Sequence record: OL739525.1
From: Escherichia phage dw-ec
Reading direction: 5' to 3' (one strand)
Length of the DNA: 64,000 nucleotides
In this document: positions 1-64,000 of the stretch, one piece after another
Layout of the letters: each line of letters starts with the position of its first letter
Position numbering within the stretch: position 1 is the first letter of the stretch
Notes under the pieces: model-generated
The model's database searches: none
What the model saw: the letters and a program-made list of their open reading frames with translations, nothing else
What the model was told of the DNA's origin: nothing
Translations under genes and position numbers: made by a program

Positions 1-17
1 CTTTAGCCATTTACTTC

Positions 18-167
18 CTATTCGTCGTCTCCTACTCCGTGATCCAACTCGTTAAACAACAGATGTTCTGGAGAAGTTTCACGTTTTGGTTTCGTTTTCT
101 TTATGTTGGACTTCAGCTCATTTGCCAAAGCACGAGAAAAGATCTTACGTTTCTGTTTACTTTTCAT
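18..167 (-). CDS. small basic hypothetical protein (about 49 aa, below ORF-track cutoff)
   Basis: ATG at 167 on minus strand, open to a TAG near 18; Lys/Arg-rich; same orientation as flanking operon; coordinates approximate. Confidence 0.25.
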   Translation of the reverse strand: MKSKQKRKIFSRALANELKSNIKKTKPKRETSPEHLLFNELDHGVGDDE

Positions 168-172
168 AATTG

Positions 173-433
173 TTACTCCGCAATTTGAGCCATGAGATCA
201 CGCAGTTCGGTAAAACCGCCTACGTATGTTACCTCCCCGTTCACTTCAGACAGAATTTGTGGAAATGTGCGTGGAGGAACTCCGGTAAGATCAACAACTG
301 TTTTAGTCATTGATTCTAAATCATAGTCTTGATCAAGACTTAAATATTCAAACTGTTTATTGCGCATGGTTAATAGTTGTTTTGACATTTCGCAAAATTG
401 ACAGTTAGGTTTACCAAAAATTACAAATTCCAT
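173..433 (-). CDS. glutaredoxin (NrdC/Grx-like thiol-disulfide redox protein)
   Basis: CQFC active-site motif near N-terminus, TFPQI...GG glutaredoxin signature, 86 aa; sits in the ribonucleotide reductase neighbourhood. Confidence 0.75.
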   Translation of the reverse strand: MEFVIFGKPNCQFCEMSKQLLTMRNKQFEYLSLDQDYDLESMTKTVVDLTGVPPRTFPQILSEVNGEVTYVGGFTELRDLMAQIAE

Positions 434-1275
434 TACCTCTCCTTATTAAGTAATACTGCTAAAGACTGTTCAATACCTTTATTTAAATCTGATTTTGTAA
501 GATAGTGACTGGTTACTAGTTGTGACTTCACCGGACGTGCTGCTGGAGCATTATAGGTTGAAGCTGATACCGCCGATATCTTAACAGGTTCTGGCATCTG
601 TGTCAAGATCTTTTCCGCAAACTCCGCCCAAGAAATAAAATGGCTTCCTGCAAAATGGTAAGTCTTAACAGACCTTGACCAACCTGTTTTTAATACTTCA
701 AAAATAGCTTCTGCTAAATCTGGAGCATATGTTGGGCAAGAGAACTGATCAGCAACAACAATAAAATCACGTTGTCCATCATTATAGCGAGACAACATGG
801 TTTTTAGAAAGTTATTTCCAAATTCGCTATATACCGAGGCTGTTCGAATAATATATGCATTTGGGTTAACTCCTCGCACCATTTTTTCACCAAGTTCTTT
901 CGTATACCCATAATTGTTTATTGGGTTAGGTGTAGTATCTTCAAAAATAGGATGAGAATAATTAAAAATATAATCTGTAGAAATATGCACAAAATCAATT
1001 TTAAGTTTGCTGCACACTGCCGCAATATTTGCAGGTCCATATGCATTAACAGCCAAAGCAGTAGCAAAATCATGTTCTGCTTTATCTACAGCCGTATAAG
1101 CAGCGCAGTTAATAACACCGTCTACATAATCTTCAACAATAGCGTTTCGCACAGCTTCAAAATTTGTAATATCTACACGTTCTTTAGGATAAATTAAAGA
1201 TACATTTGAAGGAACCACTTTACGTAAAGCTTGTCCCAGTTGTCCATTACCACCCAATACCAGATATATTAGCAT
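433..1275 (-). CDS. rmlD: dTDP-4-dehydrorhamnose reductase-like (RmlD family)
   Basis: N-terminal GGNGQLG Rossmann motif; NCAAYTAVDKAE, ISTDYIF, YGYTKELGE, GNNFLKTML, DQFSCPT match RmlD landmark blocks; 280 aa. Confidence 0.7.
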   Translation of the reverse strand: MLIYLVLGGNGQLGQALRKVVPSNVSLIYPKERVDITNFEAVRNAIVEDYVDGVINCAAYTAVDKAEHDFATALAVNAYGPANIAAVCSKLKIDFVHISTDYIFNYSHPIFEDTTPNPINNYGYTKELGEKMVRGVNPNAYIIRTASVYSEFGNNFLKTMLSRYNDGQRDFIVVADQFSCPTYAPDLAEAIFEVLKTGWSRSVKTYHFAGSHFISWAEFAEKILTQMPEPVKISAVSASTYNAPAARPVKSQLVTSHYLTKSDLNKGIEQSLAVLLNKER

Positions 1276-1835
1276 ACACCCTCACTACGCAACTGTTGAA
1301 AAGATTTAGCCATTGCATCTTTTGTTGATAAGATAGGTTTAAAATCTTCATCAAAAATCATATCAAAGCCCCAATCGATCCCTATATCAGGATCATCCCA
1401 ACGTAAACTTTGTTCGCTAGAAGGGTCGTATGGAGTTGTGCATTTGTATTCAAAGATAGCATCCATACTCAAAACTATAAAACCATGTGCCAAACCAGGT
1501 GGAAGCCAAAATTGCGTATGGTGTCGTGCACGAAGAACAACACCGTCCCAAGCACCGTAAGTTGGACTATCTTTACGTAAATCTACAGCGAAATCCAATA
1601 CTTCTCCACTTACACAACGAACAAGCTTACCTTGCGGGTTGTTTGTTTGGAAGTGCATTCCTCGCAAAACACCGAAGTTTGATTTAGACATGTTATCTTG
1701 AACGAAAGTTTGTCTACCAATAATATCTTCGTATTTTTGTTCATTGTATGTTTCTAAAAAGAAACCACGATCATCTTTATAAACGTCTGGTTTGATAATT
1801 ACCGCACCTTCAATTTTTGTTTTTTCTACTTTCAT
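1269..1835 (-). CDS. rmlC: dTDP-4-dehydrorhamnose 3,5-epimerase-like (RmlC cupin)
   Basis: DDRGFFLETY...QDNMSKSNFGVLRGMHFQ matches RmlC signature; 188 aa; 7-nt overlap with rmlD-like gene. Confidence 0.7.
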   Translation of the reverse strand: MKVEKTKIEGAVIIKPDVYKDDRGFFLETYNEQKYEDIIGRQTFVQDNMSKSNFGVLRGMHFQTNNPQGKLVRCVSGEVLDFAVDLRKDSPTYGAWDGVVLRARHHTQFWLPPGLAHGFIVLSMDAIFEYKCTTPYDPSSEQSLRWDDPDIGIDWGFDMIFDEDFKPILSTKDAMAKSFQQLRSEGVC

Positions 1836-1844
1836 TTTCTCTCC

Positions 1845-2171
1845 TTACCAGACATGTTGAGAAATAATAGTTTCCGTTTTAATGTTATATTTTTCAAGTA
1901 GCTCTGCATAGGCTTCTTTTGCATTCTCATTTAATTGCTCAAGATCTACAGCTACGCTTCCTTCTCCGCCTTCTAAATAAATACCATATATGCAATAAGA
2001 CTCATCAGCATCGTAGAAAGGAGAGATGCGACTTAAGTCCAGACCTTCTTGTAAGAACCAGTTAAAATCTCCGTCAAATTCTTCTTCAATTCTAGGATCT
2101 TCTCCTACAGCCTCTTCCCACTTATTAAAAGGTGCACCCTGTAACATACGCCATTCGATATCAATACCCAT
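1845..2171 (-). CDS. hypothetical protein (acidic, 108 aa)
   Basis: ORF track; GAGGAGGA RBS upstream of ATG. Confidence 0.5.
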   Translation of the reverse strand: MGIDIEWRMLQGAPFNKWEEAVGEDPRIEEEFDGDFNWFLQEGLDLSRISPFYDADESYCIYGIYLEGGEGSVAVDLEQLNENAKEAYAELLEKYNIKTETIISQHVW

Positions 2172-2322
2172 TTTTCATCTCCTCCTCTTGAGCAGCTTTA
2201 ATAATTGCTTCATAAATATCGTAAGCAATGCCTCCACAACATCTAGCTTCGAAAGCTATTGCTTCTGCAATGTGGTCTGTTAGTTCTCGTGGAATTCGGA
2301 CATACTCTTTTTCACTCTCCAT
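2161..2322 (-). CDS. small hypothetical protein (about 53 aa, not in ORF track)
   Basis: ATG preceded by GGAGG; fills gap between flanking minus-strand genes; overlaps neighbours by 11 nt each side. Confidence 0.3.
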   Translation of the reverse strand: MESEKEYVRIPRELTDHIAEAIAFEARCCGGIAYDIYEAIIKAAQEEEMKNGY

Positions 2323-2463
2323 CTTCTACCTCCGACCCTGCTTTTTCAAATACTACTACTCGTCCTTCACCATGACAATTCAGGCAAGGAAATGTTACCA
2401 TAATTTCCACTTCCATCTGTCCAGTCCCACCACACACAGGACAAAAAATAAGTTTTTCAGCCA
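2312..2463 (-). CDS. small zinc-ribbon protein (about 49 aa, two CxxCxGxG motifs, DnaJ-type zinc finger-like)
   Basis: Reads MAEKLIFCPVCGGTGQMEVEIMVTFPCLNCHGEG...; strong TAAGGAGGA RBS; not in ORF track (under 60 aa). Confidence 0.35.
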
Positions 2464-2673
2464 TTATTCCTCCTTAATTATTTCAAACTTGGCAACACCA
2501 TTTACAATAATATGACCACAAGACATAACTCCTAGCCAAGGATCGCCGTTTTTCTTCAGGCGTTTACCGAATACATCACAAAAACCATTCTTCATTTCGG
2601 AGGCTTCATAAGAAGCCCCTTTGTCAAAAACGTCTTTGAATGTGTCGATTATACCAACACATCTCAAAATCAT
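2464..2673 (-). CDS. hypothetical protein (69 aa)
   Basis: ORF track; start overlaps nrdB stop (coupled). Confidence 0.45.
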   Translation of the reverse strand: MILRCVGIIDTFKDVFDKGASYEASEMKNGFCDVFGKRLKKNGDPWLGVMSCGHIIVNGVAKFEIIKEE

Positions 2674-3758
2674 TAGAAGTCAAGCTCCTCATCATCAGAG
2701 AGATCTTTGTTAGCTGAATTCAATTTGTAATTAGTTAACTGAATCTCTTGGGCTGCTGACTGAATCAAATCAGGATTCAACCATTTTTCCATCCAAGCTA
2801 AAGGACTATGTTTAGGTGCTTTAAACTTGGCTTTCATTTTCAATCGACGATAAATAGGAGCAGCATTGAAATAAACCCACTGTTTAGACAATTCGGCGTT
2901 AAGACCTACAATAAAACGACCTTCACTAAACAGGTAGTCACACCACTGTTCCTCTTGTTCAACAACAGTGTCGAGGATCAAAGTCAACTCTTCAATATTG
3001 TCTTCGTAAATTTTACGCCAAATTGGGTCATGCATCAATGCATCAATTACAGCATAATCCATCTTAACATGCAAGATTTCATCTAGCATAATTTTCTGGA
3101 TCAGCTTACAAGCCCCAACAAACAATTGTTGTTCTGCCATAGCAAAAGTAGCAGAGAAGGAAGATATAAACTGAATACCTTCTAATCCAATCAGGGCTAC
3201 CATCCCTTTAAGAATCAGCAATCGAAGTTCATCGTTAGCTTCAATCAATCCTAGAGCATACTTATGACCAGCTTCTTCCAACTGACCCATGATATCAGCA
3301 ATGATACCCATACGATTGAAAATTTTATCATTAATCATAATCTGATTGATGACTTCAATTGGATCTGGAGTACATTGACGAATTATTTCAGAATACGTTA
3401 ACGCATGGAGAACTTCCATTTCACTCTGCTTCATCATCATAGCACAGGCTTCATTGTTACTCAAGAATGGAGAGAACAAAGTGATGATTGATTTTGCAAG
3501 AGAATCATTTTCCCATTGGAACGATAAGTTTTTAATCATAACATCATAGTTGTTTTTAGAACAAGCTACGAAATCTTTACGTGTCTGATCCAAGTTAACT
3601 TCGTTTTCATCCCAATCTTGTGCTTTTTGAAGTTTGTAGAGTTTGTGCATTTCTGGATAAGTTACGTTAACAGAATCAAAGATCCCTAATTGCTCCCCCA
3701 AAAATACTGGATATTTTCCTGTTTTGTAAACTTCGTTGTGTAAATTAATTGCTGCCAT
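2673..3758 (-). CDS. nrdB: ribonucleotide reductase class Ia small subunit
   Basis: 361 aa; recognised as NrdB by overall sequence character and size, adjacent to nrdA. Confidence 0.9.
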   Translation of the reverse strand: MAAINLHNEVYKTGKYPVFLGEQLGIFDSVNVTYPEMHKLYKLQKAQDWDENEVNLDQTRKDFVACSKNNYDVMIKNLSFQWENDSLAKSIITLFSPFLSNNEACAMMMKQSEMEVLHALTYSEIIRQCTPDPIEVINQIMINDKIFNRMGIIADIMGQLEEAGHKYALGLIEANDELRLLILKGMVALIGLEGIQFISSFSATFAMAEQQLFVGACKLIQKIMLDEILHVKMDYAVIDALMHDPIWRKIYEDNIEELTLILDTVVEQEEQWCDYLFSEGRFIVGLNAELSKQWVYFNAAPIYRRLKMKAKFKAPKHSPLAWMEKWLNPDLIQSAAQEIQLTNYKLNSANKDLSDDEELDF

Positions 3759-4083
3759 TTAAATCCTCCACTATTTCACAAAAACCTCTTAAGCTTAAAA
3801 TATCTTCTTCCTCAAAATCATTGCTCCGGTAGAAAGCTTCCAGTGCTTCCCATACGCTTCTACCAAGTATAACAGTCACTGTTTCTTCACTTCTTGCCCT
3901 TGTTATTGCGTAAGCCGTGGCTTCTGGATAAAAAGATTCCCAAATCTGCATGTTAGCTATTTCAAGACCGCCAAGATAATGGTGACACCAAGTAGGGGTA
4001 AAATCTTCAGGGCGAATCAACAGAGGCTTAAACCCAGGTCGGTAGATTGGGGTTACTCCAGGTAAAACTATAAGTGTGCTCAT
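3745..4083 (-). CDS. hypothetical protein between nrdA and nrdB (about 112 aa)
   Basis: Track ORF 3745..4152 trimmed to the ATG at 4083 that follows GAGGAGG RBS and lies downstream of the nrdA terminator hairpin. Confidence 0.5.
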   Translation of the reverse strand: MSTLIVLPGVTPIYRPGFKPLLIRPEDFTPTWCHHYLGGLEIANMQIWESFYPEATAYAITRARSEETVTVILGRSVWEALEAFYRSNDFEEEDILSLRGFCEIVEDLNGSN

Positions 4084-4093
4084 AATCCTCCTC

Positions 4094-4116
4094 AATAAAA
4101 AGGGGCTGAAGCCCCT
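4094..4116 (-). terminator. intrinsic terminator after nrdA (possible attenuator before nrdB)
   Basis: AGGGGC-TGAA-GCCCCT hairpin with T-run on the minus strand directly after the nrdA stop. Confidence 0.5.
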
Positions 4117-4123
4117 AGTTTCA

Positions 4124-6364
4124 TCACATCTTGCAAGCTTCACAACCACCATCAGAATCTTCTTGTGCTAAAGAGTCTGCTGATTTTGTTCTACTATTAA
4201 GGTAATACAACGACTTACCACCCAGTCTAGCAAAATTCAGAATAAACTGCATCTCAGCTTTCACTGATAAACGTCCACCTACCAATTTAGAATAATCTAG
4301 CCAAGAATCACAAGAAATTCCTTGGTCCGTAAACTTGGTAAAGATACCATACATTTCTGCAAGGTCTTTAGCCGGAGTGTCCCAGGCGGACTGGTAGAAC
4401 ATTTTCAGTTTTTCGTAGTCTGGAACAATAAATAATACACTACCTTTCTGACTTTGTTTATACATAATAGTATCACGAACAGGATACAGAGAGTTAGTAG
4501 TATTGCTTACCAAACTGCTGGACTCATTAGGTGCGATAGCAGCCAAGACACTGTTACGGATACCACCTTGTTCAATGATTTCAGCACGTAAGCCTTCCCA
4601 GTCCATTTTAAGATCAAAATTACCGATACTATCTACTGTTTTAGCATAAGTGTCAATTGGTAGCCAACCTTGAGGCCATTTGGTCTTATCAATCCATTCC
4701 GCATTACCTTTTTCCTTAGCCAGACGCAGAGAGGCTTTTGCCAACCAGAAGTAATGACGTTCTGCAAGTTCATGCATTAATTTTTTAGCGTAAGCATCTG
4801 AATAATTTACAAAATTACTTGCCAAGTAATGCGCTAAGTTTGTAATGCCTACACCAATAGATCTACGTGCTTTAGCAGTTATTTCGTTATGTTTAAATGG
4901 ATAATCCATTGTTTCAATAACGTTGTCAATTGTCAATACAGTGTAGTATGCAACATCCTCATATTCTTCAGGTAAGACACGACCAGCAACAATAGAAGAT
5001 AAGAAGCATAAAGCCAACTCTTGATCTTCTGTATTCTCACCAGTAAAGAGATCCGGCATACTGTGGAAAGCTTTAGTTGGTAAGAAGATCTCTTGACACA
5101 GGTTTGATTGATACACCGTATCCAGGAAAGGTGTATGGTTGTTAACGTTGTCAGCAAAGAACATGTAAATACGTCCTGTTTCTGCACGTTGAACAATAAT
5201 CTCTGTCAGAAGATCACGAGCCTTAACAAATTTTTTCTTAATGCGACGACGGCTTACTTTGTCATAAACTGCATCAAACTCTTCTTCACTTTTATACAAA
5301 GCTTCATAAAGTTCAGGAGCATCATCACAACTAACTAACATCCAATCTTCGTTTTTTGCTGCTCGACGCAAGAATGAACGGTTAACAACAATAGAATAAT
5401 CCAGTTTGTCTACTCGTTTATCTATAGGTGTTGTTGGATTCTTCAGTCGAATCAGATCGTCGAAGTCTGGTTCAAGTATGGTAAAGGTAACTGTAGCACT
5501 ACCTCCACGGCTTGCTTGCTTCGAAGCTCCAACACTATCTTCCATCCATTTCAGATACGGAAGAAGACCACCATGAATAATACGATTATTCTTAACACCT
5601 TGACCTGTGGCACGAGTTTGAAGATTAACACCAATACCTGCGTTATTCAACGTATACTCATGAGCTAAGTAATTAGCAATGGCTAAAGACTCTGCTGTGT
5701 CATCTGCACGGAATAAACAACAAGACGCACTTCCTTTGATTGGAGTTCGTAGAGTTGTCAGATATGGTGATGGCAGATTAATCTTAAGATCGCTAACATA
5801 AGTATACAGTTTTTTAATATCTTCTATACGGCGTTCTTTTGGTTGGATCTCCATAACCTTCATTGCGATACCAATGAAAAGAAACTGTGGAGACTCATGC
5901 ACCACATCGTTTACTGCATCTCGGATAAGATATTTATCCACCATCTGACGTAAAACAGAATAGCCATAAGTTAGATTTTTATTATGCTTTACAATCTTAC
6001 CAATTTCTTTGATCTCTTCATCAGTATAATCCATTTTAGCCCAATGTCCACGTTCTACCATATCATGATAAAAGGTATTCAGTGAAGGGATACTGTGGTA
6101 TCCCCCATGAGCCTGTTTGTAAATCATACCCAGAAGAAGTCTTCCTGCCATATCACTGTAAGCTTGTGTTTTCTTGTCAATACACGCTGCAATCATTGCT
6201 TTATGCAGATCACGTGTAGACACACCGTCATAACACCGCTTCACAGCTTCTAATTCAATTTCAGACCAGTTTAGTTTACCTGCTGCAAATTCAGACCACT
6301 TGCGAAGTTTTTCTGGATTAAACTCCTCTGTCTTACCGTTAGATTTAGTTACAAAACGAATCAA
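4124..6364 (-). CDS. nrdA: ribonucleotide reductase class Ia large subunit
   Basis: 746 aa; recognised as NrdA by overall sequence character and size, with C-terminal Cys residues. Confidence 0.92.
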   Translation of the reverse strand: MIRFVTKSNGKTEEFNPEKLRKWSEFAAGKLNWSEIELEAVKRCYDGVSTRDLHKAMIAACIDKKTQAYSDMAGRLLLGMIYKQAHGGYHSIPSLNTFYHDMVERGHWAKMDYTDEEIKEIGKIVKHNKNLTYGYSVLRQMVDKYLIRDAVNDVVHESPQFLFIGIAMKVMEIQPKERRIEDIKKLYTYVSDLKINLPSPYLTTLRTPIKGSASCCLFRADDTAESLAIANYLAHEYTLNNAGIGVNLQTRATGQGVKNNRIIHGGLLPYLKWMEDSVGASKQASRGGSATVTFTILEPDFDDLIRLKNPTTPIDKRVDKLDYSIVVNRSFLRRAAKNEDWMLVSCDDAPELYEALYKSEEEFDAVYDKVSRRRIKKKFVKARDLLTEIIVQRAETGRIYMFFADNVNNHTPFLDTVYQSNLCQEIFLPTKAFHSMPDLFTGENTEDQELALCFLSSIVAGRVLPEEYEDVAYYTVLTIDNVIETMDYPFKHNEITAKARRSIGVGITNLAHYLASNFVNYSDAYAKKLMHELAERHYFWLAKASLRLAKEKGNAEWIDKTKWPQGWLPIDTYAKTVDSIGNFDLKMDWEGLRAEIIEQGGIRNSVLAAIAPNESSSLVSNTTNSLYPVRDTIMYKQSQKGSVLFIVPDYEKLKMFYQSAWDTPAKDLAEMYGIFTKFTDQGISCDSWLDYSKLVGGRLSVKAEMQFILNFARLGGKSLYYLNSRTKSADSLAQEDSDGGCEACKM

Positions 6365-6380
6365 CTTCTCCTCCCTATTA

Positions 6381-6635
6381 TTAATGCATATTCAAAACAT
6401 CTACATCATAACCGAACTTCATTTCATTAAAAAGTCCATTAGCATATAGAAAACCTTCAAAATGAGTTATGTCATCAAACCCTTTTGCTTTTGCTCGACG
6501 GTCTGCTTCTTGTCTTTTAGGAGATAAACGTTTTGAAGTGTCTAGAATTACAGTTACATTACAACCAACAGTTTCATCAAAATAGACTTCGATTTCACAG
6601 CCTTCATATTTATTATCAGTCATTGTCCCTCTCAT
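6381..6635 (-). CDS. hypothetical protein (84 aa)
   Basis: ORF track. Confidence 0.45.
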   Translation of the reverse strand: MRGTMTDNKYEGCEIEVYFDETVGCNVTVILDTSKRLSPKRQEADRRAKAKGFDDITHFEGFLYANGLFNEMKFGYDVDVLNMH

Positions 6636-7052
6636 TGATTAGTATCATCTGCTTTCGCAGGATCATAAGAGTTACCGAAATCATCCATCTTAATATGTGA
6701 CGCACCCCAACCTGTAAATTCTTCATCACCAAAATGAAAAATATCATTTTCTTGATAGATTCGTTTAAAACCACAATTAGGTGAAACAGGGAAAGTGAAA
6801 AGCGTTGTATTTGCAAACACTACTCGCTTATCGTTATTGCTTCGGATATTCACATTACGCTCAACAGAATAGTGTGAATCTTCAGCCATACCCAGCATTA
6901 CAAGCGACGCTCTAATAACAGCATTTTGTTTCTCGTGTGGGATATTGCCATTGTGTTTATTTGATTCTAGTTTCCAGATAGGGGTAGACATTACAGTAGA
7001 CATGCTTACGGTAGCCCAAGTTGTAGTATTTACTAATGACATATTTTCTCCT
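6632..7052 (-). CDS. hypothetical protein (about 140 aa)
   Basis: Track ORF 6632..7075 trimmed to ATG at 7052 preceded by AAGGAG RBS. Confidence 0.5.
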
Positions 7053-7096
7053 TCGTTTTGAATGGGAGGACTCACCTCCTCCCAGTATTGTGCTAT

Positions 7097-7124
7097 ATTA
7101 TACTAAAACTAATACTAAAGTCAA
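7097..7124 (-). promoter_or_regulatory. sigma70-like promoter (TTGACT-16-TATAAT)
   Basis: Near-consensus -35 and -10 on minus strand upstream of a GGGAGG...CCTCCC hairpin and the 7052 start. Confidence 0.5.
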
Positions 7125-7140
7125 TAACTATTTAAACAGA

Positions 7141-8139
7141 TCACCATTTAGTATGATTTGTTAAAAGTTGACGATGTTGAATCCAGCCTTTGAAATTGCC
7201 AGACCAAAACTTACCATTACGATCTACATGGGTAATACCTGGTTCCCAAGAGTTAAAATCCCAAGGAGCATTGATAAACAAATCTTCAAAACAGTTCTCT
7301 CCATATTGTTCGTATGTTTCTTGCATTGGAGTGGCTTGATGTTCAAACGGAGAAGCATGAACCTTGCGCCCAGTCAGCAAACGACCATAGATATCTAAAG
7401 CTTTATCTTTAGTTGCATTTAAACGACGATAGCTAACCTGTGCACAACACGAAGCTGAAATAGCTTTGGCTTCTTCCAAAGTAAGCACAACAACTTCTCC
7501 AGATTCATCTTGAACATAGTATCCACCAAAAACAAAATGATCGTCACCTTCTGTGCCAATATTATCATAGAAATGGTTTACATAAGGTGTGTGCCATTGC
7601 CCTGGTTTCAGCACTTCTGGTGTAGATTCTTCATACTCTTTGTGCATCTCTTTAGCCAAAGCTTCGATAGTAGGATCGGCTTCTTTGTCATCACGTAGCC
7701 ACCAGAAATTTTCATATTCTGTTGCTGTCAGAACTGTTTTAATTCGTTGGAAAGGTTCCAGAAGACGGTTTGCAACTTGTTTGTGGTACCCTGCCAAAGA
7801 GAATTCTTCTGCAAAACGTGCTGCACTAAGCGCGGCAAGATCCCACCACTCTTGAGCAGTATAACCTGCATCAATAAGAGCATCATGGTCAACACCTTTG
7901 TCCTGCATACCAGGTTGGTTAGCCCCGAAACGATAAGGACGAGCAGGCTGATTTCGAACCATTTCGATCAGTGTTTTAACAGGTATAGCACGGCTAGAAG
8001 CAGCATTACGACTGAACAGGCGGTGAGTCATCAGTTCTGAATGAATAATACGTGGATATTCAAGTTCGAAAGTTACAATCTCTTTTCCGTCTTCAGTGAT
8101 GGAATGTGCAATAATACTAGCCGAAATCTGTTTTGTCAT
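7141..8139 (-). CDS. ThyX-like (flavin-dependent thymidylate synthase family) protein, divergent
   Basis: TFELEYPRIIHSELMTHRLFSRNAASSRAIP resembles the ThyX RHR...S...S.RY block; HASPFEH motif present but near the C-terminus; 332 aa, longer than typical ThyX. Confidence 0.55.
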   Translation of the reverse strand: MTKQISASIIAHSITEDGKEIVTFELEYPRIIHSELMTHRLFSRNAASSRAIPVKTLIEMVRNQPARPYRFGANQPGMQDKGVDHDALIDAGYTAQEWWDLAALSAARFAEEFSLAGYHKQVANRLLEPFQRIKTVLTATEYENFWWLRDDKEADPTIEALAKEMHKEYEESTPEVLKPGQWHTPYVNHFYDNIGTEGDDHFVFGGYYVQDESGEVVVLTLEEAKAISASCCAQVSYRRLNATKDKALDIYGRLLTGRKVHASPFEHQATPMQETYEQYGENCFEDLFINAPWDFNSWEPGITHVDRNGKFWSGNFKGWIQHRQLLTNHTKW

Positions 8140-8148
8140 TTTTTCTCC

Positions 8149-8757
8149 TTAGTTTTTAAAATTGTTCAAAGTGTTAAAAACATCCAAACATGTTAGCCAC
8201 TGATCTTCTAAACCTGTGATCACAACATTTGGTTTTTTCTTTAGTTCTTCTAGATGGTTATCTTTATAAGGCGTATTAAAATATATTTTAACCACTTCAT
8301 CTGGAAAATATAGTAGGTTATCAGCCCTGTCATCTATTGCTATATCACAAGGCAATAAGTATTTTTCTTTCGTAGCAAAAAAGCCGTTGCCAGATCCTTT
8401 GCTAAAATCAATCGTATCTAATGTTCTTAAAACATGCTTATGTTTAGAACTTAAGTGACCACCTTTTGTCACACTTGCGATCAAAAGATTGCTACCTTTC
8501 CTTGAAACATACTTTAAGAAATCTGGCATACCTGGAACAAAACCCATTGTATCATAGAGATGAGGATTATCCAGAAATCCGTAAGGATCTATATTGAACT
8601 CCTCCCTGAAACCAGGAAAGTAGTTGGTAAGATCGTAATCTGCATTTTTTGTGAATGTGTCGATTTTAACACCAAGGCCACTAATCTTATTCAACCATTC
8701 TAACCAAGCAACATCTAACGGAGCCACAACTAAATCCCAATCACATACTATCTGCAT
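8149..8757 (-). CDS. HAD-superfamily hydrolase (possible 5-prime nucleotidase)
   Basis: N-terminal IVCDWDLVV (DxD motif I); 202 aa. Confidence 0.45.
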   Translation of the reverse strand: MQIVCDWDLVVAPLDVAWLEWLNKISGLGVKIDTFTKNADYDLTNYFPGFREEFNIDPYGFLDNPHLYDTMGFVPGMPDFLKYVSRKGSNLLIASVTKGGHLSSKHKHVLRTLDTIDFSKGSGNGFFATKEKYLLPCDIAIDDRADNLLYFPDEVVKIYFNTPYKDNHLEELKKKPNVVITGLEDQWLTCLDVFNTLNNFKN

Positions 8758-8775
8758 AAAACCTCCTCTCTCTTT

Positions 8776-8803
8776 TAGTATAGTTATCTTATACTAACTT
8801 TCA
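8776..8803 (-). promoter_or_regulatory. sigma70-like promoter (TTGAAA-16-TATACT)
   Basis: Minus-strand hexamers upstream of the 8757 start. Confidence 0.4.
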
Positions 8804-9369
8804 ATTTCCTGCAATAGGATTTTGACTATTTGTTTACGGCGTTTCGCTACTGTGCTTTCAGGTTCTATTTTACGCTTCTTCAGCCATGCTTTATCTTTCT
8901 TAGCTCTGCACAAAGCTATCGCTTCTTTTTCAGCTTTCGCTTCTTCAAAAGATATGCCTTGCTTGTCTGCATAAGCAAGAATAGAGTTGCACAATTTACA
9001 AACCATTCGCAAATCTTCTTCTTTCACATAGATCAAACGGAAAACAAAAAGGGGAATATCCTCAAAACATTGAAGTTGTTTTGCTGCGTGAATATGATCC
9101 ACTTGGAAGTCTTTCATTCCTCCTCTGTGTCCACATATTTCGCACTCACAATTCCAAACTTGTTTTGGTTTTCCAGTTTTCTTGTCTATCATTACATTGC
9201 CGTCTTTATCTACACGATCAACTTTAAAACGCCTTGCATTGATAACCTTAATTTTATTAGGGTGTCTCATCCATGCTTTTCTAAAACATCCCCTAAGATA
9301 AGTATAAAATTCAGCTTGTGTTTTCCAGGGTGTTCCTTCACCCCACATTATTTTTGGTTCACCTGCCAA
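8794..9369 (-). CDS. HNH endonuclease (free-standing, homing-endonuclease-like)
   Basis: CECEICGH...FQVDHIHAAKQ...CKLCN HNH motif; 191 aa. Confidence 0.7.
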   Translation of the reverse strand: MAGEPKIMWGEGTPWKTQAEFYTYLRGCFRKAWMRHPNKIKVINARRFKVDRVDKDGNVMIDKKTGKPKQVWNCECEICGHRGGMKDFQVDHIHAAKQLQCFEDIPLFVFRLIYVKEEDLRMVCKLCNSILAYADKQGISFEEAKAEKEAIALCRAKKDKAWLKKRKIEPESTVAKRRKQIVKILLQEIES

Positions 9370-9412
9370 TATTGCTCACCTTTTTAGCTGTATATTCCCC
9401 TGGTGGGATATT

Positions 9413-9447
9413 GTGTTTAAAAAACAAAAGGCGGTCTAACCCCGCCT
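9413..9447 (-). terminator. intrinsic terminator
   Basis: AAGGCGG-loop-CCGCCTT hairpin followed by T-run on the minus strand, between the 9537..9938 gene and the HNH gene. Confidence 0.5.
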
Positions 9448-9536
9448 TGCACATTGTTTCTGGAATAGTCAAAGTTAGTAAAAGTTTATCACCTTTTCGG
9501 TTGAATATTTTATAAACTTCTCCTGCTCCATATTGT

Positions 9537-9938
9537 TTAGTATTGCTCGCCACTAATACGTTCCTTAAGTTGTTTAATAGCTTCGATTGCATCTACATAA
9601 GAAGAGTTATACATGTGTTTCAGTGCTACTCGTACTAAAGGATCTTTTGTGAAGAAATCAATAAGAAGCATAGCTTGATCATGTTTAGCTGCATTTGTCA
9701 TAGATGGATAATTTTCACGAACCATATACGTGTTATTTTGCATAAGGGTTCTTTCTAGTTCAATACAATGAATAGCTTTATCTAGGTTAATCTGACGTTC
9801 ACCTTTAATACGTGTTGCGTATTTTGCCAATTTGCAAAAACAAGGTGTGCCACCAACCAAATAAGCTAGTTCAATAGGTTGCATTGCCATTTTTGTGTAG
9901 TGATCACCGTCAACCTGATTATCAAAAGCATTAGACAT
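9537..9938 (-). CDS. DUF3310-like phage protein
   Basis: GDHY...IELAYLVGGTPCFCKLAKYATRIKGE...DLDKAIHCIELE resembles the DUF3310 signature. Confidence 0.45.
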   Translation of the reverse strand: MSNAFDNQVDGDHYTKMAMQPIELAYLVGGTPCFCKLAKYATRIKGERQINLDKAIHCIELERTLMQNNTYMVRENYPSMTNAAKHDQAMLLIDFFTKDPLVRVALKHMYNSSYVDAIEAIKQLKERISGEQY

Positions 9939-10158
9939 AATTTTCCTCCTGAATTCCTACTGCGCCTTCTTCTGGGTAATCTGTATAATAAGCTACCCTA
10001 CCTTGATAGATAACATCACCATCATCATTGTAGATTGCTGTATCTTCTTGAATTGTTATTTCAACGTCAAGTAAATCTGGGTCTTTCTCGATGGTATAGT
10101 TTAAACCTAACATTTCAAACAGTTCGAAAATTTCGTTACCTGTTAATGTAATGCTCAT
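9931..10158 (-). CDS. hypothetical protein (about 75 aa)
   Basis: Track ORF 9931..10203 trimmed to ATG after AGGAGG RBS; the longer start would overlap the promoter. Confidence 0.45.
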   Translation of the reverse strand: MSITLTGNEIFELFEMLGLNYTIEKDPDLLDVEITIQEDTAIYNDDGDVIYQGRVAYYTDYPEEGAVGIQEENYV

Positions 10159-10174
10159 ATTTCCTCCTTTTATT

Positions 10175-10204
10175 GTGGTTAGCAGAGTATACACTAATAT
10201 CAAA
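10175..10204 (-). promoter_or_regulatory. sigma70-like promoter (TTGACA-17-TATACT)
   Basis: Consensus hexamers on minus strand immediately after the upstream terminator. Confidence 0.5.
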
Positions 10205-10205
10205 T

Positions 10206-10229
10206 TTTTGTCAATAAAAAAGGGAGCAA
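10206..10229 (-). terminator. intrinsic terminator
   Basis: GGGAGC-loop-GCTCCC hairpin plus T-run on the minus strand after the 10245 stop. Confidence 0.55.
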
Positions 10230-10244
10230 TAAGCTCCCTGATTA

Positions 10245-11204
10245 TTAGATTCCAATAATAGTTGCTGCTCGTTTATCTTTGGATCTGGTGTTTGCTCTAC
10301 TACGTGACAAACCTCCACAAGATTCACAACGAATGATATCGAAAGAACTTACCGCAGTGTGGTATTGCTTACCAGTAACAACGTGAACATGATCACTGCC
10401 GCAACGAGAACAACGGACTTTCTCATCTGGGTAATAAGCGGATAAGTTAGGATGCTGTGGAATCCACGGAAGGATTTTCATATACAAATCACGAAGTGAA
10501 ACAACATCACCATCATTGTAAATCTGCATACGTTCAAAAGCATCACGATCACCTTCACAACATGCTTTCCATAAAGGGAACCCCTCGTTATCCAGTTTTT
10601 CACTTTCTGTTTCAAAATACGCTCCCATCTCTTTAAGAGAATTGGAAGGAAGTGCAAACTGTTTCTTAGCTGCCTTCAAGGTATCAACAACTACATAGTT
10701 AGAAGGTGGAGCCATATCATGATATGCGAAGCGTTGGTTAATGTATGCACGGTCAAACTTGTACCCATTGTGAGCCACAACAACATCAGCTTCATTCAGA
10801 AGATTCCAAAGATCTTGGCAAAGTTCCCAATCATCTGTATGATCGATATCGAAAAGAGGATAAGAAGATAAGTTCTTACCTTCTACTTCACCTGTATACA
10901 AATCAGCAGAAGAGTAAGATAACAAATAACCCCTACGAATTACCTGGTCTGGAGAAATGAAGGCTTTGAATCGACGGAAAGTATATGCAATCTCTGGTGC
11001 AGTTTCAACATCAATAATTTTAATAACTGGTTGTTTCTTTTTAACTGGCTCTTGTTTACTTGCACCGAAACGTGCAAGAAAATCATTTACTGTGCTTTTT
11101 CTTGTTGGACTACCTAAAACAATTGCTGCAATATTGCGAGAAGACATACCCTCTGCACTCATACTAAGGATATCTGCTTTCTGCTCTTCTGTTAATCTGC
11201 TCAC
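10245..11204 (-). CDS. DEDD-family 3-prime to 5-prime exonuclease with N-terminal HTH and C-terminal zinc ribbon
   Basis: IDVETA (Exo I), HNGYKFD (Exo II), YNDGD (Exo III); N-terminal sigma-region-4-like HTH; C-terminal CSRCG...CESCGG. Confidence 0.6.
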   Translation of the reverse strand: MSRLTEEQKADILSMSAEGMSSRNIAAIVLGSPTRKSTVNDFLARFGASKQEPVKKKQPVIKIIDVETAPEIAYTFRRFKAFISPDQVIRRGYLLSYSSADLYTGEVEGKNLSSYPLFDIDHTDDWELCQDLWNLLNEADVVVAHNGYKFDRAYINQRFAYHDMAPPSNYVVVDTLKAAKKQFALPSNSLKEMGAYFETESEKLDNEGFPLWKACCEGDRDAFERMQIYNDGDVVSLRDLYMKILPWIPQHPNLSAYYPDEKVRCSRCGSDHVHVVTGKQYHTAVSSFDIIRCESCGGLSRSRANTRSKDKRAATIIGI

Positions 11205-12319
11205 TCTGCCTCCTGTTGTGAGATGTATGACTGAAGCATACTCTCAAATGTTGTATCGTCATTATCCCAGCGTTTCATGTATACCAACTGGAAAATTGTT
11301 TCTATCCATTCATCTGTTGTCATATGGACTTCTTCTCCATCCCAAGAAGTAAAATTAACGCCATCTGGGAACCACGAGTAGTAAGTATCTTTAACTGTTT
11401 GGAAAAGTTCTGCTTGAGTTTTACAAGCTGAAAGAAGATTAAAACAAGTAATATCTCCGAACTTAATATCAAAATCTTGATAAGGTCGGATACTATCTGT
11501 TTTATCTCCCATTAGCATCTGATAGGCTAACCAATAACTTCCCCAACCTTTAACTTCTTTCTTTTTACCTTTATCTACGATCCATATGTCGCCAATAGAC
11601 TCGTCAATAAGAATTATATCTGGATTTTTAAATACTCCATCCTCTTTGTAGAAATTAAAAAGGATACTAGGAGTATGTAAACTATCTTTATCTATAGACA
11701 CTACGATATAAGAAAATTTACCCGTCCTTTTATAATCTTTATAACCTTGGAAACCATACTTCTCTAACTCATCGTCAGCCTCTATTACAGTAACAACATC
11801 ACCATTGTGGAACTCCACAAGATAATCTTTGGTTTCTGAAAGCTGAAGTGGTTTGATATCTAATCGTTCAGATTTATATTCTACAGGCATTTTGAAGGCG
11901 TGTCTGAAAGTTTTTCCTACGCCAATAACCCCGCAATATTTTTCTAAACGTAGATGTTTTAGAATACCTAAGACTTTTGTTTTAGCTGCTTGGAAGGTGT
12001 GTCCGATATCTTCTGGCGGGTATTGCTTATCAATAATTTCGAACTCTTCCTTTGTGAAGGGACGTTTGTTTTTGGAGGCTCTTTCTGCATTTGTATCTCC
12101 TAGCCAACCTCCAATTTTAGTCTTACTTTTACCCCAAAACTCTGTCTTATTTTTAAATTCCTTTTGAGCACCTGAAGGGATGTGCTTCGCAATGATTGTT
12201 CTTTTCTCTAATGCAGACGCTGCTTGGAAAGCGATCTGATCATAATCAATTGCAGCTATTGTTTCTTCGTTGACATATAAATGAAGATCTTCAGGTTTAA
12301 TTAAAATATAACCGCTAAT
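11201..12319 (-). CDS. T4 RNase H-like 5-prime to 3-prime exonuclease / flap endonuclease (start codon unresolved)
   Basis: Track ORF 11201..11890 is preceded by about 145 in-frame stop-free codons; combined product has AIDYDQIAFQ, EADD, DESIGD and LMGDKTDSI landmark blocks; no ATG/GTG/TTG in the N-terminal part, candidate ATT start at 12319 after AGGGGGA. Confidence 0.55.
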   Translation of the reverse strand: MSGYILIKPEDLHLYVNEETIAAIDYDQIAFQAASALEKRTIIAKHIPSGAQKEFKNKTEFWGKSKTKIGGWLGDTNAERASKNKRPFTKEEFEIIDKQYPPEDIGHTFQAAKTKVLGILKHLRLEKYCGVIGVGKTFRHAFKMPVEYKSERLDIKPLQLSETKDYLVEFHNGDVVTVIEADDELEKYGFQGYKDYKRTGKFSYIVVSIDKDSLHTPSILFNFYKEDGVFKNPDIILIDESIGDIWIVDKGKKKEVKGWGSYWLAYQMLMGDKTDSIRPYQDFDIKFGDITCFNLLSACKTQAELFQTVKDTYYSWFPDGVNFTSWDGEEVHMTTDEWIETIFQLVYMKRWDNDDTTFESMLQSYISQQEAE

Positions 12320-12331
12320 ATTTCCCCCTAA

Positions 12332-12541
12332 TTATTCATCGTCATCCTCTGTTGAGAATGTTTTAGTATACGGACATTGACGACTTTTCGGGATTGCTAT
12401 AACTTCATCTTGGTTAGCGTTAGAATAGTAGCAATATTTTGTGTTGCCATTAACTTCAGAATCAGACAAGATTAAAGTAATTTGACCTGCTGCTACTGTG
12501 AAACTAAAAGCTAAAAGAACGACTGTCAGAATCTTTTTCAT
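12332..12541 (-). CDS. small secreted protein (signal-peptide-like N-terminus, 69 aa)
   Basis: MKKILTVVLLAFSFTVAAGQ hydrophobic leader; AGGAGG RBS; its TAA stop is in frame with the downstream nuclease reading frame. Confidence 0.5.
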   Translation of the reverse strand: MKKILTVVLLAFSFTVAAGQITLILSDSEVNGNTKYCYYSNANQDEVIAIPKSRQCPYTKTFSTEDDDE

Positions 12542-12580
12542 AACGCCTCCTAAAAAGCCTACCTCATTAAGTAGGTAGGC

Positions 12581-12609
12581 ATAATATCATAACTAATCCC
12601 GCAAGTCAA
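12581..12609 (-). promoter_or_regulatory. sigma70-like promoter (TTGACT-17-TATTAT) followed by a 5-prime UTR hairpin
   Basis: Hexamers on minus strand; GCCTACCT-loop-AGGTAGGC hairpin between -10 and RBS. Confidence 0.4.
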
Positions 12610-12613
12610 GAAC

Positions 12614-13492
12614 TTATTTAAGGATTGTTGCTTTGGTTAAATCTTCCATCAGACCTCGAATCTCATTGAAGCACAGAAGGACTGAAGCTTCAATACTACC
12701 TTCTTCGTCTGCAAAATATTTCGGAAAACGTAGTTTAGAAAGTTTAAACTCTTTATCCACTACAAAATCTACAACACCGTCATATTCAAGACCGATTGCA
12801 ACCACATCTTTACCATCTTCTTTTAGTTCGACAGCTTTAGACTCATATAAGGATTCTTTACTCCAAACAACAACGCCCTCGCTATCCTCCATTTTGATAT
12901 AATTTCCGAGAGTAATACGATCTGCTTCGTGATTCTCCAGCAATTCACCAAAACCTTTTACAATAGCTTCTTCGTGCACACTAAAACCTACTGAAGGGAA
13001 AGTCCCCAGAACGGAACGGAGGAAAGAAGTAATCTCTTCTGCAACCTTTTTACTTCCATTAAGAACATAAAGAAGATTCGTAGTTTTATCCAAGACAACA
13101 TAGTTAAAGAAATCTTCAGGTTCTGTTTCAGGCAATAGTGCAAATTCAATATCTTCCTTCATTGCTTTGACTACTTCTTTATCGACATAAAACTCTTTAC
13201 CCTCGCTCTCCATGTCCTGACGCATTTCTTCTAGACGTTCATTCAGAATACGTTTAACTTTCTTTTTATCTACCTTCTTCACAGATTGACCTACATTAAG
13301 TAGTTCAAGATCTGAAAACTCTTTTACAAATTTAGAGTCATCTTCGAAACGAACAAGACCGATGGTGTGGGACTGGGAGCCTTCTGCTGTTACAAATTCC
13401 AGAGGAATATCTGTAATGCTGTTAAGGGATGCTACAGAAGCATTGTCACCAACAACCATAGGCAGAGCGGATTTAAAAGATTTTACAAACAT
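12614..13492 (-). CDS. RdgC-like recombination-associated protein
   Basis: LLYVLNGSKKVAEEITSFLRSVLGTFPSVGFSVHEE resembles a central RdgC block; 292 aa matches family size. Confidence 0.5.
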   Translation of the reverse strand: MFVKSFKSALPMVVGDNASVASLNSITDIPLEFVTAEGSQSHTIGLVRFEDDSKFVKEFSDLELLNVGQSVKKVDKKKVKRILNERLEEMRQDMESEGKEFYVDKEVVKAMKEDIEFALLPETEPEDFFNYVVLDKTTNLLYVLNGSKKVAEEITSFLRSVLGTFPSVGFSVHEEAIVKGFGELLENHEADRITLGNYIKMEDSEGVVVWSKESLYESKAVELKEDGKDVVAIGLEYDGVVDFVVDKEFKLSKLRFPKYFADEEGSIEASVLLCFNEIRGLMEDLTKATILK

Positions 13493-13548
13493 GTTTCCTC
13501 CTATTTAATACATCTCACATTACCGCCCGTAAAGGGCGGCTTACAACA

Positions 13549-14274
13549 TTACTTGTTAATAATACCTGCAATATTAGGTTTGACAAAGGTCGATGGTTTC
13601 ATGATCTTACCTTTATCATCAAAGAACACATACACTTTCTGTTTTTCATTATAAACAGCATGAACACCAGTGTATGCCCCTTCTGGACGATTGGCATTTC
13701 GTTCTTCAATTGCAGCGCATTCTTGTGCAATGGCTGAATCGATATCCGAAGTTTTCCAAGTTTTCAGCAACTGTTGTTTAGTTGGATACTTGGAATCATT
13801 ACTTTTCAATACCTCTTTAATAACTTTCTTTTCTGGATATTTTGAACGGATTAGAGTGTCACGAGACATACGCATAATACCAGCAGCCATTAGTGCCATT
13901 TGAACTGGCTCTGTAAATGTTTGTTCCAAAGCATCAAAATCAGTATACACAGTTGGAGTAAAAACATCGCCTACAGCATAGTCCAAGAAATTCATCGTAT
14001 GTTCTTCACCAAAGAACATGTAAGTCAGATAACTGGATACTACAAAAATATCTGCTGCTGCATCCAAGAGTTCTACATGATCGTTTACTTTCGCGGCTGT
14101 TTCATACTCTTTAAGCTCTTCACGAACGAACCCGATTTGGGACATAAATAGCTCTTGAGTGAATTCAGGTTGTTCACCACCTCGTGCTTTGGCATTCCAA
14201 TCAATCACGTGCTTTGCTGCATTTTTGAAAAATTCAGTATCGAATTTAATATCTTTAAAAAAATTCTCGATCAT
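13549..14274 (-). CDS. MazG-like NTP pyrophosphohydrolase (all-alpha)
   Basis: REELKEYETAAKVNDHVELLDAAADIF EExxE...D motif pattern; 241 aa. Confidence 0.45.
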   Translation of the reverse strand: MIENFFKDIKFDTEFFKNAAKHVIDWNAKARGGEQPEFTQELFMSQIGFVREELKEYETAAKVNDHVELLDAAADIFVVSSYLTYMFFGEEHTMNFLDYAVGDVFTPTVYTDFDALEQTFTEPVQMALMAAGIMRMSRDTLIRSKYPEKKVIKEVLKSNDSKYPTKQQLLKTWKTSDIDSAIAQECAAIEERNANRPEGAYTGVHAVYNEKQKVYVFFDDKGKIMKPSTFVKPNIAGIINK

Positions 14275-14283
14275 TATAACTCC

Positions 14284-14466
14284 TTATTTAAAATAGCTTT
14301 CTAGAAAGTTGCTAATATTTACTACAGTCTCACCCATGTAAATTCCTGCGAAACCGAAAACAAGCATACGTGGAATATTGAAATACCATTTATCCGCCGG
14401 AAAAGATGCCAGAATTACAATAGCAATTGCTATCAACATCATAAGAATTGTTGCTAAAATTATCAT
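14284..14466 (-). CDS. small membrane protein (about 60 aa)
   Basis: Track ORF trimmed to the Met after a GGAGG RBS; hydrophobic segments. Confidence 0.4.
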   Translation of the reverse strand: MIILATILMMLIAIAIVILASFPADKWYFNIPRMLVFGFAGIYMGETVVNISNFLESYFK

Positions 14467-14657
14467 AAAAATGCCTCCAGGTATTTTGCACAATGGTAAG
14501 CTAAGAAACAAGAAACTACCGCATACCCAACTCCAGACATACATGAATCAATCGCAATACATACGGTTCTTTTCTTTGAATTCTTAGGAAAGCTTTCCGA
14601 AGCATTCATACAATAAAAAGAAAGCACACTGAAAACGATTAAAATGGCTAAGAACAT
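14463..14657 (-). CDS. small membrane protein (64 aa)
   Basis: ORF track; N-terminal hydrophobic helix MFLAILIVFSVLSFY. Confidence 0.4.
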   Translation of the reverse strand: MFLAILIVFSVLSFYCMNASESFPKNSKKRTVCIAIDSCMSGVGYAVVSCFLAYHCAKYLEAFL

Positions 14658-14666
14658 TTTTCCTCC

Positions 14667-15794
14667 TTATTCTGCTGGTTCCCAAGTGCCTGGGATCATT
14701 TCTCGAATACGAACACCAACAGGTTTTGTTGGAATACCTTCATCTGAAAATTCTTCATACTCTATTTCAACGAACTGATTAATCAAGGTAGAAGCATTCT
14801 CTGCTTTACGATAATTGATAGTCTCATGAGCATCTTTACGCATTAAGAATTCGACTACTTTACCATTTTCCATCTCACCTGTCAACACTCCATCACCATT
14901 TTTATCACTTTTTGAATTTGTTACTTTAACTTCAAGGGTGTGGCGAGGCTTACGTTTAATAACGTCATAAGAACGTTTATCAAATTCGTAAACTCCGTGA
15001 GCATTACGATATACTACACCTTCAGCTTTCTCAAGTAAAGCTTTTTCATAGAAAGCATCAAACTGTTCTTGGTTTTCAATATACTCTGTATGAACTACAC
15101 AAATAAGCTCGTCAAGACCATAATCTTCAACTACTGCCTTAAGAGCAGTAAGAACATCAACACGTTTTTCAAACGGTAGATCTGGAACTGGAATATCGTA
15201 TACGTAATAATTCAGCAAAGGTGTATTTGCATTATGCTTCTTCCAGGCACTGTTAATTTGTTGCAGACTAAGGACACCTAACCCAGCAAACACTTCACCA
15301 TCAAGAGGATGACCAACAACTTCACTAATAAAGTTTGGAATACCTTTCCAATGAGGTGGCAGGTTATACACTTCCCCAGCTTTTGATAAACACTCCCCTT
15401 TCATGTTAATCATAGAACGTAACCCGTTCAGTTTGTATTGTGCATAACCAGGGAACACAACCCTTTCAGGATAATCTTTATAATCCTGGCATTTCATTGG
15501 TGTAGAAGGAACATGGTTTTCAGCTTCTTCTTTTGTTTTATAATAGCCATTCTTTAACTGTTTTGTCCATTTGGCAAAAGCTTCAAGTTCAGCTTGTTCT
15601 TCTGGTGTTGTTTCATTGGAACGACCGATGTTTTTTGCTTCTGCTGTATAAGATTTTTCTGTGATTTTTCCACCTACCCTTCCATGAGCTACAGTAACAA
15701 CTGCACCATCTGTATACACTGTCCACTGTTTAAGTTTTCCTTTTGAATCTTTACCATACAGCGTTTGATTTGTTTGTTGCATTAGTCCTCCCAT
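14667..15794 (-). CDS. ATP-dependent DNA ligase
   Basis: KLNGLR adenylation motif (KxNG) with nucleotidyltransferase and OB-like C-terminal region; 375 aa. Confidence 0.8.
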   Translation of the reverse strand: MGGLMQQTNQTLYGKDSKGKLKQWTVYTDGAVVTVAHGRVGGKITEKSYTAEAKNIGRSNETTPEEQAELEAFAKWTKQLKNGYYKTKEEAENHVPSTPMKCQDYKDYPERVVFPGYAQYKLNGLRSMINMKGECLSKAGEVYNLPPHWKGIPNFISEVVGHPLDGEVFAGLGVLSLQQINSAWKKHNANTPLLNYYVYDIPVPDLPFEKRVDVLTALKAVVEDYGLDELICVVHTEYIENQEQFDAFYEKALLEKAEGVVYRNAHGVYEFDKRSYDVIKRKPRHTLEVKVTNSKSDKNGDGVLTGEMENGKVVEFLMRKDAHETINYRKAENASTLINQFVEIEYEEFSDEGIPTKPVGVRIREMIPGTWEPAE

Positions 15795-16003
15795 TTAAAA
15801 ACTGAAATTTTCAATCTGTTACACACTTCATCCAAATCTGCGTCGAGTAACGTTGTGGATGTTGCCAACATATAATCAATGCTTGTGAAACCTTGCCCTT
15901 TGGCATAGTCAAGCATATCTTCATACATATCTTCAAGATCACCGTCATCAAAAGTAGCTAGAAAATCCTCGTCCCCGCTACGAACATAAAATGCAGTACT
16001 CAT
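15782..16003 (-). CDS. hypothetical acidic protein (73 aa)
   Basis: ORF track. Confidence 0.45.
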   Translation of the reverse strand: MSTAFYVRSGDEDFLATFDDGDLEDMYEDMLDYAKGQGFTSIDYMLATSTTLLDADLDEVCNRLKISVFKWED

Positions 16004-16191
16004 TCATCTTCATCCCAAGATTCAAAAACGCAGCAATCATCGGTTTCTATAATACCAACACGTCCGCAGGTATTGCAAGTGATTTTATCACCGTAGAATA
16101 AATAATTTTTATCACCCTCTGTGTTTACAGTTATGTCATTACTACCACAAGGGCAAGTCAGCCAACCAACAACAACGATATCTTTTTTCAT
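16000..16191 (-). CDS. small zinc-ribbon protein (63 aa)
   Basis: CPCG...CNTCG Cys pairs. Confidence 0.45.
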   Translation of the reverse strand: MKKDIVVVGWLTCPCGSNDITVNTEGDKNYLFYGDKITCNTCGRVGIIETDDCCVFESWDEDE

Positions 16192-16200
16192 AATCCCTCC

Positions 16201-16527
16201 TTAAGCGTTCAGTTCGTTGTTGAGTTCGTAAATCTCTTCTTGAAGAGCATCAATCTCTTCCTCCAAACGGGAGATCTCTTCTTTTAGATATACCGTTTCT
16301 GATTCTTTCTCTTCTAATTCATTTTCAAATTTTACTTTATTCGCCTCATTTTCATAATGCAGTTCAGCGTAATCATCACGCATTTGTTCAATAAGATGAA
16401 TCAGAGATAAGATATAGTTATCCCCAGTTTCATCTCGCCACTCTTCCCCGTGGCGCAAGATTGTGATTCGTCCCGTGTTTTCATCTAAAATTGTCTCATA
16501 TTTACGATCATCTGTATAAATCTGCAT
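16201..16527 (-). CDS. hypothetical coiled-coil acidic protein (108 aa)
   Basis: ORF track; Glu/Leu-rich heptad-like C-terminus. Confidence 0.45.
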   Translation of the reverse strand: MQIYTDDRKYETILDENTGRITILRHGEEWRDETGDNYILSLIHLIEQMRDDYAELHYENEANKVKFENELEEKESETVYLKEEISRLEEEIDALQEEIYELNNELNA

Positions 16528-16536
16528 TATTACTCC

Positions 16537-16941
16537 TTATTGAAGTTTAAGTGAACCACGAAGACGTTTCTCTTGCTGATCACGAATATATTGTGGAACC
16601 TCGTGAATTGAATCATTACCGTGCCTATTTTCAACAACTAAAGAGATAACTTGATAACCAAACTCTTCAGCAAGAGTTAGATAAGGTTTAAGTTCTTTCT
16701 CTGTGGTTGAAGTGTTAGAAACAATAATCTTGTTAAGATTAGATGCCATAGCATCACGAACAATACTCTGACACCATGCGTGTGCTTTACCTACATTTTC
16801 TGGCTTCCAATCGTAAACACCACTTTCTGTATAATGATATTGATCTGCCTCACAGATAGGCCAATAACCTTCAGAAATAATTTCTGCTACCGTAGATTTA
16901 CCAGCACCTGAAACGCCACGTAAAATGATAAGTTGTTTCAT
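16537..16941 (-). CDS. P-loop polynucleotide 5-prime kinase (kinase domain only)
   Basis: GVSGAGKST Walker A near N-terminus; 134 aa; adjacent to RNA ligase. Confidence 0.6.
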   Translation of the reverse strand: MKQLIILRGVSGAGKSTVAEIISEGYWPICEADQYHYTESGVYDWKPENVGKAHAWCQSIVRDAMASNLNKIIVSNTSTTEKELKPYLTLAEEFGYQVISLVVENRHGNDSIHEVPQYIRDQQEKRLRGSLKLQ

Positions 16942-17874
16942 TTATCCTCCAAAGAAGTTTTCGATTTTTTCACGTCGCTCTTGCTGATTTAAAGCAGCCC
17001 ATTGAGTCTTCGTAAAATTATTTCGAATCCATTCTAACAAAGCGTAATATTCTTCGTCAACAATTTGTTTGGCATTTTTTGGATTATCCCAAATCAGATC
17101 CCACTTTTTATCTCCACCACGCATAAGAAACTTCTTAGTAAGATAGTGTGGTGATTTAATTTTTAAAAGTAAGTTGAACGGATAGTTTGTTTCACGAACT
17201 ACAAACCCTTCGTGTTTACAATGTTTAGACATTTCAACAACATCTGAAAACTTAACCATTGGATGAACTTCAGGACGCTTAAATTTGGTGACAGAAGCAA
17301 TTCCATCAAGAGCACCTTCAGGTAACATAAAACTTGTCCCATCAGGATTTTGAATTCTGGCACCAATTAAGTATGCACCTGGTTCTTCTTCGACAATATG
17401 TGGATCAGAAGGATCACAGATTTCAAACAGGAAAGTTGCTTTTGCACTCTCTGCCCATTTGATGAAATGTTCTATGTCATCGCACTCTGAAACAATATGA
17501 TTCTTTGCAATACTTGCAAAATCTGATTCAAGGCTTCCTGTTGTCGATACAATAAGTTGACCTTTATATACACCTACAGAGGCCATAAAACCATTTACTT
17601 TACGAACCACATCTACAAGTTCATCCGCTGGTAGATCTGTGCCATTCTCAAAACGATTAAAAATCTTAGTGAAAGGCCAAATAACAACATTGTCATCAGC
17701 ATCAACAACGATTCCGCGACATTCTAGAAGACGAGAATCAATGCTCCATAAATTATCCCAGAAAACTTTGTTCTTATACTTAAGAACAGATAGACCAGAA
17801 TACTCTCCTTCTTTATATGTTTTCTTATGAACTAAACCTTTTTCAACCAAATCGTCGCAATTAAATTTAGTCAC
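16942..17874 (-). CDS. RNA ligase (Rnl family nucleotidyltransferase)
   Basis: VVRKVNGFMASVGVY contains the KxNG lysine-adenylate motif; 310 aa. Confidence 0.65.
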   Translation of the reverse strand: MTKFNCDDLVEKGLVHKKTYKEGEYSGLSVLKYKNKVFWDNLWSIDSRLLECRGIVVDADDNVVIWPFTKIFNRFENGTDLPADELVDVVRKVNGFMASVGVYKGQLIVSTTGSLESDFASIAKNHIVSECDDIEHFIKWAESAKATFLFEICDPSDPHIVEEEPGAYLIGARIQNPDGTSFMLPEGALDGIASVTKFKRPEVHPMVKFSDVVEMSKHCKHEGFVVRETNYPFNLLLKIKSPHYLTKKFLMRGGDKKWDLIWDNPKNAKQIVDEEYYALLEWIRNNFTKTQWAALNQQERREKIENFFGG

Positions 17875-17875
17875 A

Positions 17876-18427
17876 TTACTCTCCTTTGATTATTTTGTGA
17901 TGGTCTACAGTCACGATATCTCGTTTACTCATCATAGAAATTATCTCATCAAAATGCAAGATTTTTCCGTGTGCATCCCAACCCACATCTAACATTTTAC
18001 CATAAGCTTCATCAGGGAAAGATCCGTGGGAATGCCCGTGTAGCATGATTGATCCACGACCTTGTTTATTCCAGGAGGCAATAGGGTAATGACTTAAGAC
18101 GAAGAACAGCTTCTGGTATTTCACTTCGTCATAATACACCACTTCGCCATACTCTGCAAGCACTTCTCGGTGCTTGCTGTAATCATGATTCCCAACAAGA
18201 TAAGTGATATCCCCTTGCAGACGGGAAGCAATCTTACGGGTATCTTCTTCAGTCCCGAAACAGAAGTCGCCCAAATGCCACATCTTAACACCAGGGGTAG
18301 TAGCACATTTGTTCCATGCTTCGATCAAGGCTTCTGTCATGTGGTCCATATCTTCCCACGGACGATATTCAGGAGCAAACTCTCGAATGCGTTTATGCAT
18401 AAAATGCAAATCGCTTGTAATAAACAT
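17876..18427 (-). CDS. calcineurin-like metallophosphoesterase
   Basis: SDLHFMH, LGDFCFG, GNHDY, HGHSHG metallophosphatase motifs; 183 aa. Confidence 0.7.
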   Translation of the reverse strand: MFITSDLHFMHKRIREFAPEYRPWEDMDHMTEALIEAWNKCATTPGVKMWHLGDFCFGTEEDTRKIASRLQGDITYLVGNHDYSKHREVLAEYGEVVYYDEVKYQKLFFVLSHYPIASWNKQGRGSIMLHGHSHGSFPDEAYGKMLDVGWDAHGKILHFDEIISMMSKRDIVTVDHHKIIKGE

Positions 18428-18783
18428 TAGTATAATCCCTCGCTAAATAATTCATGGTCGTGACCATTACGCTCATGGTCGATCTGGTCAGCATTTTCCG
18501 CGATGATGTAAGCATCCGCACGACTCCACCAATTGTAATACTGATCGATAAAGCCTTGATTATCTGGTGTGCACAAAGTTTTGTTGATTACACCTGCTTC
18601 TTTCAACACGTTTAACTGTGCATATAGTACAGGATTTGCATGTCGAACACAAGGAATAATTAACTCTTCGCCATTATTCAAAATATACTTATTTGCAGCA
18701 CAGACAATAACACGTTGCGCATAATGACCCTCACCCATCCAGGTAAGAGGTTGGTAACAAATGTTGTTTTCAATACCACTCAT
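18427..18783 (-). CDS. hypothetical protein (118 aa)
   Basis: ORF track; start coupled to downstream metallophosphatase gene. Confidence 0.5.
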   Translation of the reverse strand: MSGIENNICYQPLTWMGEGHYAQRVIVCAANKYILNNGEELIIPCVRHANPVLYAQLNVLKEAGVINKTLCTPDNQGFIDQYYNWWSRADAYIIAENADQIDHERNGHDHELFSEGLY

Positions 18784-18789
18784 TGTTTC

Positions 18790-18933
18790 CTAATCCTCCT
18801 CTCTTAAATTATCCTCGAAAAAACTAGTATCTGGAAGTAAAAGATCATTGCTTGTGTCGGGCGAATCCTCTTCTTCTCTGTAGATAAAGTAACCTTCGTC
18901 CTCTTCTTGTTCCGACCAAACCGAATGATGCAT
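18790..18933 (-). CDS. small acidic hypothetical protein (about 47 aa, not in ORF track)
   Basis: ATG after AGGAGA RBS; fills the 18784-18942 gap. Confidence 0.3.
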   Translation of the reverse strand: MHHSVWSEQEEDEGYFIYREEEDSPDTSNDLLLPDTSFFEDNLREED

Positions 18934-18942
18934 GTTCTCTCC

Positions 18943-19299
18943 TTAGTAGTGCACACGAATCATTTTAATACCATAACGCTGCATGGATTCTTTTGCAAGC
19001 ATGAATTTATCCCCAGCGGCGGGATTAGAAGTATGCACGAAAATGGTAGGTGAACCAAAGCAAGGTTTACCAAACGCCAGAAGTTCTTCCAGGTGCAGGA
19101 AAACATCATACCCATCTTGGTCTGACTCCATACCTAAATCGTTGTCAAAATGCCACTCGTCTACAAAACGATAACCCTTCTGCACCTCATTCATGTAACG
19201 AGAGGCAAGAAGTTCCTGTGAGGTTTTAAACCAGATTGCATCTGGACAACCATAATCTTTTGGATCACGTAAATCATCAAGCCAAATAATAGTACCCAT
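18943..19299 (-). CDS. hypothetical protein with receiver-domain-like signature
   Basis: IIWLDD ... FDNDLG ... VHTSN ... AGDK spacing resembles CheY-like DD/D/T/K landmarks; 118 aa. Confidence 0.4.
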   Translation of the reverse strand: MGTIIWLDDLRDPKDYGCPDAIWFKTSQELLASRYMNEVQKGYRFVDEWHFDNDLGMESDQDGYDVFLHLEELLAFGKPCFGSPTIFVHTSNPAAGDKFMLAKESMQRYGIKMIRVHY

Positions 19300-19309
19300 A
19301 TAACCTCCT

Positions 19310-19780
19310 CTAAGCTGGCATGATTAAAAAAGAACTCTCCACTTCAAAATGCCAATCATCCACAAGCCCTGATTCCCAATCCTTCTCTTCATGGAAAGAG
19401 CAAATCCAACGGTACATACCTGGCGGTGTATTCTCAACATCTTCTGGCAACCCATAATCCAAAGCTGTCTTACCGTTCTCTGTAAAACCAGGATGGAGAT
19501 TAGGAGCTTTCAGTACAGAAACCATACCTCCAACATCCACAGCTACGATCCACTCTGTCATGTATGGGCTGTCATATTGAGGCTCATCAGAACCTACCTC
19601 AACAGCCTCTGTGCGTAAGATGATAATAGCCTGCTCTGTGATTGGGGCTTTGACAATATACCCGTGATCCTCAAAAAGATCGATAACCTCGAACTCATCG
19701 CCGTTTTCGACACCATAACTCTTATTCAAAGAGATAAACTTCGGGTTATCATCATAAGCTTTAGTTACTTTAATTCTCAT
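19310..19780 (-). CDS. hypothetical protein (156 aa)
   Basis: ORF track. Confidence 0.5.
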   Translation of the reverse strand: MRIKVTKAYDDNPKFISLNKSYGVENGDEFEVIDLFEDHGYIVKAPITEQAIIILRTEAVEVGSDEPQYDSPYMTEWIVAVDVGGMVSVLKAPNLHPGFTENGKTALDYGLPEDVENTPPGMYRWICSFHEEKDWESGLVDDWHFEVESSFLIMPA

Positions 19781-20001
19781 TTTTCCTCCTTCACTTTAAC
19801 CTCAAATTCTACAGGCTTACCCTCAATGTAAAAACACTGATACTCTGCCTTATCATCCTCATCATGAGGCCAAGTTACCAAGGAGTTATAGCAATCTTCT
19901 GGTGCTTTGAAGATGGTTTTAGTCTCCACAGTAACATTCCCATTAAGTGTTGCCAATACCACCCACCCAGCTACATGGATCATAGTGCCTCCACTTTCCA
20001 C
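19777..20001 (-). CDS. hypothetical protein (74 aa)
   Basis: ORF track; 4-nt overlap with downstream gene. Confidence 0.45.
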   Translation of the reverse strand: MESGGTMIHVAGWVVLATLNGNVTVETKTIFKAPEDCYNSLVTWPHDEDDKAEYQCFYIEGKPVEFEVKVKEEK

Positions 20002-20162
20002 GTTTTACCCTTATCAACCAAGGTCTTTGCTACAGCATACTCCTTCCCATTAACAAGGAAATAATAAACGATAAAAGATTTCCCGATTGTTACTGTCTTA
20101 GTAACCTCTACACGTTTAACACCTTGCATGTATTTTGCCTTACCGGAATAGAGTAGAATCAT
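19980..20162 (-). CDS. hypothetical protein (60 aa)
   Basis: ORF track. Confidence 0.4.
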   Translation of the reverse strand: MILLYSGKAKYMQGVKRVEVTKTVTIGKSFIVYYFLVNGKEYAVAKTLVDKGKTWKVEAL

Positions 20163-20440
20163 TTTGCATTCCTCTTGTTGTTGATAACATCCATAGCAGT
20201 ATATGGTTTATTAGTGCCATGATACTCCAGAATCATTGGAGAGCCTTCTTGCACTACTTCAAAGATACCATAAACAGAACTTTCAGCAAATACCATTTGC
20301 TTCGTTCCTTCATCATTTACAACAAGAGAAAACTTCTTGCCTGTTCCGTTGAGGATCTCGTATTTCTTGCCAGCAGTGAATAATCCAGAGTACCACTCAT
20401 TATCTGTTGCTTTTACACACTTCAGAAAAGTCTTGATCAT
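20159..20440 (-). CDS. hypothetical protein (93 aa)
   Basis: ORF track. Confidence 0.45.
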   Translation of the reverse strand: MIKTFLKCVKATDNEWYSGLFTAGKKYEILNGTGKKFSLVVNDEGTKQMVFAESSVYGIFEVVQEGSPMILEYHGTNKPYTAMDVINNKRNAK

Positions 20441-20790
20441 TTCTTTTTGCTCCTCTTTTTAGATTTCTCATACAAACCTAACACAGCCGCTTCTTTTGCA
20501 CAAGTAGGAACTGAAGTCATTCCTCTTCTTTTTGCTTCTGGTAGTTGCAAAGTCCATATTCCCCACCAATAAATTTGGTCTGCCGTGAGTGGTTCAGCCA
20601 TTGGATCTGCCTCCTGCTCCTCAAGACGTTGCAACGCTTCTTCAATCTTCTCGATTGGTGTGTCAAAGACGAATGCCTCCGTATCAAATTTATCTTTCTT
20701 AGGAACTGATTTGGCTACTTTGAGAACCTCGTTTTTCGGTTTCTTAGTAACGTTCTTTGGCTTTGATAACTTCTTCGGTGTTTTCGCCAC
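20437..20790 (-). CDS. lysine-rich basic protein (possible nucleic-acid binding)
   Basis: Lys-rich N- and C-termini; 117 aa. Confidence 0.45.
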   Translation of the reverse strand: MAKTPKKLSKPKNVTKKPKNEVLKVAKSVPKKDKFDTEAFVFDTPIEKIEEALQRLEEQEADPMAEPLTADQIYWWGIWTLQLPEAKRRGMTSVPTCAKEAAVLGLYEKSKKRSKKK

Positions 20791-20983
20791 TTACTACCTC
20801 CATACGATCTAAAAAGTCATTCACAAATCTCCAGTAACGTTGACCTGTTCTAAGATCTTCATAGATAACCACAGGATCAAACACTTTAGATATTCCGGCA
20901 GGTTTTGGAAATTCCACTACCGTATATAAACCACCTTTTGCTACACAAGAATAGGTTACGCCTGTAATTGGATAGTTGCTCAT
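20744..20983 (-). CDS. hypothetical protein (79 aa)
   Basis: ORF track. Confidence 0.4.
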   Translation of the reverse strand: MSNYPITGVTYSCVAKGGLYTVVEFPKPAGISKVFDPVVIYEDLRTGQRYWRFVNDFLDRMEVVSGENTEEVIKAKERY

Positions 20984-21174
20984 TTCTTTACGTACTCCAT
21001 GATTGGGGTATGGTCGCCAGTAAGCGTAACACGGCTGTAGGACACATCTTGTGTCTTCAGTGTATCAATCCACTCTAAGAAGTGTTCTTTCGCTTCTGTG
21101 TAGTTCTGTGTGCCTTTAACAACGTGTATACCATCTAGAGTTACACGGAATACCATTTGAATAACGTCTTTCAT
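20980..21174 (-). CDS. hypothetical protein (64 aa)
   Basis: ORF track. Confidence 0.4.
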   Translation of the reverse strand: MKDVIQMVFRVTLDGIHVVKGTQNYTEAKEHFLEWIDTLKTQDVSYSRVTLTGDHTPIMEYVKK

Positions 21175-21287
21175 TTCTTACCTCCTTTGTTGTCAAAATA
21201 ACTTACCAGAACATCGTGAACCACACACATGGCAAAAATCAGAACAATTGTTGTCAGGACTGGATTCTCACTAATTAGTGCTATCAT
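21171..21287 (-). CDS. small membrane protein (about 38 aa)
   Basis: Track ORF 21171..21368 trimmed to internal Met; hydrophobic helix. Confidence 0.3.
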   Translation of the reverse strand: MIALISENPVLTTIVLIFAMCVVHDVLVSYFDNKGGKK

Positions 21288-21594
21288 CTTCAACCACCTC
21301 CAATTGCCTTTCGAGTTTGACTTTGTTTGAGAACTGATAATGACACAACTTACATTGCATGTCAACAATCTGATCGTGATTTAACCCTACAATTTTAACT
21401 TCCTTTGCACCATCCCATTCCAAATACTCAAAGCCATCCAAATGATTACTCTTGTCCAACAAGAATGCTATCTGCTGCCATTCAATCTGAATGTCATTTA
21501 AATGATATGCTGCACAGAAGATATCCTCGTAGTAAAAGACGATCATTGTCATTGCTTCGTCCAGCACAACTACCTCTTGTCTTGTAAATCTCAT
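21271..21594 (-). CDS. hypothetical protein, first gene of leftward operon (107 aa)
   Basis: ORF track; GGAGG RBS; adjacent to divergent control region. Confidence 0.45.
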   Translation of the reverse strand: MRFTRQEVVVLDEAMTMIVFYYEDIFCAAYHLNDIQIEWQQIAFLLDKSNHLDGFEYLEWDGAKEVKIVGLNHDQIVDMQCKLCHYQFSNKVKLERQLEVVEDDSTN

Positions 21595-21840
21595 TCTAGC
21601 CTCCTAAACGCGTCTCTGACGCACTTTTTATATATAAGATGATAAATCACCTTACCTAGTAAGTGAACTTGCTCTACGAGCCTCTTATGAAGCTTATGTT
21701 ATAGGCTATACTATTGCTACCTGTTTAAGCAAGGTTTTTGCACACAGAAAATAATTTTTAATTAAACTCTTGACTTTTGTGTTCGAAGTATGCTACCCTA
21801 GAAATCTATTAACGAGCGCAGCGAGTTAAGGTTTTAGGTT

Positions 21841-22040
21841 GTTGATGTAGTACTCTGTACTCCGTACTAGATTAATAATTATTAAATATTAATAATAAAT
21901 AATTATTAGATCTAACAAACAGGTACAGTGTATCAGAACTGGTACGTACAGATCAACTTCTATCAATTAAAAAAATAAAATAATAAATTATTATAAATAA
22001 TACTTGATCTATAGATCAGTATGAAGTACAGTACGTAACA
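21841..22040. repeat. AT-rich divergent control region with clustered GTAC-core repeats and short palindromes
   Basis: Eight GTAC cores in about 200 bp; palindromes TAGATCTA and TGATCTATAGATCA; long AT tracts; no ORFs. Confidence 0.5.
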
Positions 22041-22064
22041 TCTTAACAAGAATGGAGGTGTGCA

Positions 22065-22250
22065 ATGATTAGTGAGAATCCGTGCAAATGGCATCATGTG
22101 CCTATTAAAGATTGTATGTCTTGTAATCCACGTTCTATTTATAACATTGCATCTTATGATGATGACAATGTGTTAGACGATGATGAAGGCTGGGAGGATT
22201 TGGATTGGACTGGTTATGAAACCAAAAAGGATAAAATTATTCCTAGTTGA
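22065..22250 (+). CDS. hypothetical Cys/His-containing small protein (61 aa)
   Basis: GGAGG RBS; first rightward gene. Confidence 0.45.
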   Translation: MISENPCKWHHVPIKDCMSCNPRSIYNIASYDDDNVLDDDEGWEDLDWTGYETKKDKIIPS

Positions 22251-22287
22251 CTTAAGATATCCTTCGTGCTAAACTAGAAGTGAGGAG

Positions 22288-22539
22288 ATGCCGATCACTC
22301 CCCATTTGGGGTTCGAAGGATATATGCAAAATAGCTTTTATTTTAGGTGCCGTGCTTGTAATAGGCATTTGACAAACCACTCCAGACGTGATAAAAATGG
22401 AGTCATCAAGGAATCAGACCTCTGTTCTATTTGCACAGGTTTGGCTTTTGATGATAGTCCCGAAAGGGTTTATCAGCATCAATGTATAACAGACGTTCTC
22501 GTGTCAAACTTGGTAGAGGACGAACAACTAACAGATTAG
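22288..22539 (+). CDS. hypothetical zinc-finger-like protein (83 aa)
   Basis: GAGGAG RBS; CRACN...CSIC Cys pairs. Confidence 0.45.
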   Translation: MPITPHLGFEGYMQNSFYFRCRACNRHLTNHSRRDKNGVIKESDLCSICTGLAFDDSPERVYQHQCITDVLVSNLVEDEQLTD

Positions 22540-22547
22540 GAGGAACA

Positions 22548-22796
22548 ATGTCTCTATTAGAAAAACACGTGTTTGAAGATGGTAACGGCAATGCAGTTTT
22601 TCTTTTCCATCCAGAAAAATACACATCTGAAAACAATGGTACAACTTCTATTGTAATCACTAAAGATGTTAAAGTTATTGATTTCTTGGCTCTGATGCGA
22701 GAGATGGATCTTGAAATTAATACTTTTAACGCAGAAGCTTTGGTTGTTGCTCTTCTGGAAAAGAAAGATAGTGAAGAAGTAGCAGAATATGCTTAA
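22548..22796 (+). CDS. hypothetical protein (about 82 aa)
   Basis: Track ORF 22482..22796 trimmed to ATG after AGGAGG RBS. Confidence 0.45.
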   Translation: MSLLEKHVFEDGNGNAVFLFHPEKYTSENNGTTSIVITKDVKVIDFLALMREMDLEINTFNAEALVVALLEKKDSEEVAEYA

Positions 22797-22803
22797 ATAA
22801 CTA

Positions 22804-22833
22804 TTGACAAACGTATCCTTCATATGTTAGGAT
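22804..22833 (+). promoter_or_regulatory. sigma70-like promoter P1 of tRNA array (CTATTGACAA ... TGtTAGGAT) with 10-bp inverted repeat
   Basis: TTGACA, 18-bp spacer, extended -10; AACGTATCCT / AGGATACGTT inverted repeat spans spacer and -10. Confidence 0.5.
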
Positions 22834-23042
22834 ACGTTCATCAAGTGTGGTAACAGGGTCGTTGACTTTTGTTAAGAGGGGCTTGCACTGCGGTAGTGTT
22901 AGAGACTACTTCTTCAGAGGTTAGCTACCAAAGAGGAAAAGGAATAGTCTCGGCTCAAGAACTTTTACGCTGAAAGTTGGGCTTGGTCTTAGAGAATGTA
23001 GCGGTTCTCTACAATCGTCAGCGTCTCTGTTACCACATTTAT

Positions 23043-23117
23043 GGCCCTGTAGCTCAATGGGAGAGCTGTCGGCTCATAACCGATAGGTAGCTGGATCGAA
23101 ACCAGCCAGGGCCACCA
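23043..23117 (+). tRNA. tRNA with CAT anticodon (Met or lysidine-type Ile2)
   Basis: Cloverleaf folds by hand: GGCCCTG/CAGGGCC acceptor, anticodon loop CTCATAA, CCA encoded. Confidence 0.75.
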
Positions 23118-23119
23118 AC

Positions 23120-23194
23120 GTCTTTATGGTGTAATGGATAGCACAGGAGTCTTCTAAACTCTTAGTCAAGGTTCGATTCCTTGTAAAGACACCA
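23120..23194 (+). tRNA. tRNA-Arg (TCT)
   Basis: 7-bp acceptor, anticodon loop CTTCTAA, T-arm CAAGG-TTCGATT-CCTTG, CCA encoded. Confidence 0.8.
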
Positions 23195-23390
23195 GAACAT
23201 TTTAACATGAATTAGCTCAAGTGATTTGAACCCACTACTGATCATGGTGGCAGAGAATGAGGCAAGTATGTCAGACATTATAAACAAAGGCCACGGTTAT
23301 ATTAGAAGACATAAATGCTCGAAGAGCACCGTTCGTTGAGAACGGGGGTTGGTGGAGTCACCATTCATGGTAAAATGTTTTAAAAAACTA

Positions 23391-23420
23391 TTGACAACTA
23401 ACATTATTTTATGTTAGATT
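23391..23420 (+). promoter_or_regulatory. sigma70-like promoter P2 inside tRNA array (CTATTGACAA ... TGtTAGATT)
   Basis: TTGACA, 18-bp spacer, extended -10; CTAACAT/ATGTTAG inverted repeat. Confidence 0.5.
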
Positions 23421-23428
23421 ATAAGTAT

Positions 23429-23519
23429 GGAAGGGCAAATCGATGTGGCGACGAAAACGGTCTTGAAAACCGCCGAGCTTGAAAGAGCCTTGGGAGTTCG
23501 ACTCTCCCTCCTTCCGCCA
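23429..23519 (+). tRNA. tRNA-Ser (TGA), class II
   Basis: Anticodon loop CTTGAAA, long variable arm, T-arm GGGAG-TTCGACT-CTCCC, CCA encoded. Confidence 0.8.
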
Positions 23520-23524
23520 GATTA

Positions 23525-23610
23525 GGTAGATTGGTGAAATGGTAGCCACAACAGTTTGCTAAACTGTAGTCGGAAACGGCGTGTAGGTTCGAGTCCTACA
23601 TCTACCGCCA
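23525..23610 (+). tRNA. tRNA-Ser (GCT), class II
   Basis: GGTAGAT/ATCTACC acceptor, anticodon loop TTGCTAA, long variable arm, CCA encoded. Confidence 0.8.
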
Positions 23611-23740
23611 AGTTCTTTTTAATATAGCTTACTTTAATAGAGTAAACTTTCGGCAGATGGCCTCCACCATCTTACCGATAACTCATAGTTAGTGGTGTGA
23701 ACACTGGCTATTTTAAAAAGAATTTAAATATTAGTATTTA

Positions 23741-23828
23741 GGTGAGTTAATTCCGTAGGGGTAGCGGGGCAGACTGTAAATCTGTTATCATTGCGATTCG
23801 GGTGGTTCGACTCCATCACTCACCACCA
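23741..23828 (+). tRNA. tRNA-Tyr (GTA), class II
   Basis: GGTGAGT/ACTCACC acceptor, anticodon loop CTGTAAA, long variable arm, CCA encoded. Confidence 0.8.
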
Positions 23829-23834
23829 AATTAA

Positions 23835-23920
23835 GATGAGTTGGCTGAATGGTTTAAGCGGCGGACTGTTAATCCGTGTTCGAAAGAACGATATAGGTTC
23901 AAATCCTATACTCATCGCCA
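23835..23920 (+). tRNA. class II tRNA with apparent GTT (Asn-type) anticodon; isotype uncertain
   Basis: Good acceptor and T-arm, 15-nt variable arm, anticodon stem GCGGA/TCCGT with loop CTGTTAA; class II architecture with an Asn anticodon is non-canonical. Confidence 0.55.
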
Positions 23921-23927
23921 GAATTAT

Positions 23928-24004
23928 GGACTTGTAGAGTTAAGGTAAACCCCCAGTCGCCAAGAGGCTTCTGGAATTGCAGGTATCGAATCCTGCCGAG
24001 TCCC
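23928..24004 (+). pseudogene. degenerate tRNA-like element
   Basis: Acceptor pairing GGACTTG/CGAGTCC and T-arm-like GCAGG-TATCGAAT-CCTGC (8-nt loop), but no canonical anticodon arm could be folded. Confidence 0.35.
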
Positions 24005-24010
24005 AGTTTT

Positions 24011-24085
24011 GCTCCTATAGTATAATGGCTATTACAACGGTTTTGTAATCCGTGGATCTCTGTTCGATTCAGAGTGGGAGCACCA
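24011..24085 (+). tRNA. tRNA-Thr (TGT)
   Basis: GCTCCTA/TGGGAGC acceptor, anticodon loop TTTGTAA (one non-WC pair closing the stem), CCA encoded. Confidence 0.7.
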
Positions 24086-24358
24086 ACATAACATTAAGAG
24101 CACTGTGATTGATCGTCGTATCCTGTGCACAAGGTCTGCTCGAAAGACAGTGTTCTTAGTATTGTGTTGATCACACAAAGAGTTACCTGAAACTTGACCG
24201 GAGTAGGGTTGGATGGGGCAAAAGAAGAAGCGGCTCTCCCATCGACAGCAACGAAGAATAATATTTGACTTTGGTTTTGTATTATTTTAAGTTAGCTTAC
24301 CGAACGTAGGGCTAGTCACCCAATGGGATACTCGTCACTGTCCCACTCAATAAAACTA

Positions 24359-24388
24359 TTGACAACCAATAGTAAAATGTAGTATAGT
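24359..24388 (+). promoter_or_regulatory. sigma70-like promoter P3 inside tRNA array (CTATTGACAA-18-TATAGT)
   Basis: Consensus hexamers about 10 nt upstream of tRNA-Gly. Confidence 0.5.
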
Positions 24389-24399
24389 AAAGATGTAGG

Positions 24400-24473
24400 G
24401 CGTTCTTGGTGTAGCGGTAGCATTCCGTCCTTCCAAGTCGGCGGCACGAGTTCGATCCTCGTAGAACGCTCCA
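24400..24473 (+). tRNA. tRNA-Gly (TCC)
   Basis: Anticodon loop CTTCCAA, T-arm ACGAG-TTCGATC-CTCGT, CCA encoded. Confidence 0.75.
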
Positions 24474-24571
24474 AATTATTTAATAAAGGGTTGCCAGAAA
24501 ACTTTCTCTTTTACTCATGGTTTTCTCCTTCTCTCACACCTCTTCTGGTTGCCCTTCATTAAATGATTTAT

Positions 24572-24647
24572 TGGTTTGTAGTGTAGTCCGGTAGCACACG
24601 ACACTTTGACTGTCGTAGGTTTGGTTCAAATCCAGACAGACCAGCCA
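24572..24647 (+). tRNA. tRNA-Gln (TTG)
   Basis: TGGTTTG/CAGACCA acceptor, anticodon stem CGACA/TGTCG with loop CTTTGAC, CCA encoded. Confidence 0.75.
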
Positions 24648-24652
24648 TATAA

Positions 24653-24729
24653 CGGAATTTAGCTCAGTTTGGTAGAGCATACGCTTTGGGAGCGTAGGGT
24701 CGCAGGTTCGAATCCTGCAATTCCGACCA
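24653..24729 (+). tRNA. tRNA-Pro (TGG)
   Basis: CGGAATT/AATTCCG acceptor, anticodon loop TTTGGGA, T-arm GCAGG-TTCGAAT-CCTGC, CCA encoded. Confidence 0.85.
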
Positions 24730-24735
24730 ATCAAA

Positions 24736-24809
24736 TGTTTCGTAGTTCAATGGTAGAACCCACGACTGATAATCGTGAGACACAAGTTCGATTCTTGTCG
24801 AAACAACCA
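24736..24809 (+). tRNA. tRNA-Ile (GAT)
   Basis: TGTTTCG/CGAAACA acceptor, anticodon stem CACGA/TCGTG with loop CTGATAA, CCA encoded. Confidence 0.8.
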
Positions 24810-24811
24810 GT

Positions 24812-24881
24812 TTCCCGTTAGACTTACAGGATAAGAGTTCCACAACTTATTGTGATGCTGGTTCGAATCCAGCACGGGATA
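24812..24881 (+). pseudogene. tRNA-like element with aberrant anticodon arm
   Basis: Canonical T-arm GCTGG-TTCGAAT-CCAGC and acceptor (1-72 mismatch), but anticodon region folds only as a 4-bp stem with 6-nt loop ACTTAT; 70 nt, no CCA. Confidence 0.4.
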
Positions 24882-24887
24882 CATAAT

Positions 24888-24966
24888 AGCGGGATAGAGG
24901 AGTCTGGTCGTCCTCGCCAGTTTCATATGCTGGAGATCATCGGTTCAAATCCGATTCCCGCCTCCA
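24888..24966 (+). tRNA. tRNA-Met (CAT), second CAT-anticodon tRNA
   Basis: Anticodon stem CCAGT/GCTGG with loop TTCATAT, T-arm ATCGG-TTCAAAT-CCGAT, CCA encoded; A1-C72 mismatch at top of acceptor. Confidence 0.65.
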
Positions 24967-25081
24967 AATATCGCTTGCCAGCGGTATCTTTGAAGACCTT
25001 GCCTGGTTCCTTCTAAGATGGAGGGGTGCGACTCCTTAACGCACAATTATAATAAAGCATTTCAAATTAACAGTATTTATT

Positions 25082-25104
25082 AGCCTCCTTATTGGAGGCT
25101 TTTT
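25082..25104 (+). terminator. intrinsic terminator closing the tRNA array
   Basis: AGCCTCC-loop-GGAGGCT hairpin followed by TTTTT. Confidence 0.6.
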
Positions 25105-25123
25105 GCTATCTATTGAATAAAAC

Positions 25124-25152
25124 TTGACTTATTATTTTTTATATGTTAAGAT
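25124..25152 (+). promoter_or_regulatory. sigma70-like promoter (TTGACT-17-TGtTAAGAT)
   Basis: Hexamers upstream of the 25174 gene; shares TATGTTA motif with array promoters. Confidence 0.45.
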
Positions 25153-25173
25153 AAAGTTTAGGAGGATTTTATT

Positions 25174-25470
25174 ATGCCTAAACTAAAACGTGGTCGTGGA
25201 AGACCAACAGCCGAAATGCAACAGATCTACGCAATGGATGCGGCGCAAGCAAGTGTAAAAGAATTATTTGCAGAGCATTATTTAGAAGCTATGCGATATA
25301 TTGTTGAACTTGTTAATGATAAGGATGCAGCAAAACCTCTCCGCTTCCAAGCAGCTAAAGCTATTAAAGAGCAAGTAGAAGAATGGTTAGAAGAACATTA
25401 TGAAGCTATGGAAGAAGAAACCCCTGCCGTGCAGAATACAGATGACGTTCCTAAAAAGATCGTAATCTAA
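25174..25470 (+). CDS. hypothetical DNA-binding protein (KRGRGRP motif); small-terminase candidate
   Basis: N-terminal basic AT-hook-like KRGRGRPT; AGGAGG RBS; upstream of terminase region. Confidence 0.35.
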   Translation: MPKLKRGRGRPTAEMQQIYAMDAAQASVKELFAEHYLEAMRYIVELVNDKDAAKPLRFQAAKAIKEQVEEWLEEHYEAMEEETPAVQNTDDVPKKIVI

Positions 25471-25485
25471 TCCCTCTCCTCTCTT

Positions 25486-25550
25486 GGGGCTTTGCCCCTC
25501 CTCCTTGTTATTTTTAACACCCCTCTCCGAAAGGTTAGGGGCTTTTTTTA
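25486..25550 (+). terminator. tandem intrinsic terminator hairpins
   Basis: GGGGC-TTT-GCCCC then CCCCT...AGGGG hairpin followed by CTTTTTTTATTTTT. Confidence 0.5.
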
Positions 25551-25560
25551 TTTTTAATGC

Positions 25561-25590
25561 TTGCAATTGTATATCATTTTGTGATAAGAT
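25561..25590 (+). promoter_or_regulatory. sigma70-like promoter (TTGCAA-18-TGaTAAGAT)
   Basis: Hexamers upstream of GAGGAGGA RBS and ATG at 25612. Confidence 0.45.
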
Positions 25591-25611
25591 CAGATATGAG
25601 GAGGATAAAAT

Positions 25612-25782
25612 ATGCGCAATTTTGTAGTTAAAAATGATTTTAACCGTTCTTCTTATCATAAAGATAAAAAGAATGATTACACACGGGTTTGGAACTTGGA
25701 GGAAGAACTTTATGATGACAGAGAAGACTTGGGAAGAGATCCTAGCGGAGGCTCAACCAATGGAAGTGAAGAAGATAGTTAA
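25612..25782 (+). CDS. small hypothetical acidic protein (56 aa, not in ORF track)
   Basis: ATG 7 nt after GAGGAGGA RBS; overlaps track ORF 25634..25849 in another frame. Confidence 0.3.
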   Translation: MRNFVVKNDFNRSSYHKDKKNDYTRVWNLEEELYDDREDLGRDPSGGSTNGSEEDS

Positions 25783-25832
25783 CAACGCCCCTTCTCTTCC
25801 TAAAATAAAATTTTATGAGGAAGTAGAAGATA

Positions 25833-26225
25833 ATGAATCTAAAGACTAAAACTGTATTAAGTTTTGTTTTAATTGTTGTTCTTATTCTTGCCGGAATGTT
25901 TGCTTATAACAAGATACGTGAGTCTGGTTACAAAGATGGTGTTGCCTATCAAACGCAAGTATATCAAGCAGCCCAAGCAAAAGCAAAACAAGATTTCGAT
26001 GTTCTTCAAAAAAGAGCGGATGAAGAAAGAGCATTATTAAATACTCAAATAAACAACTTGTCTAAAAACAATGCACAATTAAAAGCAGATTTAGAGAAGA
26101 AGAAACAAACGATCAATGAGGATACAACGAATTATGCAAAAACTAATTCTGGCAGTATGTCTTGCTTTGCCCCTAATGATGACGGGTTGTTCATCATCAA
26201 CAAAAGTTTCCCCAGTTCTTATTGA
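25833..26225 (+). CDS. i-spanin-like protein (N-terminal TM helix plus coiled coil)
   Basis: TM helix VLSFVLIVVLILAGMFAY followed by Ala/Gln/Lys-rich helical region; 130 aa. Confidence 0.45.
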   Translation: MNLKTKTVLSFVLIVVLILAGMFAYNKIRESGYKDGVAYQTQVYQAAQAKAKQDFDVLQKRADEERALLNTQINNLSKNNAQLKADLEKKKQTINEDTTNYAKTNSGSMSCFAPNDDGLFIINKSFPSSY

Positions 26226-26460
26226 TGAGTGTAAGGCTGTAGCCATAGAAAAGGTTAAAGGTCCAGATTCGGACTTGATGGATAAAGTATCGACACCTGT
26301 GCCATACACTAAAAATCAAATTGCAAAAGGGGCTAGTAGATCTGAAGTTGTTAACAACCAAACTCAAAACAATGCTCTTTGGGAGCAAGATAGACGAAAG
26401 GTTCTAGGTTTACAAACATATATTAAAACACTGCAAGAAAAAGGTATTATTGCTGAATAA
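26116..26460 (+). CDS. o-spanin-like lipoprotein, overlapped architecture
   Basis: Signal peptide with lipobox-like LMMTGC; starts inside the i-spanin-like gene in another frame and extends past it. Confidence 0.45.
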   Translation: MRIQRIMQKLILAVCLALPLMMTGCSSSTKVSPVLIDECKAVAIEKVKGPDSDLMDKVSTPVPYTKNQIAKGASRSEVVNNQTQNNALWEQDRRKVLGLQTYIKTLQEKGIIAE

Positions 26461-26469
26461 GGAGGGAAT

Positions 26470-28545
26470 GTGGCAAAGAAAAAGGCAGCAGGTAGTTTAG
26501 CTGGAGTAGATATTGAAGTAAAGGCTCAACCAGGTAAACAGACTCTTGCAATGGATTTAATGCCAGAAGTTATGATTTATGGTGGTGCCGCTGGATGTGT
26601 TTCTGCTGAAACGGAATATCTTACAAAAGATGGTTGGAGGCAGATTAGTGAATATTCGGGAGAGGATATTTACCAATACAATCCTAAGAATAAGCGTTTA
26701 GAATTGGTAACACCTTATTTTGTAGAATACGATTTAAATGGAGATAACCTATACAGAATAACAAATGGTGTAGGATTGTTCCAAGAACTTAGTATGGAAC
26801 ACCGTTTTGTATTCTATAAGAAAAAGAAATCAAAGAAACATTTCGAGATTCTTGTAGGAGATCTTATTGCATTACAGCAAATAGGAAAACCCCTTCAAGG
26901 TTATGTAGAAAATCCATTCGGTAAACGTGTTCCTTTTAACATACCTGGTAAAAAGAGCACTTACTTAAAAATACACGAGGTTATTTCAACAGATGATAAG
27001 AAATATTGTTTTGAGACTCCAAGCAGTTATATTGTCTTTAGACGTGGCGATCACTGCTTCGTTACTGGGAATAGCGGCAAGTCTCGTCTGCTATTGCTGA
27101 AAGCTTTAAAATACGCCTACAAAGACCCTTTGTTTGGTGGAATACTTTTCCGTAAGAACACCACTGCTCACCGTAAACCAGGTGGTCTGTTTACAGAAGC
27201 AAAACGTTTGTATCTTCCTTTACAACCGCACGTAAAAGAAAGTACAATGGATATCATTTTTGAAGCCACTGGTGGTGGAACCCTCAAATTTGACCATTTG
27301 GAAAATGATAACGTAACAGCAGAAACAAACCATCAGGGTACACAGTATTCAATGGTAGGTTTTGACGAGTTAACCCACTTCACACAATATGAAATGCTCT
27401 ATCTTCTGGGACGTATGCGTTCAGAGTCAGAAACAAGTTTCATGTTGTGCACATGTAACCCTGACGCAGATAGTTGGGTTTTGAATTGGGTGTTACCTTA
27501 TCTTGATGAGGGTGGTTATCCTAGAGAAGATATGTGTGGTAAACAAAAATATTTCATCATTGTTAACGATGAACCTGTTTTTGCTGACACACCTGAAGAA
27601 CTGAAAGAAAAATATCCAGAAAACTGTTTCATGGAAAACCCTAATACAGGGGAGACAGTTGTTATTGAACCACAAACTTTCGTATTTATTGGTGGGACAA
27701 TATTTGATAACCCAGAACTCATTAGGCTTAACCCTAATTACTTAGCACAGCTTAAATCACAAACAGCGATTAAAAGAGCACAGCTTCTGGACGGTTGTTG
27801 GTTTGCACGTATTCAGAAAGAATCTTTCTTTCAACGTGAATGGTTACATAAAATATCTTATAAAGATGTTCCTAACAATCTTAAACTAATGCGAGCATGG
27901 GATAAAGCTGTTTCAGTTCCTACAGAAACTTACCGTTATCCAGACTATACAACATCTGTCAAAATGGGTAAAGACCAAGATGGTAATATCTACATCTTTG
28001 GCGACTATGATTATGATGCTGTGGATGAGAAAAGTAAAATTTTTGGAAGGTTTCGAAGACTACCTGGGGAAAGGGATAACCTGATTCTAAATCAATGTAA
28101 GATCGATGGACCAGAAGTTACAGTAGTTCTTCCTAAAGACCCATCTGGTGCTGGGACAATAGAATATACAGAGTCTGCAAAGAAACTCATTCTGGAAGGT
28201 TTTGTTGTTAAACCAGATGCTATGCCAGGTAACAAGAAAAAGCTTCAGCGTTTTATGCCTTTTAGTAGTGCGTGTCAAAACGGTTTTGTTTATATTGTTG
28301 AAGATTCTTTCCCTAATGTGGAAACTTTAACCCACTTTTATAAAGAATTGGAATCTTTCAATGGTGAAAGATCTACAGCCACTATTAAAGATGACATTCC
28401 CGATGCTGCTGCCTCTTGTTTTAATACTCTGTCAAAAGAGAATACTTTCAAGGCAGTAGCTATCCCTACAACAACAAATGCTCCTACAGGATACAGTAGA
28501 ATGAACAGCGGATTTCACCAACCGTATAGTGTCCGTAAAAGATAA
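26470..28545 (+). CDS. terminase large subunit, interrupted by an in-frame mini-intein
   Basis: GTG start; Walker A split as GGAAG / insert / SGKS; 691 aa; located before portal. Confidence 0.85.
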   Translation: MAKKKAAGSLAGVDIEVKAQPGKQTLAMDLMPEVMIYGGAAGCVSAETEYLTKDGWRQISEYSGEDIYQYNPKNKRLELVTPYFVEYDLNGDNLYRITNGVGLFQELSMEHRFVFYKKKKSKKHFEILVGDLIALQQIGKPLQGYVENPFGKRVPFNIPGKKSTYLKIHEVISTDDKKYCFETPSSYIVFRRGDHCFVTGNSGKSRLLLLKALKYAYKDPLFGGILFRKNTTAHRKPGGLFTEAKRLYLPLQPHVKESTMDIIFEATGGGTLKFDHLENDNVTAETNHQGTQYSMVGFDELTHFTQYEMLYLLGRMRSESETSFMLCTCNPDADSWVLNWVLPYLDEGGYPREDMCGKQKYFIIVNDEPVFADTPEELKEKYPENCFMENPNTGETVVIEPQTFVFIGGTIFDNPELIRLNPNYLAQLKSQTAIKRAQLLDGCWFARIQKESFFQREWLHKISYKDVPNNLKLMRAWDKAVSVPTETYRYPDYTTSVKMGKDQDGNIYIFGDYDYDAVDEKSKIFGRFRRLPGERDNLILNQCKIDGPEVTVVLPKDPSGAGTIEYTESAKKLILEGFVVKPDAMPGNKKKLQRFMPFSSACQNGFVYIVEDSFPNVETLTHFYKELESFNGERSTATIKDDIPDAAASCFNTLSKENTFKAVAIPTTTNAPTGYSRMNSGFHQPYSVRKR
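26596..27072 (+). mobile_element. mini-intein (Hint domain, about 159 aa) inserted in the terminase Walker A P-loop
   Basis: Insert starts with Cys (CVSAETEYLTKDG, block A-like), has SMEH block B-like motif, ends ...FVTGN followed by Ser; excision restores GGAAGSGKS (GxxxxGKS). Confidence 0.55.
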
Positions 28546-28548
28546 TTG

Positions 28549-28577
28549 TTGACAAAAGTCACTTTAAAGTGTATTAT
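28549..28577 (+). promoter_or_regulatory. sigma70-like promoter (TTGACA-17-TATTAT)
   Basis: Consensus hexamers between terminase and portal genes. Confidence 0.5.
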
Positions 28578-28646
28578 AACTAGATAGGTGAGGTTGTATA
28601 TAATACAGCCTTGCCTTAACGATTTTATACCTGACTGGAGGAACAA

Positions 28647-30212
28647 GTGTCAACAGGAAAAAGAACGTACACTAAAAAGTCAGAATACTGGGACAAAGGT
28701 GCTGCAAATAAAGCTGCTCTCTCTCCAACAAAAGAAGCAGAGAAAGAGAAAACGTTACTCCTGTCACCTGAAATAGGAACGATCGGATTAAACTCAATCA
28801 AAGCATTTACGAATTTCATGCAACCCTATGAGACTCGTTTCCCAGAATGTATTCGCACTTTTAAAGAGATGGGTGAAGACCCTGATGTAGCTACTGCTCT
28901 TGACGCTACATATATCTTTGTAGATAGAGCATTCTTTGATTTCAAGATAAAATACAATGTAAACTCGGCAAAGTCAAGAAAAGCTGCTAAGTTTATTGAT
29001 TACATGTTACGCAATATGCAAGCCCCTCTACGTCAATATGTTAGATCACTTTTGACATATAAGCAATATGGTTTTGCATTCGCAGAGAAAGTTTATGAGT
29101 TGGATGAAGATCCTAAAAGTCCTTACTTTGGGTATTGGCGATTGACCAAATTGGCTTTTAGACCACAAGACACTCTTCACATGGCTCAACCTTTTACATA
29201 TTCGGCAGACGGACGTTCTATTCTATCTGTTAACCAGAATATCACCAATACGATGTTAGCTCCAGGTAATACAACTTTAGAAACGGGTATTAAAGAAATT
29301 CCTTTCAGTAAAGTTTTATTTGTTGGTAGCAACATTACAGAGAATAACCCATTAGGAGTTAGTCCGCTTTTAGCTGTATATCGTAGCTGGCGTGAAAAAT
29401 CTCTTATTCAGGAATTTGAGGTTATTGGGGTATCTAAAGATTTAGGCGGTATGCCAGTTCTTAAGGTTCCAAGTGACATTCTAAACAGGGCATCTTTAGA
29501 TCCTGCGGGGGATGAAGCACAATCTCTTCGAGTTCTCCAAGCCAACATCGCTAACCTGCACTCTGGTGAGCAAGCCTACATGGTGTTGCCTTCAGACGTT
29601 TATGAAGGCACAGTGATGCGTCAATACGATCTTGTATTCCAAGGTGTTGATGGCACGGGTAAACAGTTTGACACTCAAGCACTAATCAAACAACGTAAAC
29701 TGGATATTTATAACCGCTTTGGTGCGGGTGTGTTGATTATGGGTGATGGTGACGCAGGAAGTTTTGCGCTTTCTGACAACAAACAAACACTATTGTCTCA
29801 TTTTATTGAGCGAGATGTAGATATTGTTGTAGAAGCTATAAACTCTCAACTGATTCCTCAAACACTACGACTAAACAATATCTTCCTTTCTGATGAAGAT
29901 ATGCCTAAGTTTGTCAGTGGTGAAATGGGTGATCCTGATATTGAAGTAAATGCTAAAGCTATTCAGCAGTTGGTAGCCTCTGGTGCAATACCTTTAACCC
30001 CAGAAGTTATTAACGAGTTTCTTGAAAAAATTGGTTTTGAATATCGCATCCCTGATGATATTGTTGCCAATAAAGAGAAATTCTTTGAATTCATGGATAA
30101 CTATATGCCTGACAAAACTTCACGATCAGGAGATGGTTTAGCTACAGCGGGAACTGGAACGTCTGATACTGTTTCTGCTCTAGATCCTTCAGCACAAAAC
30201 CTGTCGAATTAA
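28647..30212 (+). CDS. portal protein
   Basis: 521 aa; position immediately after terminase large subunit; GTG start after GGAGG RBS. Confidence 0.65.
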   Translation: MSTGKRTYTKKSEYWDKGAANKAALSPTKEAEKEKTLLLSPEIGTIGLNSIKAFTNFMQPYETRFPECIRTFKEMGEDPDVATALDATYIFVDRAFFDFKIKYNVNSAKSRKAAKFIDYMLRNMQAPLRQYVRSLLTYKQYGFAFAEKVYELDEDPKSPYFGYWRLTKLAFRPQDTLHMAQPFTYSADGRSILSVNQNITNTMLAPGNTTLETGIKEIPFSKVLFVGSNITENNPLGVSPLLAVYRSWREKSLIQEFEVIGVSKDLGGMPVLKVPSDILNRASLDPAGDEAQSLRVLQANIANLHSGEQAYMVLPSDVYEGTVMRQYDLVFQGVDGTGKQFDTQALIKQRKLDIYNRFGAGVLIMGDGDAGSFALSDNKQTLLSHFIERDVDIVVEAINSQLIPQTLRLNNIFLSDEDMPKFVSGEMGDPDIEVNAKAIQQLVASGAIPLTPEVINEFLEKIGFEYRIPDDIVANKEKFFEFMDNYMPDKTSRSGDGLATAGTGTSDTVSALDPSAQNLSN

Positions 30213-30242
30213 AAATATTTAATATTTTTTAATTTTTCTATT

Positions 30243-30271
30243 GACAAAACAACAAATATCCTGTAGACTAA
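30243..30271 (+). promoter_or_regulatory. sigma70-like promoter (CTATTGACAA-17-TAGACT)
   Basis: Same extended -35 motif as tRNA array promoters. Confidence 0.45.
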
Positions 30272-30305
30272 GATTTATGGGATATCTGTTTTTAAGAGGT
30301 TTCAA

Positions 30306-30785
30306 ATGGAACTCAATAAAGATACACTGTGGGAACTCTTCAAAACCTTCGCTGGTTTTAAAGAGAATTCTGAATCCCAACAAGATTCTATACCATCTCA
30401 AAAACCTGAAACTCTAGTCAAACAAAATAAATTTGATGAAGAAAAGATGCAGGTTATTGAGGTCTTGTATTGTCCACCTGAAGAAGACGATCTCCACGGA
30501 GAGCGCATGTCTGATTTGGAAATCAGGAAGATGGTTGACAACTTCAATGAGAATATTACCAATATTAGCGGTAATCTTGGTCACATGAAGAACACCGATA
30601 AGTTTGCTCCAATTAAAGCTTGGGTAAATGAAGTCGATTGTTACATTGGTGACGAACTCGTTGTGGAAGGAACTCCCCTCGTTAAAATCCAATTCAACGA
30701 CCCTGAATTATATCAAGCTCGTAAAGACGGCGTTCTTAAAGGTTTGAGTATAGGCGCAATGGGCGTTAAAGTCAAGAAGGACTAA
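30306..30785 (+). CDS. head morphogenesis protein (possible prohead protease or scaffold accessory)
   Basis: 159 aa, between portal and scaffold genes; function by position only. Confidence 0.35.
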   Translation: MELNKDTLWELFKTFAGFKENSESQQDSIPSQKPETLVKQNKFDEEKMQVIEVLYCPPEEDDLHGERMSDLEIRKMVDNFNENITNISGNLGHMKNTDKFAPIKAWVNEVDCYIGDELVVEGTPLVKIQFNDPELYQARKDGVLKGLSIGAMGVKVKKD

Positions 30786-30787
30786 TC

Positions 30788-31903
30788 GTGGCAAATACAT
30801 ATTTAACTAACGTAGACTTTTCAGGAAAAGCTACGGAAGAGTCACTAGGTGCTCATATTGCTTACACTTTTGATTTTCAAGGTGGAGCGGCATCTGGTTA
30901 TAATACCCCCCTTTTATTTAAGTCAGACGGATCTCCAGACATAACTTTTGAAAAGTTAGAAGCTCTCACTAAAATGGGAGAAGATGTTACAGAGTTACGT
31001 AAAAGCTATATTCAACAAGTGATGGATCGCATTTCTGAAAAAGTGCGTGAAAAATTTGAAGCTGGTTGGGATTGGGTTTACGTTATTGATGCTGACTTCG
31101 ATGCGAACGTTGCAATTTTCTGTTCAGATAACGGTATGTTCTCTGTTGGCTTTAAAGTTGACGGACTGAATGTTGAAGTTGAAGAGGTTGCTAAACCTGT
31201 TGTTCGTGTTACTGATTATCAAGTTGTTGATGGTGATGTAATGATCTCCATTGATTTCTTTGAGGACGTTTTAGACGATGCTTTGAGTAATCTCGTTAAG
31301 AGTTCCTTAAAACAAAGTCAAGTTAAAGATTATTTAGTGAAAGCTCACGCTAAAGCTAATACAAACTCTGTGGATGCAGAGGCTAACCCCGCAGGTGATA
31401 AATCTGCAAACACAACTGGAATCAATAAAGGAGAAACCCCTTTGGAAAATATCAACAAAGAAGAATTCCTGAAATCTGCTGAATTCCAAGAACTGATGAA
31501 AGCACAGATCGCTGAAGCTGTAGAAAAAGCAGCCGCAGATGCACGTGCAGCCGCAGAACTTGAAGCACAGGAAAAAATCGCTAAGGCAGAACAGGAAGCA
31601 GAAGAACTTCGTAAAGCTGAACAAGCTCGTATCGAAGAAGAATATACAACTGTTGTTAAATCCTATTCTTTCGTAGAAGAAGACAAAGTTGAAGCTCTCG
31701 TTAAATATCTGGTAGACAATAAAGATATCGCTGAAACTATCGTCAAAGCATTCGAAAAAGCACGTGCAGAAGTGGACGCAGTTAAGAAAGAATTTGGAAC
31801 AGAACGTGGTGTTGACGTGATCAATACTCAACCTGTAGCTAAATCTTCTTCTGAACTGATTAGTCAGAAAGCTGCTGAACTTAAAAAAGCCCAGAAACAA
31901 TAA
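30788..31903 (+). CDS. scaffolding protein
   Basis: Ala/Glu/Lys-rich coiled-coil C-terminal half (AAADARAAAELEAQEKIAKAEQEAEELRKAEQ); upstream of capsid gene; 371 aa. Confidence 0.5.
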   Translation: MANTYLTNVDFSGKATEESLGAHIAYTFDFQGGAASGYNTPLLFKSDGSPDITFEKLEALTKMGEDVTELRKSYIQQVMDRISEKVREKFEAGWDWVYVIDADFDANVAIFCSDNGMFSVGFKVDGLNVEVEEVAKPVVRVTDYQVVDGDVMISIDFFEDVLDDALSNLVKSSLKQSQVKDYLVKAHAKANTNSVDAEANPAGDKSANTTGINKGETPLENINKEEFLKSAEFQELMKAQIAEAVEKAAADARAAAELEAQEKIAKAEQEAEELRKAEQARIEEEYTTVVKSYSFVEEDKVEALVKYLVDNKDIAETIVKAFEKARAEVDAVKKEFGTERGVDVINTQPVAKSSSELISQKAAELKKAQKQ

Positions 31904-31922
31904 TCTTAGGAGATTAAATTAA

Positions 31923-32321
31923 ATGGCTAAAGGAATTACTTTATCTAACTCTCGCCAGGAATTCGGACACCTGGTTCTGGGTGGAGTGTTTAGCTCTGAC
32001 CTTGGACACTGTGTACGTGAAGTTAACCTGGTTAAAACAGCAACCATGAAAATTGGTTCTATCCTGAAAGCTGACAACACTGAAGCTGCTAAAGCTGAAG
32101 CTGCCGATGCTGCTAAAGTTCTGATTTGGACTGATGCTCTGTTCGGTATTGACGATGTAGCAGTAGGTGACACTTTCACCGCAGTCGTTGGCGTACGTGA
32201 TCTTACTCTGAACCGCTTTGCAGTATACTACAAAGATGGCTCCCTGGTAGATGAAGCTGGCGTAGCAGCACTGGAAACACATGATCTGAAACTGACCGAA
32301 AAAGTCGTTTTCACTTCTTAA
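31923..32321 (+). CDS. head decoration / capsid accessory protein
   Basis: 132 aa directly upstream of major capsid gene; host-optimised codon usage like the capsid gene. Confidence 0.4.
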   Translation: MAKGITLSNSRQEFGHLVLGGVFSSDLGHCVREVNLVKTATMKIGSILKADNTEAAKAEAADAAKVLIWTDALFGIDDVAVGDTFTAVVGVRDLTLNRFAVYYKDGSLVDEAGVAALETHDLKLTEKVVFTS

Positions 32322-32342
32322 TTTTAATAGGAGATTAATATA

Positions 32343-33344
32343 ATGCCAGCAGTAATTTTAGATCAGGTTGTAGATTTCAGCCCTATGATCGAACTTCAGG
32401 ATTCCCCTGATACACTGATTGCCAGCCTGAATCTGTTCAGTGTTGACTATCATTCAACTACCGCTATTGAAATCGGTAAAGAAAAAGCTGAAGATGCTCT
32501 GATCTCCGCTCGTGAGCGTGGTGGTGAGCGTAACTTCCTGAGCATGAAAAATCCAGAACTGAAAGCGTTCCGCATTCCGTTCTTCCCTCTGGATAAAAAC
32601 ATCAAAGCTCAAGATATTCAATCTTTCCGTAGCTTTGCAATGGCAGGAATCAATGACTCTCTGCGCACAGACGCTGAAGTTGTTAACCGCTATATGTCCC
32701 AGATTCTGCGTGACGTAGCAAAAACCAAAGAGAAAATCTTTGCAGAAGCAGTTATGGGTCGTGCCTATAACGGCGTAGGTGGTGCAGCTAACTCTGCATA
32801 CAACTGGTATACCGAATGGGGTGCTACCCAGAAATCTGTTGCTGTAGACTTTGCTTCTACCACTGTTTCTCCAGCAGCCACTATCGAGAAAGAAGCTCGT
32901 GCTTACATCATCGATACTAAACAAGATGGTTCTACCGCTACTCGTATCGTAGCTCTGTGTTCTCGTGAATTTTTCGCATCTCTGGTTAACTCTCCATTTG
33001 TTCGCCAGGCATATCAGTATTTCCAGGGAACTCCTAACCTTCTGCGTGATCGCCTTAGCGGTAACATGGATGTTCAGGTGTTCGAATGGAACGGTGTAAC
33101 TTACATTGAAGATATCCACGGTAACATCCCTGCTGGTGAAGCATATGTTCTGCCTATGGGTATCGAAGGTATGTTCCAGGCGCACTACGCTCCTGCGGAT
33201 ACTCCAGAACTGGCTAACACCCAGGCTCGTGAACTGTATACCTTCATGATCAGCCAGCACCGCACTATTCAGCTTCAGTCTGAATTCTCGCTGCTCGCAG
33301 TTAACACCCGTCCAGAACTGGTAGTTAAACTGACTACGGCTTAA
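32343..33344 (+). CDS. major capsid protein
   Basis: 333 aa; strongly host-adapted codon usage (CTG, CGT, GGT rich); followed by a terminator; position after scaffold. Confidence 0.7.
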   Translation: MPAVILDQVVDFSPMIELQDSPDTLIASLNLFSVDYHSTTAIEIGKEKAEDALISARERGGERNFLSMKNPELKAFRIPFFPLDKNIKAQDIQSFRSFAMAGINDSLRTDAEVVNRYMSQILRDVAKTKEKIFAEAVMGRAYNGVGGAANSAYNWYTEWGATQKSVAVDFASTTVSPAATIEKEARAYIIDTKQDGSTATRIVALCSREFFASLVNSPFVRQAYQYFQGTPNLLRDRLSGNMDVQVFEWNGVTYIEDIHGNIPAGEAYVLPMGIEGMFQAHYAPADTPELANTQARELYTFMISQHRTIQLQSEFSLLAVNTRPELVVKLTTA

Positions 33345-33364
33345 TAGAACTCTGTTAAGATTAG

Positions 33365-33399
33365 AGGCTCGTCCGTGATGGGCGAGCCTTTTCTGTTTA
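33365..33399 (+). terminator. intrinsic terminator after major capsid gene
   Basis: AGGCTCG-loop-CGAGCCT hairpin followed by TTTTCTGTTT. Confidence 0.5.
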
Positions 33400-33428
33400 C
33401 AATAAGAGTTTACAACGAGGAGATTGAT

Positions 33429-33773
33429 ATGTCAAACCCAGAATTGAAACGTTACTTTAGTTATCACGAAATGATTCGTGATTTCGAATCGCTTTCACCA
33501 CTGATCGATGCTGATAAAACATTAGTATCTGCGCCACCAATGTCTTTCTATCTGAAAGATGGTCGTATTGCATTAGGTGGAAACTTCATTCACTTCCTCA
33601 CGCGTTTGAGAGAAGAAACAGGTATTCTTGTGCATCCTTTTGCAAGTGAAGAACACATGGGTTACTATCTTGTAAGTTACGAAGACTATGCACCTGTAAA
33701 AATCAAAGAAGAAGTTTTAAAAGTAGAAGCGGTAGACACTCCAGCTAAAAAACGTTCCCTTCGTAAAAAATAA
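33429..33773 (+). CDS. head-tail connector / completion protein candidate (about 114 aa)
   Basis: Track ORF 33375..33773 trimmed to ATG after AGGAG RBS (longer start lies inside terminator hairpin). Confidence 0.4.
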   Translation: MSNPELKRYFSYHEMIRDFESLSPLIDADKTLVSAPPMSFYLKDGRIALGGNFIHFLTRLREETGILVHPFASEEHMGYYLVSYEDYAPVKIKEEVLKVEAVDTPAKKRSLRKK

Positions 33774-33782
33774 GGTGGGCTT

Positions 33783-34331
33783 ATGCTGAATGCGGTAGAG
33801 TTGGCACCACTGATCCGAATTCTTGTTTATAACCCTTCTCAAGAAGTATTGCCAGATGCAATGCTGATTCAGATCATCCAAACTTGGATTGATATTATAG
33901 GGAATGAAGATAAGGATAAGTGTGCAGTATTGTGGAACAGCTTGATTTCTGTTTTAGAGTATTTATGGAACAACGATGTTCTTAACAATAGTACTCAAAC
34001 AGGAGGAGCTATGTCCCGCAGAGAAAAGATGGGTGAAGTCGAAGTTGAAGTTAAATTTAACAACGGTCAAGTAACTTATAAGTCTCCGTGGGAAGATATC
34101 TATCATAACTATTTAAATGGTCTTATGGTCATTCCTGGGTGCACGGCAGGACGAGGGGCAACCAGTAAAGTTCTTATTGGCGGTGTTGATGCTCGTGAGA
34201 TTGATCGAGTAAACAGCGATCCTAACTCTGTGAATGGTCTTGGTAATGTTGCAAGTGTTGATCGTAATACCCGCAACGTTAATTATTTGCGAAATTACGG
34301 ACCTGTTTCTTTTTATCGTAGGGACAAATAA
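33783..34331 (+). CDS. hypothetical head-tail joining protein
   Basis: ORF track; 182 aa. Confidence 0.4.
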   Translation: MLNAVELAPLIRILVYNPSQEVLPDAMLIQIIQTWIDIIGNEDKDKCAVLWNSLISVLEYLWNNDVLNNSTQTGGAMSRREKMGEVEVEVKFNNGQVTYKSPWEDIYHNYLNGLMVIPGCTAGRGATSKVLIGGVDAREIDRVNSDPNSVNGLGNVASVDRNTRNVNYLRNYGPVSFYRRDK

Positions 34332-34819
34332 TGGAAAGTGAGATCTTACCAGGTGATGATACAGATTGGGAAACCATTATCAAAAAGATGATGGATCTCG
34401 AACAAGTTCAAATCGAAGCTGGTTTTTTAACAAACAAAAGGCATCCTGAATCAGATCTCACTATTCCTGCAATAGCAGCTATTCAACAATATGGTAATGA
34501 AACAAATAACATACCTGCTCGTCCTTTTATAACAGATGGTGCTGTTATCTCACAGAACAATATCGCTAAAAAGATGAAGCAGGTTTTTGCAAATTACCTA
34601 ATGAACAATGTCGGATTAGCTGTTTTTGAGCCTATAGCGAGAGCCTCTAGAGAAGGAATAGCTCAAGCGATTGCAATGCAACGTTATCGTCCTTTATCTC
34701 CTGTGACAATTAAGATACGACAAGATAAAGGCAACTATTCTAATCATATCTTAATAGATACGGCATATATGATAAATGCAATCGAAACAAAAATCACAAA
34801 AAGCAAGTCTAAAAAATAA
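34331..34819 (+). CDS. hypothetical head-tail joining protein
   Basis: ORF track; ATGA start/stop overlap with upstream gene; 162 aa. Confidence 0.4.
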   Translation: MESEILPGDDTDWETIIKKMMDLEQVQIEAGFLTNKRHPESDLTIPAIAAIQQYGNETNNIPARPFITDGAVISQNNIAKKMKQVFANYLMNNVGLAVFEPIARASREGIAQAIAMQRYRPLSPVTIKIRQDKGNYSNHILIDTAYMINAIETKITKSKSKK

Positions 34820-34820
34820 C

Positions 34821-34849
34821 TTGCATAAACTTTGTTTTTGATGTATACT
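34821..34849 (+). promoter_or_regulatory. sigma70-like promoter (TTGCAT-17-TGTATACT)
   Basis: Near-consensus hexamers with extended -10 TG. Confidence 0.45.
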
Positions 34850-34864
34850 AAAAAGGAGATACAA

Positions 34865-35281
34865 GTGTTACTAGATCAATTTACTCTCCTTGATCTAACT
34901 GAATACCAAGGTCGTAGACGAGTCTACAAAGAGGCAGTTGGTTCAGTTATTGCTAACTTAGAAAGTAGTGTAGAATATGAACCATTTACTATTGAAGCGG
35001 CAAGCTTACAACCGATATCTGGTAAAACACTGAATGCACTACCTGAAGGTTACAGATCTAAGGCTCAATATAGTTTCTGGACTAAAACAGAAATGAAGGG
35101 GTTACAACAAGGAACAGAACAGTTATCAGATCAGATATTGATAGATGGTAAATGGTATTCTGTTTATTCCCTTAAAGATTGGACCAGAACATCTTTCTTA
35201 GTCCATCATCACTGTGTTGCGATATTAGACGATCAAAACAACTCCTGGTCTTATGGAACAGAAGGAGGAAACTTTGGCTAA
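34865..35281 (+). CDS. hypothetical tail/connector protein (about 138 aa)
   Basis: Track ORF 34832..35281 trimmed to GTG after AAAAGGAG RBS, downstream of the promoter -10. Confidence 0.4.
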   Translation: MLLDQFTLLDLTEYQGRRRVYKEAVGSVIANLESSVEYEPFTIEAASLQPISGKTLNALPEGYRSKAQYSFWTKTEMKGLQQGTEQLSDQILIDGKWYSVYSLKDWTRTSFLVHHHCVAILDDQNNSWSYGTEGGNFG

Positions 35282-35912
35282 TATTTACCAACAAATAGAA
35301 GCATACGAAAATGCCATCTACTTAAATATAGGTGGCTTCCTTCAAGAATTAGTGGGGTTGCCAGTCTATGTTATGGATAAGCCATTCATTAAACCGGATA
35401 CTCCTTACCTAGCACTACGTATTATCACTTCCAGCGATTCTGGAGGTTGGTCTTACCGAAGCTCTATTCAAAATGATATGTATTCCTACGAGATGGATAA
35501 TACCTACGAGATTGAACTTGTAGCCTATCGTGGAAGACCTACCACTTTGATGAGCTATGTTCTGGCTGCTCTCCGTGGTGCAGAGGAATTAAAATACAAA
35601 CATCTCTATTCTAAAGGTCTTGGTTTTTTAGGAGCCTCTAATATAGCTCAAGCCAATACAATTGTAGACGGAGATAAGACTGAATTAAGAGCGCGTATGG
35701 TTATGACGTTCAACACTCGTATGAGTATTGAAGATATTGCTACTACACCAATAGAAGCAATCAACATGCACATCCGTTCATTCAGAGATAGTTACAATGA
35801 TCCTATCCCTTTAGATTTAATTCTAAACAGGGTTTATGCAATTACTTTGGTTCCAGGCGAATACTCGTCAGTTAATCAAAATGGATCATTATTTAACAAC
35901 CCTACCGAATAA
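35253..35912 (+). CDS. hypothetical tail protein (219 aa)
   Basis: ORF track; AAGGAGG RBS; overlaps upstream gene by 29 nt. Confidence 0.4.
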   Translation: MEQKEETLANIYQQIEAYENAIYLNIGGFLQELVGLPVYVMDKPFIKPDTPYLALRIITSSDSGGWSYRSSIQNDMYSYEMDNTYEIELVAYRGRPTTLMSYVLAALRGAEELKYKHLYSKGLGFLGASNIAQANTIVDGDKTELRARMVMTFNTRMSIEDIATTPIEAINMHIRSFRDSYNDPIPLDLILNRVYAITLVPGEYSSVNQNGSLFNNPTE

Positions 35913-35946
35913 ACTCATTGGAATTAAGTTTCTAACAGGAGCATAA

Positions 35947-37320
35947 ATGGCAACTTTTCGTGAAAAGGTAGCAACCGTAACTTTACTGTATGGTGCTACA
36001 TCAATTCGTGAAACCCAGTTCGATATTCCCCTGATCCTTACAGGTCAGAACGTAACTGGCGAAGCGATTCAATATTACTCTTCTTCCGATGCACTTTTGG
36101 AAGCAGGTTATGGATTAAATGATCCAGCGTATATTATGGCAGTCAAACTGTTTAACGGTTTGTTCCCACCAGATCAAGTCATGGTTGGTAAGCGTGAAGT
36201 TACAAACTTTACTCTAACTCCAATCGTAGAAGATAGTGCAACTTACACAATTACCATCAAAAATGGTACCAAGAAAAAAGAATTTAAATTCATTGCTGAT
36301 GACACTGCAACTGCACAAGAGATTGTAGTTGGTCTGACTGAAATGATCAATGCAGATCTTGTTTATGGCCCACTGTTTACAGTAGCTAACAACGGCGCTG
36401 CAATGACTTTCACTCCAGTAGAAGGTAAGTTTGGTTCTATTGACAGCACAGGTTTCACTCAAGAAACTGTCTATGCTAATGCTATTACGGAAGATATTGC
36501 TGCTCTGCATGATATTGATAGTAGCTGGTTCTGGACCCTTTCAGATTCCCATGAAACAGAAGATGTTCTAGCTTTGGCTGCATGGGTAGAAGAGAATGAT
36601 AAAGTTTACTTCTTCTCTAGCTCTGAACCTGGAATTAAAACGAAAGCAGAAGATAACGTTCTGGAACGACTGAATGACCTCGGTTATAATAACACTTGCT
36701 TTGCTTTGTGGATGACCGATGCAGATTCTGTATTCCCAGAAGCAGCAGTTGTTGGTGCAATCTGTTCTCGTCAACCTGGTTTAACTACTCTTCACGGTAA
36801 AACACTGGTAGGTGTAGAGATCGAGAAACTGGATCAGACTTCGGAAAACAATATTGTTCAACAGAACGGCAACATCTATCGTAAAGAGCATGGAACTCTG
36901 TTCTATCGTGATGGATTGATGGTTAGCGGTTTCTTTGTTGACTATGTTGTTCATGCTTTGTGGTTTAAAGCTCGCACAGAAGAATCACTGTTTACACTGT
37001 TTAAACAACAGTCTATGCTGGGTGGTGGCGTTCGTGCTACTTCAAACGGTCTGGCTTTGATTCGACAAGCTGTTCTGGCTAACCCGATCCAAGTAGGTAT
37101 CCTCAACGGTTCCATCGCTAATGAAGTTGTTACTTCTGAAGAGACTGGTTTGCGTGTCGATCTGAAACCTATTGTTTATATTCCTTCTCGTGCTGATATG
37201 ACTGATGCGCAAATCAATGCTCGTCTGGTCGATGGGATGAAGATTGAATATGTTTACGCTGGCTTCTTCCATTACGTTAAAGTTCAGGTCAACGTCCTGA
37301 CTAACCGTACTGCAAACTAA
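35947..37320 (+). CDS. tail sheath protein
   Basis: 457 aa; precedes a small tube-sized gene, chaperone pair and tape measure; host-adapted codon usage. Confidence 0.5.
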   Translation: MATFREKVATVTLLYGATSIRETQFDIPLILTGQNVTGEAIQYYSSSDALLEAGYGLNDPAYIMAVKLFNGLFPPDQVMVGKREVTNFTLTPIVEDSATYTITIKNGTKKKEFKFIADDTATAQEIVVGLTEMINADLVYGPLFTVANNGAAMTFTPVEGKFGSIDSTGFTQETVYANAITEDIAALHDIDSSWFWTLSDSHETEDVLALAAWVEENDKVYFFSSSEPGIKTKAEDNVLERLNDLGYNNTCFALWMTDADSVFPEAAVVGAICSRQPGLTTLHGKTLVGVEIEKLDQTSENNIVQQNGNIYRKEHGTLFYRDGLMVSGFFVDYVVHALWFKARTEESLFTLFKQQSMLGGGVRATSNGLALIRQAVLANPIQVGILNGSIANEVVTSEETGLRVDLKPIVYIPSRADMTDAQINARLVDGMKIEYVYAGFFHYVKVQVNVLTNRTAN

Positions 37321-37366
37321 TACGGCGGGGGTTAAGCCCCCGTTATCAAAATAAAGAGGATCTATA

Positions 37367-37846
37367 ATGGATAAAATGCTTACTGGCGTAATGGCCTACG
37401 ACCCATCTCAAGTTATCCTTTCATTAGGTGGTTGGGAACCGTGGGGTTTTGCGGCTGATACTAAAATCGTTATTGCTAAATCTAACGATATTATCAACCC
37501 TTATTCAGGGACTGATGGTGACGTTTCACTAGCTTTGAGTCGTAACCGTTTGGGAACACTCACAATGTCTTTGCAACGCACATCTCCAGCTAACGAAGTA
37601 CTTGCAACATATGCACAAACAATGTATTCTACTCGTCAAGTAGCATTCAGCGTTTACTTGGAAGACCCACGTGGCTATTACATTAGCACGATTGGATGGA
37701 TTCAAAGTCAGCCTGAAGATACTATTGGCGAAATGATTACAGAGAACCAATGGGTTATTGGTCTTAAAGATGCAAGCCTTCTGCGTAATGAAGTTGGTGT
37801 AGGTTTGAGCACCCTTAACTCAATCTCTGCTCTGACAATTCAATAA
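37367..37846 (+). CDS. tail tube protein
   Basis: 159 aa between sheath and chaperone genes. Confidence 0.45.
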   Translation: MDKMLTGVMAYDPSQVILSLGGWEPWGFAADTKIVIAKSNDIINPYSGTDGDVSLALSRNRLGTLTMSLQRTSPANEVLATYAQTMYSTRQVAFSVYLEDPRGYYISTIGWIQSQPEDTIGEMITENQWVIGLKDASLLRNEVGVGLSTLNSISALTIQ

Positions 37847-37852
37847 TAAATA

Positions 37853-37875
37853 AAGGGCAGAAATGCCCTTTTTAT
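37853..37875 (+). terminator. intrinsic terminator after tube gene
   Basis: AAGGGCA-GAAA-TGCCCTT hairpin followed by TTTTT. Confidence 0.55.
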
Positions 37876-37891
37876 CATTAGAGAGGAAAAT

Positions 37892-38374
37892 ATGTCACAA
37901 GAACAAGATAACACAATTCAAAAATATGCTCGACCAGAAGAAGTAGTTGAGATTCCGTTAGATGGAAACAGATCTGTTACTTTCCGTATTATGAAGTGGA
38001 GTCCATCTAAAGTGTTTGACAGGATTCCAGAATTAGGTAGTGTTCTGGTTGTTCCTATGACTATGTATAGCACAGCAACAATGTCCGCAGACGAAGACCT
38101 TGAGTCACGTATTGCTATGGCACTGATCCAACTTTTTGCAGGTTTGGAAGAAAAGAATTTAACTGTCTTTTTGCGTAAAATTTTAGATGAGGTTTATACT
38201 CAAGACGGTTATAACGTTGCAGAAAATTTTGATGAATTATTTATGGCTCACCCAGAACTAGTGTTAGATCTTACTGCTAAAGTTCTGGAGGTAAACTACG
38301 GCCCTTTTTTCAAACGAGGTTTCGGAAAACTGTTCACACAGCTTCAGGCGATGACGAGTTTAGCAGCAAATTAA
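37892..38374 (+). CDS. tail assembly chaperone (short form)
   Basis: 160 aa acidic protein immediately upstream of tape measure; overlapped by a -1 frame ORF at its end. Confidence 0.5.
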   Translation: MSQEQDNTIQKYARPEEVVEIPLDGNRSVTFRIMKWSPSKVFDRIPELGSVLVVPMTMYSTATMSADEDLESRIAMALIQLFAGLEEKNLTVFLRKILDEVYTQDGYNVAENFDELFMAHPELVLDLTAKVLEVNYGPFFKRGFGKLFTQLQAMTSLAAN

Positions 38375-38640
38375 CACCTGCGATTGAACATGCTATCGAC
38401 ACAGCAACGAAAACCCTTACTTTGAAGTGGTATGAGGTTATTCTTTGCAAAGTCGTTAAAGATACCTCGGAAACACTGAAAACATTGGATAACTACGGTG
38501 TAGATTATCTTTTAAAACTATATGAGTATTTAACATACGAAGAGTATGTTGAAGCCATGTATGTTAAAGACACTTCAATAAAGAGAAAACATCAAAACCA
38601 GACAAATAAAATGTCAGATTTGTTTAAGAAACTTGTTTAA
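38281..38640 (+). CDS. -1 frame extension ORF (long-form tail assembly chaperone C-terminus)
   Basis: -1 frame open from about 38281 through track ORF 38422..38640; overlaps chaperone 3-prime end by about 94 nt; no independent RBS or ATG. Confidence 0.4.
   Translation, partial: SSGGKLRPFFQTRFRKTVHTASGDDEFSSKLTPAIEHAIDTATKTLTLKWYEVILCKVVKDTSETLKTLDNYGVDYLLKLYEYLTYEEYVEAMYVKDTSIKRKHQNQTNKMSDLFKKLV
38305..38311 (+). other. candidate -1 programmed frameshift slippery heptamer T_TTT_TTC
   Basis: X_XXY_YYZ heptamer in the chaperone zero frame (codons P-F-F) inside the overlap where the -1 frame is open. Confidence 0.4.
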
Positions 38641-38660
38641 TCCAACACGAGGAACATACT

Positions 38661-40649
38661 TTGTTAGAAATTAACGCCTCCAAAATTAGTAACGTGGTTA
38701 CGTTTAAGGTGGACAAGAACAGTCTCAAGGAAGCAAAAGATGCCGTGTTGAGTGTTCAGAAGTTTGCAAATAAAATGCAACCCACTATGAACATGACCAA
38801 GTTTAGACAACAAATGAAAGAGATTGAGCGTGAACTTAAGAAAGCTCAAACTCAAAGTCAAAAACCTATGCGAGCACCTACTCCCGCTGGAGCGGGTGCT
38901 CCTGTAGGTGGATCTGGCAGACCAAGAACTCCTAAAACCCCGCAAGGAAGAGAAGAAGAAAAAGCTCGTAAAGCGGCTGAACGCGAAGCTAAAGCAGCAG
39001 CACGTAGGGAAGACTTAGGTAATCTTCGTTTGCAAAACTTTAACTACCGAGCAAAAGCATTTAGTAAAGCCAGCCCTGGCGCTATGCAAGAAGCTAGAGA
39101 CGTTATGGGTAAAGCTGTAGAGCAATACAAAAAGGGTGAAATAACTCTTCAACGTATGAACCAAGCTCTTGCTCACCAGTTAGATGCCTTACGCAGATCT
39201 CATCGTGAAAAGAATGCTGAAATAGAAGACGAGGTTCGCGGTCGTCGCCGTATTCGTAGAGAGCTAGAAGCAGAAGCTAAAATGCGTATACGTATGCGAA
39301 ATCGTGAACTTAGAGATATAGAACGCAACCGTAAGCGTGAATTAGCTCAACAAAAACGTGATCGTGATCGTCGATATGGACAATTAAAAGAAGGTGCAGC
39401 AGGTCTTAATCCACGTATGATTGCATCCTCTTTGATAGGTGCTGGGCTGTTTGCAGGTGGTTCTGTAGTTGGTAACACGTTGATGAATACTAACGAAAGA
39501 ATTAAACTTGTAAGTCGTGGCGCTGAAAACGTTCAGACAAACGCCAACGCTATTTTGGCAATGACAGCTTGGGGTGAACAGAACGGTGTAGACTCTGCAA
39601 ATATTATTAAATCAATAGATAATATTAAAGACGTTCGTGAACGTCTTGGTAATACAGTTTTAGCCTCAAAATGGAATGAGAAAGAAGGGAAGTGGAAAGG
39701 CGGTGATAATGGCATAAATGACATTATGAACTTGTTTGGATGGAATCCAGAACAGCTTAAACCTTTACAGAACGACCCTTTAGCTTTTATTCAGGCTACT
39801 GTTAATGAAGGTGAGCGTCGAGGTATGAACTCTGCTCAAATCGGGCGACTTCTTGAAAACCTTGGTGACGACCTTATGCACTACCAGCGCATGTTTAGTA
39901 AAAACGGCGAAGGGTATAATGAGGTATTGAAAATGCTTCAAAGAACAGGTGCAACATTAACTCAAGAACAAATAGATGCTTCTAAAGAGTTTACTCGTTT
40001 TGCTGCAACAGTTCAGCTTGTAGGTCAAGGTATGCAGAACCATTTCTTAGAGGGTTTTGTGAAAGCCTTACCTAAAGATGATTCTTGGTTGGATAACGTT
40101 AAAGTGCTAGATCAGTTTGCCAAAGATTTAGGTGAAGAACTTGGTAAAACAACAGTTCAACTTGGTGGTTTTGCTAAAGAATTGGGAGATGGTTTCGGAT
40201 CTTTTACCAATTGGCTTAAAGAAACATTCCCAGATACCTTCGGAGACAACACAGATCCTAATAAATCTATGGCACAAAAAGCATACGAGGCAACGCAAAG
40301 TGGAGACAGTAACCCTGTAGCAGATTGGTTGTACAATTTAACAGGTATTGATACACAAGATATTGGTCGTATGTGGAGAGGAGAACAAACAAGGACACGT
40401 GCTTTTGGATTTGGTAATCCTCTTGAAGATTTACGTGAATCAGCCTATACACCTAACGTAAGTTTGGCTCGTAATCAACCTGTTGTTGAGAATACGGTAG
40501 CAATACCAAGTGATCTTATCAAAGTTACGATCAGCCCTTCTTCCGAGTTTGGAAATATTCTTGATGCAAGAATTCAAAATAGCGGAAATAGCATTTTCCA
40601 ACGTTTGTCTCTTTCAACTCTAAGTGGACAATCTAACACTGGTGGTTAA
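38661..40649 (+). CDS. tail tape measure protein
   Basis: 662 aa; long Arg/Glu/Ala-rich coiled-coil segments and Gly-rich hydrophobic stretch; position after chaperone pair. Confidence 0.7.
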   Translation: MLEINASKISNVVTFKVDKNSLKEAKDAVLSVQKFANKMQPTMNMTKFRQQMKEIERELKKAQTQSQKPMRAPTPAGAGAPVGGSGRPRTPKTPQGREEEKARKAAEREAKAAARREDLGNLRLQNFNYRAKAFSKASPGAMQEARDVMGKAVEQYKKGEITLQRMNQALAHQLDALRRSHREKNAEIEDEVRGRRRIRRELEAEAKMRIRMRNRELRDIERNRKRELAQQKRDRDRRYGQLKEGAAGLNPRMIASSLIGAGLFAGGSVVGNTLMNTNERIKLVSRGAENVQTNANAILAMTAWGEQNGVDSANIIKSIDNIKDVRERLGNTVLASKWNEKEGKWKGGDNGINDIMNLFGWNPEQLKPLQNDPLAFIQATVNEGERRGMNSAQIGRLLENLGDDLMHYQRMFSKNGEGYNEVLKMLQRTGATLTQEQIDASKEFTRFAATVQLVGQGMQNHFLEGFVKALPKDDSWLDNVKVLDQFAKDLGEELGKTTVQLGGFAKELGDGFGSFTNWLKETFPDTFGDNTDPNKSMAQKAYEATQSGDSNPVADWLYNLTGIDTQDIGRMWRGEQTRTRAFGFGNPLEDLRESAYTPNVSLARNQPVVENTVAIPSDLIKVTISPSSEFGNILDARIQNSGNSIFQRLSLSTLSGQSNTGG

Positions 40650-40656
40650 TAAAATA

Positions 40657-40678
40657 CCTCGCTTCGGCGGGGTTTTTT
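40657..40678 (+). terminator. intrinsic terminator after tape measure gene
   Basis: CCTCGC-TTCG-GCGGGG hairpin followed by TTTTTT. Confidence 0.6.
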
Positions 40679-40686
40679 CGTTTCCC

Positions 40687-40716
40687 TTGACACGAAGTTT
40701 CTATATGTGTTACAAT
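40687..40716 (+). promoter_or_regulatory. sigma70-like promoter (TTGACA-18-TGtTACAAT)
   Basis: Consensus hexamers with extended -10 upstream of baseplate genes. Confidence 0.5.
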
Positions 40717-40775
40717 AATCAATATGGGAAGATCTTGCATCTTCCTTTTGGCATTATCATTACTACGAGGTTATC

Positions 40776-41477
40776 ATGGCAGCAATGACTCCACAACAGT
40801 CGGTGAGAGCCGTCTATAAGGCAGAACAGGAAATCAACTCTACCGAGAATAAAAATACCTCGGCATCTACTGTAAAGGGTGATAATGGTTTCTGCATTTT
40901 AGCAAGTGTTTATAATAGTTCAAGTGATCAATACATTCAAAACTTTAAAGCAATTACTTTCGATTCAGTCCCTGAAATAGGTGTAACTCGTGAGGCAGAT
41001 GTTACAAGTTTTCCAGTAGAATCAGGATCGGATGTAAGCGACCACGTTCAAATAAAAAACAACAGATTTAAACTTTCAGGTATAATTACCGAAACACCAA
41101 TTCGGCTTATGCGAGATCAATTATACAGTGCAGGTGTAAATGGGGCAAGGATTTCTCAAGCAATAGAATATCTAGATCAAATATTTGAGTCAAGACAACC
41201 AATAGTTCTTTTGACAGAACACAGAACTTTTGAAAATGTTATTCTCAAAGGTTATTCATATGATTATAAATCTGAATTTGCTATGCAATTTGATTTAGAG
41301 TTTGAACAAATCCGTCTCGTTTCTAAGGCCACTACTAACGCTATTGCTGTAAAAACAGCACCAAATAAGTCAACTGGTGGTGATGTGAAAGGTCAAGTTG
41401 CTTCTAATGGTCCTAAGTCAGATATTACAGTAAGAACTGCTGAAGCTACTAATACCCCAACAAACAATGGAGGTTAA
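40776..41477 (+). CDS. tail/baseplate protein (P2 gpU-position)
   Basis: 233 aa; gene order after tape measure. Confidence 0.35.
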   Translation: MAAMTPQQSVRAVYKAEQEINSTENKNTSASTVKGDNGFCILASVYNSSSDQYIQNFKAITFDSVPEIGVTREADVTSFPVESGSDVSDHVQIKNNRFKLSGIITETPIRLMRDQLYSAGVNGARISQAIEYLDQIFESRQPIVLLTEHRTFENVILKGYSYDYKSEFAMQFDLEFEQIRLVSKATTNAIAVKTAPNKSTGGDVKGQVASNGPKSDITVRTAEATNTPTNNGG

Positions 41478-41479
41478 TA

Positions 41480-41893
41480 GTGACAACTTATTCTAAAACA
41501 ACAAGGTCTACAAGTAATACTGGCTACAGTGCAGTTTATCTGGAGGACCATTCTACTTATTTTGCATGGTATCTGAAAACTGAAGAGTACCCCGATCAAA
41601 CATATACAGTTACATTGGATGGAGTTGATTATGACATTCGTTTAAGGTGGAACACTAGGGACGAATCTTGGCAATGTCAAATGGGATTATCTGGAGATGA
41701 TCCGAGTATAAGTTTCAAAGTTACAAATGGTTTAGATCTTCTTAAACCTTATAAATATCTTGAAAGTGTACCAGATGGTCAATTGTATATAGTAGATACA
41801 GTTAAGATTAATGGTCGTCCTGGGTATACAACTACAGGTCGAGATAAACGTTTTGTATTGGTTTATATTGATAACAAACCTAATCAGGCGTAA
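41480..41893 (+). CDS. hypothetical tail protein
   Basis: 137 aa; ORF track. Confidence 0.35.
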   Translation: MTTYSKTTRSTSNTGYSAVYLEDHSTYFAWYLKTEEYPDQTYTVTLDGVDYDIRLRWNTRDESWQCQMGLSGDDPSISFKVTNGLDLLKPYKYLESVPDGQLYIVDTVKINGRPGYTTTGRDKRFVLVYIDNKPNQA

Positions 41894-41902
41894 GGAGATA
41901 AT

Positions 41903-42913
41903 ATGGCAGAAAGAGAGTATACAAAAGCTCCTGCCCCTAATTTAAACAGGGCATACAAATTATTAATTGGTTCTGCCACAAACACAATACAGAAGAGAAC
42001 TAAGAACTCGGCATTTAAATCTACAGTAGATTTGGATACCAAGTTAGGGACAACAGAAAAATCCTCTTCTAATTTGTATTTGTTGCAAGACCATCAAATA
42101 ACCTTCAGTATTAAGAAAGATAATAACAAAGATCCTAACCAAGCAGAGATTGTAGTTTATAACCTTTCAGATGATACTGTTAACTATATAAACCGTGGTA
42201 TCCGAAATAACTTGGCTGTTGCTTTAGCGGTAGGATACGAAGGTGAAGAGTTGGTTATGATCTTCAAAGGAACTATCCAGTGGGTTAGTGATACTTTTGA
42301 CTCGGTAGACAGGAAAACCACTTTACACTGTTTGGATGGTGGTATTAACATTGCAGAAGCAAGAACAAGCCGCAGTTACCCAAAAGGAACTAAAATCAAA
42401 CGTGTTGTGACAGATTTGGTAAAGGATTTAGGGACTACAGAAGGTAATATACATGTAGACAATGACCAAACCCTATCTTCAGCAACAGCTATGTGTGGGA
42501 ACACTTCACATTACCTAGAACATATTTGTAAGAGTATTGATCACAATGTGTCAATACAAGACGGATCTGTTTATGTTACTCCACGTTCCCAAATGTCTAG
42601 TGCACGTAGCGCCTACATTAGTCCTGAAACTGGTTTAATAGGAAGCCCAGAACCATTCCACAACGATATTAAACCTACTAAAAAAGTTACCAAATCCTCT
42701 AAGAAGGCAAAGAAACCTACAGATGGTGTTAAATTTAAATGCCAAATGAATGGTGCAATCTTACCAGAAAAAACAATCTGGTTAAAAAGCCGAGATTATG
42801 ATGGTCCATTTAAAGTAGTCTCTGTTTCCCACAATGGGGATAAAGAAGGTAAAGAGTGGGTTACTGAAGTGGAATGTGTATCCGTGTCTGAAATAATGAC
42901 TAAGGAGAAATAA
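41903..42913 (+). CDS. baseplate hub / late control gpD-like tail protein
   Basis: 336 aa; position and size consistent with P2 gpD-like protein. Confidence 0.4.
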   Translation: MAEREYTKAPAPNLNRAYKLLIGSATNTIQKRTKNSAFKSTVDLDTKLGTTEKSSSNLYLLQDHQITFSIKKDNNKDPNQAEIVVYNLSDDTVNYINRGIRNNLAVALAVGYEGEELVMIFKGTIQWVSDTFDSVDRKTTLHCLDGGINIAEARTSRSYPKGTKIKRVVTDLVKDLGTTEGNIHVDNDQTLSSATAMCGNTSHYLEHICKSIDHNVSIQDGSVYVTPRSQMSSARSAYISPETGLIGSPEPFHNDIKPTKKVTKSSKKAKKPTDGVKFKCQMNGAILPEKTIWLKSRDYDGPFKVVSVSHNGDKEGKEWVTEVECVSVSEIMTKEK

Positions 42914-43647
42914 TGGACGCATTAAATTTTGTCACAGCAATGCGTGGCTTAATGACAGAACAATTGGCAGAAGTCCATACAGCCCTGCCAGTCCGTGTGA
43001 CTGGCGTTAATTATGGTGCTAAGACTGTCACCTTAGAATCTATTGTTAAAAACACCCGATCTAGCGAAGATGAAATAGATTACCCTACTTTTGAAGATGT
43101 TCCTTTTATGGTTAATGGCGGTGGGACAGGAAGAATCTCATTCCCTATTAAAGCTGGCGATTTAGGAACTGTTATATTTTCTGAAAGAGATCCTTCTAAT
43201 GCACTGCAAACTAGTGGGGAAACCTCTTCATCATCCACTTTTATGCAGCCTTGTGGATTATACCCTATTTGTTTTATTCCTAAAATAGCTACAGGAACAG
43301 ATTCAACAGAAGCTGTAGATTCTGAAAAGGTAGTTATTTCTAATAACAAAAACACGTACGCTTCTTTCGACCCTACAGGTAATATTTCAATATGGAATAG
43401 TCAAGGGATGAAAATAGATATTACTACCTCCGGTATTACTATTACAGACGGCACAGGGACTTTGGATCTAAAAGGTGGTAATTTAACTTTCAAAGGCGGC
43501 GTAGCAGATATCAATGGTCTTAAAATAGATCAGAACGGTTTGATGACAGATGGTAATGGCATCGGATTCCATACTCACACGCACACGGTTCGTAATATTC
43601 AGAGCGGTAGCTCAAGTGCCGAGTCCTTAAAACCAACAGGAGCCTAA
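42913..43647 (+). CDS. baseplate central spike (gpV / gp5-like) with His-rich apex motif
   Basis: C-terminal repetitive Gly/Thr-rich region and HTHTHT motif near C-terminus; 244 aa. Confidence 0.45.
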   Translation: MDALNFVTAMRGLMTEQLAEVHTALPVRVTGVNYGAKTVTLESIVKNTRSSEDEIDYPTFEDVPFMVNGGGTGRISFPIKAGDLGTVIFSERDPSNALQTSGETSSSSTFMQPCGLYPICFIPKIATGTDSTEAVDSEKVVISNNKNTYASFDPTGNISIWNSQGMKIDITTSGITITDGTGTLDLKGGNLTFKGGVADINGLKIDQNGLMTDGNGIGFHTHTHTVRNIQSGSSSAESLKPTGA

Positions 43648-43648
43648 C

Positions 43649-44275
43649 ATGGGAATCCCTTTTGACTTAAAACTTGGACCAAACAACGACCTCATCATGG
43701 ACGATGGGGATTTGGTCCTTACCACAACCAGAACAGAAATTGCAGCACAAACTCTTGGGATAACTCTGAACACGTATCGTGGAGAGTGGTTTTTAAATAC
43801 TAACTTCGGTGTGCCTTATTTACAAGAGATTATTGGTGTTGCCAGAAAGAAAGATATTGTAGATAGAATATTTTTAGCAGAGATTGCCAAAAACGTTTAC
43901 GTAGATACAATAAACAGTTATAAATCTGCTTATGATATGGACCAACGTTATTACTCAATGACAGTTATGGTCACAGTTGGAGCAGATACAGTAACATCTA
44001 TATTCAATACTCAACCTTCTGAAGAGTTTATTTACCCTGAAGCTGGTGAAGACAATGCAGCGATCATTTGTGAAGCTTACAGTATTGTTGAGAATTCGAA
44101 TAGACTTTATCGCTTTATCAACTTTGTTGGTTTGCCACGTGATACCTACTCTACTTGGTGGAATGAATGGTCTACAGAGTCAGCAGTGGAAAGAATCATG
44201 GTTAACGAAAAAGGTGATGCATTAGCTACAAACAATGACTTCGGTATAACAGCTATGACAGGAGTAGAAGAGTAA
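43649..44275 (+). CDS. baseplate wedge protein (gp25 / gpW-like)
   Basis: N-terminal MGIPFDLKLG...DLVLTTT...GEWFLNTNFGVPY resembles gp25/GPW family start; 208 aa. Confidence 0.45.
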   Translation: MGIPFDLKLGPNNDLIMDDGDLVLTTTRTEIAAQTLGITLNTYRGEWFLNTNFGVPYLQEIIGVARKKDIVDRIFLAEIAKNVYVDTINSYKSAYDMDQRYYSMTVMVTVGADTVTSIFNTQPSEEFIYPEAGEDNAAIICEAYSIVENSNRLYRFINFVGLPRDTYSTWWNEWSTESAVERIMVNEKGDALATNNDFGITAMTGVEE

Positions 44276-44748
44276 TGGCAGATTTAACTACGATCAAAAT
44301 TTCTGATCTTACACAAACAACCTCTGTGTCTGATACAGATTTCTTTGTAACAGATCAGGCTGGAATAACAAAGAAAACTTCTTTGAAAGTGCTGTTGAGT
44401 GGTGCAGGGGTAACTAGAAACCGTCTGAATGCACGGGGAACAGTAACTAGCACCTTGGCATTAGATATTAGTTCAGCAGAATATTTTTCTGCAACTTTAT
44501 CTTCTGCAACGTGCACAATTAGTTTTACTAATATTCCAGTAGCAACAAATGCAGTTTTAAACTTTACTTTAGCTTTGCGTCAAGGAAGTGGTGCAAATAA
44601 AGTCGTATGGCCTTCTTCTGTAAAATGGAGTTTTGGTCGCCCCCCAGTTTTGAGTTATCGTCAAGGTGCAACAGACACTTTTGAGTTTATCAGTTATGAT
44701 AATGGAGCAACTTGGACAGGTAGCTTAGTTTTAGCAGGAGTTATTTAA
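44275..44748 (+). CDS. hypothetical tail fiber-associated protein
   Basis: 157 aa; ORF track; coupled ATGA junctions. Confidence 0.35.
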   Translation: MADLTTIKISDLTQTTSVSDTDFFVTDQAGITKKTSLKVLLSGAGVTRNRLNARGTVTSTLALDISSAEYFSATLSSATCTISFTNIPVATNAVLNFTLALRQGSGANKVVWPSSVKWSFGRPPVLSYRQGATDTFEFISYDNGATWTGSLVLAGVI

Positions 44749-47624
44749 TGTCAAGAGTTAAGCACAATATTGACAACACGTTTCAGTTGATTGAAGGGTT
44801 GGTTCAGTTTTTGGAAAGAAATACTGGTCTTACCATAGATCCTACGGTTCAGCACTACATTATCAACCCACAAAACGTATTGGCGAACAACAGACACTTT
44901 ATTAACTGGACAGCGCAGGAAGGGCAACCAAACGGTGACGCTACTACCGAAGGTCAATCTGTGCTTATCACTGGTTTTGCTTATGCATATTTGGCTACAG
45001 GAGATAAAAAATATCTTGAATCTGCCGAGAAGTATTGGCAAGCCTATATAGATCACTTCTTCGGGGGCCAACCTATTCCTGATCCTCCAGCTAAGTATCG
45101 TCCCAACTGGATCATCAATGGTAAAGAACCACGTTTAGCACACTACCCTCTCACAGATGATGGGTATCCTACGCACGGTGGGTTCAAAGGTAGCATGATG
45201 ACTTGGATTAACGGAAGGACTGTTATTCCTAAAGGTGCGCCACATTGGGGAGAATACTTAGATAAAGCTTGGTTTGCTTTCAATGGTAATCTTGGTTGGA
45301 ACTCTGTTAACGCAACAGTGTATGCAACTAACCCAGATGGTTCAACCAACTGGAAAGAATATGGAGATCAGTGGGACGTTGAATGGATTATAGATCGTCT
45401 AGGACGTAAAGTTGATTGGGATGGTAACATTTTATCCACTGGGCATAGCTTTGCAGAATATGGAACAGTGCAACTTAAAAACGCTTCTGTGAACGGAGAC
45501 TATAAATTCAACTACGCTACATGCAATCCTGTAGAACACGGTGGATATCTGCTTAAGCGTAATGAGATGTGGCATAACCGTCCTGTAAACGTTCCGGTAG
45601 AGTTAGGTTATCAAGACAATGCTTCCGATGCTGAAACGTGGTGGTGTGATGCAAACTACTTAATGTATCAGATCACAGGAGAGAGAAAATACTGGCTTTG
45701 CTGGCAATCTTCTTTATTGTTGTGTCAAGACTACTCAAACATCGATATGTTTGATAAATTCTTCCGTAGATCTACGACAGCAATAATTCCTTTTACAGAT
45801 GGTATCTCGTATGATTACTCATACCCATCTACAGCAATACCTAAATATTCTCGTGACGAGTTAGGATACACAGTAATTCGCCAAGATGTTGCAGCACAAA
45901 CAACTCTAGAACAACAGGCAGTTTGGTTCAGAGTGGATCAGAATTCAAAACTGCGTATTGAGTTTCAAGGCGTAGATGATGCAGGGGAAGGTGTTCTTTT
46001 CCGTCCAGAGTTAGAATTAAGCAAGACTAAGAGTGAAACAGACACAGTGACATATCGTTGTGGCTTACCTCTTGGTGCAGCTAATATGACTAAGATGGAT
46101 ATACCTTTATCCAGTTTTATGCGCACTGAACCTCCTGGAGGTGGTGTATATATTATTGCCGAACCTAGAATCATTGTTGACTGGGGAAGCAATACTGTGA
46201 TACAATATAAATATGCAACTGGTATTGCTGGGACAAATAGTGATCAGATAGTTTCTGCTAATATGGATTCAGATGGTGGTTTTACTATTGGGTTTTGGTT
46301 AACACCAACTAAAACAACCAATTTAAAATCTATTACGTATCGTTCATACGCAGATGATTTTAACATCACTATTACGGATTCCGCAGGTTGGAGATGGTGG
46401 GCCATGTTAGAAAAAACAAATTCTGCATGGGTTACTAAAGCTTTAAGTCCTGCTGATTTCAAATTAAGTACTTGGCAACCTAATCACAATGACACAGAGA
46501 CAAAACCTTCGTCAATAAACCTGACTGCTGTTGATCAGATGAACATTGCATTGGATTCTGAACCTGCAAATGGCTTGACAGGGGCAATCGACTTTTATTG
46601 CGTTAACGATATCCCATCTTTGTATTCTTCAGCCGCTGGTGATGATTACACAATGTATTTCAGGGTTACAGTTTCATCTGAAAATCCTTATACAGCAAAA
46701 CTTGGAGATTGTACAATACTGGACTACAAACTTGACAGTTTGAATTATACTCCAGGAATCATCCCATTTTCCAATATTAGTGATCCTAATACAGCATTAT
46801 ATGACGGTTGGCGTGGTATTCCTTACCCAGGTTATCAATACCCATCCTTATATTGTTTTAAAGGGAGAGATATTGACTGGGTTCGTATGAACAACAGTAT
46901 AGACTTTTTATATGATTCACAAATGTGGTTTTATAATAAGTTTGCCCCTGTAATGCCTGGGCCAATGGCACAAGCTTATGTTTGGGATCGTTGGGATGCT
47001 CATAAATATGGAAACAAAAATGAGTTCACAATGTATCATTGGAACGATAAAGCTTGGGATGGTTATGAAGCAAGAGCATTCTTCTGTGCGTGTCATACGG
47101 TATACGAACTAAAGCGACGAGGAGCCGAAGTTCCTGAAAAACTTTTAACAGTTTGTAAAAACTGGATCAACTACCTGAAGTGGTTCCAAGATAACAACGA
47201 AGGAAGAACACCAACAATATTTTATCCCAACGGAGAAGTGGCTGCGCCTGTAGATGACTTTACAAGTCACATGTCTGCGCTCTTTATGGCGGGATGTGCT
47301 ATAATGGGGATGGCTGGATATGATTCAGAAATTCCTAACATTAAAATAGTAGCAGATCGCTGTTTTGAACTTATTCAGGAAAATTATATTGTTCTTGGTC
47401 CTAATCACGTTATGAATGGTTGTTGGAGTGCTGCTCCTAGACCAGACAGTGATAACGGAGTCTTCTTTGGCTTCCACGCTGGAGAGTTGTTACGTGGTTT
47501 TGGGTTGTATGCTTTATACAAAAAACTTAATCCCCAAAATGCATTACCTGTTTTGGATTCGAGCAATATTCCTGCACTTACTGTTTTGACAATGGCAAAC
47601 ATTAGTGTGGACGTTACCGAGTAA
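44748..47624 (+). CDS. large tailspike / tail fiber protein
   Basis: 958 aa, Trp/Tyr/Asn-rich; within tail module. Confidence 0.45.
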   Translation: MSRVKHNIDNTFQLIEGLVQFLERNTGLTIDPTVQHYIINPQNVLANNRHFINWTAQEGQPNGDATTEGQSVLITGFAYAYLATGDKKYLESAEKYWQAYIDHFFGGQPIPDPPAKYRPNWIINGKEPRLAHYPLTDDGYPTHGGFKGSMMTWINGRTVIPKGAPHWGEYLDKAWFAFNGNLGWNSVNATVYATNPDGSTNWKEYGDQWDVEWIIDRLGRKVDWDGNILSTGHSFAEYGTVQLKNASVNGDYKFNYATCNPVEHGGYLLKRNEMWHNRPVNVPVELGYQDNASDAETWWCDANYLMYQITGERKYWLCWQSSLLLCQDYSNIDMFDKFFRRSTTAIIPFTDGISYDYSYPSTAIPKYSRDELGYTVIRQDVAAQTTLEQQAVWFRVDQNSKLRIEFQGVDDAGEGVLFRPELELSKTKSETDTVTYRCGLPLGAANMTKMDIPLSSFMRTEPPGGGVYIIAEPRIIVDWGSNTVIQYKYATGIAGTNSDQIVSANMDSDGGFTIGFWLTPTKTTNLKSITYRSYADDFNITITDSAGWRWWAMLEKTNSAWVTKALSPADFKLSTWQPNHNDTETKPSSINLTAVDQMNIALDSEPANGLTGAIDFYCVNDIPSLYSSAAGDDYTMYFRVTVSSENPYTAKLGDCTILDYKLDSLNYTPGIIPFSNISDPNTALYDGWRGIPYPGYQYPSLYCFKGRDIDWVRMNNSIDFLYDSQMWFYNKFAPVMPGPMAQAYVWDRWDAHKYGNKNEFTMYHWNDKAWDGYEARAFFCACHTVYELKRRGAEVPEKLLTVCKNWINYLKWFQDNNEGRTPTIFYPNGEVAAPVDDFTSHMSALFMAGCAIMGMAGYDSEIPNIKIVADRCFELIQENYIVLGPNHVMNGCWSAAPRPDSDNGVFFGFHAGELLRGFGLYALYKKLNPQNALPVLDSSNIPALTVLTMANISVDVTE

Positions 47625-47632
47625 GGGGTAAA

Positions 47633-49786
47633 ATGAAACAAGCTATATTTACTGTCACGCGAGACAAGAGAGTAAATGCGAGTTCATTTAACTACACGAC
47701 TGTTGACGGAACAGCAGTCGCTGGTAGAGATTATATTGCAAAATCGGGAACACTTGTGTTCCCTGATGATGCTGATTCTGCTACTATTGTGGTTGAAGTA
47801 TTTGAACGACCAAAGAACTCAATAGATCTTAACTTCTCCCTCCAAGTTTCAGGGATTAGTCAAAATAACATGATGGTTGAAACAACCATCAATTGTATTA
47901 TAACTACTATCCAAGAAAATACTACTCCAATAACTTGGACTACAAAAGACGTTAAAATGTTCTCTCCTATGTATTGGACAATAGACTCTCAAGCAACGGA
48001 AAGTTGTTCTATTGTATCTCATGGAGACTCTTTTACTGCAAGATTTGTAAACAGAACAACAGCAGGTTTGGCAGGGGTTATCTGGAGCACAGTTGACAAA
48101 TATGATCACAAAGGTGTTGGGTATTTACCACACACAGATTTAAGTTCAGATAAACTTTGGTTTAAAATGGAAATTAGTCAAAACATGCCAGGTTTTAAAG
48201 AAGAACCTTTGGTGCCGACTTTGACTGTAACTCTCCTGGATAAAAGTGTTCATTATGTCAGTTTAGGATTCTACGCTTCGGATATTTCAGAAGATGGTAA
48301 AACAGCTACAATCAAGTTAGATTTTGGTAATATCTTTTCTGGCCCTAATAATGATATTCCTTTGGATATGAGTGCTGTAGATAATATTTTCTTCTCTTTG
48401 ATTACAGCAAGGTATGAAGAAATAGAAGAGGTTGTACCTATTGACAGTCAAGAGGCTTGGTTTACTTTCACTCTTCTTGAACCTACCTCTGGTTATAGTA
48501 TGATGAAAGTCAGCAACCTTGTCCAGCCTGAACATGATATTCGCATGTGCACATCTTATGATGATATGTATAACCTGACTCCAGAAAGAGTTATTTATAA
48601 TACATATGCGCTAGGTTATCGTGGAATGATTAACCATTACAACGGAATGTCTCACTATTATGAGTTCTCATGGAACGGAACATCTTGGGCTTTAAATAGA
48701 TCTGTTTTCCTGAATCCGGCTACAGAAGCTTGGCTAAATAGTTTCCATTCTATAGCAAACGAGAAGGGCTACACGATAATGAACTCTTTAAGTTTTGAAT
48801 TGATGAGCACAGTTTGTCCTGTAGAATGGGTCCAGCATGATTGGAACGATGCTCTTGCAGCAACAGGGTATGAACCTCCTAGTTATGTGTTGTCTCCAAC
48901 TATTGACGAAGGTATGGAATATTTGCAAAATGTTATTAATAAAATAGCATCTATTTCGCAAGCTAATAATATTCCAGTTGTCATTCAAATTGGTGAGCCT
49001 TGGTGGTGGTATAATACAGCAAGTAAAATGCCTTGCATATATGATTACACTACCAAACTGGCATTCAACACAGAAACAGGTTTATTTGCACAAGATGCAG
49101 GAACAATAGATAATTATAAAACAGGAACGCCGTTTGACGAATACTATGCATTTTTGTCTCGTAAACTAGGATTAAGAGTTACAAAGTTTGCAACAGATAC
49201 TAGAGCAACTTACCCAGGAGCCAAGGTAACATTGCTTCCGTTCTTGCCATCAATTATCGGCAACGGTTTGATGGAGAAAGTTAACTTCCCGTCTGATTAC
49301 TACATTCCTGAAGCTTTTGATTTTTACTGTTCAGAGTGTTATGACTGGCTTCTGGAAGGTAAGATGATGAAAGCATTTGATGCAATTACCATACCACATG
49401 AAAAATTAGGTTTTGAATATTCTGATATTCACTACCTTTCAGGTTTTGTTCCAGATGCTACTCTTGCACCTTTGTATGGCTTTGATCCTAAATCAAACTA
49501 CCGCACATATCTTTGGAAGATGATTATAGGTAACATAGTGTTGAACGCCAATAAGTTTGACGGACTTACACAATATATATGGGCCTATCCTCAAATAATG
49601 CATGATTCTATCACGGTAGTTAATTCTCAATCCCAAGTTTTCTATATGGGTAACGTGCCTTTGAACGTTTATTTACAGGATATCACTCTTAAACAGGTAA
49701 ATGTTGAGATTGCCACCATAAGTGGAATTACATTAGCCACTAAATCTGGAGAAGATTTAGTAACAACACAAAAATTTTATATATAG
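47633..49786 (+). CDS. tail fiber / tailspike protein
   Basis: 717 aa; ORF track. Confidence 0.4.
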   Translation: MKQAIFTVTRDKRVNASSFNYTTVDGTAVAGRDYIAKSGTLVFPDDADSATIVVEVFERPKNSIDLNFSLQVSGISQNNMMVETTINCIITTIQENTTPITWTTKDVKMFSPMYWTIDSQATESCSIVSHGDSFTARFVNRTTAGLAGVIWSTVDKYDHKGVGYLPHTDLSSDKLWFKMEISQNMPGFKEEPLVPTLTVTLLDKSVHYVSLGFYASDISEDGKTATIKLDFGNIFSGPNNDIPLDMSAVDNIFFSLITARYEEIEEVVPIDSQEAWFTFTLLEPTSGYSMMKVSNLVQPEHDIRMCTSYDDMYNLTPERVIYNTYALGYRGMINHYNGMSHYYEFSWNGTSWALNRSVFLNPATEAWLNSFHSIANEKGYTIMNSLSFELMSTVCPVEWVQHDWNDALAATGYEPPSYVLSPTIDEGMEYLQNVINKIASISQANNIPVVIQIGEPWWWYNTASKMPCIYDYTTKLAFNTETGLFAQDAGTIDNYKTGTPFDEYYAFLSRKLGLRVTKFATDTRATYPGAKVTLLPFLPSIIGNGLMEKVNFPSDYYIPEAFDFYCSECYDWLLEGKMMKAFDAITIPHEKLGFEYSDIHYLSGFVPDATLAPLYGFDPKSNYRTYLWKMIIGNIVLNANKFDGLTQYIWAYPQIMHDSITVVNSQSQVFYMGNVPLNVYLQDITLKQVNVEIATISGITLATKSGEDLVTTQKFYI

Positions 49787-49794
49787 GAGTAAAA

Positions 49795-51693
49795 ATGTCA
49801 ACTACAATTACTAATTTACCCGAAACATCAAAAGTTAATGGTTCAGATTACCTGGTTTTAGATCAACCTGATAAAACTGTTAAAAGCACAGTTTCCAACT
49901 TTCTTACTGACACTGGGGTGGTTTTAGCCACCCAGTTGAAAGATACAAATGGAGCAGATTTAATACAATCCTCAAATGGTAATACTGTTCAGGAAGAGTT
50001 GAATAACAATCTTCTTAATGATCGTGAACAGTGGCGTCGTAGTCTTGCCGAGGCTGGGTTAACTCTTGTTGATGGTAGTTTTGAAGAAGGGGCTACAGTG
50101 GGCAGTGTAACTGATGCTGTTTGGCACATTTCTGTTGGACAGTGTTATACATGGCATGGCGCTTTCCCTAAAACTGTTCCTGCTGACTCAACCCCTGAAG
50201 CATCTGGTGGTGTTGGTATTGGTGCATGGGTTAGTGTTGGAGATGCATCTTTGAGAAGCAATCTTGCATCTGATGATGGCGCGGGTCTGGTCGGATTTAA
50301 GTCGCCTCTGGCCAACTCTATTAAGCGAGCACTACATGATAAAAATAATGACCTGGTGTCAGTCAAGGACTTTGGAGTTGTTGGCGACGGTGTGACCGAC
50401 GATACCGCCGCATTTCAGGCAGCAATAGATTCGAAAAAGAGTTTATACATACCGGATGGTATTTATCTTATAAGCTCTACTTTAATCATAACTGCCACTG
50501 ATAGTTTATGTATTGTTGGTAATAGTTTTGGACATGTTAATGACCAAACAACAGGTTCAGTAATTAAGTTTACTGGGTTAGCGTCACCCGCCATTCGGGT
50601 TCAAGGTGGTGCGATAGGAGCTAAGATTTCTGGACTTTTTCTGGATATCCAGGATTCATCATCTGATGGCTTTGATTTCGGTGGGGCTTGGTATTTAAAA
50701 CTTCAAGATTGCGTTGTCAGAAACGCTCGATATGGGGTCTATTTACATTACGATAGCCCAGACTATTTTTCCGGAGTAGCTGAGCTAACTTCGTGCTATT
50801 TCGCTAAATGCGCAAATGGCGTAAAAACGTCAAAAGTAGATATCAACGTAGTTAAAGTTGATAATTGCACCTTCTTTGACGGAGTTAACGGTGTTCTTAT
50901 TGGTGACTCAGGTGCTGCAAGTAGTGTGCGAAATTTCATAGTCAGAGACTCTCTATTCGAAGCGAACACAGGTTATGACGTAGGCGTCGTCGCTGGGGGT
51001 GCGCAGCAGTTACTGGTAGATGGTAACTATTTCGAAGAGAATACCGCTTCCTCTTTAGCGAGGGTATATGTTGCAGATGATGTTCGCTCTCCGCGTTCTT
51101 CCTCGGTTTCAATAACTAACAACACGTTTAGTAAAGATACGACAGGCGACCTTGTTTTCTTGTCCGGTGTTTCCGGCGTTCTTGTTAAACAAAACTGGTC
51201 TGCGTTCGGAGGTATAGGTTTTGTACGGGCGATTAATATTGACAATTATGAGATAGATAGATGCTCCACAGTATCAGGTGCGGCTCCATGTAATGTTGTC
51301 ATAGACAACATCTTACAAGTACCGGACACTTCTGTTAATAAGATTTCTATTAACAAGGCCCAAGAATACTCGTTTATTGGGACTACTGTCGTAAAAAGGT
51401 CTAGTGCATGTACACGGGCTATGATTCAATTTAATGGAATTTCTGGGTCGTTAGTGTATGCAGACGGAGCAACTGTATCTAAAACCGGGACCGGTAAATA
51501 TACCATCAACCTATCTAATGCTTTACCCTCTTCCGCATACGCTGTTTCGTGTAGTGTCGGCAATACTACAGGCGGAGAGAAATTAGCAATTAATGTTGTA
51601 AGTACATCCGCTGGTTCTTTTAACCTTGAAGTTTTCGACCTTTCAGGGGCGTATCAGGATTCTGGATACATATCTGCCGCAGTTATTATGTAA
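49795..51693 (+). CDS. tailspike with pectate-lyase-like beta-helix (polysaccharide depolymerase candidate)
   Basis: DFGVVGDGVTDDTAAFQAAID motif typical of pectate lyase superfamily N-terminus; 632 aa. Confidence 0.55.
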   Translation: MSTTITNLPETSKVNGSDYLVLDQPDKTVKSTVSNFLTDTGVVLATQLKDTNGADLIQSSNGNTVQEELNNNLLNDREQWRRSLAEAGLTLVDGSFEEGATVGSVTDAVWHISVGQCYTWHGAFPKTVPADSTPEASGGVGIGAWVSVGDASLRSNLASDDGAGLVGFKSPLANSIKRALHDKNNDLVSVKDFGVVGDGVTDDTAAFQAAIDSKKSLYIPDGIYLISSTLIITATDSLCIVGNSFGHVNDQTTGSVIKFTGLASPAIRVQGGAIGAKISGLFLDIQDSSSDGFDFGGAWYLKLQDCVVRNARYGVYLHYDSPDYFSGVAELTSCYFAKCANGVKTSKVDINVVKVDNCTFFDGVNGVLIGDSGAASSVRNFIVRDSLFEANTGYDVGVVAGGAQQLLVDGNYFEENTASSLARVYVADDVRSPRSSSVSITNNTFSKDTTGDLVFLSGVSGVLVKQNWSAFGGIGFVRAINIDNYEIDRCSTVSGAAPCNVVIDNILQVPDTSVNKISINKAQEYSFIGTTVVKRSSACTRAMIQFNGISGSLVYADGATVSKTGTGKYTINLSNALPSSAYAVSCSVGNTTGGEKLAINVVSTSAGSFNLEVFDLSGAYQDSGYISAAVIM

Positions 51694-51726
51694 ATAATGC
51701 TCACTCCAGATATCCATCATGTAAAA

Positions 51727-51750
51727 AACCCCTCTTCGGAGGGGTTTCCT
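51727..51750 (+). terminator. intrinsic terminator
   Basis: CCCCTC-TTCG-GAGGGG hairpin followed by TTT. Confidence 0.5.
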
Positions 51751-51770
51751 AGAAAAACAATGAGGTTTAT

Positions 51771-52079
51771 ATGAACGAAATGTTCTCACAAGGTGGTAAG
51801 GGTTCAACTGGAATCTTAACCAACAAACAAGCAGTAGCCCGTCACTTTGGGGTTAAGCAATCTGAGGTTGTTTACTTCTCAGTTGGTGTGGATTTGGGTG
51901 GGTATAAGGTTATCTATGATAAGGAGACGCAAAGGGCGTATTCCCTACCTGCTGATATTGCCCCAGGTACTACTGCCATTAGTCTTAGTGCTGCTGTACT
52001 TGTGCATTCAGCGGGTTCTGTAGACCTTGGGGAATTAGCTGTATCTCGTGATTTAAAAAGTAATGAGAATGCACTATGA
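51771..52079 (+). CDS. hypothetical protein (102 aa)
   Basis: ORF track. Confidence 0.4.
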   Translation: MNEMFSQGGKGSTGILTNKQAVARHFGVKQSEVVYFSVGVDLGGYKVIYDKETQRAYSLPADIAPGTTAISLSAAVLVHSAGSVDLGELAVSRDLKSNENAL

Positions 52080-52318
52080 GAAAATTTTTAATAGGTATGT
52101 TCTGTACATATCCTGATAATAAAGTCAGTTCTACGAAAGTCTGGAACGCTGTAGGCATGTCGGTTATGACAGGCATGTTTATCTTTTTAGGAATAGAAAA
52201 AGAAATTCCTGAATGGATGGGTTGGGCTTTTGTTTTCATGATAACTCCTTCTCGCCTCATGAAAAATCTTATTGATTTACGCTGGGGCAGATCACAATCT
52301 ACCAAAGAGGATGACTAA
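52076..52318 (+). CDS. small two-TM membrane protein (holin-like topology)
   Basis: Two hydrophobic helices and charged C-terminus RWGRSQSTKEDD; 80 aa. Confidence 0.35.
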   Translation: MRKFLIGMFCTYPDNKVSSTKVWNAVGMSVMTGMFIFLGIEKEIPEWMGWAFVFMITPSRLMKNLIDLRWGRSQSTKEDD

Positions 52319-53805
52319 TGGACGAATATGGTTTGACAGATGCGGGATTTGTAATCCCGACTTTTGACGATGTTTTAAACAACTACATGACAGCAGTAAA
52401 AAACACATTTGGTGCAGATGCAGCCACTTCGGAAGATACTGTGATCGGACAACTGTTTAGAATAATTGCATACACAGATTACACATTGTGGGAAGGTATG
52501 CAAGGTGTTTATAATACTCAAACACTGGATGGTGCAGAAGGTATTTATCTTGATGAAATCTTTTCTAAACGCGGTTTCTATCGAGCAGGTGCAGCAGCAA
52601 GTACAGGTTATGCATATGTTAAGAGTAATAACAAAGCAGCTTGGACTTATGAGCTAGGCACGGATATTTACTTCAACTCTGACAGCGATATGAACTACTA
52701 TGTTAGCACACCAACTATGTTGAATGCTAAGATTGCAGCTTATCAAATCTCTCGTGCTAATGCAACTGCTACAGGTGTTCCAAATATTACTTTTTATGCA
52801 CAAAGTGCGGTCGATGGAGGACTAAACAGTAAAACACTTGCACCTGGTTCTTCTACATTTATAACCGATCTTGAAACTTTTATCAAGGCAAATTTAACAG
52901 AAGCTGATCGTAGTCTTGTATTTTCTGATTCAGGTAACTTATCAATTGGTTTTACTTCTTTAACCAGTGATACTCCAGTGGGGCTGGTAACTCCTATTAA
53001 ATTTTATGCTAGTGTTCCGGTTGGAACTAAATGGAGTGAGATTCCGGTAGTTGCAGCAGAGAAAGGATACAATCCTGTTGGTGTGGAGTCTATTACAGGG
53101 ATATCTTCTACCTTTACAGGTTATCTTGACAGTGGTAACTTCTATTCATTTTCTCCTGGTCGAGATGTTGAGACAGACGCAGAATTCCGCTCTCGTTTCA
53201 ATGACAACGTTGATGAAGCTAACGCAGGGACACGAGCAGCTATTGTGAAAGCTCTGTTGCTTACAGATGGTGTTACTAAGGTGAAGATTTATGATAACCC
53301 TACGTTACATGATCAAGAACACGCTCCAGCTATGACTTTCCAGACTATAGTTTATGGTGGCAGTGCAGAAGAAATTGCAAATGTTATCTATAAAACCAAA
53401 CCAATCAACACTTTGACACACGGAACAACTAACATAACAGTTACAACAGAAGATGGAGGACAAGAAATTATTCGCTTCTCCCCTGGTGCTTCTGCTATGT
53501 ATTCTGTAAAACTTGTTTATCAAACTGTCAACGGAACAACTTTAAGTGGAACAGAAAAACAAAACATCGTAGAAGCTTTACAAAACCTGCAAGCTTACTT
53601 TGAGTTAGGTTCTTCAGTAACGAACGATCAAATCAAAGGTGTTATTTATGCAGCACTTGCTTTTGGACGCTTGACTTCTCTTCGTGTTTATGTTAAACTT
53701 AATACTGAGGATGACAGTAAATATACAGAGAATAATATAGTTCCTGCTTATAATGTTGTCCCTTCTTTTGACCTTGATAACATTTCTTACGAGTATGGAG
53801 TGTAA
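52318..53805 (+). CDS. baseplate J-like protein
   Basis: 495 aa; position before I/H/G-like genes in P2-like order. Confidence 0.4.
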   Translation: MDEYGLTDAGFVIPTFDDVLNNYMTAVKNTFGADAATSEDTVIGQLFRIIAYTDYTLWEGMQGVYNTQTLDGAEGIYLDEIFSKRGFYRAGAAASTGYAYVKSNNKAAWTYELGTDIYFNSDSDMNYYVSTPTMLNAKIAAYQISRANATATGVPNITFYAQSAVDGGLNSKTLAPGSSTFITDLETFIKANLTEADRSLVFSDSGNLSIGFTSLTSDTPVGLVTPIKFYASVPVGTKWSEIPVVAAEKGYNPVGVESITGISSTFTGYLDSGNFYSFSPGRDVETDAEFRSRFNDNVDEANAGTRAAIVKALLLTDGVTKVKIYDNPTLHDQEHAPAMTFQTIVYGGSAEEIANVIYKTKPINTLTHGTTNITVTTEDGGQEIIRFSPGASAMYSVKLVYQTVNGTTLSGTEKQNIVEALQNLQAYFELGSSVTNDQIKGVIYAALAFGRLTSLRVYVKLNTEDDSKYTENNIVPAYNVVPSFDLDNISYEYGV

Positions 53806-53807
53806 AA

Positions 53808-54437
53808 ATGGCAGTGAGTGTTGACCATGTAACAACTTGGGCCAGTATCAATGAAGACGTTAAAAACCTTCTGATTGAAGATTTTAAATCTTCTCCTAAC
53901 ATTGTCAAGCTCCTCTACATCGTATCCAGTGAAAAGCAAAAGATAGATCAGGCAATGATCTATCTTGCTAAACACCGCTTGATCTCTACAGCTACAGGCA
54001 AATACCTAGATATTCTAGGGGAAGAAATGGGGATCGAACGTAATGGCTCTGATGATGAAGAGTATAGAACAATATTAAAAATCAGGGCTTACCGCGTAGC
54101 CTCATCGGGGACTCGTGGTGACATAATTGATATCTTCGCCCGTTTCACAGGAACAGAGCGTGAAACGCTTAATACTTACGTAGGTTTGAATAAAACCTTT
54201 GATGTGTTTTTCTACAACCTGTGTCTTCAATCTGATCAAGCTTTAGAGCAGTTGCTAAGTGTTTTCCCTATTATTAGTAGCTACCGTCTTGGAGCAAAAG
54301 CAGGATCAGCTTTTGGTTTTAGTTCTTATTATGCTACCAAACCGCCTCATGGTATTGGTGGTTTAGGTTCCCTGTACATGGAATCTACTGGGGATGAAAC
54401 AGGACGCATGTGTACGCTTCTCAAGCAAATAGATTAA
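53808..54437 (+). CDS. baseplate protein (gpI-position)
   Basis: 209 aa; gene order. Confidence 0.35.
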   Translation: MAVSVDHVTTWASINEDVKNLLIEDFKSSPNIVKLLYIVSSEKQKIDQAMIYLAKHRLISTATGKYLDILGEEMGIERNGSDDEEYRTILKIRAYRVASSGTRGDIIDIFARFTGTERETLNTYVGLNKTFDVFFYNLCLQSDQALEQLLSVFPIISSYRLGAKAGSAFGFSSYYATKPPHGIGGLGSLYMESTGDETGRMCTLLKQID

Positions 54438-54446
54438 GGAGTTTAA

Positions 54447-55508
54447 ATGGCGAAGCCAATATATTATCCTGACTGGGCTACACAAACTGTAACGCTCCCA
54501 GGAACTTTAAACACAAACAAAATTAGACCTAAAGAAACCATCCGCACAGTTGGTATGGATTATGGTCAAATCATGACTTGCGAAGAAATGAACTGGATTC
54601 TTAATAATATCGGTTTATGGATTCGCTATTTGGTGGATGACTTTCTTCCAACTTTACCTAATACCTACTTGCCTTTAGTGGGAACTAAGATTACAATGGC
54701 AGGTGATGCTACTGGTGAGGCTACTTGGAACGGTAACAAAGAAGTTACTTTATCTATCCAGGTTCAAGATAACAGTCATAATCACTTGTCGGCAAACATT
54801 ACAGATGCCACTAGTTCAACAGTAACACCAAACGTGCTGGTAAAACGTGATGCGGGTGGTGCTATTTATGGTGGCGATGTTTATGTTAACGGTACTTCCA
54901 CAACAGATCCTGCAACACTGTTCTTCAAAAACTTTGCAGGACAAACAAATGGTGAGATTTCTGCCGAGTATCAAAGCGGAGGTCAGCTTTATATTTATCG
55001 TAGAAATCCTAGCACAGGTAGTGTATCGGCAGGTGTTCGTTTATATGATGCAGGTTATGTTCTAATAGATAGTCCAAGATCAAACAGTGGACAAGATACT
55101 TCTAACGGAAATGCTTTAGTTCGTTTAGATTATCTGAACTCTCGTTTGACTTCCCTTCAGAACACATTGCAGACGAATATTAACACTGTTCAAAACAACT
55201 TGAATAATGTTAACAACAACCTCTCTTCTCGTATAAACAATGTAGAAAGTAATCATCAAAGTCAGATTACAAATAACTACAACTATGCTAACGGAACCTT
55301 TGTAAGAGATATTCGTTATACTAGCCAAGGTGTGTATTATCCACCAGGGAACGAGGTTTCTTGGACTTATATCTGTTCTTCTGGTTATGTTCTTTCTGGT
55401 ATTATCGTACAGGAAACAGGACGTAGCTCTGCGGATAACATCGGTGGGGTTTACTTCAAACGCCTCCAGCGCAACGTTAACGGAAACTGGTACGATATTG
55501 GAGGCTAA
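54447..55508 (+). CDS. tail fiber protein (gpH-position)
   Basis: 353 aa; Asn/Ser/Thr-rich repetitive C-terminus. Confidence 0.45.
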   Translation: MAKPIYYPDWATQTVTLPGTLNTNKIRPKETIRTVGMDYGQIMTCEEMNWILNNIGLWIRYLVDDFLPTLPNTYLPLVGTKITMAGDATGEATWNGNKEVTLSIQVQDNSHNHLSANITDATSSTVTPNVLVKRDAGGAIYGGDVYVNGTSTTDPATLFFKNFAGQTNGEISAEYQSGGQLYIYRRNPSTGSVSAGVRLYDAGYVLIDSPRSNSGQDTSNGNALVRLDYLNSRLTSLQNTLQTNINTVQNNLNNVNNNLSSRINNVESNHQSQITNNYNYANGTFVRDIRYTSQGVYYPPGNEVSWTYICSSGYVLSGIIVQETGRSSADNIGGVYFKRLQRNVNGNWYDIGG

Positions 55509-56054
55509 ATGATATTTACAAACTTTAAAAAATATATTCCTGAAGACCCTGAACTAAAAGAATTGGTAGAAGCAGAGAACATTCTTTTTCTTCGTTGCGA
55601 TCAAGGTTACGATTGGTATGATTTACGTAGCACAGAATTCAATAACGATAAAATGAAAGTCGTTTTTGATGATCAAAATCGTATTGTGTTTTGGAATACT
55701 GATCCTACACTACTTTGCCCTGAAGATCTTTCTATAGCACAAGTAGACTTTAATATAGATACTTTTGAGGATATTAGGAACAAGGTTCTGGATTTAGAAA
55801 CCTTAACTCTTAAGGATAAAGAGTATTCCCGTGAAGAGTTGATGACACAAGCTAGTGCAAAAATTCGCTCTTTACAAGAAACAGCGGTAGCACTTATAAC
55901 ACCTTTACAGTATGCTAAAGATTTAGAAATGGCTACTGAAGACGAATTAGCTTATCTTAAAAATCTTCAAGTTTATGTAGTTAAACTAAATCGTGTTCCG
56001 CTTCAAAAAGACTATCCTTACGCTATAGATTGGCCTACATTACCGACAGAATAA
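55509..56054 (+). CDS. tail fiber assembly protein candidate (gpG-position)
   Basis: 181 aa directly after fiber gene. Confidence 0.35.
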   Translation: MIFTNFKKYIPEDPELKELVEAENILFLRCDQGYDWYDLRSTEFNNDKMKVVFDDQNRIVFWNTDPTLLCPEDLSIAQVDFNIDTFEDIRNKVLDLETLTLKDKEYSREELMTQASAKIRSLQETAVALITPLQYAKDLEMATEDELAYLKNLQVYVVKLNRVPLQKDYPYAIDWPTLPTE

Positions 56055-56063
56055 GGGATCACT

Positions 56064-56399
56064 ATGGAATTTCAAGAAGCATGGGGACTTGCAAAGGATG
56101 CAATAATCCCTTTAATCGGAGTCATCTGGTTCTTTTTCAAACAAAAAATGGATAAATTCGGCTCTGATCTTGAGGAAATGGAGGAGAAAAGTCGAGAGCT
56201 AGAGAAGAAGTTGGTCTTTGTTGAATCAACTTACGCAACTAAAGCCGAACTTACCCAGATGCTAAATCAAATTAACTCTACATTAATGGCAAATAACAAC
56301 ACCCTTGAGCAAAAAATTGAAAAGATTATGGACCTCAAGAATGCGACTATCCAAATGATGCTAGATGACATAGTTAAACGTACACAGAATAAGGGGTAA
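56064..56399 (+). CDS. membrane-anchored coiled-coil protein
   Basis: N-terminal hydrophobic helix then Glu/Lys-rich helical region; 111 aa. Confidence 0.35.
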   Translation: MEFQEAWGLAKDAIIPLIGVIWFFFKQKMDKFGSDLEEMEEKSRELEKKLVFVESTYATKAELTQMLNQINSTLMANNNTLEQKIEKIMDLKNATIQMMLDDIVKRTQNKG

Positions 56400-56402
56400 T
56401 TA

Positions 56403-59400
56403 ATGGCAACATTCCCAACATATCCAGCAACGTCTCTCGAACAGGGCGTAGACCTGGTTATTTTCTCATCTAACCAACTCCATGATGTTATTAATGGAAG
56501 TGCTACAGAGAGTATTGAAACAGAATCAGGGTTGATACCAACCCTGAGAAAAGCCCTTGTTGACAACTTTTTCTTTAAAAGCCCATTGGATTGGGCGCAA
56601 GGCACAAACGAAACAGTTTTTAACCAACTTCGTTATTTCCAGAATGGAGTATTGAGCGGTTATTACTATGCTCCTAACGCTACATTGGTTAACCCAATCC
56701 CTATGCAAGGGACTCCAGTAGGAGATAACAACTGGGTATTGTGGGGACTGAAAACAGAACAATTAGCAACAGAAGTCACCCCGTGGGTATACTCTGGTGC
56801 AACTGGTTATGAAACAGTAATTAGTCCTCCTTACATCTTTGATAGTGCTATTGTTACGATCAATGGTGTTATTCAGGTTCTGGGGGAAGCTTTCCGTATA
56901 GAAGACAGTAAGATCATCTTATCTGAACCTTTGGGACACGATCCTGCAACAGGACTGCCAAACAAGCTTTTTGCTTATATTGGTAAAATCGTAGCTTCAG
57001 CAGATACAGATCCTAATCTAGAGAACCGTCTTGTTAGTTTAGAAACAAAAACGGAAGAACTAACAGAAAGCATGGATAAAGTCCCTCTGCAAACTATTGC
57101 TCGTAAGTATGGTTTGTTAGATGATGAGGTGGCTTACGCAACAGCAGGTCAATCGTTAACAGGGATTAAAGCTCTGTACGATCCGGTAGCACAGTCTTCC
57201 TACACATTACCTCCTAACATCACAGGAACTTTAACATCCTTATCTGTTTCTGGAGTAATGACTTATTCTGGAGGATCTGTAGACCTTTCTGCACTGGCTG
57301 TTGAGCGTGGACAGTTTGTTCATTTGCCTACAAGCTTTGGTAATAACGTAACTCTGACAGCTAAAAATCAGACGATTGGACGTGGTGCTGGTCGTTATCG
57401 TTGGGCTGGAAGTTTACCAAAAAGTATTTTGGCCTCTGATACATTGGAGACAAGCGGAGGATTAGGTCCAAATGCATGGGTTCTGACTAATACAGAAGGA
57501 CTGTTAACCCCTCGTGGTGGAACATACAACGATCTATTCGATGTTGTCTACTTGTCAGAATTTGCTAACAATACAACTACCTATACCACACCAGAAGCAG
57601 CTTTCCAGGCGGCACTGTTAGCAGCAAAAGCTTCGAAAAGCAAGATTCTCGATGCTTACGGTTGCGACATGACTTTCACGACAAGCTCTTTTGATATTCA
57701 AGATATCACTTTGCGTGGTGGTGTGTTCCGTGGTCAACGCGACTATCGTGTGCAGAATGCTACAGTAGAAGGCACAACTTTCCGTAACTCTCGTGTTATG
57801 TATTGGGGTGGTGCTGTGCGCATGTTCGATTGTTTGTGGGACGGTGCTCCTCGCGCAGGTCAAGTTGGTAGCTTGGTATTCCAAGGCAACCCAATATCAG
57901 GTACTTTTGAAATTGATAATTGTACTTTTAAAAACGGGTTATATGGTATTCTTCAACAAGGAACAGGGGAACCAGTAACACGCGGTGTCTTCCGTAACCT
58001 TACCTTCATGGACATGCAAGGTGATGCAATAGAACTGAACGTCATCAATAAACATTATGACGATGGTTGTGTGATTGAGAATATTTACCTGTCTAATATC
58101 GATGGGACTAACGCTCCTATTCCTCTGTCCAACTGGGGTATCGGTATCGGTGTAGCTGGTAAAGGACCATATGGTTACGGAATCCCTGATGATCAATATT
58201 GTAAGAACATTACAATTCGTAACGTTTTTGCAAAACGTTGTCGTCAGATTGTCCACGTAGAAGTTGGTCGTAATATCTCTATCGAAAACATTCATGGCGA
58301 TCCAGATCAAACCGTATCTGTTGGGACAGGTTTGGCAACTGGCGCAGTTGTAATGTATGGAAGTAAAGACTTTACGATTGATGGTGTTTATGGAGAGCCT
58401 AAAACAGACGGTAGCACACTTGCAAGTAATATCCGTATGATTTACTTGGAGTGGGGAACTAACGCAGTTCTGGATGAAGAGGGTAATCCGGTAGTTCCGG
58501 CACAGGGCAGACCTTCAAACCCATGCTTTAACTATTCTGTTCGTAACGTTCACACCAAAACTGGGCGTGTTTTTGCGGGAGTTTCCGCTGGGCCAGGTTA
58601 TGAAAACAGAGTTAGCTTTGAAAATATTCGTTGCGCTGCCTTGCAGTTGTTCGGTATAGCTTCTTGGCTTTCAATGTCTAACATCACCTGTAATATCTTC
58701 GATTGTGTTGGTCAACCTGAATCTGGTCCAGGGACATTTTATGATGGATTCTTCCGTAGAGAAAAATCTGTTCTTGAAATGGTTAACGTAAACTGTTACC
58801 CAGATGGCAAGACGATGGTTACTGGTCGTCCACAGTGGAGCCGTTGCCGTTACTCGGATATTCATCGTGTCAACTGTAATGTTGAAGCTAATATGTATAC
58901 CAATATCGCAGGTGGTATTGGAGCTATTGTAGGGACAACGGGCAAAGTTTATTACTTAGAGCCTAATCCTAGTCGAAACATTGATGGAATGCATTTCCCA
59001 ACAGGGAAAGAGTTTGACAAAGGGGATATGATAGTCAAGGCGGATAATACGTTCTTCCTTGTAACAACAAGTGGGGCATATATTCCAGATATCCCAGCTT
59101 TCGGTATTCGAGCTACACAGGCAGGAGATACCTTCCTGACACAGAACTTGACTCCTAACGGGACAGCAACAAATGCTTCTTGGTTGTATCATTACCCTCT
59201 GTCAGCAGGGACACGTATCCGTATTCCTGGCGCTGGTGTAGGTGGAGCAGATTTGGACACAGTTATTACTCGTGCACCTTATCAAGATAATGATACGTGG
59301 ACTAACCCAGTTAAAATAGACATTGCAGATCCAATTGTAACGCCTACAAGTGCTGGAGTTAGAATTAAAACCATACCTAATGATTCCAGTAATGTTTCTG

Positions 59401-59456
59401 TAGGTAATACTGCGGTTATTCGCCCAACGCCAGTAGTAGATGTGCCAACAACCTAA
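56403..59456 (+). CDS. large tailspike protein
   Basis: 1017 aa; Gly/Asn/Thr-rich repetitive central region. Confidence 0.45.
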   Translation: MATFPTYPATSLEQGVDLVIFSSNQLHDVINGSATESIETESGLIPTLRKALVDNFFFKSPLDWAQGTNETVFNQLRYFQNGVLSGYYYAPNATLVNPIPMQGTPVGDNNWVLWGLKTEQLATEVTPWVYSGATGYETVISPPYIFDSAIVTINGVIQVLGEAFRIEDSKIILSEPLGHDPATGLPNKLFAYIGKIVASADTDPNLENRLVSLETKTEELTESMDKVPLQTIARKYGLLDDEVAYATAGQSLTGIKALYDPVAQSSYTLPPNITGTLTSLSVSGVMTYSGGSVDLSALAVERGQFVHLPTSFGNNVTLTAKNQTIGRGAGRYRWAGSLPKSILASDTLETSGGLGPNAWVLTNTEGLLTPRGGTYNDLFDVVYLSEFANNTTTYTTPEAAFQAALLAAKASKSKILDAYGCDMTFTTSSFDIQDITLRGGVFRGQRDYRVQNATVEGTTFRNSRVMYWGGAVRMFDCLWDGAPRAGQVGSLVFQGNPISGTFEIDNCTFKNGLYGILQQGTGEPVTRGVFRNLTFMDMQGDAIELNVINKHYDDGCVIENIYLSNIDGTNAPIPLSNWGIGIGVAGKGPYGYGIPDDQYCKNITIRNVFAKRCRQIVHVEVGRNISIENIHGDPDQTVSVGTGLATGAVVMYGSKDFTIDGVYGEPKTDGSTLASNIRMIYLEWGTNAVLDEEGNPVVPAQGRPSNPCFNYSVRNVHTKTGRVFAGVSAGPGYENRVSFENIRCAALQLFGIASWLSMSNITCNIFDCVGQPESGPGTFYDGFFRREKSVLEMVNVNCYPDGKTMVTGRPQWSRCRYSDIHRVNCNVEANMYTNIAGGIGAIVGTTGKVYYLEPNPSRNIDGMHFPTGKEFDKGDMIVKADNTFFLVTTSGAYIPDIPAFGIRATQAGDTFLTQNLTPNGTATNASWLYHYPLSAGTRIRIPGAGVGGADLDTVITRAPYQDNDTWTNPVKIDIADPIVTPTSAGVRIKTIPNDSSNVSVGNTAVIRPTPVVDVPTT

Positions 59457-59462
59457 TGGAAT

Positions 59463-59486
59463 AGAGGGGGATTCCCCCTCTTCTTC
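59463..59486 (+). terminator. terminator-like hairpin (weak U-tract)
   Basis: GAGGGGG-ATT-CCCCCTC hairpin followed by TTCTTCC. Confidence 0.4.
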
Positions 59487-59517
59487 CAATAGAATGGTCT
59501 AATGATAGGAGAGATAA

Positions 59518-61542
59518 ATGAATTTAACAAGACCTAATAGTGCGATAGCCGATCTGGTAGAAGCTACTTATCGAAAACGTCGCAGCTTTGAGGCAGGTTT
59601 TACATTACGTAATTCCCGTGAAGTTTTGCTGTTAGCAGCAGAAGGGAATTATTACCAATGGAAAGGAACTTTTCCTAAAGTTGTTCCAGCAAACTCTACG
59701 CCAGCCACCACAGGTGGTATTTCTTCCCTTGCATGGCAAAGTGTTGGGACCGCTGATGATATAGCAATTATCAATGCCAAGTTTACGGCAATGCAGCAAC
59801 AGATTGATGATCTGTCGGAAACAATACCTGAAGCTGGTAAATCGGCTTATCAGATCGCACTTGATAATGGTTTTGTTGGAACAGAAGCACAATGGCTTGC
59901 TTCTTTGAAAGGGGATACTGGTGCTCAACTTAATATTAAAGGATCATTAGCAAACACTAGTGAACTACCATCCACAGGTAACGTTGCAGGGGATGGTTAT
60001 ATCGTAGGTGATGTAATCTACGCTTGGGACGGTTCTGTTTGGAAACTTATTTCTTCTCTTGGGCCAGAAGGTAAATCAGCTTACGAGGTATGGTTGGCAG
60101 ATGGTAATACAGGATCTGTTTATGATTTTCTTACCTCTATAAAAGGTGATAAAGGTGATGTTGGTCCTACAGGGCCACAGGGAGCACCTGGTGTTAACGC
60201 CAACGGTTTTGATTATCGTGGGGATTTGCCTTCTACAAGTAACTTACCACAACCAAACTCTGAAAACGTAAGTCAAGCTTATTCTATCAATGGTAATCTT
60301 TATGTCTCTAATGGGACAGCTTGGGTCAACATGGGTAATATTGTTGGTCCTCAAGGTCCACAAGGTGAGGCAGGTAAAGACGGTCTTGATGGAACAGATG
60401 GAGATGAAGGGAAATCTGCATATCAAAGTTGGCTGGATGCTGGTAATGAAGGGACAGAAGTAGATTTTATTGCCTCACTTAAAGGTCCAAAAGGAGACAA
60501 AGGTGATCAAGGAGAGCGAGGTCCACAAGGTGAACTAGGTCCACAAGGACCAGTGGGTGCAACAGGATCAGGCTTAGATATTATCGGGGTTCTGAACAGT
60601 GAAGCTGAACTTCCTCCTACCGGAGAAGTAGGTGATGCATATAAAATTAATAATGATTTATATGTTTGGGTTCAAGATGCTACGGAATGGATGAATGTTG
60701 GCAGTCTTGGAGGAACATCAATTACAGCTAAAGGTCATGTTCCGAACAGTGAAGCTCTCCCTGTTTATAATAACTATGGCGATGCCTACTTAACTGAAGA
60801 CACTAGTAATCTTTACATCTATACCTACGATCAAGACACCAATTCCGCATCTTTTGTTGACATGGGAAGTATTAAAGGCGACAAAGGTGAAAAAGGGGAT
60901 AAAGGAGATAAGGGTGATCCTGGAACAAACGGAACCAACGGTACTGATGGGACCAACGGTAAGGACGGCGCACAGTGGTTTGTAGCAACAACTAATCCAG
61001 TTGCAGGAGACGGTGTTATCAATGATTACGCCTTCAATACTACCACTGGAGCAGTGTTTAAGAAAACAGATTCTTCTACGTGGACGCTTATAGGCACTCT
61101 TCCTAGTATACCAGAAGCCCCTCAAGACGGCTTGACGTATGGTCGGTCTGATGGAAACTGGATCGAAATATCAGGATCAGATCCTACGGAAGCTATAACA
61201 CCAACTAGAGTTACAGCAGGTTTCATGGAACTTGAAACAACTGCTGCCAACTCTGGAGCATCTTGGACTCCTTCTGGAACTTCCAATATGTATGTTGTTA
61301 CAGTAACTGATGCTCTGACAGTTGGAGCATGGCCTGGTGTCACTGGCTCTACAAAACCTAAAGCGTTTTCAGCAATGATTTATTTGATTCAAGATACAAC
61401 GGGACACACGGTTACACTAGATGCGTCTTATGGAGCACTAAATGATACAGAAATAGCAACTGCTGCTAACGCAGTAACAATTTTGCAATTAACGTATCCT
61501 GGTGTGGGTGATATCGTGGACATGGTTGTTGTAACACGATAA
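59518..61542 (+). CDS. tail fiber with collagen-like Gly-X-Y repeats
   Basis: Multiple G-X-Y runs (GDKGDVGPTGPQGAPG; GPQGPQGEAGKDGLDGTDGDEGKS; GDKGEKGDKGDKGDPGTNGTNGTDGTNGKDG); 674 aa. Confidence 0.55.
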   Translation: MNLTRPNSAIADLVEATYRKRRSFEAGFTLRNSREVLLLAAEGNYYQWKGTFPKVVPANSTPATTGGISSLAWQSVGTADDIAIINAKFTAMQQQIDDLSETIPEAGKSAYQIALDNGFVGTEAQWLASLKGDTGAQLNIKGSLANTSELPSTGNVAGDGYIVGDVIYAWDGSVWKLISSLGPEGKSAYEVWLADGNTGSVYDFLTSIKGDKGDVGPTGPQGAPGVNANGFDYRGDLPSTSNLPQPNSENVSQAYSINGNLYVSNGTAWVNMGNIVGPQGPQGEAGKDGLDGTDGDEGKSAYQSWLDAGNEGTEVDFIASLKGPKGDKGDQGERGPQGELGPQGPVGATGSGLDIIGVLNSEAELPPTGEVGDAYKINNDLYVWVQDATEWMNVGSLGGTSITAKGHVPNSEALPVYNNYGDAYLTEDTSNLYIYTYDQDTNSASFVDMGSIKGDKGEKGDKGDKGDPGTNGTNGTDGTNGKDGAQWFVATTNPVAGDGVINDYAFNTTTGAVFKKTDSSTWTLIGTLPSIPEAPQDGLTYGRSDGNWIEISGSDPTEAITPTRVTAGFMELETTAANSGASWTPSGTSNMYVVTVTDALTVGAWPGVTGSTKPKAFSAMIYLIQDTTGHTVTLDASYGALNDTEIATAANAVTILQLTYPGVGDIVDMVVVTR

Positions 61543-61546
61543 CAGA

Positions 61547-61572
61547 AGCCCCGAAAGGGGCTTTCTTTTTAT
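61547..61572 (+). terminator. intrinsic terminator
   Basis: AGCCCC-GAAA-GGGGCT hairpin followed by TTCTTTTT. Confidence 0.55.
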
Positions 61573-61583
61573 GGAGGGTTTAA

Positions 61584-64000
61584 ATGTTTCCAATTCCAAT
61601 ATTTACTATTATGACCAGCACTGGTGTCGTTCCTCTGCCAGCGGGTATTGTTAAAAAAGTAATCACTTTAGATTACCCAGATAATGCTGGTAATTCTAAC
61701 AGCAGTTTAGCAATTTTGCTTAATGATGGTAGATTGTTTACTCAAGGCGCAAACCTTTTTGGTGAGATTGCAGATGGAACTCGTAGTGCACGATTCAATA
61801 ATTTCCACTTAGCTTCTACTGTAGTAGCGGATGTGTTTACCGCAGATCGTTGTTTTGTTATTAAAACTAACAGCGGGGGATGGCAATATTCAGGATTGAC
61901 AGCAGGGTTGGTAGGATCTATAGCAGCAGGTGGTACGGATGCATGTGTAACTACTTGGACCAGCTTTCCATCTGTAATAACAGGGACTATCTCTTTAGCC
62001 AATCTTAAAGAGGTTAAAGGAGGGTATAACAATACTCTTTGGTTAATGAATAGCGGTGTTCTTTATGGATCGGGTCAAAACACAGTAGGCAGTTTAGGTG
62101 CAAGCACTACTAACGAAGTTTCTACTCCCCGTCAGATAACAAGTTCAGCAGTTGCTTTTGATGCAGGTTATAACCAATGCTCTTATGTCAACAATGCGGG
62201 AACCTTGCGTGTTTGTGGAGCTAGTAAAGGTTTAGCAGGTAATAATAACACAACAACCGCTTTTGTCAATGCCACGATATCCACTACTGAAACAGTGTAT
62301 GTCAAAGATTACATCAATACAGTTTCCCAGACAATAGTTGTAGGAGATACCTCCGGTGGCGCGGGTACAGTAAACTACTTATATGTTAGATCTAATACAG
62401 AAACAACCTACACTAAACTGGACACCTTTGCAGCAGGTTTCTCAACATGGAAATTTCCACCAAGCCGCCACTCTTTTTTCGTTGGGATCAATAATTCCTT
62501 GTGGGCTATTGGTAAGAACTACACTGCAAACTTAGGTTTGGGATATGATTCTGCGAGCGGAGATCCACTCCAAGTGGGAAAACCAGTTAAACCTGAAGGA
62601 GTGGGTTCCTGGGATATAAACAAGCTCACAAGCGTTCATACGTTGAATATGGATATTACTAACCAATTAGGTTATCAAGGAACCTTTTTCGTTTATAACG
62701 GGGATATGTATTATTCCGGTATTTGGAAAGATGGGAAAGCCTCGTATCTGTTCAATAGTGGTCTAAACTATAATAAATTCACACCAATAGCAAGCTCCGT
62801 GATTACGGGGGATGTTCTGGCAACTGGCTTAACTACAGATTCTTTAGGAATTTGTATTGTAGGTGGAACTAAACAGTTGACACATTCTGTTAGCCCAGAA
62901 GGAGGTAAACTTTTCAATATTAAATACACTTCTTCTGCCCCTGCAAACATGACAATATCATCTACTGGTTTAATGACTTTCCATGCAGAAGGTGGTTTTG
63001 ATGCAGGTATGACAGCCTTAAACGCTGAAGGAACAACTTTATCAGATACCTCTGGAGGATATGCTTCAACATTGAGTGTTTACACCCCTAGCTTATCTGC
63101 GATGGATGTAGGAACAACACAAACAATGGTAGCAGAAATAACGCCAACAGGAGCAGCAAGCTTACCTGGTATGGTTGTTGAGTATACAACTACAGATCCT
63201 AATGTTGCTACAGTAGATCCTACAACTGGTGTAATAACTGGTGTTGGTGATGGTGGTTGTAGAATTGGTTGCACAGCTACATATCAAGGTGTTGTTACCG
63301 CTTCTGATAGTTCTTATTTAACGGTGAACGCTGTTGCGGGAAAGGAGTTAGCTCCATCTCCGAGTAGTAGTTTAACGGTTCTAAACGGATATTTCAACCA
63401 CTCGGCAGATGGGGCAATTACGTTCCCAATTTTATCGGGTACTGTCACACCAGCTAACTTTGTAGTTAAGGTGGATGACGTTGTAATACCTTCAAATAAA
63501 GTAATATTTAGAAATAAAGCTTTCTCTACAGTGGATAGTTATCCAGCAGGAGAATATAGACTGGCTATTGAATTTGCAAGTGCTTCAGTAGTGAATAGTG
63601 TTGATGTGTCTATGGAAGCAAATCCAGATCTTTTAGAATTATGGGGCGGCAACAGAATTGGTTATTCTACAAGCCCAGCCTCACAATTCTTAAAAGGTTG
63701 TGCTAACTTAAGACGAATAACTTCTGATTGTTTTAGTAACACATCTTACACCGGAACATCTATAAGTGGTATCTTCTCTGGCTGTACAAGTTTGACAGCT
63801 ATCCCTGAAGGATTATTCAGTGATGCTTTATTTCCTTCAATGACAACAATGTCAAGCACGTTTGAAGGTTGTACATCTTTAACATCTATTCCTTCAGATT
63901 TATTTAAAAATCTATCAAAAGTTACAAGATATTCTTACACCTTTAAAGATTGCACCTCTCTTGCAGAAGTTCCAGCAGGAATGTTTGATAATATTCCAAC
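61584..64000 (+). CDS. large tail fiber / adhesin, 3-prime partial (Ig-like and BspA-type leucine-rich repeat segments)
   Basis: Frame open from ATG at 61584 to window end; Big_2-like segment (TTDPNVATVDPTTGVITGVGDGG); repeated F..GCTSLTSIP LRR-like units near the end. Confidence 0.45.
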   Translation, partial: MFPIPIFTIMTSTGVVPLPAGIVKKVITLDYPDNAGNSNSSLAILLNDGRLFTQGANLFGEIADGTRSARFNNFHLASTVVADVFTADRCFVIKTNSGGWQYSGLTAGLVGSIAAGGTDACVTTWTSFPSVITGTISLANLKEVKGGYNNTLWLMNSGVLYGSGQNTVGSLGASTTNEVSTPRQITSSAVAFDAGYNQCSYVNNAGTLRVCGASKGLAGNNNTTTAFVNATISTTETVYVKDYINTVSQTIVVGDTSGGAGTVNYLYVRSNTETTYTKLDTFAAGFSTWKFPPSRHSFFVGINNSLWAIGKNYTANLGLGYDSASGDPLQVGKPVKPEGVGSWDINKLTSVHTLNMDITNQLGYQGTFFVYNGDMYYSGIWKDGKASYLFNSGLNYNKFTPIASSVITGDVLATGLTTDSLGICIVGGTKQLTHSVSPEGGKLFNIKYTSSAPANMTISSTGLMTFHAEGGFDAGMTALNAEGTTLSDTSGGYASTLSVYTPSLSAMDVGTTQTMVAEITPTGAASLPGMVVEYTTTDPNVATVDPTTGVITGVGDGGCRIGCTATYQGVVTASDSSYLTVNAVAGKELAPSPSSSLTVLNGYFNHSADGAITFPILSGTVTPANFVVKVDDVVIPSNKVIFRNKAFSTVDSYPAGEYRLAIEFASASVVNSVDVSMEANPDLLELWGGNRIGYSTSPASQFLKGCANLRRITSDCFSNTSYTGTSISGIFSGCTSLTAIPEGLFSDALFPSMTTMSSTFEGCTSLTSIPSDLFKNLSKVTRYSYTFKDCTSLAEVPAGMFDNIP

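Follow-up and report, generated by a model that had tools for sequence, protein, structure and literature searches.

Intact rmlC and rmlD genes in an rmlAB-less phAPEC8-like phage of Escherichia coli and their probable use of a host dTDP-sugar pool

The rml locus

The DNA analysed here, a stretch of 64,000 nucleotides referred to as the window, is from Escherichia phage dw-ec (OL739525.1), a Phapecoctavirus (phAPEC8-like E. coli myovirus) that is 99.3-99.7% identical to phage ETEC-TG. Genes for two dTDP-sugar enzymes lie near its start, and the features around them are as follows.

173..433, minus strand: glutaredoxin gene (grx), 86 aa; PF00462, E=1.8e-9
433..1275, minus strand: rmlD, 280 aa, dTDP-4-dehydrorhamnose reductase (SDR); TIGR01214, PF04321, PDB 3sc6
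1269..1835, minus strand: rmlC, 188 aa, dTDP-4-dehydrorhamnose 3,5-epimerase; TIGR01221, PF00908, PDB 1dzr
1840..1844, minus strand: GGAGA, Shine-Dalgarno sequence of rmlC and deletion junction where rmlB and rmlA went missing
1845..2171, minus strand: ORF of 108 aa (phrog_15453), no assigned function; followed by rmlB in phAPEC8
2673-3758, co-directional with rmlC and rmlD: NrdB
4116-4101: terminator-like hairpin inside the co-directional block
4124-6364, co-directional with rmlC and rmlD: NrdA
7124-7097: sigma-70-like site (11/12) inside the co-directional block
7141-8139, co-directional with rmlC and rmlD: ThyX-like gene

RmlC passes the equivalog cut-off of TIGR01221 (225.4 bits against 155.75) over residues 2-181 of 188 and matches PF00908 with E=1.1e-66. 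The nearest solved structure found in a sequence search of the PDB is Salmonella RmlC (1dzr, E=4e-56), in which H63, K73, Y133 and D170 align with H61, K70, Y130 and D173 of the phage protein; these are the catalytic histidine base and tyrosine acid with their lysine and aspartate partners. All four residues are kept in each of the 17 phage orthologs examined (17/17), and the protein is 100% identical to the annotated RmlC of ETEC-TG, anhysbys and other phages. RmlC-type structures score about 1e-56 in the PDB search with the phage protein, as against 9e-30 for the mono-epimerase NovW, about 1e-26 for EvaD-type and 4e-26 for ChmJ-type enzymes, a gap that is suggestive of a double (3,5) epimerase rather than a mono-epimerase.

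RmlD matches TIGR01214 over its full length and passes the equivalog cut-off by a narrow margin (239.2 bits against 224.05), with E=1.7e-73 for PF04321. Its nearest solved structure in the PDB sequence search is B. anthracis RmlD (3sc6, E=2.7e-44), and it carries the nucleotide-binding motif GGNGQLG at residues 8-14 (G8xxG11xxG14) and the SDR catalytic triad T100, Y122 and K126. Since the cut-off is cleared so narrowly (239 versus 224 bits), a product other than L-rhamnose at C4, such as 6-deoxy-L-talose, is conceivable. Position, strand, profile scores, solved homologs and catalytic residues all agree for both ORFs, which confirms, as a prediction from sequence, the initial annotation of an RmlC epimerase and an RmlD reductase. 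In dTDP-L-rhamnose synthesis these enzymes carry out the final two steps.

The stop codon of rmlC overlaps the start codon of rmlD by 7 nt (ATGCTAA), and that of rmlD overlaps the grx start by 1 nt (TAATG); both overlaps, on which the translational coupling noted previously would depend, are real. The order rmlD-grx also occurs in phi92, Tr1, phiWec179 and phAPEC8, and the glutaredoxin is probably a partner of ribonucleotide reductase (RNR) that stands outside the sugar pathway. The initial annotation also placed rmlC and rmlD in one operon with nrdAB and the ThyX-like gene. Tight packing in one direction is consistent with this, but the block contains the internal sigma-70-like site and the terminator-like hairpin, and we infer only that these genes may share an operon.

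Loss of rmlB and rmlA

The absence of RmlA and RmlB, first noted for the window, extends to the complete ETEC-TG genome (tblastn with phAPEC8 queries, no match at E<=1e-3 in either), and the complete four-enzyme pathway (RmlA, RmlB, RmlC and RmlD) is therefore not encoded in the window or in that near-identical genome. At the same locus phAPEC8, phi92, Tr1 and phiWec179 possess the full order rmlB-rmlA-rmlC-rmlD-grx. The flanks in phAPEC8 read ...TGGTAAGGAGA|ACTGATG before rmlB and ...GCGGAGA|GAAAATG before rmlC, and the sequence before rmlC in the window reads ...TGGTAAGGAGAGAAAATG; the junction is the same in the window and in 7 other rmlAB-less genomes. Judged from these flanks, the absence is derived: rmlB and rmlC each had a GGAGA ribosome-binding site, and a clean deletion from one site to the other (~1.9 kb) took out rmlB and rmlA. 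Owing to the deletion the 108-aa ORF now lies directly upstream of rmlC, which retained an intact and correctly spaced ribosome-binding site.

RmlC at an identity of at least 95% occurs in 64 phage records. RmlA at the same level occurs in 48, and about 5 of these belong to phiWec phages, whose RmlC is divergent (confirmed in phiWec179 and assumed for the rest). By these counts roughly one third of Phapecoctavirus records would lack rmlAB. Both rmlA and rmlB have been reported absent from ESCO37 (PMC10269720).

Conservation of rmlC and rmlD in the rmlAB-less genomes

One explanation would be that rmlC and rmlD have had no role in this lineage since rmlAB was lost and survive only thanks to a recent date of the deletion or to recombination that keeps restoring intact copies. 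The two genes are nevertheless full-length in 10 of the 10 rmlAB-less genomes examined, with no frameshift, stop or loss of a catalytic residue, even in one that diverges from the window at pS=0.16, and the ribosome-binding site of rmlC came through the deletion correctly spaced. Among the 8 genomes that share the junction, 49 synonymous and 20 non-synonymous sites segregate (ratio 0.11; p=3e-18 against neutrality), a deficit of non-synonymous changes of about nine-fold relative to neutral expectation, by which measure rmlC and rmlD are under purifying selection in rmlAB-less genomes. These counts are pooled and within-cluster and, the rmlAB-less genomes not being monophyletic in rmlCD, do not isolate selection after the deletion.

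Three observations favor such a loss of role. Constraint is slightly weaker without rmlAB (0.113 versus 0.047; Fisher p=0.04), segregating sites in one group of three closely related rmlAB-less genomes number 6 synonymous and 7 non-synonymous, and rmlCD haplotypes are mosaic across rmlAB-positive and rmlAB-less genomes. Because the latter do not form a clade in rmlCD, the constraint may partly predate the deletion, and recombination with rmlAB-positive phages could keep bringing in constrained alleles. The population analysis covers 14 GenBank loci, since a scan of IMG/VR for further RmlC loci gave two matches only, a near-identical rmlAB-positive contig and one of 40% identity. We consider it highly improbable that rmlC and rmlD are stranded remnants.

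Four glycosyltransferases beyond the window

A search for glycosyltransferases elsewhere in the genome, proposed along with the initial annotation, led to four intact orphan glycosyltransferase genes in ETEC-TG, located ~9 kb past the position at which the window ends; we infer their presence in the phage studied here from its near identity to ETEC-TG. The cluster always adjoins the genes for a primase/helicase and PolA. One of its products, GT3, is found at an identity of at least 60% in 126 records and RmlC in 129, which are about the same set, and the co-occurrence of rml genes with the cluster reduces to essentially a single phylogenetic event, with a further case in the distant relative L025, where an NDP-hexose 4,6-dehydratase-like gene lies within the same cluster. 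The four glycosyltransferases are likely users of dTDP-rhamnose.

The AlphaFold model of GT3 (pLDDT 88.9) has a GT-A fold with a DDD motif, and Foldseek comparison with the PDB returned only generic GT-A matches (STIV A197, TarP and RmlT, TM 0.4-0.5), so assignment of an acceptor from structure was dropped. PDB sequence searches with GT1, GT4 and the GT3 profile gave nothing meaningful, and among 5.8 billion proteins GT3 had only 17 relatives, none of them named. Rhamnosylation of EF-P by an EarP-type enzyme was also dropped as a candidate, as neither GT1 nor GT2 matches the EarP family in Pfam at E<0.01.

Host supply and the proposed pathway

The genes rffG-rffH are present in 5309 of 5426 complete E. 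coli genomes (98%), and DNA resembling K-12 rfbC in only 2348 of the 5426, frequencies that fit rmlAB being dispensable and rmlCD worth keeping. Enterobacterial common antigen (ECA) has been reported to be the common primary receptor of these phages (PMC8594841), and since its synthesis needs dTDP-4-keto-6-deoxyglucose, any cell to which they adsorb should make the substrate of RmlC. The proposal in the initial annotation that the phage draws on this host pool thus stands as the best reading, although use of the pool is itself deduced from gene content.

In the reading that we favor and regard as probable, RmlC and RmlD are working enzymes left from an ancestral phage operon, rmlB-rmlA-rmlC-rmlD, after the ~1.9 kb deletion between GGAGA sites, and they would use the host pool to supply dTDP-L-rhamnose to the four glycosyltransferases. 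Host RffH and RffG of the ECA pathway, or host RmlA and RmlB where present, would provide dTDP-4-keto-6-deoxy-D-glucose, which RmlC would epimerise at C3 and C5 during infection. RmlD would reduce the product with NAD(P)H to give dTDP-L-rhamnose, which would most likely pass to the glycosyltransferases encoded beside the primase/helicase gene, and the rhamnose might then be placed on a virion protein, DNA, a host glycan or a small molecule. Gene identity, the kept catalytic residues, the structure of the deletion, the retention of rmlCD in rmlAB-less genomes and the host gene frequencies are observed, and use of the host pool, L-rhamnose as the product and the connection to the glycosyltransferases are deduced. 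A stronger version, which we put forward tentatively and think somewhat less likely to hold than to fail, is that RmlC, RmlD and the four glycosyltransferases constitute a phage rhamnosylation system that decorates virion protein or DNA or else produces a small glycoconjugate, the rmlAB-less allele depending wholly on the host ECA-precursor pool.

Alternatively, the two enzymes could serve to manipulate the host envelope by diverting dTDP-4-keto-6-deoxyglucose from the synthesis of ECA or O-antigen, or through feedback inhibition of RmlA/RffH by dTDP-rhamnose, with the result that surface glycans are altered or dTTP is spared. RmlA is feedback-inhibited by dTDP-L-rhamnose, the substrate lies at the branch point leading to the reported primary receptor, and the rml genes are embedded among dNTP-supply genes, each of which would suit such a role. 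However, the operon in its ancestral form, which is also the most frequent one today, includes genes for RmlA and RmlB, enzymes that use up dTTP and feed the same pool; surface glycan already placed would not turn over within a lytic cycle; and the four conserved glycosyltransferases would be left unexplained. We regard envelope manipulation as very unlikely.

Possible acceptors of the sugar

Precedents exist in the virion glycosylation of cluster-F mycobacteriophages and in giant viruses with 6-deoxyhexose pathways of their own. The four glycosyltransferases might likewise attach a glycan containing rhamnose to capsid, tail or fibre proteins, and their number suggests an oligosaccharide rather than a single sugar. 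Across residues 26-155, GT3 is 25-28% identical to glycosyltransferases from 327 records of Mycobacterium phages (E ~1e-8, including cluster-F phages other than Che8). Against Che8 gp108 it aligns with residues 41-179, in the N-terminal domain, at 23% identity (E=0.002, from a search of a small database). Che8 virions are reported to carry glycans added by phage-encoded glycosyltransferases (PMC11256854, PMC12363180). The homology of GT3 is remote, however, and confined to the generic GT-A core, and the Che8 protein that PMC12363180 names as essential is gp110, to which GT3 has no match, and not gp108. The head, neck, sheath and tube proteins lack a Ser/Thr-rich C-terminal extension, which is not decisive, and we found no literature report of glycosylated Stephanstirmvirinae virions. 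For phage JEP7, whose taxonomy is not established and which is hence not counted as evidence, no virion glycoprotein was reported (PMC12894461). Glycosylation of virion proteins is on this evidence unlikely, though not far-fetched.

The phage glycosyltransferases might instead transfer the sugar from dTDP-rhamnose to modified bases of phage DNA as protection from host nucleases, by analogy with glucosyl-hydroxymethylcytosine in T4. A role in DNA hypermodification was suggested in the initial annotation and had been proposed earlier (PMC7552041, PMC10844046). It would suit the location of the rml genes in a nucleotide-metabolism block (nrdAB, grx and the ThyX-like gene) and the invariable proximity of the glycosyltransferase cluster to primase/helicase and PolA genes. 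GT3 weakly matches PF20691, a family of TET-associated glycosyltransferases (E=1e-3), and phrog_842, the PHROG of the beta-glucosyl-HMC alpha-glucosyltransferase (E=7.6e-6). The PF20691 match is below threshold, with 19.5 bits where 27.5 are required, and covers 37 residues, and the phrog_842 match covers 39; both lie at the generic GT-A nucleotide-binding/DxD region, GT3 does not belong to a DNA-glycosyltransferase family, and the fold search returned no DNA glycosyltransferase. No dCMP/dUMP hydroxymethylase or TET/JBP dioxygenase was present in the ~28 proteins scanned, a subset of the proteome. Annotation describes the ThyX-like and NT5C-like genes as common to rV5 and PVP-SE1, and Vequintavirus phages appear to lack both RmlC and GT3, as the match counts for these proteins leave no room for the many Vequintavirus records. 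The hypothesis is further weakened by the phi92-like relatives. Equipped with the full pathway and with the same glycosyltransferases, these phages are reported to be 'exceptionally susceptible' to restriction-modification (PMC8594841). DNA hypermodification is thus not supported and seems to us quite unlikely.

Significance

The sequence finding itself is ordinary, as the public annotation is correct and the main hypothesis is in print. The rml genes are already known: GenBank names the epimerase and reductase correctly, and the genes are annotated in about 130 related phage genomes. Four papers (PMC7552041, PMC8594841, PMC10269720 and PMC10844046) treat their presence and the variant without rmlAB, and in these we did not find the deletion mechanism, a selection analysis or the host-complementation argument. 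Broad-host-range E. coli phages of this kind are common in phage-therapy and biocontrol collections, and ~6 kb of the genome is given to sugar chemistry (the rml genes and four glycosyltransferases). If virions are decorated, immune recognition and stability of therapeutic phages could change; if DNA is modified, the hypermodification would be of a new kind. No rhamnose-based glycosylation system has been described before in a coliphage, so the rhamnosylation system proposed here, if real, would be the first. It would come with a natural polymorphism, full against partial pathway, in which the rmlAB-less allele is fed by the same glycan pathway that builds the phage receptor. Combined with host genetics (rffGH, rfbBDAC), this polymorphism allows a direct test of what the sugar chemistry is for.

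Comparison with known systems

The rml genes of other Phapecoctavirus and Justusliebigvirus phages (phAPEC8 gp100-103, phi92 gp064-067, ESCO37, ZCKP1 and ETEC-TG) are the same genes at the same locus, with no essential difference; the window carries the rmlAB-less allele. RmlC of Phapecoctavirus records is 98-100% identical to that of the window, and phi92 RmlC and RmlD are 62% and 54% identical to the window proteins.

The bacterial RmlA-RmlB-RmlC-RmlD pathway (E. coli rfbBDAC; Salmonella RmlC 1dzr and RmlD 1kbz) shares the two families, the catalytic residues and the predicted chemistry. RfbC and RfbD of E. coli K-12 are 50% and 31% identical to the phage RmlC and RmlD, and the phage RmlD is nearer to Firmicute enzymes (3sc6, 1vl0) than to Salmonella 1kbz; by sequence, phage rmlC and rmlD are not recent host acquisitions. 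The gene order is B-A-C-D in phages and B-D-A-C in bacteria, and the phage locus differs further in encoding only the last two steps and in having RNR and glutaredoxin genes, rather than an O-antigen cluster, as neighbours.

Mimivirus and chlorovirus encode 6-deoxyhexose pathways. Virus-encoded glycosylation systems that draw on viral or host sugar nucleotides (Che8, Mimivirus and chlorovirus) resemble this phage group in combining genes for sugar-nucleotide enzymes with several glycosyltransferase genes. Che8 (gp108-110) is a virus with several glycosyltransferases, GT3 being remotely homologous to the generic GT-A N-terminal domain of gp108, but the genes that flank gp108-110 include none for sugar-nucleotide synthesis. 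In the DNA glucosylation of T-even phages, where alpha- and beta-glucosyltransferases act on hydroxymethylcytosine, glycosyltransferases likewise occur among replication and nucleotide-metabolism genes and use a host-derived nucleotide sugar. This phage group differs in the absence of a hydroxymethylase from the scanned proteins, in glycosyltransferase similarity that is below threshold and in the reported restriction sensitivity of its relatives.

RmlC and RmlD homologs in a minus-strand gene block

Window positions 1-9000 carry densely packed, co-directional genes on the minus strand.

Genes of the minus-strand block
7141-8139, minus strand, ThyX-like gene
4124-6364, minus strand, nrdA
2673-3758, minus strand, nrdB
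within the block, minus strand, four small ORFs
1269-1835, minus strand, rmlC ORF, 188 aa (PF00908 and TIGR01221)
433-1275, minus strand, rmlD ORF, 280 aa (PF04321 and TIGR01214)
173-433, minus strand, glutaredoxin gene (grx), 86 aa

The initial annotation placed RmlC and RmlD homologs at 433-1835, and comparisons with profiles and solved structures support both families. The 188-aa protein has a PF00908 match (E=1.1e-66) and scores 225.4 bits against the NCBIfam equivalog TIGR01221 rmlC (cut-off 155.75), and its top match among solved structures is Salmonella RmlC 1dzr (E=4e-56). For the 280-aa protein the matches are PF04321 (E=1.7e-73) and TIGR01214 rmlD (239.2 bits, cut-off 224.05), with Bacillus anthracis RmlD 3sc6 as its top solved structure (E=2.7e-44). 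The RmlC catalytic residues H61, K70, Y130 and D173 are present, as are the RmlD nucleotide-binding motif GGNGQLG and residues T100, Y122 and K126. The 3' end of rmlC overlaps the rmlD start (ATGCTAA), and the rmlD stop codon shares its final base with the grx start (TAATG), which agrees with the proposed coupling to the glutaredoxin gene. Profile scores, solved homologs, catalytic residues and gene overlaps thus confirm the original observation, and on sequence grounds the two genes are assigned to the RmlC and RmlD families.

It is plausible that rmlCD share one operon with NrdAB and the ThyX-like gene. The best sigma-70-like site of the region (7124-7097, minus strand; TTGACT-16-TATAAT, 11/12) follows closely downstream of the ThyX-like gene, and directly behind nrdA there is a terminator-like structure made up of a GC-rich hairpin and a T-run (4116-4101, minus strand). 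Since both are inside the block, the "single operon" may consist of several transcription units.

Megablast of window 1-4000 matched 126 phage records, the top matches being genomes of Phapecoctavirus, phAPEC8-like E. coli myoviruses of the subfamily Stephanstirmvirinae. The GenBank names in these top-matching records are dTDP-4-dehydrorhamnose 3,5-epimerase and reductase, and the RmlC protein is 98-100% identical to the RmlC named in dozens of Phapecoctavirus records in public databases. Some records bear non-Escherichia host names (Campylobacter phages A145, B15 and others, Pseudomonas phage PsgM04F, Acinetobacter phage vB_AbaM_ABPW7, Klebsiella phage ZCKP1). At this locus their sequences are either near-identical to those of E. 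coli Phapecoctavirus or match just as E. coli Justusliebigvirus does; these labels are probably contaminants or misassignments.

Positions 43792-108289 of phage ETEC-TG align with the window at 99.3-99.7% identity. Within window 1-24653, only 3770-4151 has no alignment to ETEC-TG. A 135-aa ORF occupies 3745-4152, as in phAPEC8; in ETEC-TG, iGC_PHA_EC001 and phi92 the nrdA-nrdB interval holds an HNH endonuclease gene instead, which looks like a presence/absence polymorphism of a homing endonuclease. In the tail/baseplate module, 49955-52076 does not align at megablast level with ETEC-TG 94206-96365 and is probably a variable receptor-binding or tail-fibre segment. The ThyX-like protein (7141-8139, minus strand), which annotation gives as common to this phage group, rV5 and PVP-SE1, is long (332 aa), matches Pfam Thy1 weakly (E=1.7e-8, residues 22-175) and has the signature THRLFSRNAASSR, in which Thr replaces the first Arg of RHR.

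Loss of rmlB and rmlA

No RmlA or RmlB was found by tblastn in the window, as the initial annotation had stated, or in the complete ETEC-TG genome, and the dw-ec genome appears to lack a complete dTDP-L-rhamnose pathway (all four enzymes). In phAPEC8, rmlB and rmlA lie directly upstream of rmlC; the segment between nrdB and the lysozyme gene is likewise ordered rmlB-rmlA-rmlC-rmlD-grx in phi92 (Justusliebigvirus), phiWec179 and Citrobacter phage Tr1. Because these phages share this gene order, the four-gene operon is ancestral in Stephanstirmvirinae and the window has a derived deletion of ~1.9 kb. The phAPEC8 starts read ...TGGTAAGGAGA|ACTGATG for rmlB and ...GCGGAGA|GAAAATG for rmlC, and the window junction reads ...TGGTAAGGAGAGAAAATG. 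From these sequences, rmlB and rmlA were thus deleted between two GGAGA Shine-Dalgarno copies, leaving the rmlC ribosome-binding site correctly spaced. The junction is identical in seven other genomes that keep rmlCD without rmlAB (ETEC-TG, ZCKP1, anhysbys, iGC_PHA_EC001, Mt1B1_P17, nepoznato and ECML-183-2); that of MirsaeidiM_Esher1 differs and may represent a second deletion event.

At a threshold of at least 95% identity, RmlC matched 64 records and phAPEC8-type RmlA 48, about five of the latter being phiWec phages (a divergent RmlC was seen in phiWec179 and assumed for the other four). These counts suggest that rmlAB is absent from about one third of Phapecoctavirus records. Absence of rmlA and rmlB has already been reported for ESCO37 (PMC10269720). 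The phiWec179 operon (L010:4126-6400) is mosaic, its RmlA being 97% identical to that of phAPEC8 and the adjacent RmlC 65% identical to the window RmlC; this contrast suggests that a recombination event had its breakpoint between rmlA and rmlC. The RmlA match in AV125 is split in two, which may reflect a frameshift.

Constraint on rmlCD and proposed host supply of the substrate

In all ten rmlAB-less genomes examined, both ORFs are full length (188 and 280 aa) and no catalytic motif is missing; compared pairwise with the window, they give pN/pS values of 0.02-0.19. Eight rmlAB-less genomes with the common junction have 49 synonymous and 20 non-synonymous segregating sites (ratio 0.113, p=3e-18 versus neutrality), and five rmlAB-positive genomes have 65 and 11 (ratio 0.047, p=3e-32), a marginal difference between the ratios (Fisher p=0.04). 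These values are evidence that rmlCD is still constrained in the absence of rmlAB. The rmlCD haplotypes are mosaic, and rmlAB-less genomes form no clade in rmlCD. Since the deletion is a polymorphism within a recombining population, some of this constraint may have been passed on from rmlAB-positive backgrounds.

RffG and RffH are paralogs of RmlB and RmlA in the pathway for enterobacterial common antigen (ECA), and rffG-rffH occur in 5309 of 5426 complete E. coli genomes. As ECA is the reported primary receptor (PMC8594841), every cell to which these phages adsorb should make dTDP-4-keto-6-deoxy-D-glucose, the RmlC substrate. RmlC and RmlD are presumably missing from many hosts, K-12 rfbC-like DNA being found in 2348 of the 5426 genomes, a lower bound given blastn sensitivity. 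That hosts make the substrate and many lack RmlC and RmlD would explain why rmlAB is dispensable and rmlCD retained. The proposed use of a host pool is consistent with the near-universal rffG-rffH and the missing RmlA and RmlB; as to the use itself, we infer that the RmlC and RmlD enzymatic step would run on host dTDP-4-keto-6-deoxy-D-glucose, and it is to this step and this source that we commit.

Glycosyltransferases and candidate acceptors

The suggested search beyond the window uncovered four consecutive annotated orphan glycosyltransferase genes (GT1-GT4) on the minus strand of ETEC-TG (OR786310) at 117160-120304 (L005:17160-20304), ~9 kb past the window's right end and flanked by primase/helicase and endolysin genes. 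GT1 and GT2 are paralogs (41% identical) with weak GT-B-type Pfam matches, GT3 (227 aa) and GT4 (187 aa) carry motifs of the DxD type, and all four strongly match PHROG glycosyltransferases. At a threshold of at least 60% identity, GT3 matches 126 phage records, roughly the set in which RmlC is found (129). Because the Escherichia-phage records matched by each (~105) equal the Stephanstirmvirinae megablast set in number, Vequintavirus appears to lack both. In the distant relative L025 (Logan contig SRR24146891_1208, 135 kb; GT3 43% identical), whose cluster adjoins primase/helicase and PolA, an NDP-hexose 4,6-dehydratase-like SDR lies within the cluster (L025:2667-3737; TIGR01181 E=3e-50, below the model cut-off), which is an independent second tie of the cluster to 6-deoxyhexose chemistry. 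Cluster synteny is kept in three further metagenomic relatives. It is likely that the four glycosyltransferases use dTDP-rhamnose.

GT3 has 17 relatives among 5.8 billion proteins. Its model is a confident GT-A fold (pLDDT 88.9), and since the PDB neighbours are generic (STIV A197, TarP, RmlT and others), the acceptor is not readable from structure. Transfer of the dTDP-rhamnose sugar onto phage DNA bases, the hypermodification raised in the initial annotation, had been hypothesized by Olsen et al. (PMC7552041) and repeated in PMC10844046. GT3 shows sub-threshold similarity, in the nucleotide-binding region only, to TAGT and the T-even hmC glucosyltransferase PHROG. However, phi92-like relatives are 'exceptionally susceptible' to restriction-modification 'despite a putative dTDP glycosylation machinery' (Maffei et al., PMC8594841), and a partial protein scan found no hydroxymethylase or TET/JBP domain, making DNA an unlikely acceptor. 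Assembly of a rhamnose-containing glycan on structural proteins is a conceivable but doubtful alternative: remote homologs of GT3 occur among the glycosyltransferases of cluster-F mycobacteriophages, including the Che8 gp108 N-terminal domain, and Che8 virions are reportedly glycosylated (PMC11256854, PMC12363180), but the similarity is generic and no Ser/Thr-rich tails were seen on the structural proteins. Diversion of host precursors by RmlC and RmlD is chemically possible, but it is hard to square with an ancestral operon whose own products include the precursor, and it leaves the glycosyltransferases unexplained.

A Ter-type set (TerC, TelA, vWA-TerF-like, TerD, SprT-like, ComF-like PRTase and phosphatase/hydrolase) adjoins the glycosyltransferase cluster in ETEC-TG (L005:21628-32311) and is kept in distant relatives (L026:1201-8331, L027:453-8061, L028:1997-3654). 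The proposed product of such sets is a nucleoside-like metabolite, and this might be a further acceptor candidate. Between the cluster and the primase/helicase gene there is always a conserved protein of 85-92 aa that carries an SDWDY-x-GG motif and has no match to any family (L005:16882-17160, L025:5355-5612, L026:12644-12913).

Comparison with known systems

Earlier publications already cover the rml genes and their rmlAB-less variant, the idea of DNA glycosylation and the counter-argument from restriction sensitivity. Added here are the deletion mechanism at a duplicated ribosome-binding site, the evidence for rmlCD constraint without rmlAB, the host gene frequencies with the ECA-receptor logic, and the glycosyltransferase-cluster association, including L025. 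Compared with E. coli K-12 proteins, the phage rml gene products are 50% identical to RfbC, 31% to RfbD, 63-65% to RfbA/RffH and 50% to RfbB/RffG, and the phage genes were not captured recently from E. coli.

Follow-up and report, generated by a model that had tools for sequence, protein, structure and literature searches.

The window analysed here is a stretch of 64,000 nucleotides of Escherichia phage dw-ec (OL739525.1). It represents a phAPEC8-like Phapecoctavirus of E. coli, with 98-99.5% identity over 8 kb to many isolates, where the gene studied here is labelled 'thymidylate synthase', 'FAD-dependent thymidylate synthase' or 'ThyX'. The gene is a complete ORF of 332 aa on the minus strand (7141-8139, stop codon included, from the ORF list); the plus-strand translation of the same interval is full of stops. 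Its assignment as a permuted ThyX-family thymidylate synthase draws on the ORF list, Pfam Thy1, PHROG_85 and an AlphaFold2 (AF2) model. A Shine-Dalgarno sequence, AAGGAG, can be read at 8145..8150 (minus strand), with 5 nt between it and the ATG, which starts at base 8139. This element overlaps the stop codon of the gene upstream, which runs in the same direction (8149..8757, minus strand) and encodes an NT5C-type 5'(3')-deoxyribonucleotidase of 202 aa (PF06941, E 9.4e-6, 26.1 bits, cut-off 24.8). The overlap of the NT5C stop codon with the ThyX ribosome-binding site suggests translational coupling. A dNMP phosphatase adjoining a dTMP synthase is metabolically curious.

The minus-strand block continues, in the order NT5C-type nucleotidase, ThyX, two small ORFs, NrdA, NrdB and, further on, glutaredoxin. 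NrdA, the large subunit of a class Ia ribonucleotide reductase (RNR), comprises 746 aa and lies downstream of ThyX at 4124..6364 (minus strand), as supported by the ORF list and by the annotation of phage anhysbys, which is 99.5% identical to the window in this region; NrdB follows at about 2994-4079. The two small ORFs between ThyX and NrdA, of 147 aa (6632-7075, minus strand) and 84 aa (6381-6635, minus strand), have no Pfam match, and relatives retain both as hypothetical proteins. The ThyX stop is followed by a 65-nt gap with a near-consensus sigma-70 promoter (7097-7124, minus strand; TTGACT, 16-nt spacer, TATAAT; 11/12 matches), whose placement would suit expression of both small ORFs and of nrdAB; it is taken as a consensus match only, because promoter-like sites in the region are not above shuffles. 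Genes resembling dTDP-4-dehydrorhamnose reductase and epimerase (~751-2153, minus strand, by correspondence with anhysbys gp191-192) adjoin glutaredoxin and NrdB. Outside the window, anhysbys gp013-016 are four glycosyltransferase genes beside primase and DNA polymerase, and their target may be host polysaccharide or DNA.

Elsewhere, homologues of the gene neighbour a dCTP deaminase (N4-like phages), a dNMP kinase (a Mesorhizobium phage) and RNR (Caulobacter and Pseudomonas phages). In Pseudomonas phage PaoP5_127, a 114-aa ORF right after the ThyX homologue (L005, 3448-3792) is called 'thymidylate synthase' without a Pfam match, a label that was probably carried over during annotation. Neither ThyA, canonical ThyX, DHFR, Dut nor Dcd was found by annotation or tblastn in the complete anhysbys genome. 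A missing DHFR fits a ThyX-type enzyme. In jumbo phages, thymidylate synthase correlates with DHFR and anticorrelates with ThyX (PMC7824862).

The initial annotation had described the product as ThyX-like and proposed profile alignment and structure prediction as checks, and both bore it out. Pfam Thy1 (PF02511) matches residues 22-175 with E 1.7e-8 and 34.9 bits (cut-off 24.8), along profile positions 59-191 of 191; because the match starts at 59, the first ~58 positions, which hold HxSxxEH in canonical ThyX, remain unmatched in order. PHROG_85, annotated 'thymidylate synthase', matches residues 3-332 with E 7.2e-109, and the NCBIfam ThyX equivalog TIGR02170 reaches 31.6 bits, far under its cut-off of 87.9. 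When a 31-sequence family alignment (A2) was compared by hhalign with ten canonical ThyX sequences (A3), with the T. maritima (Tm) ThyX reference verified as identical to PDB 1KQ4, one collinear alignment joined family residues 21-175 to Tm 61-200 (96.5%, E 9.5e-10). With T. maritima ThyX as tblastn query the gene goes undetected at E<10 and is therefore very divergent from it. A single-sequence search of PDB sequences returned no relative of the phage protein (best match, a retron OLD nuclease, E 0.07) and no solved structure for any member of the rearranged family. The AF2 model built from A2 has a pLDDT of 84.6 and a pTM of 0.86. With this model as Foldseek query, the best 50 of 83 matches at E<=0.001 are all ThyX or PolB, with a target-normalised TM of about 0.5, and by this fold search the predicted structure has the three-dimensional ThyX fold. 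The superposition is partial, as sequential structure aligners bring together only about 135-160 of about 220 ThyX residues.

In canonical ThyX, a strand is followed by a two-helix hairpin ending in HxSxxEH, then by a strand and the RHR...S.R motif, and finally by the helical core. In T. maritima ThyX, H53-ETPFE-H59 comes before R78-H-R80...S88-G-R90-Y91, and this order is reversed in the phage protein. The RHR/serine-like block that had been noticed near the N-terminus, TFELEYPRIIHSELMTHRLFSRNAASSRAIP, occupies residues 23-53 and contains T38-H-R...S48-S-R50, and the HASPFEH noticed near the C-terminus is found at residues 261-267. The chain opens with a predicted beta strand at residues 6-14 (8098..8124, minus strand; AF2 strands 6-14 and 20-29, alignment A1) that pairs directly with strand 20-29, the canonical hairpin between these two strands being absent from the AF2 model and from alignment A1. 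A predicted helix (residues 30-37) leads into T38-H-R40, the start of the ThyX-motif counterpart THRLFSRNAASSRA (residues 38-51; 7987..8028, minus strand), which was placed by the hhalign register and by conservation over 316 sequences. The motif belongs to the collinear ThyX core, residues 21-175 (7615..8079, minus strand), equivalent to Tm 61-200, whose helical part, with a strand at 132-139, extends to residue 175 in the AF2 model.

Just past the canonical C-terminus lies a family-specific motif, GQWHTPY (residues 180-186; 7582..7602, minus strand), with H183 and P185 each present in 313/314 members and no counterpart in the canonical alignment A3. It is followed by a lineage-specific, predicted three-stranded beta insertion at residues 188-219 (7483..7578, minus strand; AF2 strands 188-193, 202-210 and 216-219), mostly missing from ~270-aa cellular and short phage members in alignment A4. 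Next comes the transposed module of two helices and an HxSPxEH loop, residues 221-267 (7339..7479, minus strand), recognised by HMMER, hhalign, a segment HMM and AF2 and homologous to canonical ThyX ~15-59. In the AF2 model its helices span 221-235 and 244-256, and a low-confidence loop at 257-261 precedes HASPFEH (7339..7359, minus strand), which corresponds to Tm H53-ETPFE-H59 and is marked out by family conservation and by an intein site. A second variable region separates this loop from a conserved C-terminal tail, FWSGNFKGWIQHRQL (residues 311-325; 7165..7209, minus strand), delimited by conservation, with the consensus (W)SGNF.G..Q.R (N315 in 289/297, Q321 in 292/297 and R323 in 297/297) and predicted by AF2 to form short strands and a helix. 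The tail weakly resembles canonical residues 159-173 (FWTVNARSLMNFLNL) in an hhalign alternative alignment with E 0.005 and a probability of only 7%. A reading of the tail (...GWIQHRQ...) as a relic second RHR motif was rejected (hhalign E 0.6). The atypical length of 332 aa, which had been remarked on earlier, is accounted for by the two variable insertions, since the shorter members, whether cellular or from phages (about 267-285 aa), lack both and show an unchanged module order (A4). The rearrangement can be described either as a circular permutation with added termini or as a segment transposition, and canonical strand 2 may correspond either to the strand at the N-terminus or to the one directly preceding helix 221-235.

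Three independent searches show the out-of-order match. A family profile run against PDB sequences with HMMER gives non-collinear domains on T. maritima ThyX chains, in which profile 218-268 corresponds to Tm 15-60, 21-50 to Tm 61-90, and 124-171 to Tm 152-199. A second hhalign alignment pairs family residues 233-267 (AQVSYR...HASPFEH) with Tm 27-59 (ARVSF...HETPFEH) at E 1.4e-4. When the N-terminal segment of canonical ThyX (Tm 14-60) was made into an HMM, it matched 315/316 family sequences. In P0001, which is 99% identical to the phage protein, residues 233-267 score 7.4 bits (i-E 2.9e-4), and scores in other members rise to 26.3 bits (i-E 4e-10), for instance on CARTSYRNHNG...LLRKGHMSPFEH in P0305, whereas control sequences reach no more than 4.1 bits when shuffled and 4.0 bits when reversed. 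In 111/111 members scoring >5 bits, this match comes after the core match, at about 73% of protein length. That the protein is an ordinary collinear ThyX whose motifs were mis-ordered on reading, or that the HxSPFEH match arose by chance, is therefore scarcely credible. Its one foothold is that each out-of-order HMMER domain on the PDB chains is weak by itself (1.7 and 0.3 bits). It is refuted by the Pfam Thy1 match, which begins only at profile position 59, by the N-terminus, which has no space for the hairpin because only 20 residues precede the strand leading into the THR motif, and by the segment HMM, with up to 26 bits compared with 4 on shuffles and a position after the core in every one of the 111. 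Judged by sequence, the reversed order reflects homology, not chance, and is a property of the whole family. The case of mis-ordered motifs, which the initial annotation had itself raised, was checked by this out-of-order match. Its proposal of a permuted or highly divergent ThyX is upheld by non-collinear HMMER domains, hhalign, the shuffle-controlled segment HMM and fold searches, which agree.

Conservation was counted over 316 family sequences, including representatives at 50% identity. Near the N-terminus, H39 (310/310), R40 (279/310, the lowest of the retained set), N45 (306/311), S48 (310/312) and R50 (312/312) correspond to Tm H79, R80, N85, S88 and R90. Within the core, R125 (314/314) corresponds approximately to Tm R147, with a register uncertain by one residue, and N144 (315/315) and R149 (316/316) to Tm N169 and R174. 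In the transposed module, H261 (314/314), S263 (305/308), E266 (299/307) and H267 (304/307) match Tm H53, T55, E58 and H59. The equivalents of the uracil- and phosphate-binding arginines (Tm R80, R90, R147, R174), together with those of Ser88 and His53, are retained in the family. It has been described that Tyr91 and Ser88 are strictly conserved and critical in ThyX (PMC11940539; PMC3498832; PMC9931769), that Arg78 stabilises the reduced flavin (FADH-) and contacts dUMP (PMC11940539; PMC3498832), and that His53 of a third subunit stacks on flavin or folate (PMC11940539; PMC3498832; PMC9931769).

Other positions have been replaced. The motif of the phage protein, T-H-R-x-x-S-x-x-x-x-S-x-R, differs from the canonical RHRxxSxxxxSxR in its first Arg, and the Thr substitution seen initially in this single protein turns out to be family-wide, with Tm R78 replaced by T38 in 304/310 members. 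The first Arg varies in canonical phage ThyX too (KHK, KHQ and DHT in A3). More striking, and absent from the initial annotation, is the replacement of Tyr91 by A51 in 312/312 members, a tyrosine that is invariant in the 10 canonical sequences of A3. E86 has become A46 or Ser, and N163 and R165 align by hhalign with T138 and T140. The family has its own invariant positions, namely K120, H183, P185, S236, N315, Q321 and R323. Because Arg78 and Tyr91 are replaced, the details of the active site probably differ from those of canonical ThyX; H183, R323, K120 and R44 can be put forward, speculatively, as candidates to take over their roles. The chromosomal homologue of Calothrix sp. NIES-2100 (L085, 5995-6804) has T-Y-R, not T-H-R, at the ThyX-motif position, so that the otherwise invariant His39 is not strictly needed.

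Several family members of ~520-680 aa carry inteins (P0172, P0181, P0253, P0202, P0276, P0302 and others). These occupy at least four sites: after R40 (...MTHR/C...HN/CFSRN...), after S48, after H261 (...AH/C...N/SSPFEH) and near residue 151/152. Inteins typically occupy the most constrained sites, and their presence inside both motifs therefore supports a functional role for both. Some of these inteins carry HNH-type endonuclease domains. In Flavobacterium phage FPSV-D7 (L007; record UNVERIFIED) the gene is broken into two ORFs exactly where the ThyX core (model 4-189) meets the relocated module (model 218-330), and a GIY-YIG homing-endonuclease ORF lies between the halves (the three ORFs are at 2498-3217, 3231-4055 and ~4039-4428). 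Since an Rfam search found no credible group I intron in the split gene, the modules may function as two independent polypeptides.

The family extends far beyond Phapecoctavirus. It is matched by 1,034 phage records, including N4-like, ICP1, rV5-like and PAK_P1-like phages, and in a library of 1.84 billion proteins by 5,007 representatives at 50% identity with E<=1e-3, some of which may be canonical ThyX, 1,630 of them at E<=1e-30. Among GTDB species genomes, 263/360 pattern matches were confirmed by tblastn to encode relatives. Chromosomal copies in Pseudanabaena show the module order of the phage protein and lie among housekeeping genes. The 275-aa gene of Pseudanabaena minima, whose product NCBI names FAD-dependent thymidylate synthase, sits among cobalamin-synthesis genes, a GAF protein, RecO and malic enzyme, which is not a prophage context. 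The gene in the window is thus a typical member of a very common and routinely annotated family, and not a one-off, a point absent from the initial annotation. Published mentions of these genes treat them as ordinary ThyX. No account of the rearrangement, biochemistry or structure of the family was found in the literature, with the reservation that a 2004 study by Liu and Yang (J Bacteriol 186:6316) may, to judge by its title, touch on the subfamily. What appears to be newly recognised is that the family is a rearranged ThyX devoid of two residues described as conserved.

A natural exchange bears on function. In Rheinheimera phages Barba8S and Barba26S, sequences 99.9% and 98.8% identical flank a locus where the same slot holds a 303-aa rearranged ThyX with two small ORFs in Barba8S (L008, 2477-3813) and a canonical 222-aa ThyX in Barba26S (L009, 2494-3145), and this cassette is a natural like-for-like and recent gene replacement. 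Because of the genomic context and this in-situ exchange with canonical ThyX, ordinary dTMP synthesis is favoured: we give a probability of about 0.75 to the reading that the protein is a rearranged ThyX-fold flavin-dependent thymidylate synthase with its usual function. As for cofactor, oligomer, substrate and chemistry, we infer that FAD binding and an active site formed between subunits are most likely retained, that the enzyme would methylate dUMP to dTMP with methylene-tetrahydrofolate and NAD(P)H, and that this dTMP would feed phage DNA replication alongside the products of the adjacent RNR and nucleotidase genes. The roles of Arg78 and Tyr91 (stabilising the reduced flavin, contacting dUMP, acting as acid or lid) would pass to other family-invariant residues. 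Against this reading can be set, at the level of sequence comparison, Thr and Ala in place of Arg78 and Tyr91, T138 and T140 in place of N163 and R165, and an equivalog score of 31.6 against 87.9.

The same replacements can be explained otherwise. With R78, E86 and Y91 of the pocket replaced, the protein could be a ThyX-fold flavoenzyme of changed chemistry or substrate, acting on another pyrimidine nucleotide as PolB does on UMP, or giving a hydroxymethyl product, and serving a modified base or another pathway. We consider this unlikely, as the dUMP-contacting S48, R50, R40 and R149 are kept, the cassette was exchanged with canonical ThyX between near-isogenic phages, this is the sole thymidylate-synthase-like gene found in the near-identical complete anhysbys genome, and chromosomal housekeeping copies exist in cyanobacteria. 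The >1,000 phage records, which include the long-studied N4-like, ICP1, rV5-like and PAK_P1-like phages, point the same way, and we know of no report of thymine replacement in these groups. The different substrate envisaged at the outset gained no positive support, with context and the Rheinheimera swap favouring dUMP-to-dTMP conversion. Loss of Tyr91, called critical for catalysis, and the equivalog score under threshold could also be taken as signs that catalysis has been lost altogether and that this ThyX-like protein has a regulatory or structural role, binding nucleotide or flavin. This seems very improbable when about 20 active-site-equivalent positions are near-absolutely conserved in 316 diverse sequences, inteins target the active-site motifs, the protein replaces canonical ThyX in situ in the Rheinheimera phages and searches of the near-identical complete genome yielded no second thymidylate synthase.

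For the window itself, the conclusion is modest: this gene would be the phage's thymidylate synthase and, on the evidence of its sequence, is a permuted, divergent ThyX. A wider proposal, that these proteins form a large unrecognised structural class of ThyX in phages and in cyanobacterial, Eremiobacterota and other chromosomes, with a permuted fold and with Tyr91 and Arg78 dispensable, is tentative and at present rather doubtful. If it were true, the active site would be re-wired, catalysis would fall to new residues (H183 and R323, for example), the oligomer might differ, and mechanistic models of ThyX catalysis as well as inhibitor design would need revising. ThyX is a studied drug target and the textbook alternative thymidylate pathway, and in current proposals Tyr91 and Arg78 each have a defined part in catalysis. 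A very large natural subfamily that lacks both residues and has its chain rearranged, yet is placed where a thymidylate synthase is needed, constitutes a natural experiment on the essential features of ThyX. It is found in therapeutic-phage genera (Phapecoctavirus, Pakpunavirus, ICP1 and N4-like phages). For annotation, it matters that curated equivalog models miss these proteins and that Pfam spans only about half of this one (residues 22-175 of 332).

Among known systems, the closest reference is canonical ThyX/FDTS (PF02511), of about 220 aa, represented by T. maritima TM0449 (1KQ4/1O26), M. tuberculosis (2AF6), PBCV-1 A674R (2CFA/4FZB) and H. pylori (3AH5). In the rearranged family, of about 270-330 aa, the hairpin (~15-59 equivalent) comes after the core, a GxWHxPY motif and a GNF.G..Q.R tail are added, scores fall under the TIGR02170 cut-off, and R78, Y91, E86 and N163/R165 are exchanged for Thr, Ala, Ala/Ser and Thr/Thr, respectively. 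For canonical ThyX, FAD binding, a homotetramer with three subunits per active site, dUMP-dependent NAD(P)H oxidation and dTMP formation have been documented (PMC9931769; PMC5954106). ThyA with DHFR would share the proposed output, dTMP for phage replication, with an unrelated fold and mechanism, and both are absent from the near-identical complete genome of anhysbys. The study of Liu and Yang is reportedly concerned with the intein-bearing ThyX of the cyanobacterium Trichodesmium, with 'distinctive ThyX motifs' in the title, and to that extent recalls the rearranged family, which also has cyanobacterial chromosomal members and inteins in its motifs. PolB, the UMP/dUMP methylase of polyoxin biosynthesis in Streptomyces cacaoi (PDB 4P5A), is, by sequence, collinear with T. 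maritima ThyX along nearly its whole length (Tm 6-208 with chain 9-234, E 3.7e-34) and belongs to a secondary-metabolite cluster with an altered substrate, whereas the rearranged family is permuted and occurs in DNA-precursor contexts. Finally, tandem two-domain ThyX proteins, such as chlamydial ThyX, illustrate that units can duplicate or fuse in one chain, the usual first step toward permutation. The simplest route to the rearranged family would be for two ThyX units to arise by tandem duplication or to fuse, and then to lose complementary parts. Tandem ThyX retains two recognisable collinear domains, whereas the rearranged family has one core, a relocated hairpin and a short tail.

Follow-up and report, generated by a model that had tools for sequence, protein, structure and literature searches.

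A conserved AUU-type initiation codon probably starts the FEN-family exonuclease gene of Escherichia phage dw-ec and its relatives

The window, a stretch of 64,000 nt of Escherichia phage dw-ec (sequence record OL739525.1) analysed as a whole, contains on its minus strand an exonuclease gene which is preceded by a small ORF and followed by a second nuclease gene (Table 1). The 147 codons located 5′ of the annotated 229-aa ORF (12331..11891) contain neither a stop codon nor an ATG, GTG or TTG, in agreement with a sequence-only reading that had counted about 145 such codons, and a search for in-frame stops which that reading might have missed between 11891 and 12331 found none. A stop-free outcome was not obtained in any of 20,000 shuffles of this stretch, and a canonical start was absent from just 32 of the 10,223 sliding 147-codon windows within long ORFs of the 64-kb window. 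This is also the longest start-less 5′ extension of any ORF in the window, with the runner-up being 75 codons long. The complete frame runs undisturbed over 372 codons without a frameshift or stop, is intact in all lineages, and its translation contains each of the motifs AIDYDQIAFQ, EADD, DESIGD and LMGDKTDSI that had been noticed before.

Table 1. Positions of the features at the exonuclease locus, in 5′ to 3′ order on the minus strand.
Feature	Position	Strand	Basis or detail
Promoter-like site TTGACT-17 nt-TATTAT with TG, then 8-bp hairpin and T-run	12557..12609	-	Consensus scan alone
69-aa ORF with N-terminal signal-peptide-like segment, PHROG 4641	12332..12541	-	PHROG match, E 7e-27
Shine-Dalgarno AGGGGGA	12323..12329	-	Sequence read directly; duplex energy with 16S 3′ end -9.3 kcal/mol
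ATT, proposed initiation codon (AUU)	12317..12319	-	Sole in-frame near-cognate codon with usable Shine-Dalgarno
Full exonuclease CDS (proposed), FEN-family	11201..12319	-	372 codons, ATT 12319 to TGA stop 11203-11201
Codon for Asp25 (in AIDYDQ), the family's first invariant acidic residue	12245..12247	-	
Internal ATG (Met144), proposed false start in most annotations (229-aa ORF)	11888..11890	-	
Downstream gene, 3′-5′ exonuclease / 'DNA polymerase exonuclease subunit'	10245..11204	-	ORF list, annotations

A small ORF lies directly 5′ of the exonuclease in 19/19 clade loci, with a stop-to-start distance of 8-18 nt; in dw-ec its TAA (12334-12332) ends 12 nt ahead of the ATT, and its homolog in phage phi92 carries a SignalP signal peptide annotation. 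The promoter-like site sits just 5′ of this small ORF, and would be the probable 5′ boundary of a transcript bearing both the small ORF and the exonuclease. At the other end, the downstream gene has a GTG start with a Shine-Dalgarno sequence of -10.3 kcal/mol and a spacer of 3 nt, and since this GTG overlaps the exonuclease stop codon as GTGA (4 nt), the exonuclease and the downstream gene are probably translationally coupled.

The AGGGGGA sequence and the in-frame ATT that follows it were both confirmed in the sequence, and were compared with the 110 genes of the near-identical phage ESCO13, which served as reference set for Shine-Dalgarno ranks and spacers. The Shine-Dalgarno had been described as strong, but while the motif is present its energy is not exceptional, ranking 46/110, and a Shine-Dalgarno that is average for the genome cannot make up for the weak ATT codon. 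The spacer to the ATT is 3 nt, where the modal spacer of the ESCO13 genes is 3-4 nt, and the flanking genes have the same energy and the same 3-nt spacing. All other in-frame AUH (AUU, AUC or AUA) codons of the exonuclease frame lack a Shine-Dalgarno sequence. The exonuclease ATT is the only non-canonical start among the 110 ESCO13 genes, and screening of the whole 64-kb window gave no further combination of Shine-Dalgarno and AUH codon opening a long ORF. Gating of the start by RNA structure was considered and dropped, as shuffled versions of the 111-nt region fold equally well (z = -0.25).

The codon aligned with the ATT was compared in 15 distinct contexts, covering 52-100% protein identity, and was ATT in four, ATC in eight and ATA in three, but a canonical codon in none. 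In all 15 it is found 3-5 nt past an AGGAGG-like sequence (AGGAGG(T/A/G) at the equivalent place in the relatives), and this conservation of ATT, ATC or ATA at modal spacing throughout the clade strongly supports the earlier suggestion of ATT initiation at about 12319. For phiWec179 and L068 the exact start is uncertain by one codon, because two AUH codons are neighbours there. The Ile-type start is, as judged from these alignments, an inherited trait of the whole Stephanstirmvirinae-like clade. Outside the clade the start codons are UUG, GUG or AUG in the sister clade and AUG or GUG in more distant homologs; no odd starts were seen in PAK_P5, phiPMW and Barba30A (all ATG), which were chosen for this check since their matches spanned two annotated features, nor in ICP1 (GTG), which was checked too. 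An ATG was never reached in about five inferred codon changes, for which we estimate a chance of roughly (2/3)^5 = 0.13, so that the missing third-position G is not statistically decisive as a sign of selection against ATG.

The ATT is one base from ATG, and most annotations leave the upstream part non-coding, which raises the question of a pseudogene, a sequencing error or a recent point mutation of ATG to ATT, as the sequence-only reading had also proposed. However, a 60-nt segment spanning the start is the same in 53/64 independently deposited phage genomes and also in two metagenome contigs (L012 and L060), with the G-run of the Shine-Dalgarno being polymorphic within the genus (G5 to G7), and an AUH codon is kept at this site down to 52% protein identity. 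The 143 codons of the N-terminal region have a pN/pS of 0.23-0.41 and an excess of third-position changes, indicating that they are under purifying selection. Relaxed selection, a broken frame and patchy conservation, as expected of a pseudogene, were not found, and this explanation was rejected as extremely improbable on the 53/64 identity and the pN/pS values.

Alignment with homologs, a check that had been named beforehand, extended over the full length of the protein including its N-terminal part. This bears on the view that the true product is the annotated 229-aa protein, with the upstream frame untranslated: the ATG at 11890 is the only canonical start in frame, and is annotated as such in phAPEC8, anhysbys and many others. 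This ATG has no Shine-Dalgarno sequence (+0.4 kcal/mol), however, and the position of Met144 is occupied by Leu (CTT, CTC or TTA) in four lineages (L018, L019, L024 and L025), whereas the upstream 143 codons are kept as protein as far as Pseudomonas phage PAK_P5 and Vibrio phage ICP1. A product starting at Met144 would miss D25 and about four predicted strands (16-25, 39-46, 93-100 and 127-137) of one compact domain, and we consider such a product very unlikely.

Initiation could instead occur elsewhere inside the open frame, either at the ATT codons present at 12307 and 12301 or by reinitiation independent of a Shine-Dalgarno sequence, given that the small ORF invariably ends 8-18 nt away and that reinitiation accounts for about half of expression at a junction of the infC type (PMC3592434). 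The spacers of these two ATT codons are 15 and 21 nt, respectively, beyond the range of the 110 genes in this genome, L025 has lost the Ile at position 5, and the first AUH codon alone is common to all lineages, making an alternative start unlikely. Reinitiation at 12319 itself agrees with the ATT start and is not a rival to it. Taken with the conserved frame and start region, the gene at 11201..12319 is very probably intact, encoding 372 aa and initiating at the ATT at 12319.

The sequence-only reading had further noted that the exonuclease and the 69-aa ORF share one frame, separated by a single TAA (12332-12334), and had put forward readthrough of this stop codon, which would fuse the 69-aa secreted protein to the nuclease. 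The shared frame was borne out by reading the sequence of the window, and the same layout, with one TAA separating two ORFs of the same frame, recurs in 8/19 clade loci, but it is not conserved. In 4/19 loci (phi92, L014, phiWec179 and L068) the small ORF lies in another frame, and in 7/19 (L017, L063, L064, L066, L018, L019 and L025) it is followed by a second in-frame stop; in the first four of these seven an in-frame TAA is located immediately 5′ of the ATC, making in-frame translation from upstream impossible. Even within the genus, the G6 and G7 variants (ETEC-TG, PNJ1809-36 and BI-EHEC) are out of frame, with the AAAT ATT sequence unchanged. A signal peptide on the fusion would also export a nuclease of DNA replication or repair, which seems functionally implausible. 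Programmed readthrough would be expected to preserve a shared frame interrupted by one leaky stop across the relatives, which was not observed, and readthrough was rejected as extremely unlikely on the basis of the out-of-frame loci, the second stops and the G6/G7 variants. A database protein of 444 aa (P0005) resembles such a fusion, but was discarded as a gene-caller artefact, since the DNA has a TAG that was read as Gln and does not yield that protein.

The protein translated from the ATT is predicted to be a 372-residue FEN-family 5′-3′ exonuclease, of the same class as T7 gene 6 exonuclease, T5 D15 and T4 RNase H. Single-sequence searches of Pfam (E <= 0.01), NCBIfam and PDB sequences with the 372-aa protein gave zero matches, and profile searches of PDB sequences with two alignments (A1 and A2) gave noise only, so that the family assignment rests on structure prediction and fold comparison. 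The AF2 model is a single domain with a pLDDT of 96.5, and shows the PIN-like alpha/beta fold common to solved members of the FEN superfamily, with D25 at the end of strand 16-25. An alignment of 59 homologs has eight invariant residues (D25, E180, D182, D183, D210, D212, D272 and D275), and by their number and order in this alignment these carboxylates would be candidates for the FEN cluster of seven to eight that binds the catalytic metal ions. Membership by sequence is sub-threshold, as relatives (P0035, P0073-P0084) score 24-28 bits against PF02739 (5_3_exonuc_N), where the gathering cut-off is 34.3, and the dw-ec protein itself has no PF02739 match, unlike the T7, T5 and T4 enzymes. By sequence these proteins form a divergent branch, PHROG 107, and the phage protein is ~70-120 residues longer than the three known enzymes, with family-specific insertions. 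T7 gene 6 exonuclease, T5 D15 and T4 RNase H are well studied and are not known to start at a codon other than AUG.

In the E. coli system, genes that naturally start at AUU, AUC or AUA are extremely rare, with infC and pcnB being the textbook cases, and the AUU of infC is an autoregulatory sensor because initiation factor 3 (IF3) discriminates against AUU. In E. coli, AUU, AUC and AUA initiate at reduced efficiency, infC and pcnB are the sole AUU genes, and the infC start is AUU or AUC in all bacteria (PMC5499595). Two surveys cited in PMC5499595 put the efficiency of AUH relative to AUG at 1-2% and at 5-7.5%, respectively, and expression from AUU was found to be 6-8 times below that from AUG (PMC3592434). 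Genes of the infC/pcnB kind have an AUH codon properly spaced from a Shine-Dalgarno sequence with no canonical alternative in frame, and a non-canonical codon that is kept phylogenetically at the aligned N-terminus, and both were found for the exonuclease. As in infC, the AUU stands behind a Shine-Dalgarno a few nt past an upstream stop (thrS UAA-GGU-AUU for infC, TAA-12 nt-ATT here), and the codon drifts among the Ile-type codons yet stays non-canonical clade-wide (AUU/AUC in infC, ATT/ATC/ATA in the exonuclease). At the infC junction, reinitiation and de novo initiation contribute about equally (PMC3592434). In contrast to infC, the exonuclease clade also uses AUA, and the nuclease product has no known link to initiation. 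By analogy, pcnB is most likely the functional analogue of the exonuclease start, as a poor AUU limits an enzyme harmful in excess (for pcnB: Binns and Masters 2002, as cited in PMC3592434), although pcnB is a host gene, the phage enzyme is unrelated to it, and the toxicity of the exonuclease is assumed.

We propose that the AUU would be read by the initiator tRNA with a third-position mismatch, starting 3 nt past the AGGGGGA, in which case the protein would open with Met followed by SGYILIKPEDL, and the expected N-terminal peptide of the ATT-started product would be (f)Met-SGYILIK or SGYILIKPEDLHLYVNEETIAAIDYDQIAFQAASALEK. The weak start would hold down the dose of a potentially harmful nuclease and would confer sensitivity to IF3, as for E. 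coli pcnB and infC, and some initiation may be due to ribosomes that finish translating the small ORF 8-18 nt upstream. By comparison with these host genes, we put the chances of this functional rationale of low dosage, IF3 sensitivity and coupling at about even. It is unlikely that the AUH start goes beyond limiting dosage and acts as a sensor tying nuclease synthesis to the initiation state of the host (IF3, ppGpp, temperature), perhaps together with a phage tRNA(CAU) at 24888-24966, but if this were the case, the choice of start codons in the infected cell would be partly reprogrammed by the phage. The tRNA(CAU) is initiator-like in its 1:72 mismatch, G2:C71, C3:G70 and A11:U24, and is without the three G:C pairs examined by IF3-dependent proofreading; initiator features were also looked for in the phage tRNA-Ile(GAU), where there were none. 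A third, subfamily-wide AUH example in a phage growing on E. coli K-12 would be a convenient model for why weak starts persist, be it for nuclease dosage, IF3 sensing or coupling to the upstream ORF.

Our comparisons indicate that the exonuclease is a conserved further member of the infC/pcnB kind of AUU-start genes, and that its annotation is in error on a wide scale: with an ATT start, the N-terminal 143 residues of the enzyme are missing from almost every database record, and this error will recur as gene callers are limited to ATG, GTG and TTG. We found no description of this start in the Stephanstirmvirinae, phAPEC8 or ESCO13 literature, and no proteomic or ribosome-profiling evidence on the exonuclease N-terminus in the literature. 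In the ESCO13 record (KX552041.2, AQM50955.1) the CDS does begin at the same ATT, with a ribosome-binding-site feature, a choice made by independent curators, and the ESCO13 genome announcement (PMC5374246) makes no mention of the ATT start. In the 59 further Phapecoctavirus records compared, no exonuclease CDS covers the ATT. The gene is truncated in the phAPEC8 and anhysbys records and begun at a later TTG or ATG in those of phiWec179 and phi92; the record of a Klebsiella relative likewise truncates the gene or starts it later, and some records insert spurious small ORFs into the gap. As a result, the protein databases contain dozens of N-terminally truncated versions of the exonuclease and one false fusion.

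The minus-strand frame from 12331 to the TGA at 11203–11201 is open for 376 codons, and no stop, ATG, GTG or TTG occurs in the 147 codons between the TAA (12334–12332) of the 69-aa small ORF and the ATG at 11890, which is the sole ATG in the exonuclease frame. This bears out the sequence-only reading of a long start-less, stop-free stretch upstream of the 229-aa ORF; the protein motifs it had named were all found, as were the AGGGGGA (12329–12323) and the in-frame ATT (12319–12317), and a search of 11891–12331 for an in-frame stop that might have been missed detected none. None of 20,000 shuffles of the 147-codon stretch was stop-free, and a canonical start was absent from only 32 of the 10,223 147-codon windows inside the long ORFs of the window. 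No other ORF in the window has so long a 5′ extension without a start, the runner-up reaching 75 codons against the 147 seen here.

Upstream of Met144 lie 143 codons that are coding, and the exonuclease protein requires them. The 372-aa reading from ATT 12319 matched 1,232 phage records by tblastn, 900 of which cover at least 80% of the query, with alignments spanning query residues 1–4 to approximately 365 in phi92 (78%), a Klebsiella relative (75%), Ro1 and SSE121 (42%), rV5-like phages (37%), PAK_P5 (30%) and ICP1 (29%). Homology in related phages thus reaches the N-terminal residues 1–4 rather than beginning at Met144. Residues 10–367 match PHROG 107 “exonuclease” (E 1.4e-55), and comparison with six relatives gave a pN/pS of 0.23–0.41 for the N-terminal codons, with an excess of third-position differences. 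In a 59-homolog alignment D25, R139, Y148, K149, E180, D182, D183, D210, K211, D212, D272 and D275 are invariant, and AlphaFold2 on this alignment predicted a single compact domain (pLDDT 96.5, pTM 0.90), structured from residue 5. The suggested likeness to T4 RNase H holds at the level of the fold, with weak family membership at the sequence level, as the 372-aa protein has no Pfam match, PF02739 matches its relatives only below threshold, and PDB sequences gave no match in profile searches. A 229-aa product starting at Met144 was considered and rejected; it would be without D25 and four predicted strands, and Met144 is without a Shine-Dalgarno sequence (+0.4 kcal/mol) and is Leu in four lineages.

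The decisive evidence for the start position is comparative, from start regions read in 45 viral-contig or phage loci and 13 metagenome loci. The clade with 52–100% protein identity to the window comprises 15 distinct sequence contexts, in which the codon aligned to ATT 12319 is ATT (4), ATC (8) or ATA (3) and never ATG, GTG or TTG, and in 15/15 this AUH codon (AUU, AUC or AUA) lies 3–5 nt past an AGGAGG-like sequence. In four homologous loci (L017, L063, L064 and L066) an in-frame TAA abuts the ATC (AGGAGGAG TAA ATC GG.), so that the reading frame starts at that ATC. In two lineages (phiWec179 and L068) the start could be either of two adjacent codons. The homologous start is TTG, GTG or ATG in the Vequintavirinae-like sister clade (37–43% identity), and ATG or GTG in more distant homologs. 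Initiation at ATT 12319, one of three options raised earlier, is supported by this conservation together with a usable Shine-Dalgarno sequence. Judged from these sequences, the gene is intact, and its only plausible initiation site is an AUH codon that follows an ordinary Shine-Dalgarno and has been inherited throughout the phage subfamily. Selection against ATG at this start is only suggested, by about five inferred codon changes.

The ATT is located 3 nt past the paired part of its Shine-Dalgarno (−9.3 kcal/mol), which had been called strong and is ordinary for this genome. Three further genes, namely the small ORF, an rdgC-like gene and the GTG gene downstream, have −10.2 to −10.3 kcal/mol and likewise a 3 nt spacer, and 3–4 nt is the modal spacer among 110 ESCO13 genes. 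A usable Shine-Dalgarno precedes none of the other in-frame ATT, ATC, ATA and CTG codons of the 147-codon stretch, a whole-window screen gave no second site of this kind, and RNA structure around the start was not significant (z = −0.25). In a 50-kb ESCO13 stretch the start codons were 98 ATG, 9 GTG, 2 TTG and 1 ATT, the latter being the exonuclease gene. The G-run of the Shine-Dalgarno (12324–12328, minus strand; same site in the loci L077, L078 and L079) is length-polymorphic among near-identical genomes, with G5 in the window, phAPEC8 and ASO2A, G6 in ETEC-TG and PNJ1809-36, and G7 in BI-EHEC; this could be real slippage tuning the Shine-Dalgarno, or homopolymer sequencing error.

Readthrough of the small-ORF TAA, giving a fusion with the exonuclease, would need a conserved in-frame arrangement. 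Of 19 clade loci, 4 place the small ORF in a different frame and 7 have a second in-frame stop after it, and within the genus the G5/G6/G7 variation moves the two ORFs out of register with AAAT ATT AGC unaltered, making readthrough highly improbable. The one apparent natural fusion, the 444-aa database protein P0005 (L011 1501–2835, Logan contig SRR30397360_28145; cluster of 48 member sequences), is an artefact, as the contig has a TAG at the junction that the gene caller took for Gln, and the DNA does not translate to P0005. A sequencing error or recent mutation of the start is excluded, since the 60-nt start region is identical in 53/64 deposited genomes and AUH is deeply conserved. A pseudogene is excluded as well, because the gene is under purifying selection and its frame is unbroken in every lineage.

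Across 66 phage records the region matches at 95–99.9% identity; almost every one of these is an Escherichia phage assigned to the genus Phapecoctavirus (phAPEC8-like, Stephanstirmvirinae), and their annotation differs. The phAPEC8, anhysbys and iGC_PHA_EC001 records have the 229-aa ORF only, and the phAPEC8_00121 ORF is almost certainly spurious. Among 60 records listed, only ESCO13 (KX552041.2) has an exonuclease CDS over the 60-nt start region, a 372-aa “putative exonuclease” (AQM50955.1) annotated from exactly this ATT with a ribosome-binding-site feature; the start is unmentioned in the ESCO13 genome announcement (PMC5374246). The ATT start is therefore already known as one GenBank feature and its mechanism is of a known kind, and our literature search found no publication describing it or its clade-wide conservation. 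It is of moderate interest for translation biology and of clear value for phage annotation, and can be tested by simple experiments.

Initiator tRNA reads AUU, AUC and AUA less efficiently, and IF3 discriminates against them; AUU starts in E. coli are confined to infC and pcnB. In infC the codon is AUU or AUC in all bacteria and is what IF3 autoregulation acts on, and in pcnB AUU limits a harmful enzyme (PMC5499595). Efficiencies of 1–2% or 5–7.5% of AUG, dependent on context and sensitive to temperature and ppGpp, are cited in PMC5499595, and AUU expression was 6–8 times below AUG in one reporter series, where reinitiation and de novo initiation contributed about equally at an infC-type junction (stop, 3 nt, AUU) (PMC3592434). 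The phage may keep production of this T7-gene-6-like exonuclease low and possibly sensitive to IF3, and reinitiation by ribosomes that have terminated on the conserved small ORF, 8–18 nt upstream, may account for part of it. The downstream 3′–5′ exonuclease gene, whose GTG overlaps the exonuclease stop as GTGA, is probably coupled in turn.

Features near the exonuclease gene and in the tRNA cluster (window positions)
Feature	Position	Strand	Remarks
3′–5′ exonuclease gene	10245–11204	−	“DNA polymerase exonuclease subunit”; GTG start
phAPEC8_00121	11968–12090	−	40-aa “hypothetical protein” in phAPEC8 annotation; other frame, inside exonuclease N-terminal coding region
Promoter-like site	12557–12609	−	TTGACT, 17 nt, TATTAT, upstream TG; consensus scan
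Other tRNA(CAU)	23043–23117	+	Paired G1:C72, C11:G24; acceptor stem GGCCC.../...GGGCC
Initiator-like tRNA(CAU), one of two	24888–24966	+	In tRNA cluster 23043–24966; ARAGORN drawing

The initiator-like tRNA(CAU) has bacterial initiator hallmarks (A1.C72 mismatch, G2:C71, C3:G70, A11:U24) and an anticodon stem (C-G, C-G, A-U, G-C, U.G) without three consecutive G:C pairs; its length is 79 nt, its D-loop is large, and the ESCO13 annotation lists it as a plain tRNA-Met. Its relevance to AUH initiation is speculative. The other tRNA(CAU) resembles E. coli tRNA-Ile2, and hence may carry a lysidine modification and read AUA instead of serving as a Met tRNA.

The small ORF (PHROG 4641) is the immediate upstream neighbour of the exonuclease gene throughout the clade (19 loci). 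Its N-terminus resembles a signal peptide, it contains two conserved Cys (…YC.YSN…, …RQCP…), and its C-terminal tail is acidic (…TEDDDE). The promoter-like site is directly followed by an 8-bp GC-rich hairpin with a T-run, after which come the small ORF's own Shine-Dalgarno and ATG; this hairpin could be a terminator of upstream transcripts or a 5′ stem-loop of a new transcript. In ESCO13 the downstream 3′–5′ exonuclease accession is of the later AQM509xx series, as is that of the ATT-start CDS, with most genes being AOQ27xxx. Several unrelated phage groups carry HNH homing-endonuclease genes directly next to their homologue of the exonuclease gene (L008, L010 and L058; Ro1, SSE121 and Barba30A).

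Follow-up and report, generated by a model that had tools for sequence, protein, structure and literature searches.

The gene at positions 10245..11204 on the minus strand of the window, the 64,000-nucleotide stretch of Escherichia phage dw-ec (OL739525.1) that we analyzed, encodes a 319-aa protein in which a helix-turn-helix (HTH), a DEDDy exonuclease core and a zinc ribbon follow one another. It belongs to a family (PHROG 403, PF13482) that is known and very widespread but uncharacterized. Our preferred reading, which we hold with modest confidence, is that the product is a stand-alone DEDDy 3'-5' exonuclease with an accessory function in the processing of DNA ends, above all in the breakdown of DNA to dNMPs for salvage. 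The names "DNA polymerase exonuclease subunit" and "DnaQ-like" under which such proteins are annotated are unsupported and probably misleading.

Domain Organization of the Exonuclease

The exonuclease gene starts with a GTG codon, and several features support this start: the N-terminus "MSRLTEEQK" is conserved among homologues, a Shine-Dalgarno sequence AGGAGG (11209..11214, minus strand) is located 4 nt ahead of the codon, and the start codon shares bases with the TGA stop codon of the upstream FEN gene in the sequence GTGA (11201-11204, minus strand). This overlap implies that translation of the two genes is coupled.

A domain profile search, which the first-pass annotation had proposed as a check, resulted in an end-to-end match to PHROG 403 (E 6.8e-107, residues 5-318) and, in a Pfam scan, in a match to PF13482 (RNase_H_2) that scored 39.1 bits (cut-off, 22). 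At E <= 0.01, PHROGs 403 and 17 were the only PHROGs matched. We then aligned 46 homologues, with identities as low as 27%, to see which residues are conserved. Residues D65, E67, D140, D151 and Y229 are invariant in this alignment, and N146, F150, D233, C265, C268, C293 and C296 are each conserved in at least 90% of the sequences. The exonuclease core comprises residues 61-257 (10434..11024, minus strand). Its Exo I motif, IIDVETA (10998..11018, minus strand), has the form DxE and contains D65 and E67; Exo II, AHNGYKFD (10752..10775, minus strand), has the form NxxxFD and contains N146, F150 and D151; and Exo III, YNDGD (10506..10520, minus strand), has the form YxxxD and contains Y229 and D233. 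Because Exo I and Exo II are present and the Exo III motif contains a tyrosine, the protein belongs to the DEDDy class and not to the DEDDh class of DnaQ/epsilon.

The AlphaFold2 model, which was built on the alignment of the 46 homologues, has a mean pLDDT of 93.6. In this model, residues 61-257 form an alpha/beta core with an RNase H-like fold, and three C-terminal strands (residues 273-305) bear both CxxC pairs. The C-terminal domain (residues 262-305; 10290..10421, minus strand), with the cysteines arranged as C265-x2-C268 and C293-x2-C296, is a predicted C4 zinc ribbon, that is, two CxxC knuckles on a small beta sheet. Several of the relatives match zinc-ribbon families of Pfam.

The N-terminal HTH covers residues 1-46 (11067..11204, minus strand), with predicted helices at residues 6-17, 22-30 and 33-46 and a recognition-helix motif KSTVNDFL. 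It is joined to the core by a lysine-rich linker (residues 47-60; 11025..11066, minus strand), for which the model is less confident (pLDDT about 75). The profile support for the HTH comes from the relatives and not from this protein alone: Pfam searches did not identify an HTH profile in the full protein at E <= 1 or in residues 1-60 at E <= 0.05, but aligned relatives matched HTH_38 (seven sequences), HTH_23 (seven), Sigma70_r4_2 (four) and GerE (three), and also HTH_SB and HTH_7. The term "sigma-region-4-like", which had been applied to this domain, is acceptable as a fold class in view of the matches in the relatives; the profiles that come nearest are those of HTHs of the transposase/resolvase type. 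The combination of an HTH, a DEDD exonuclease and a double CxxC zinc ribbon in one protein, also described in the first-pass annotation, is borne out by the conservation, the model and the profiles.

The closest folds of the exonuclease core are the editing domains of DNA polymerases, those of family B foremost. At the sequence level, Exo II and Exo III resemble the corresponding motifs of T7 gp5, with Exo II aligning to HNGHKYD (T7 gp5 "FHNGHKYD"). Searches of the PDB sequences with the protein (phmmer) and with an HMM of the 46 homologues gave remote matches only, the best at E 1e-5, and identification of the protein through a close solved structure was therefore dropped.

The Family Is Widespread and Its N-Terminal Module Varies

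The window derives from a Phapecoctavirus (phAPEC8-like, Stephanstirmvirinae) coliphage. When positions 9000-13000 were used as a 4-kb query, the region was 99.8% identical to Escherichia phage ETEC-TG and 99.7% identical to phage anhysbys, and the records of both phages annotate the orthologue as "DNA polymerase exonuclease subunit". Relatives of the protein were detected by tblastn in 1,587 of the 50,697 phage records searched, about 3% of sequenced phage genomes. They include rV5-like phages (about 38% identity over the full length), KPP10-like phages, phiKMV-like podoviruses, ICP1, a T4-like Aeromonas phage, Xanthomonas and Burkholderia phages, and 609 mycobacteriophages, where the protein is named "DnaQ-like". 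The fusion, which had been considered unusual, is therefore a common architecture.

When 1.84 billion representative proteins were searched with a profile, 7,560 clusters matched at E <= 1e-3, of which 4,862 were at E <= 1e-10, and at least 448 stretches in IMG/VR encode a relative. In BFVD, a full-length structural match was found to protein Q0E5Y0 of Pseudomonas phage LKA1. The phage PF13482 cluster F.23 has been described as an uncharacterized predicted exonuclease family (Majorek et al. 2014, PMC3985635), and our literature searches did not find a biochemical study of the PHROG 403/PF13482 family or of the phAPEC8 or ICP1 exonuclease.

Next, we compared 55 non-redundant loci. Almost all of the members have a recognizable exonuclease core and nearly all have the two cysteine pairs, but the N-terminal module, of roughly 50-70 residues, varies. 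Besides the HTH of the window type, we distinguished a module with the signature "KPY..MGAGKLAK", a Cys/His-rich module and a NUMOD1-like module, and some proteins of about 250 aa have none. The HTH_23/38, Sigma70_r4_2/GerE and NUMOD1 assignments are based on Pfam, and the Cys/His-rich and "KPY..MGAGKLAK" classes on inspection of the sequences.

Almost all of the best 150 of the 7,560 related clusters are 255-350 aa long. Because a fusion to a polymerase, helicase or primase might hint at a complex in which the exonuclease takes part, ten longer members were scanned; no such domain was recognizable in them, and this candidate was rejected. In one of the ten, the exonuclease domain is interrupted by an intein; the N-termini of three were recognized as NUMOD1 or HTH modules, and the additional sequence of the remainder is unassigned.

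Genes Surrounding the Exonuclease Gene

The gene immediately upstream (11201..12319, minus strand) encodes the translationally coupled FEN-type 5'-3' exonuclease (PHROG 107). Farther upstream are genes for an RdgC-like protein (12614-13492), a MazG-like pyrophosphohydrolase and an ATP-dependent DNA ligase. Downstream, on the same strand, three small ORFs are followed by genes for an HNH endonuclease, an NT5C 5'-nucleotidase, ThyX and the RNR subunits.

The FEN gene is 229 aa long as annotated and as called from its ORF, versus a probable 372 aa when translation starts at a conserved ATT (AUU) codon. An in-frame stop codon or a frameshift was considered and rejected, because the frame is open; what is absent is a canonical start codon. 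The probable AUU start would correct the annotation of this gene.

The block 5'-exonuclease ... exonuclease ... ThyX ... RNR is common to phAPEC8-like, rV5-like and ICP1 phages; in the rV5-like phage ime and in ICP1, the order is 5'-exo ... (EndoVII) ... exo ... ThyX ... RNR. A similar order, FEN - EndoVII - "DNA exonuclease", is found in the phiKMV-like phage JG068, where the last gene is a putative family member. A FEN gene is located upstream on the same strand in 15 of 15 cases among the loci listed, and a phmmer search of 86 loci placed one no farther than about 10 kb away in 22 of them. More distant members adjoin genes for NT5C, MazG, ThyX, RNR, a dNMP kinase or a dUTPase. Among 150 neighbors from about 50 non-redundant loci, the Pfam families seen most often were 5_3_exonuc (four times) and Thy1, PDDEXK_1, DNMK and SLT (three times each); crAss-like phages are among the hosts of the sampled loci, as are phages that encode a T7-like RNA polymerase. 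The tendencies toward FEN and dNMP enzymes are strongest in the rV5/phAPEC8/ICP1 group; outside it the signal from the neighborhood is weak, and the majority of the distant loci are without a recognizable partner. We rejected the idea that all members of the family share one fixed partner gene, as no partner was dominant in the 86 loci (single-sequence searches) or among the 150 neighbors (Pfam). Genes for replication and nucleotide metabolism cluster together in phages anyway.

The Phage DNA Polymerase Has Its Own Editing Motifs

The polymerase of this phage group, gp008 of anhysbys, is a T7 gp5-like PolA of 1110 aa whose gene is located about 90 kb away, outside the window. Its N-terminus contains an Exo I motif "FTWDIEANG" and an Exo II motif "VAHNGINYD", both of which align with the editing domain of T7 gp5, and a string "YCIYD" that fits the YxxxD of Exo III and is outside the alignment to T7 gp5. 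The T7 gp5 sequence used for this alignment agrees with the T7 segment shown in the polymerase match. A phmmer search of the PDB with the N-terminus of gp008 alone gave no match. The exonuclease region of gp008 matches PHROG 403 weakly (E 2e-4). We rejected the possibility that the exonuclease is a recent duplication of the editing domain of the phage polymerase, since BLASTP between the two revealed the Exo II motif only, at E 0.15.

The situation is similar in other phages with a family member. All five related PolA proteins that have a readable N-terminus and are encoded at most 10 kb from a family member contain their own Exo I and Exo II motifs, and in a phage that encodes PolB together with the family gene, PF03104 is present in the polymerase itself. 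A proofreading subunit would be expected to have a DEDDh active site and a partner polymerase that lacks an editing site; the protein analyzed here is a DEDDy enzyme, and the polymerases encoded by these phages have editing motifs of their own.

An Orthologue in Phage Bas54 Is Dispensable

Phage ime is, like Bas54, a Vequintavirus, and its genes agree in size and order, one by one, with those of the Bas54 table. Because of this correspondence, and because ime_32 (984 nt) is a full-length tblastn match of the window protein, we consider bas54_0192 to be the orthologue of our gene. In the HIDEN-SEQ preprint, which is based on transposon sequencing, bas54_0192 ("DnaQ-like 3'-5' exonuclease", 984 nt) is classified as non-essential (insertions at 45 of its 50 TA sites) and the neighboring 5'-exonuclease gene bas54_0197 as essential (insertions at 1 of 72 TA sites; doi 10.1101/2025.11.20.689424). 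In one comparison of insertion counts, bas54_0192 did not change significantly (log2 fold change 0.12, p 0.82; doi 10.1101/2025.11.20.689424). The dispensable orthologue suggests an auxiliary role, but a redundant proofreader or an anti-defense gene would equally appear non-essential.

Discussion

We infer that the substrate of the enzyme is DNA rather than RNA, that the HTH and the zinc ribbon have a tethering role, and that the products enter nucleotide salvage. DEDDy enzymes do, however, include RNases, e.g., RNase D and Rrp6. According to this proposal, a metal-dependent DEDDy core, from the lineage of the editing domains of family B and T7-type polymerases, would trim the 3' ends of DNA. 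The zinc ribbon, which is family-wide, and the HTH, which is one of several interchangeable modules, would hold the enzyme on DNA. One transcript would yield both the exonuclease and the essential FEN 5'-nuclease, by coupled translation, and the exonuclease would act on nicked or fragmented DNA, i.e., the host chromosome and the by-products of replication or recombination, which would be converted to dNMPs. These dNMPs may then feed the adjoining salvage enzymes, namely the 5'-nucleotidase, ThyX, RNR and the MazG-like protein. The enzyme would thus be a functional analogue of T4 DexA and not a replicative proofreader. A function in the degradation or processing of host DNA, which the first-pass annotation had put forward, is compatible with the conserved neighborhood of nucleases and dNMP-handling enzymes, which is evidence from context only.

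A close second to the salvage role, although in itself doubtful, is that the protein is a recombination or repair nuclease that trims 3' tails or mismatched 3' ends together with FEN, the RdgC-like protein, EndoVII and ligase, and has no special role in salvage. The coupled FEN gene and the RdgC-like and ligase genes nearby in the window would fit this function, as would the EndoVII and 5'-exonuclease genes that flank the orthologue in rV5-like phages, and similarly in JG068, and the PD-(D/E)XK nucleases among the recurrent neighbors. However, sequence data alone do not separate this function from salvage, genes for dNMP-handling enzymes are at least equally frequent neighbors, and a consistently linked recombinase was not seen. 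We consider it unlikely that the protein is a proofreading subunit that acts in trans by binding the phage or host replicative polymerase and editing misincorporated nucleotides. Its fold and its Exo II and Exo III motifs are indeed those of polymerase editing domains, PHROG 403 and many GenBank records bear the polymerase-subunit name, the exonuclease region of gp008 weakly matches PHROG 403, and a role in fidelity is compatible with non-essentiality in Bas54. Against this, the phage PolA, encoded at a distance of about 90 kb, keeps Exo I, Exo II and an Exo III-like YxxxD, the polymerases of the relatives likewise have editing motifs (Exo I/II in the readable PolA N-termini, PF03104 in the PolB phage), and the Exo III residue is a tyrosine and not the histidine typical of DnaQ/epsilon. 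In addition, there are zero polymerase fusions among the best 150 family representatives, and the HTH and the zinc ribbon are add-ons that have no counterpart in epsilon. The view expressed in the first-pass annotation that the protein is something other than a polymerase proofreading subunit thus receives indirect support from the exonuclease motifs of PolA and PolB themselves and from the non-essentiality in Bas54.

The variable N-terminus bears on two further explanations. One, to which we give a slim chance, is that the swappable modules (HTH, NUMOD1, Cys/His-rich) address the exonuclease to particular DNA, such as sites or structures in the host chromosome or a competing mobile element. 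If so, each phage lineage would have retargeted one and the same core, and these addressable exonucleases, which would parallel the modular homing endonucleases except for their exonucleolytic chemistry, would serve the selective destruction of non-phage DNA and not general housekeeping. However, since the N-terminal module is swapped or absent across the family, generic tethering to DNA fits better than a single conserved target site, and the idea of a sequence-targeted or regulator-linked nuclease, raised in the first-pass annotation, seems if anything to be weakened by the sequences of relatives in which the module is exchanged or missing. The other, very unlikely in our opinion, is that the protein is a counter-defense nuclease directed against host immune nucleic acid (retron msDNA, or guide or signaling oligonucleotides), with the N-terminal module tuned to the target. 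This would agree with the variability of the module and with the dispensability of the gene in a laboratory host, but none of the defense and counter-defense profiles of PADLOC was matched at E <= 0.01, the insertion counts of bas54_0192 were not significantly changed, and the position of the gene is fixed, even between distantly related phages, within the core operon for DNA metabolism and not in a variable early region. We give least credence to an RNase D/T-like enzyme that matures the 3' ends of phage tRNAs or other RNAs. The phage has at least ten tRNA genes, a tRNA nucleotidyltransferase and RNA ligases; the nearest folds, however, are editing domains of DNA polymerases, the neighboring genes encode DNA enzymes, and the family is abundant in phiKMV-like podoviruses (about 42 kb) and mycobacteriophages, many of which have few or no tRNA genes.

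The family is among the commoner DNA-metabolism genes of tailed phages, and the databases spread an unsupported name for it. If its function were established, thousands of annotations would be corrected, and it would become clearer how DNA ends are processed or nucleotides recycled by large lytic phages. Moreover, the constant exonuclease and zinc-ribbon core with its swappable heads is a convenient subject for work on how a non-specific nuclease is tuned by the modules that tether it. The gene does not represent a new kind of system. Of the by-products of the analysis, the most useful are the arguments against calling the protein a "polymerase subunit", the modular heads and the probable AUU start of the FEN gene.

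Comparison with Known Systems

The closest known group is the phage PHROG 403/PF13482 cluster, which includes LKA1 Q0E5Y0, ICP1 gp189 and the "putative DNA polymerase/exonuclease" of rV5-like phages. Sequence and predicted structure match over the full length, the exonuclease and zinc-ribbon core is the same, the HTH is often the same, and the window protein is a member of this cluster. The editing domains of family B and T7-type family A polymerases (PDB 5mdn, 4flt, 3k57 and 2ajq) resemble the exonuclease core with sequence similarity confined to the motifs; they have neither an HTH nor a zinc ribbon, whereas the window protein is free-standing and has no polymerase domain. E. coli DnaQ, the epsilon subunit of Pol III, is a DEDDh enzyme with a histidine in Exo III, where the window protein has an invariant tyrosine. 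Epsilon has a C-terminal alpha-binding tail instead of a zinc ribbon, and is not known to have an HTH.

Modular homing endonucleases carry like kinds of N-terminal modules (NUMOD1, HTH_23-type and Cys/His-rich) on a nuclease core, and these are also swapped between relatives. Their catalytic domain, however, is a GIY-YIG, HNH or LAGLIDADG endonuclease, whereas the window family is an exonuclease. Furthermore, unlike homing endonuclease genes, the exonuclease gene is syntenically fixed in the relatives examined, in which no sign of mobility was seen.

The likeness to T4 DexA is a functional analogy only: both are stand-alone phage 3'-5' DEDD exonucleases, and DexA, like the Bas54 orthologue, is dispensable for growth. 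DexA is a DEDDh enzyme that is not known to have an HTH or a zinc ribbon, and it has been linked to the breakdown of DNA to mononucleotides. A sequence relationship to DexA was not detected among the PHROG matches at E <= 0.01 mentioned above. As is the case for bas54_0192, T4 dexA also tolerates insertions in HIDEN-SEQ (doi 10.1101/2025.11.20.689424).

Gene orientation and genes downstream of the exonuclease

The GC skew of the window changes sign at about 22 kb, which is the same place at which the genes switch from the minus to the plus strand. In the related phage anhysbys, repeat regions and a tRNA cluster are located just past the corresponding point.

Two genes downstream of the exonuclease gene lies an ORF of 133 aa (9537-9938, minus strand; PHROG 10946). 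Its product contains a “DHYTKMAMQPIELA” motif reminiscent of DUF3310, and at the corresponding position in the comparison locus L009, a gene encoding a DUF3310 protein (9225-9791) adjoins the homologue of the exonuclease gene. No Pfam match was obtained for the 133-aa ORF at E <= 0.01. The exonuclease block is separated from the NT5C/ThyX genes by an inserted HNH endonuclease gene (8794-9369, minus strand; PHROG 1985), and similar HNH or homing-endonuclease genes are dispersed through the same module in relatives.

Insertions in the exonuclease family and in the phage polymerase

In some members of the exonuclease family, namely P0188 (497 aa) and P0135, P0193 and P0216 (571-587 aa), the exonuclease domain is interrupted by a large insertion. 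The insertion in P0188 is a Hint/intein-splicing module; inteins are usually located in important, conserved enzymes of DNA metabolism.

The phAPEC8-type polymerase lies outside the window and was analyzed in anhysbys, where it is encoded by gp008 (L003 3565-6897; 1110 aa). Its residues from about 586 to 835 look like a lineage-specific insertion, because related PolA proteins (759-885 aa) align only to residues about 1-585 and 836-1110, and Pfam gave no match between these two parts.

The 5'-nuclease gene probably starts at an AUU codon

For the FEN-type 5'-nuclease gene located upstream of the exonuclease gene, annotation and ORF calling both give a product of 229 aa. The reading frame is open all the way back to the TAA codon that ends the preceding gene, and the conserved FEN N-terminus, “ISG[YF]I.IK[PL]EDL..YV.E”, is encoded ahead of any ATG, GTG or TTG in the window and in the comparison loci L014 and L015. 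A GTG is present in the FEN genes of L011 and L016, but it is located downstream of this conserved peptide. In all five of these lineages, a conserved ATT codon follows a Shine-Dalgarno-like GGGGGA, GGAGGA or GGAGGT sequence at 5-7 nt. Because the peptide precedes the canonical starts and this ATT is conserved, translation probably begins with AUU at position 12319, and the gene (11201-12319, minus strand; equivalent to L001 14202-15320) would encode about 372 aa.

Ahead of the FEN gene is an ORF of 69 aa (12332-12541, minus strand; PHROG 4641), the N-terminus of which, MKKILTVVLLAFSFTVAAG, resembles a signal peptide. The ORF ends with a TAA that shares the frame of the downstream FEN gene in the window and in L014, which is probably a coincidence.

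The length of about 372 aa predicted for the FEN protein agrees with those of its relatives (roughly 350-380 aa), and also with that of the essential 5'-exonuclease gene of the Vequintavirus Bas54 (1140 nt).
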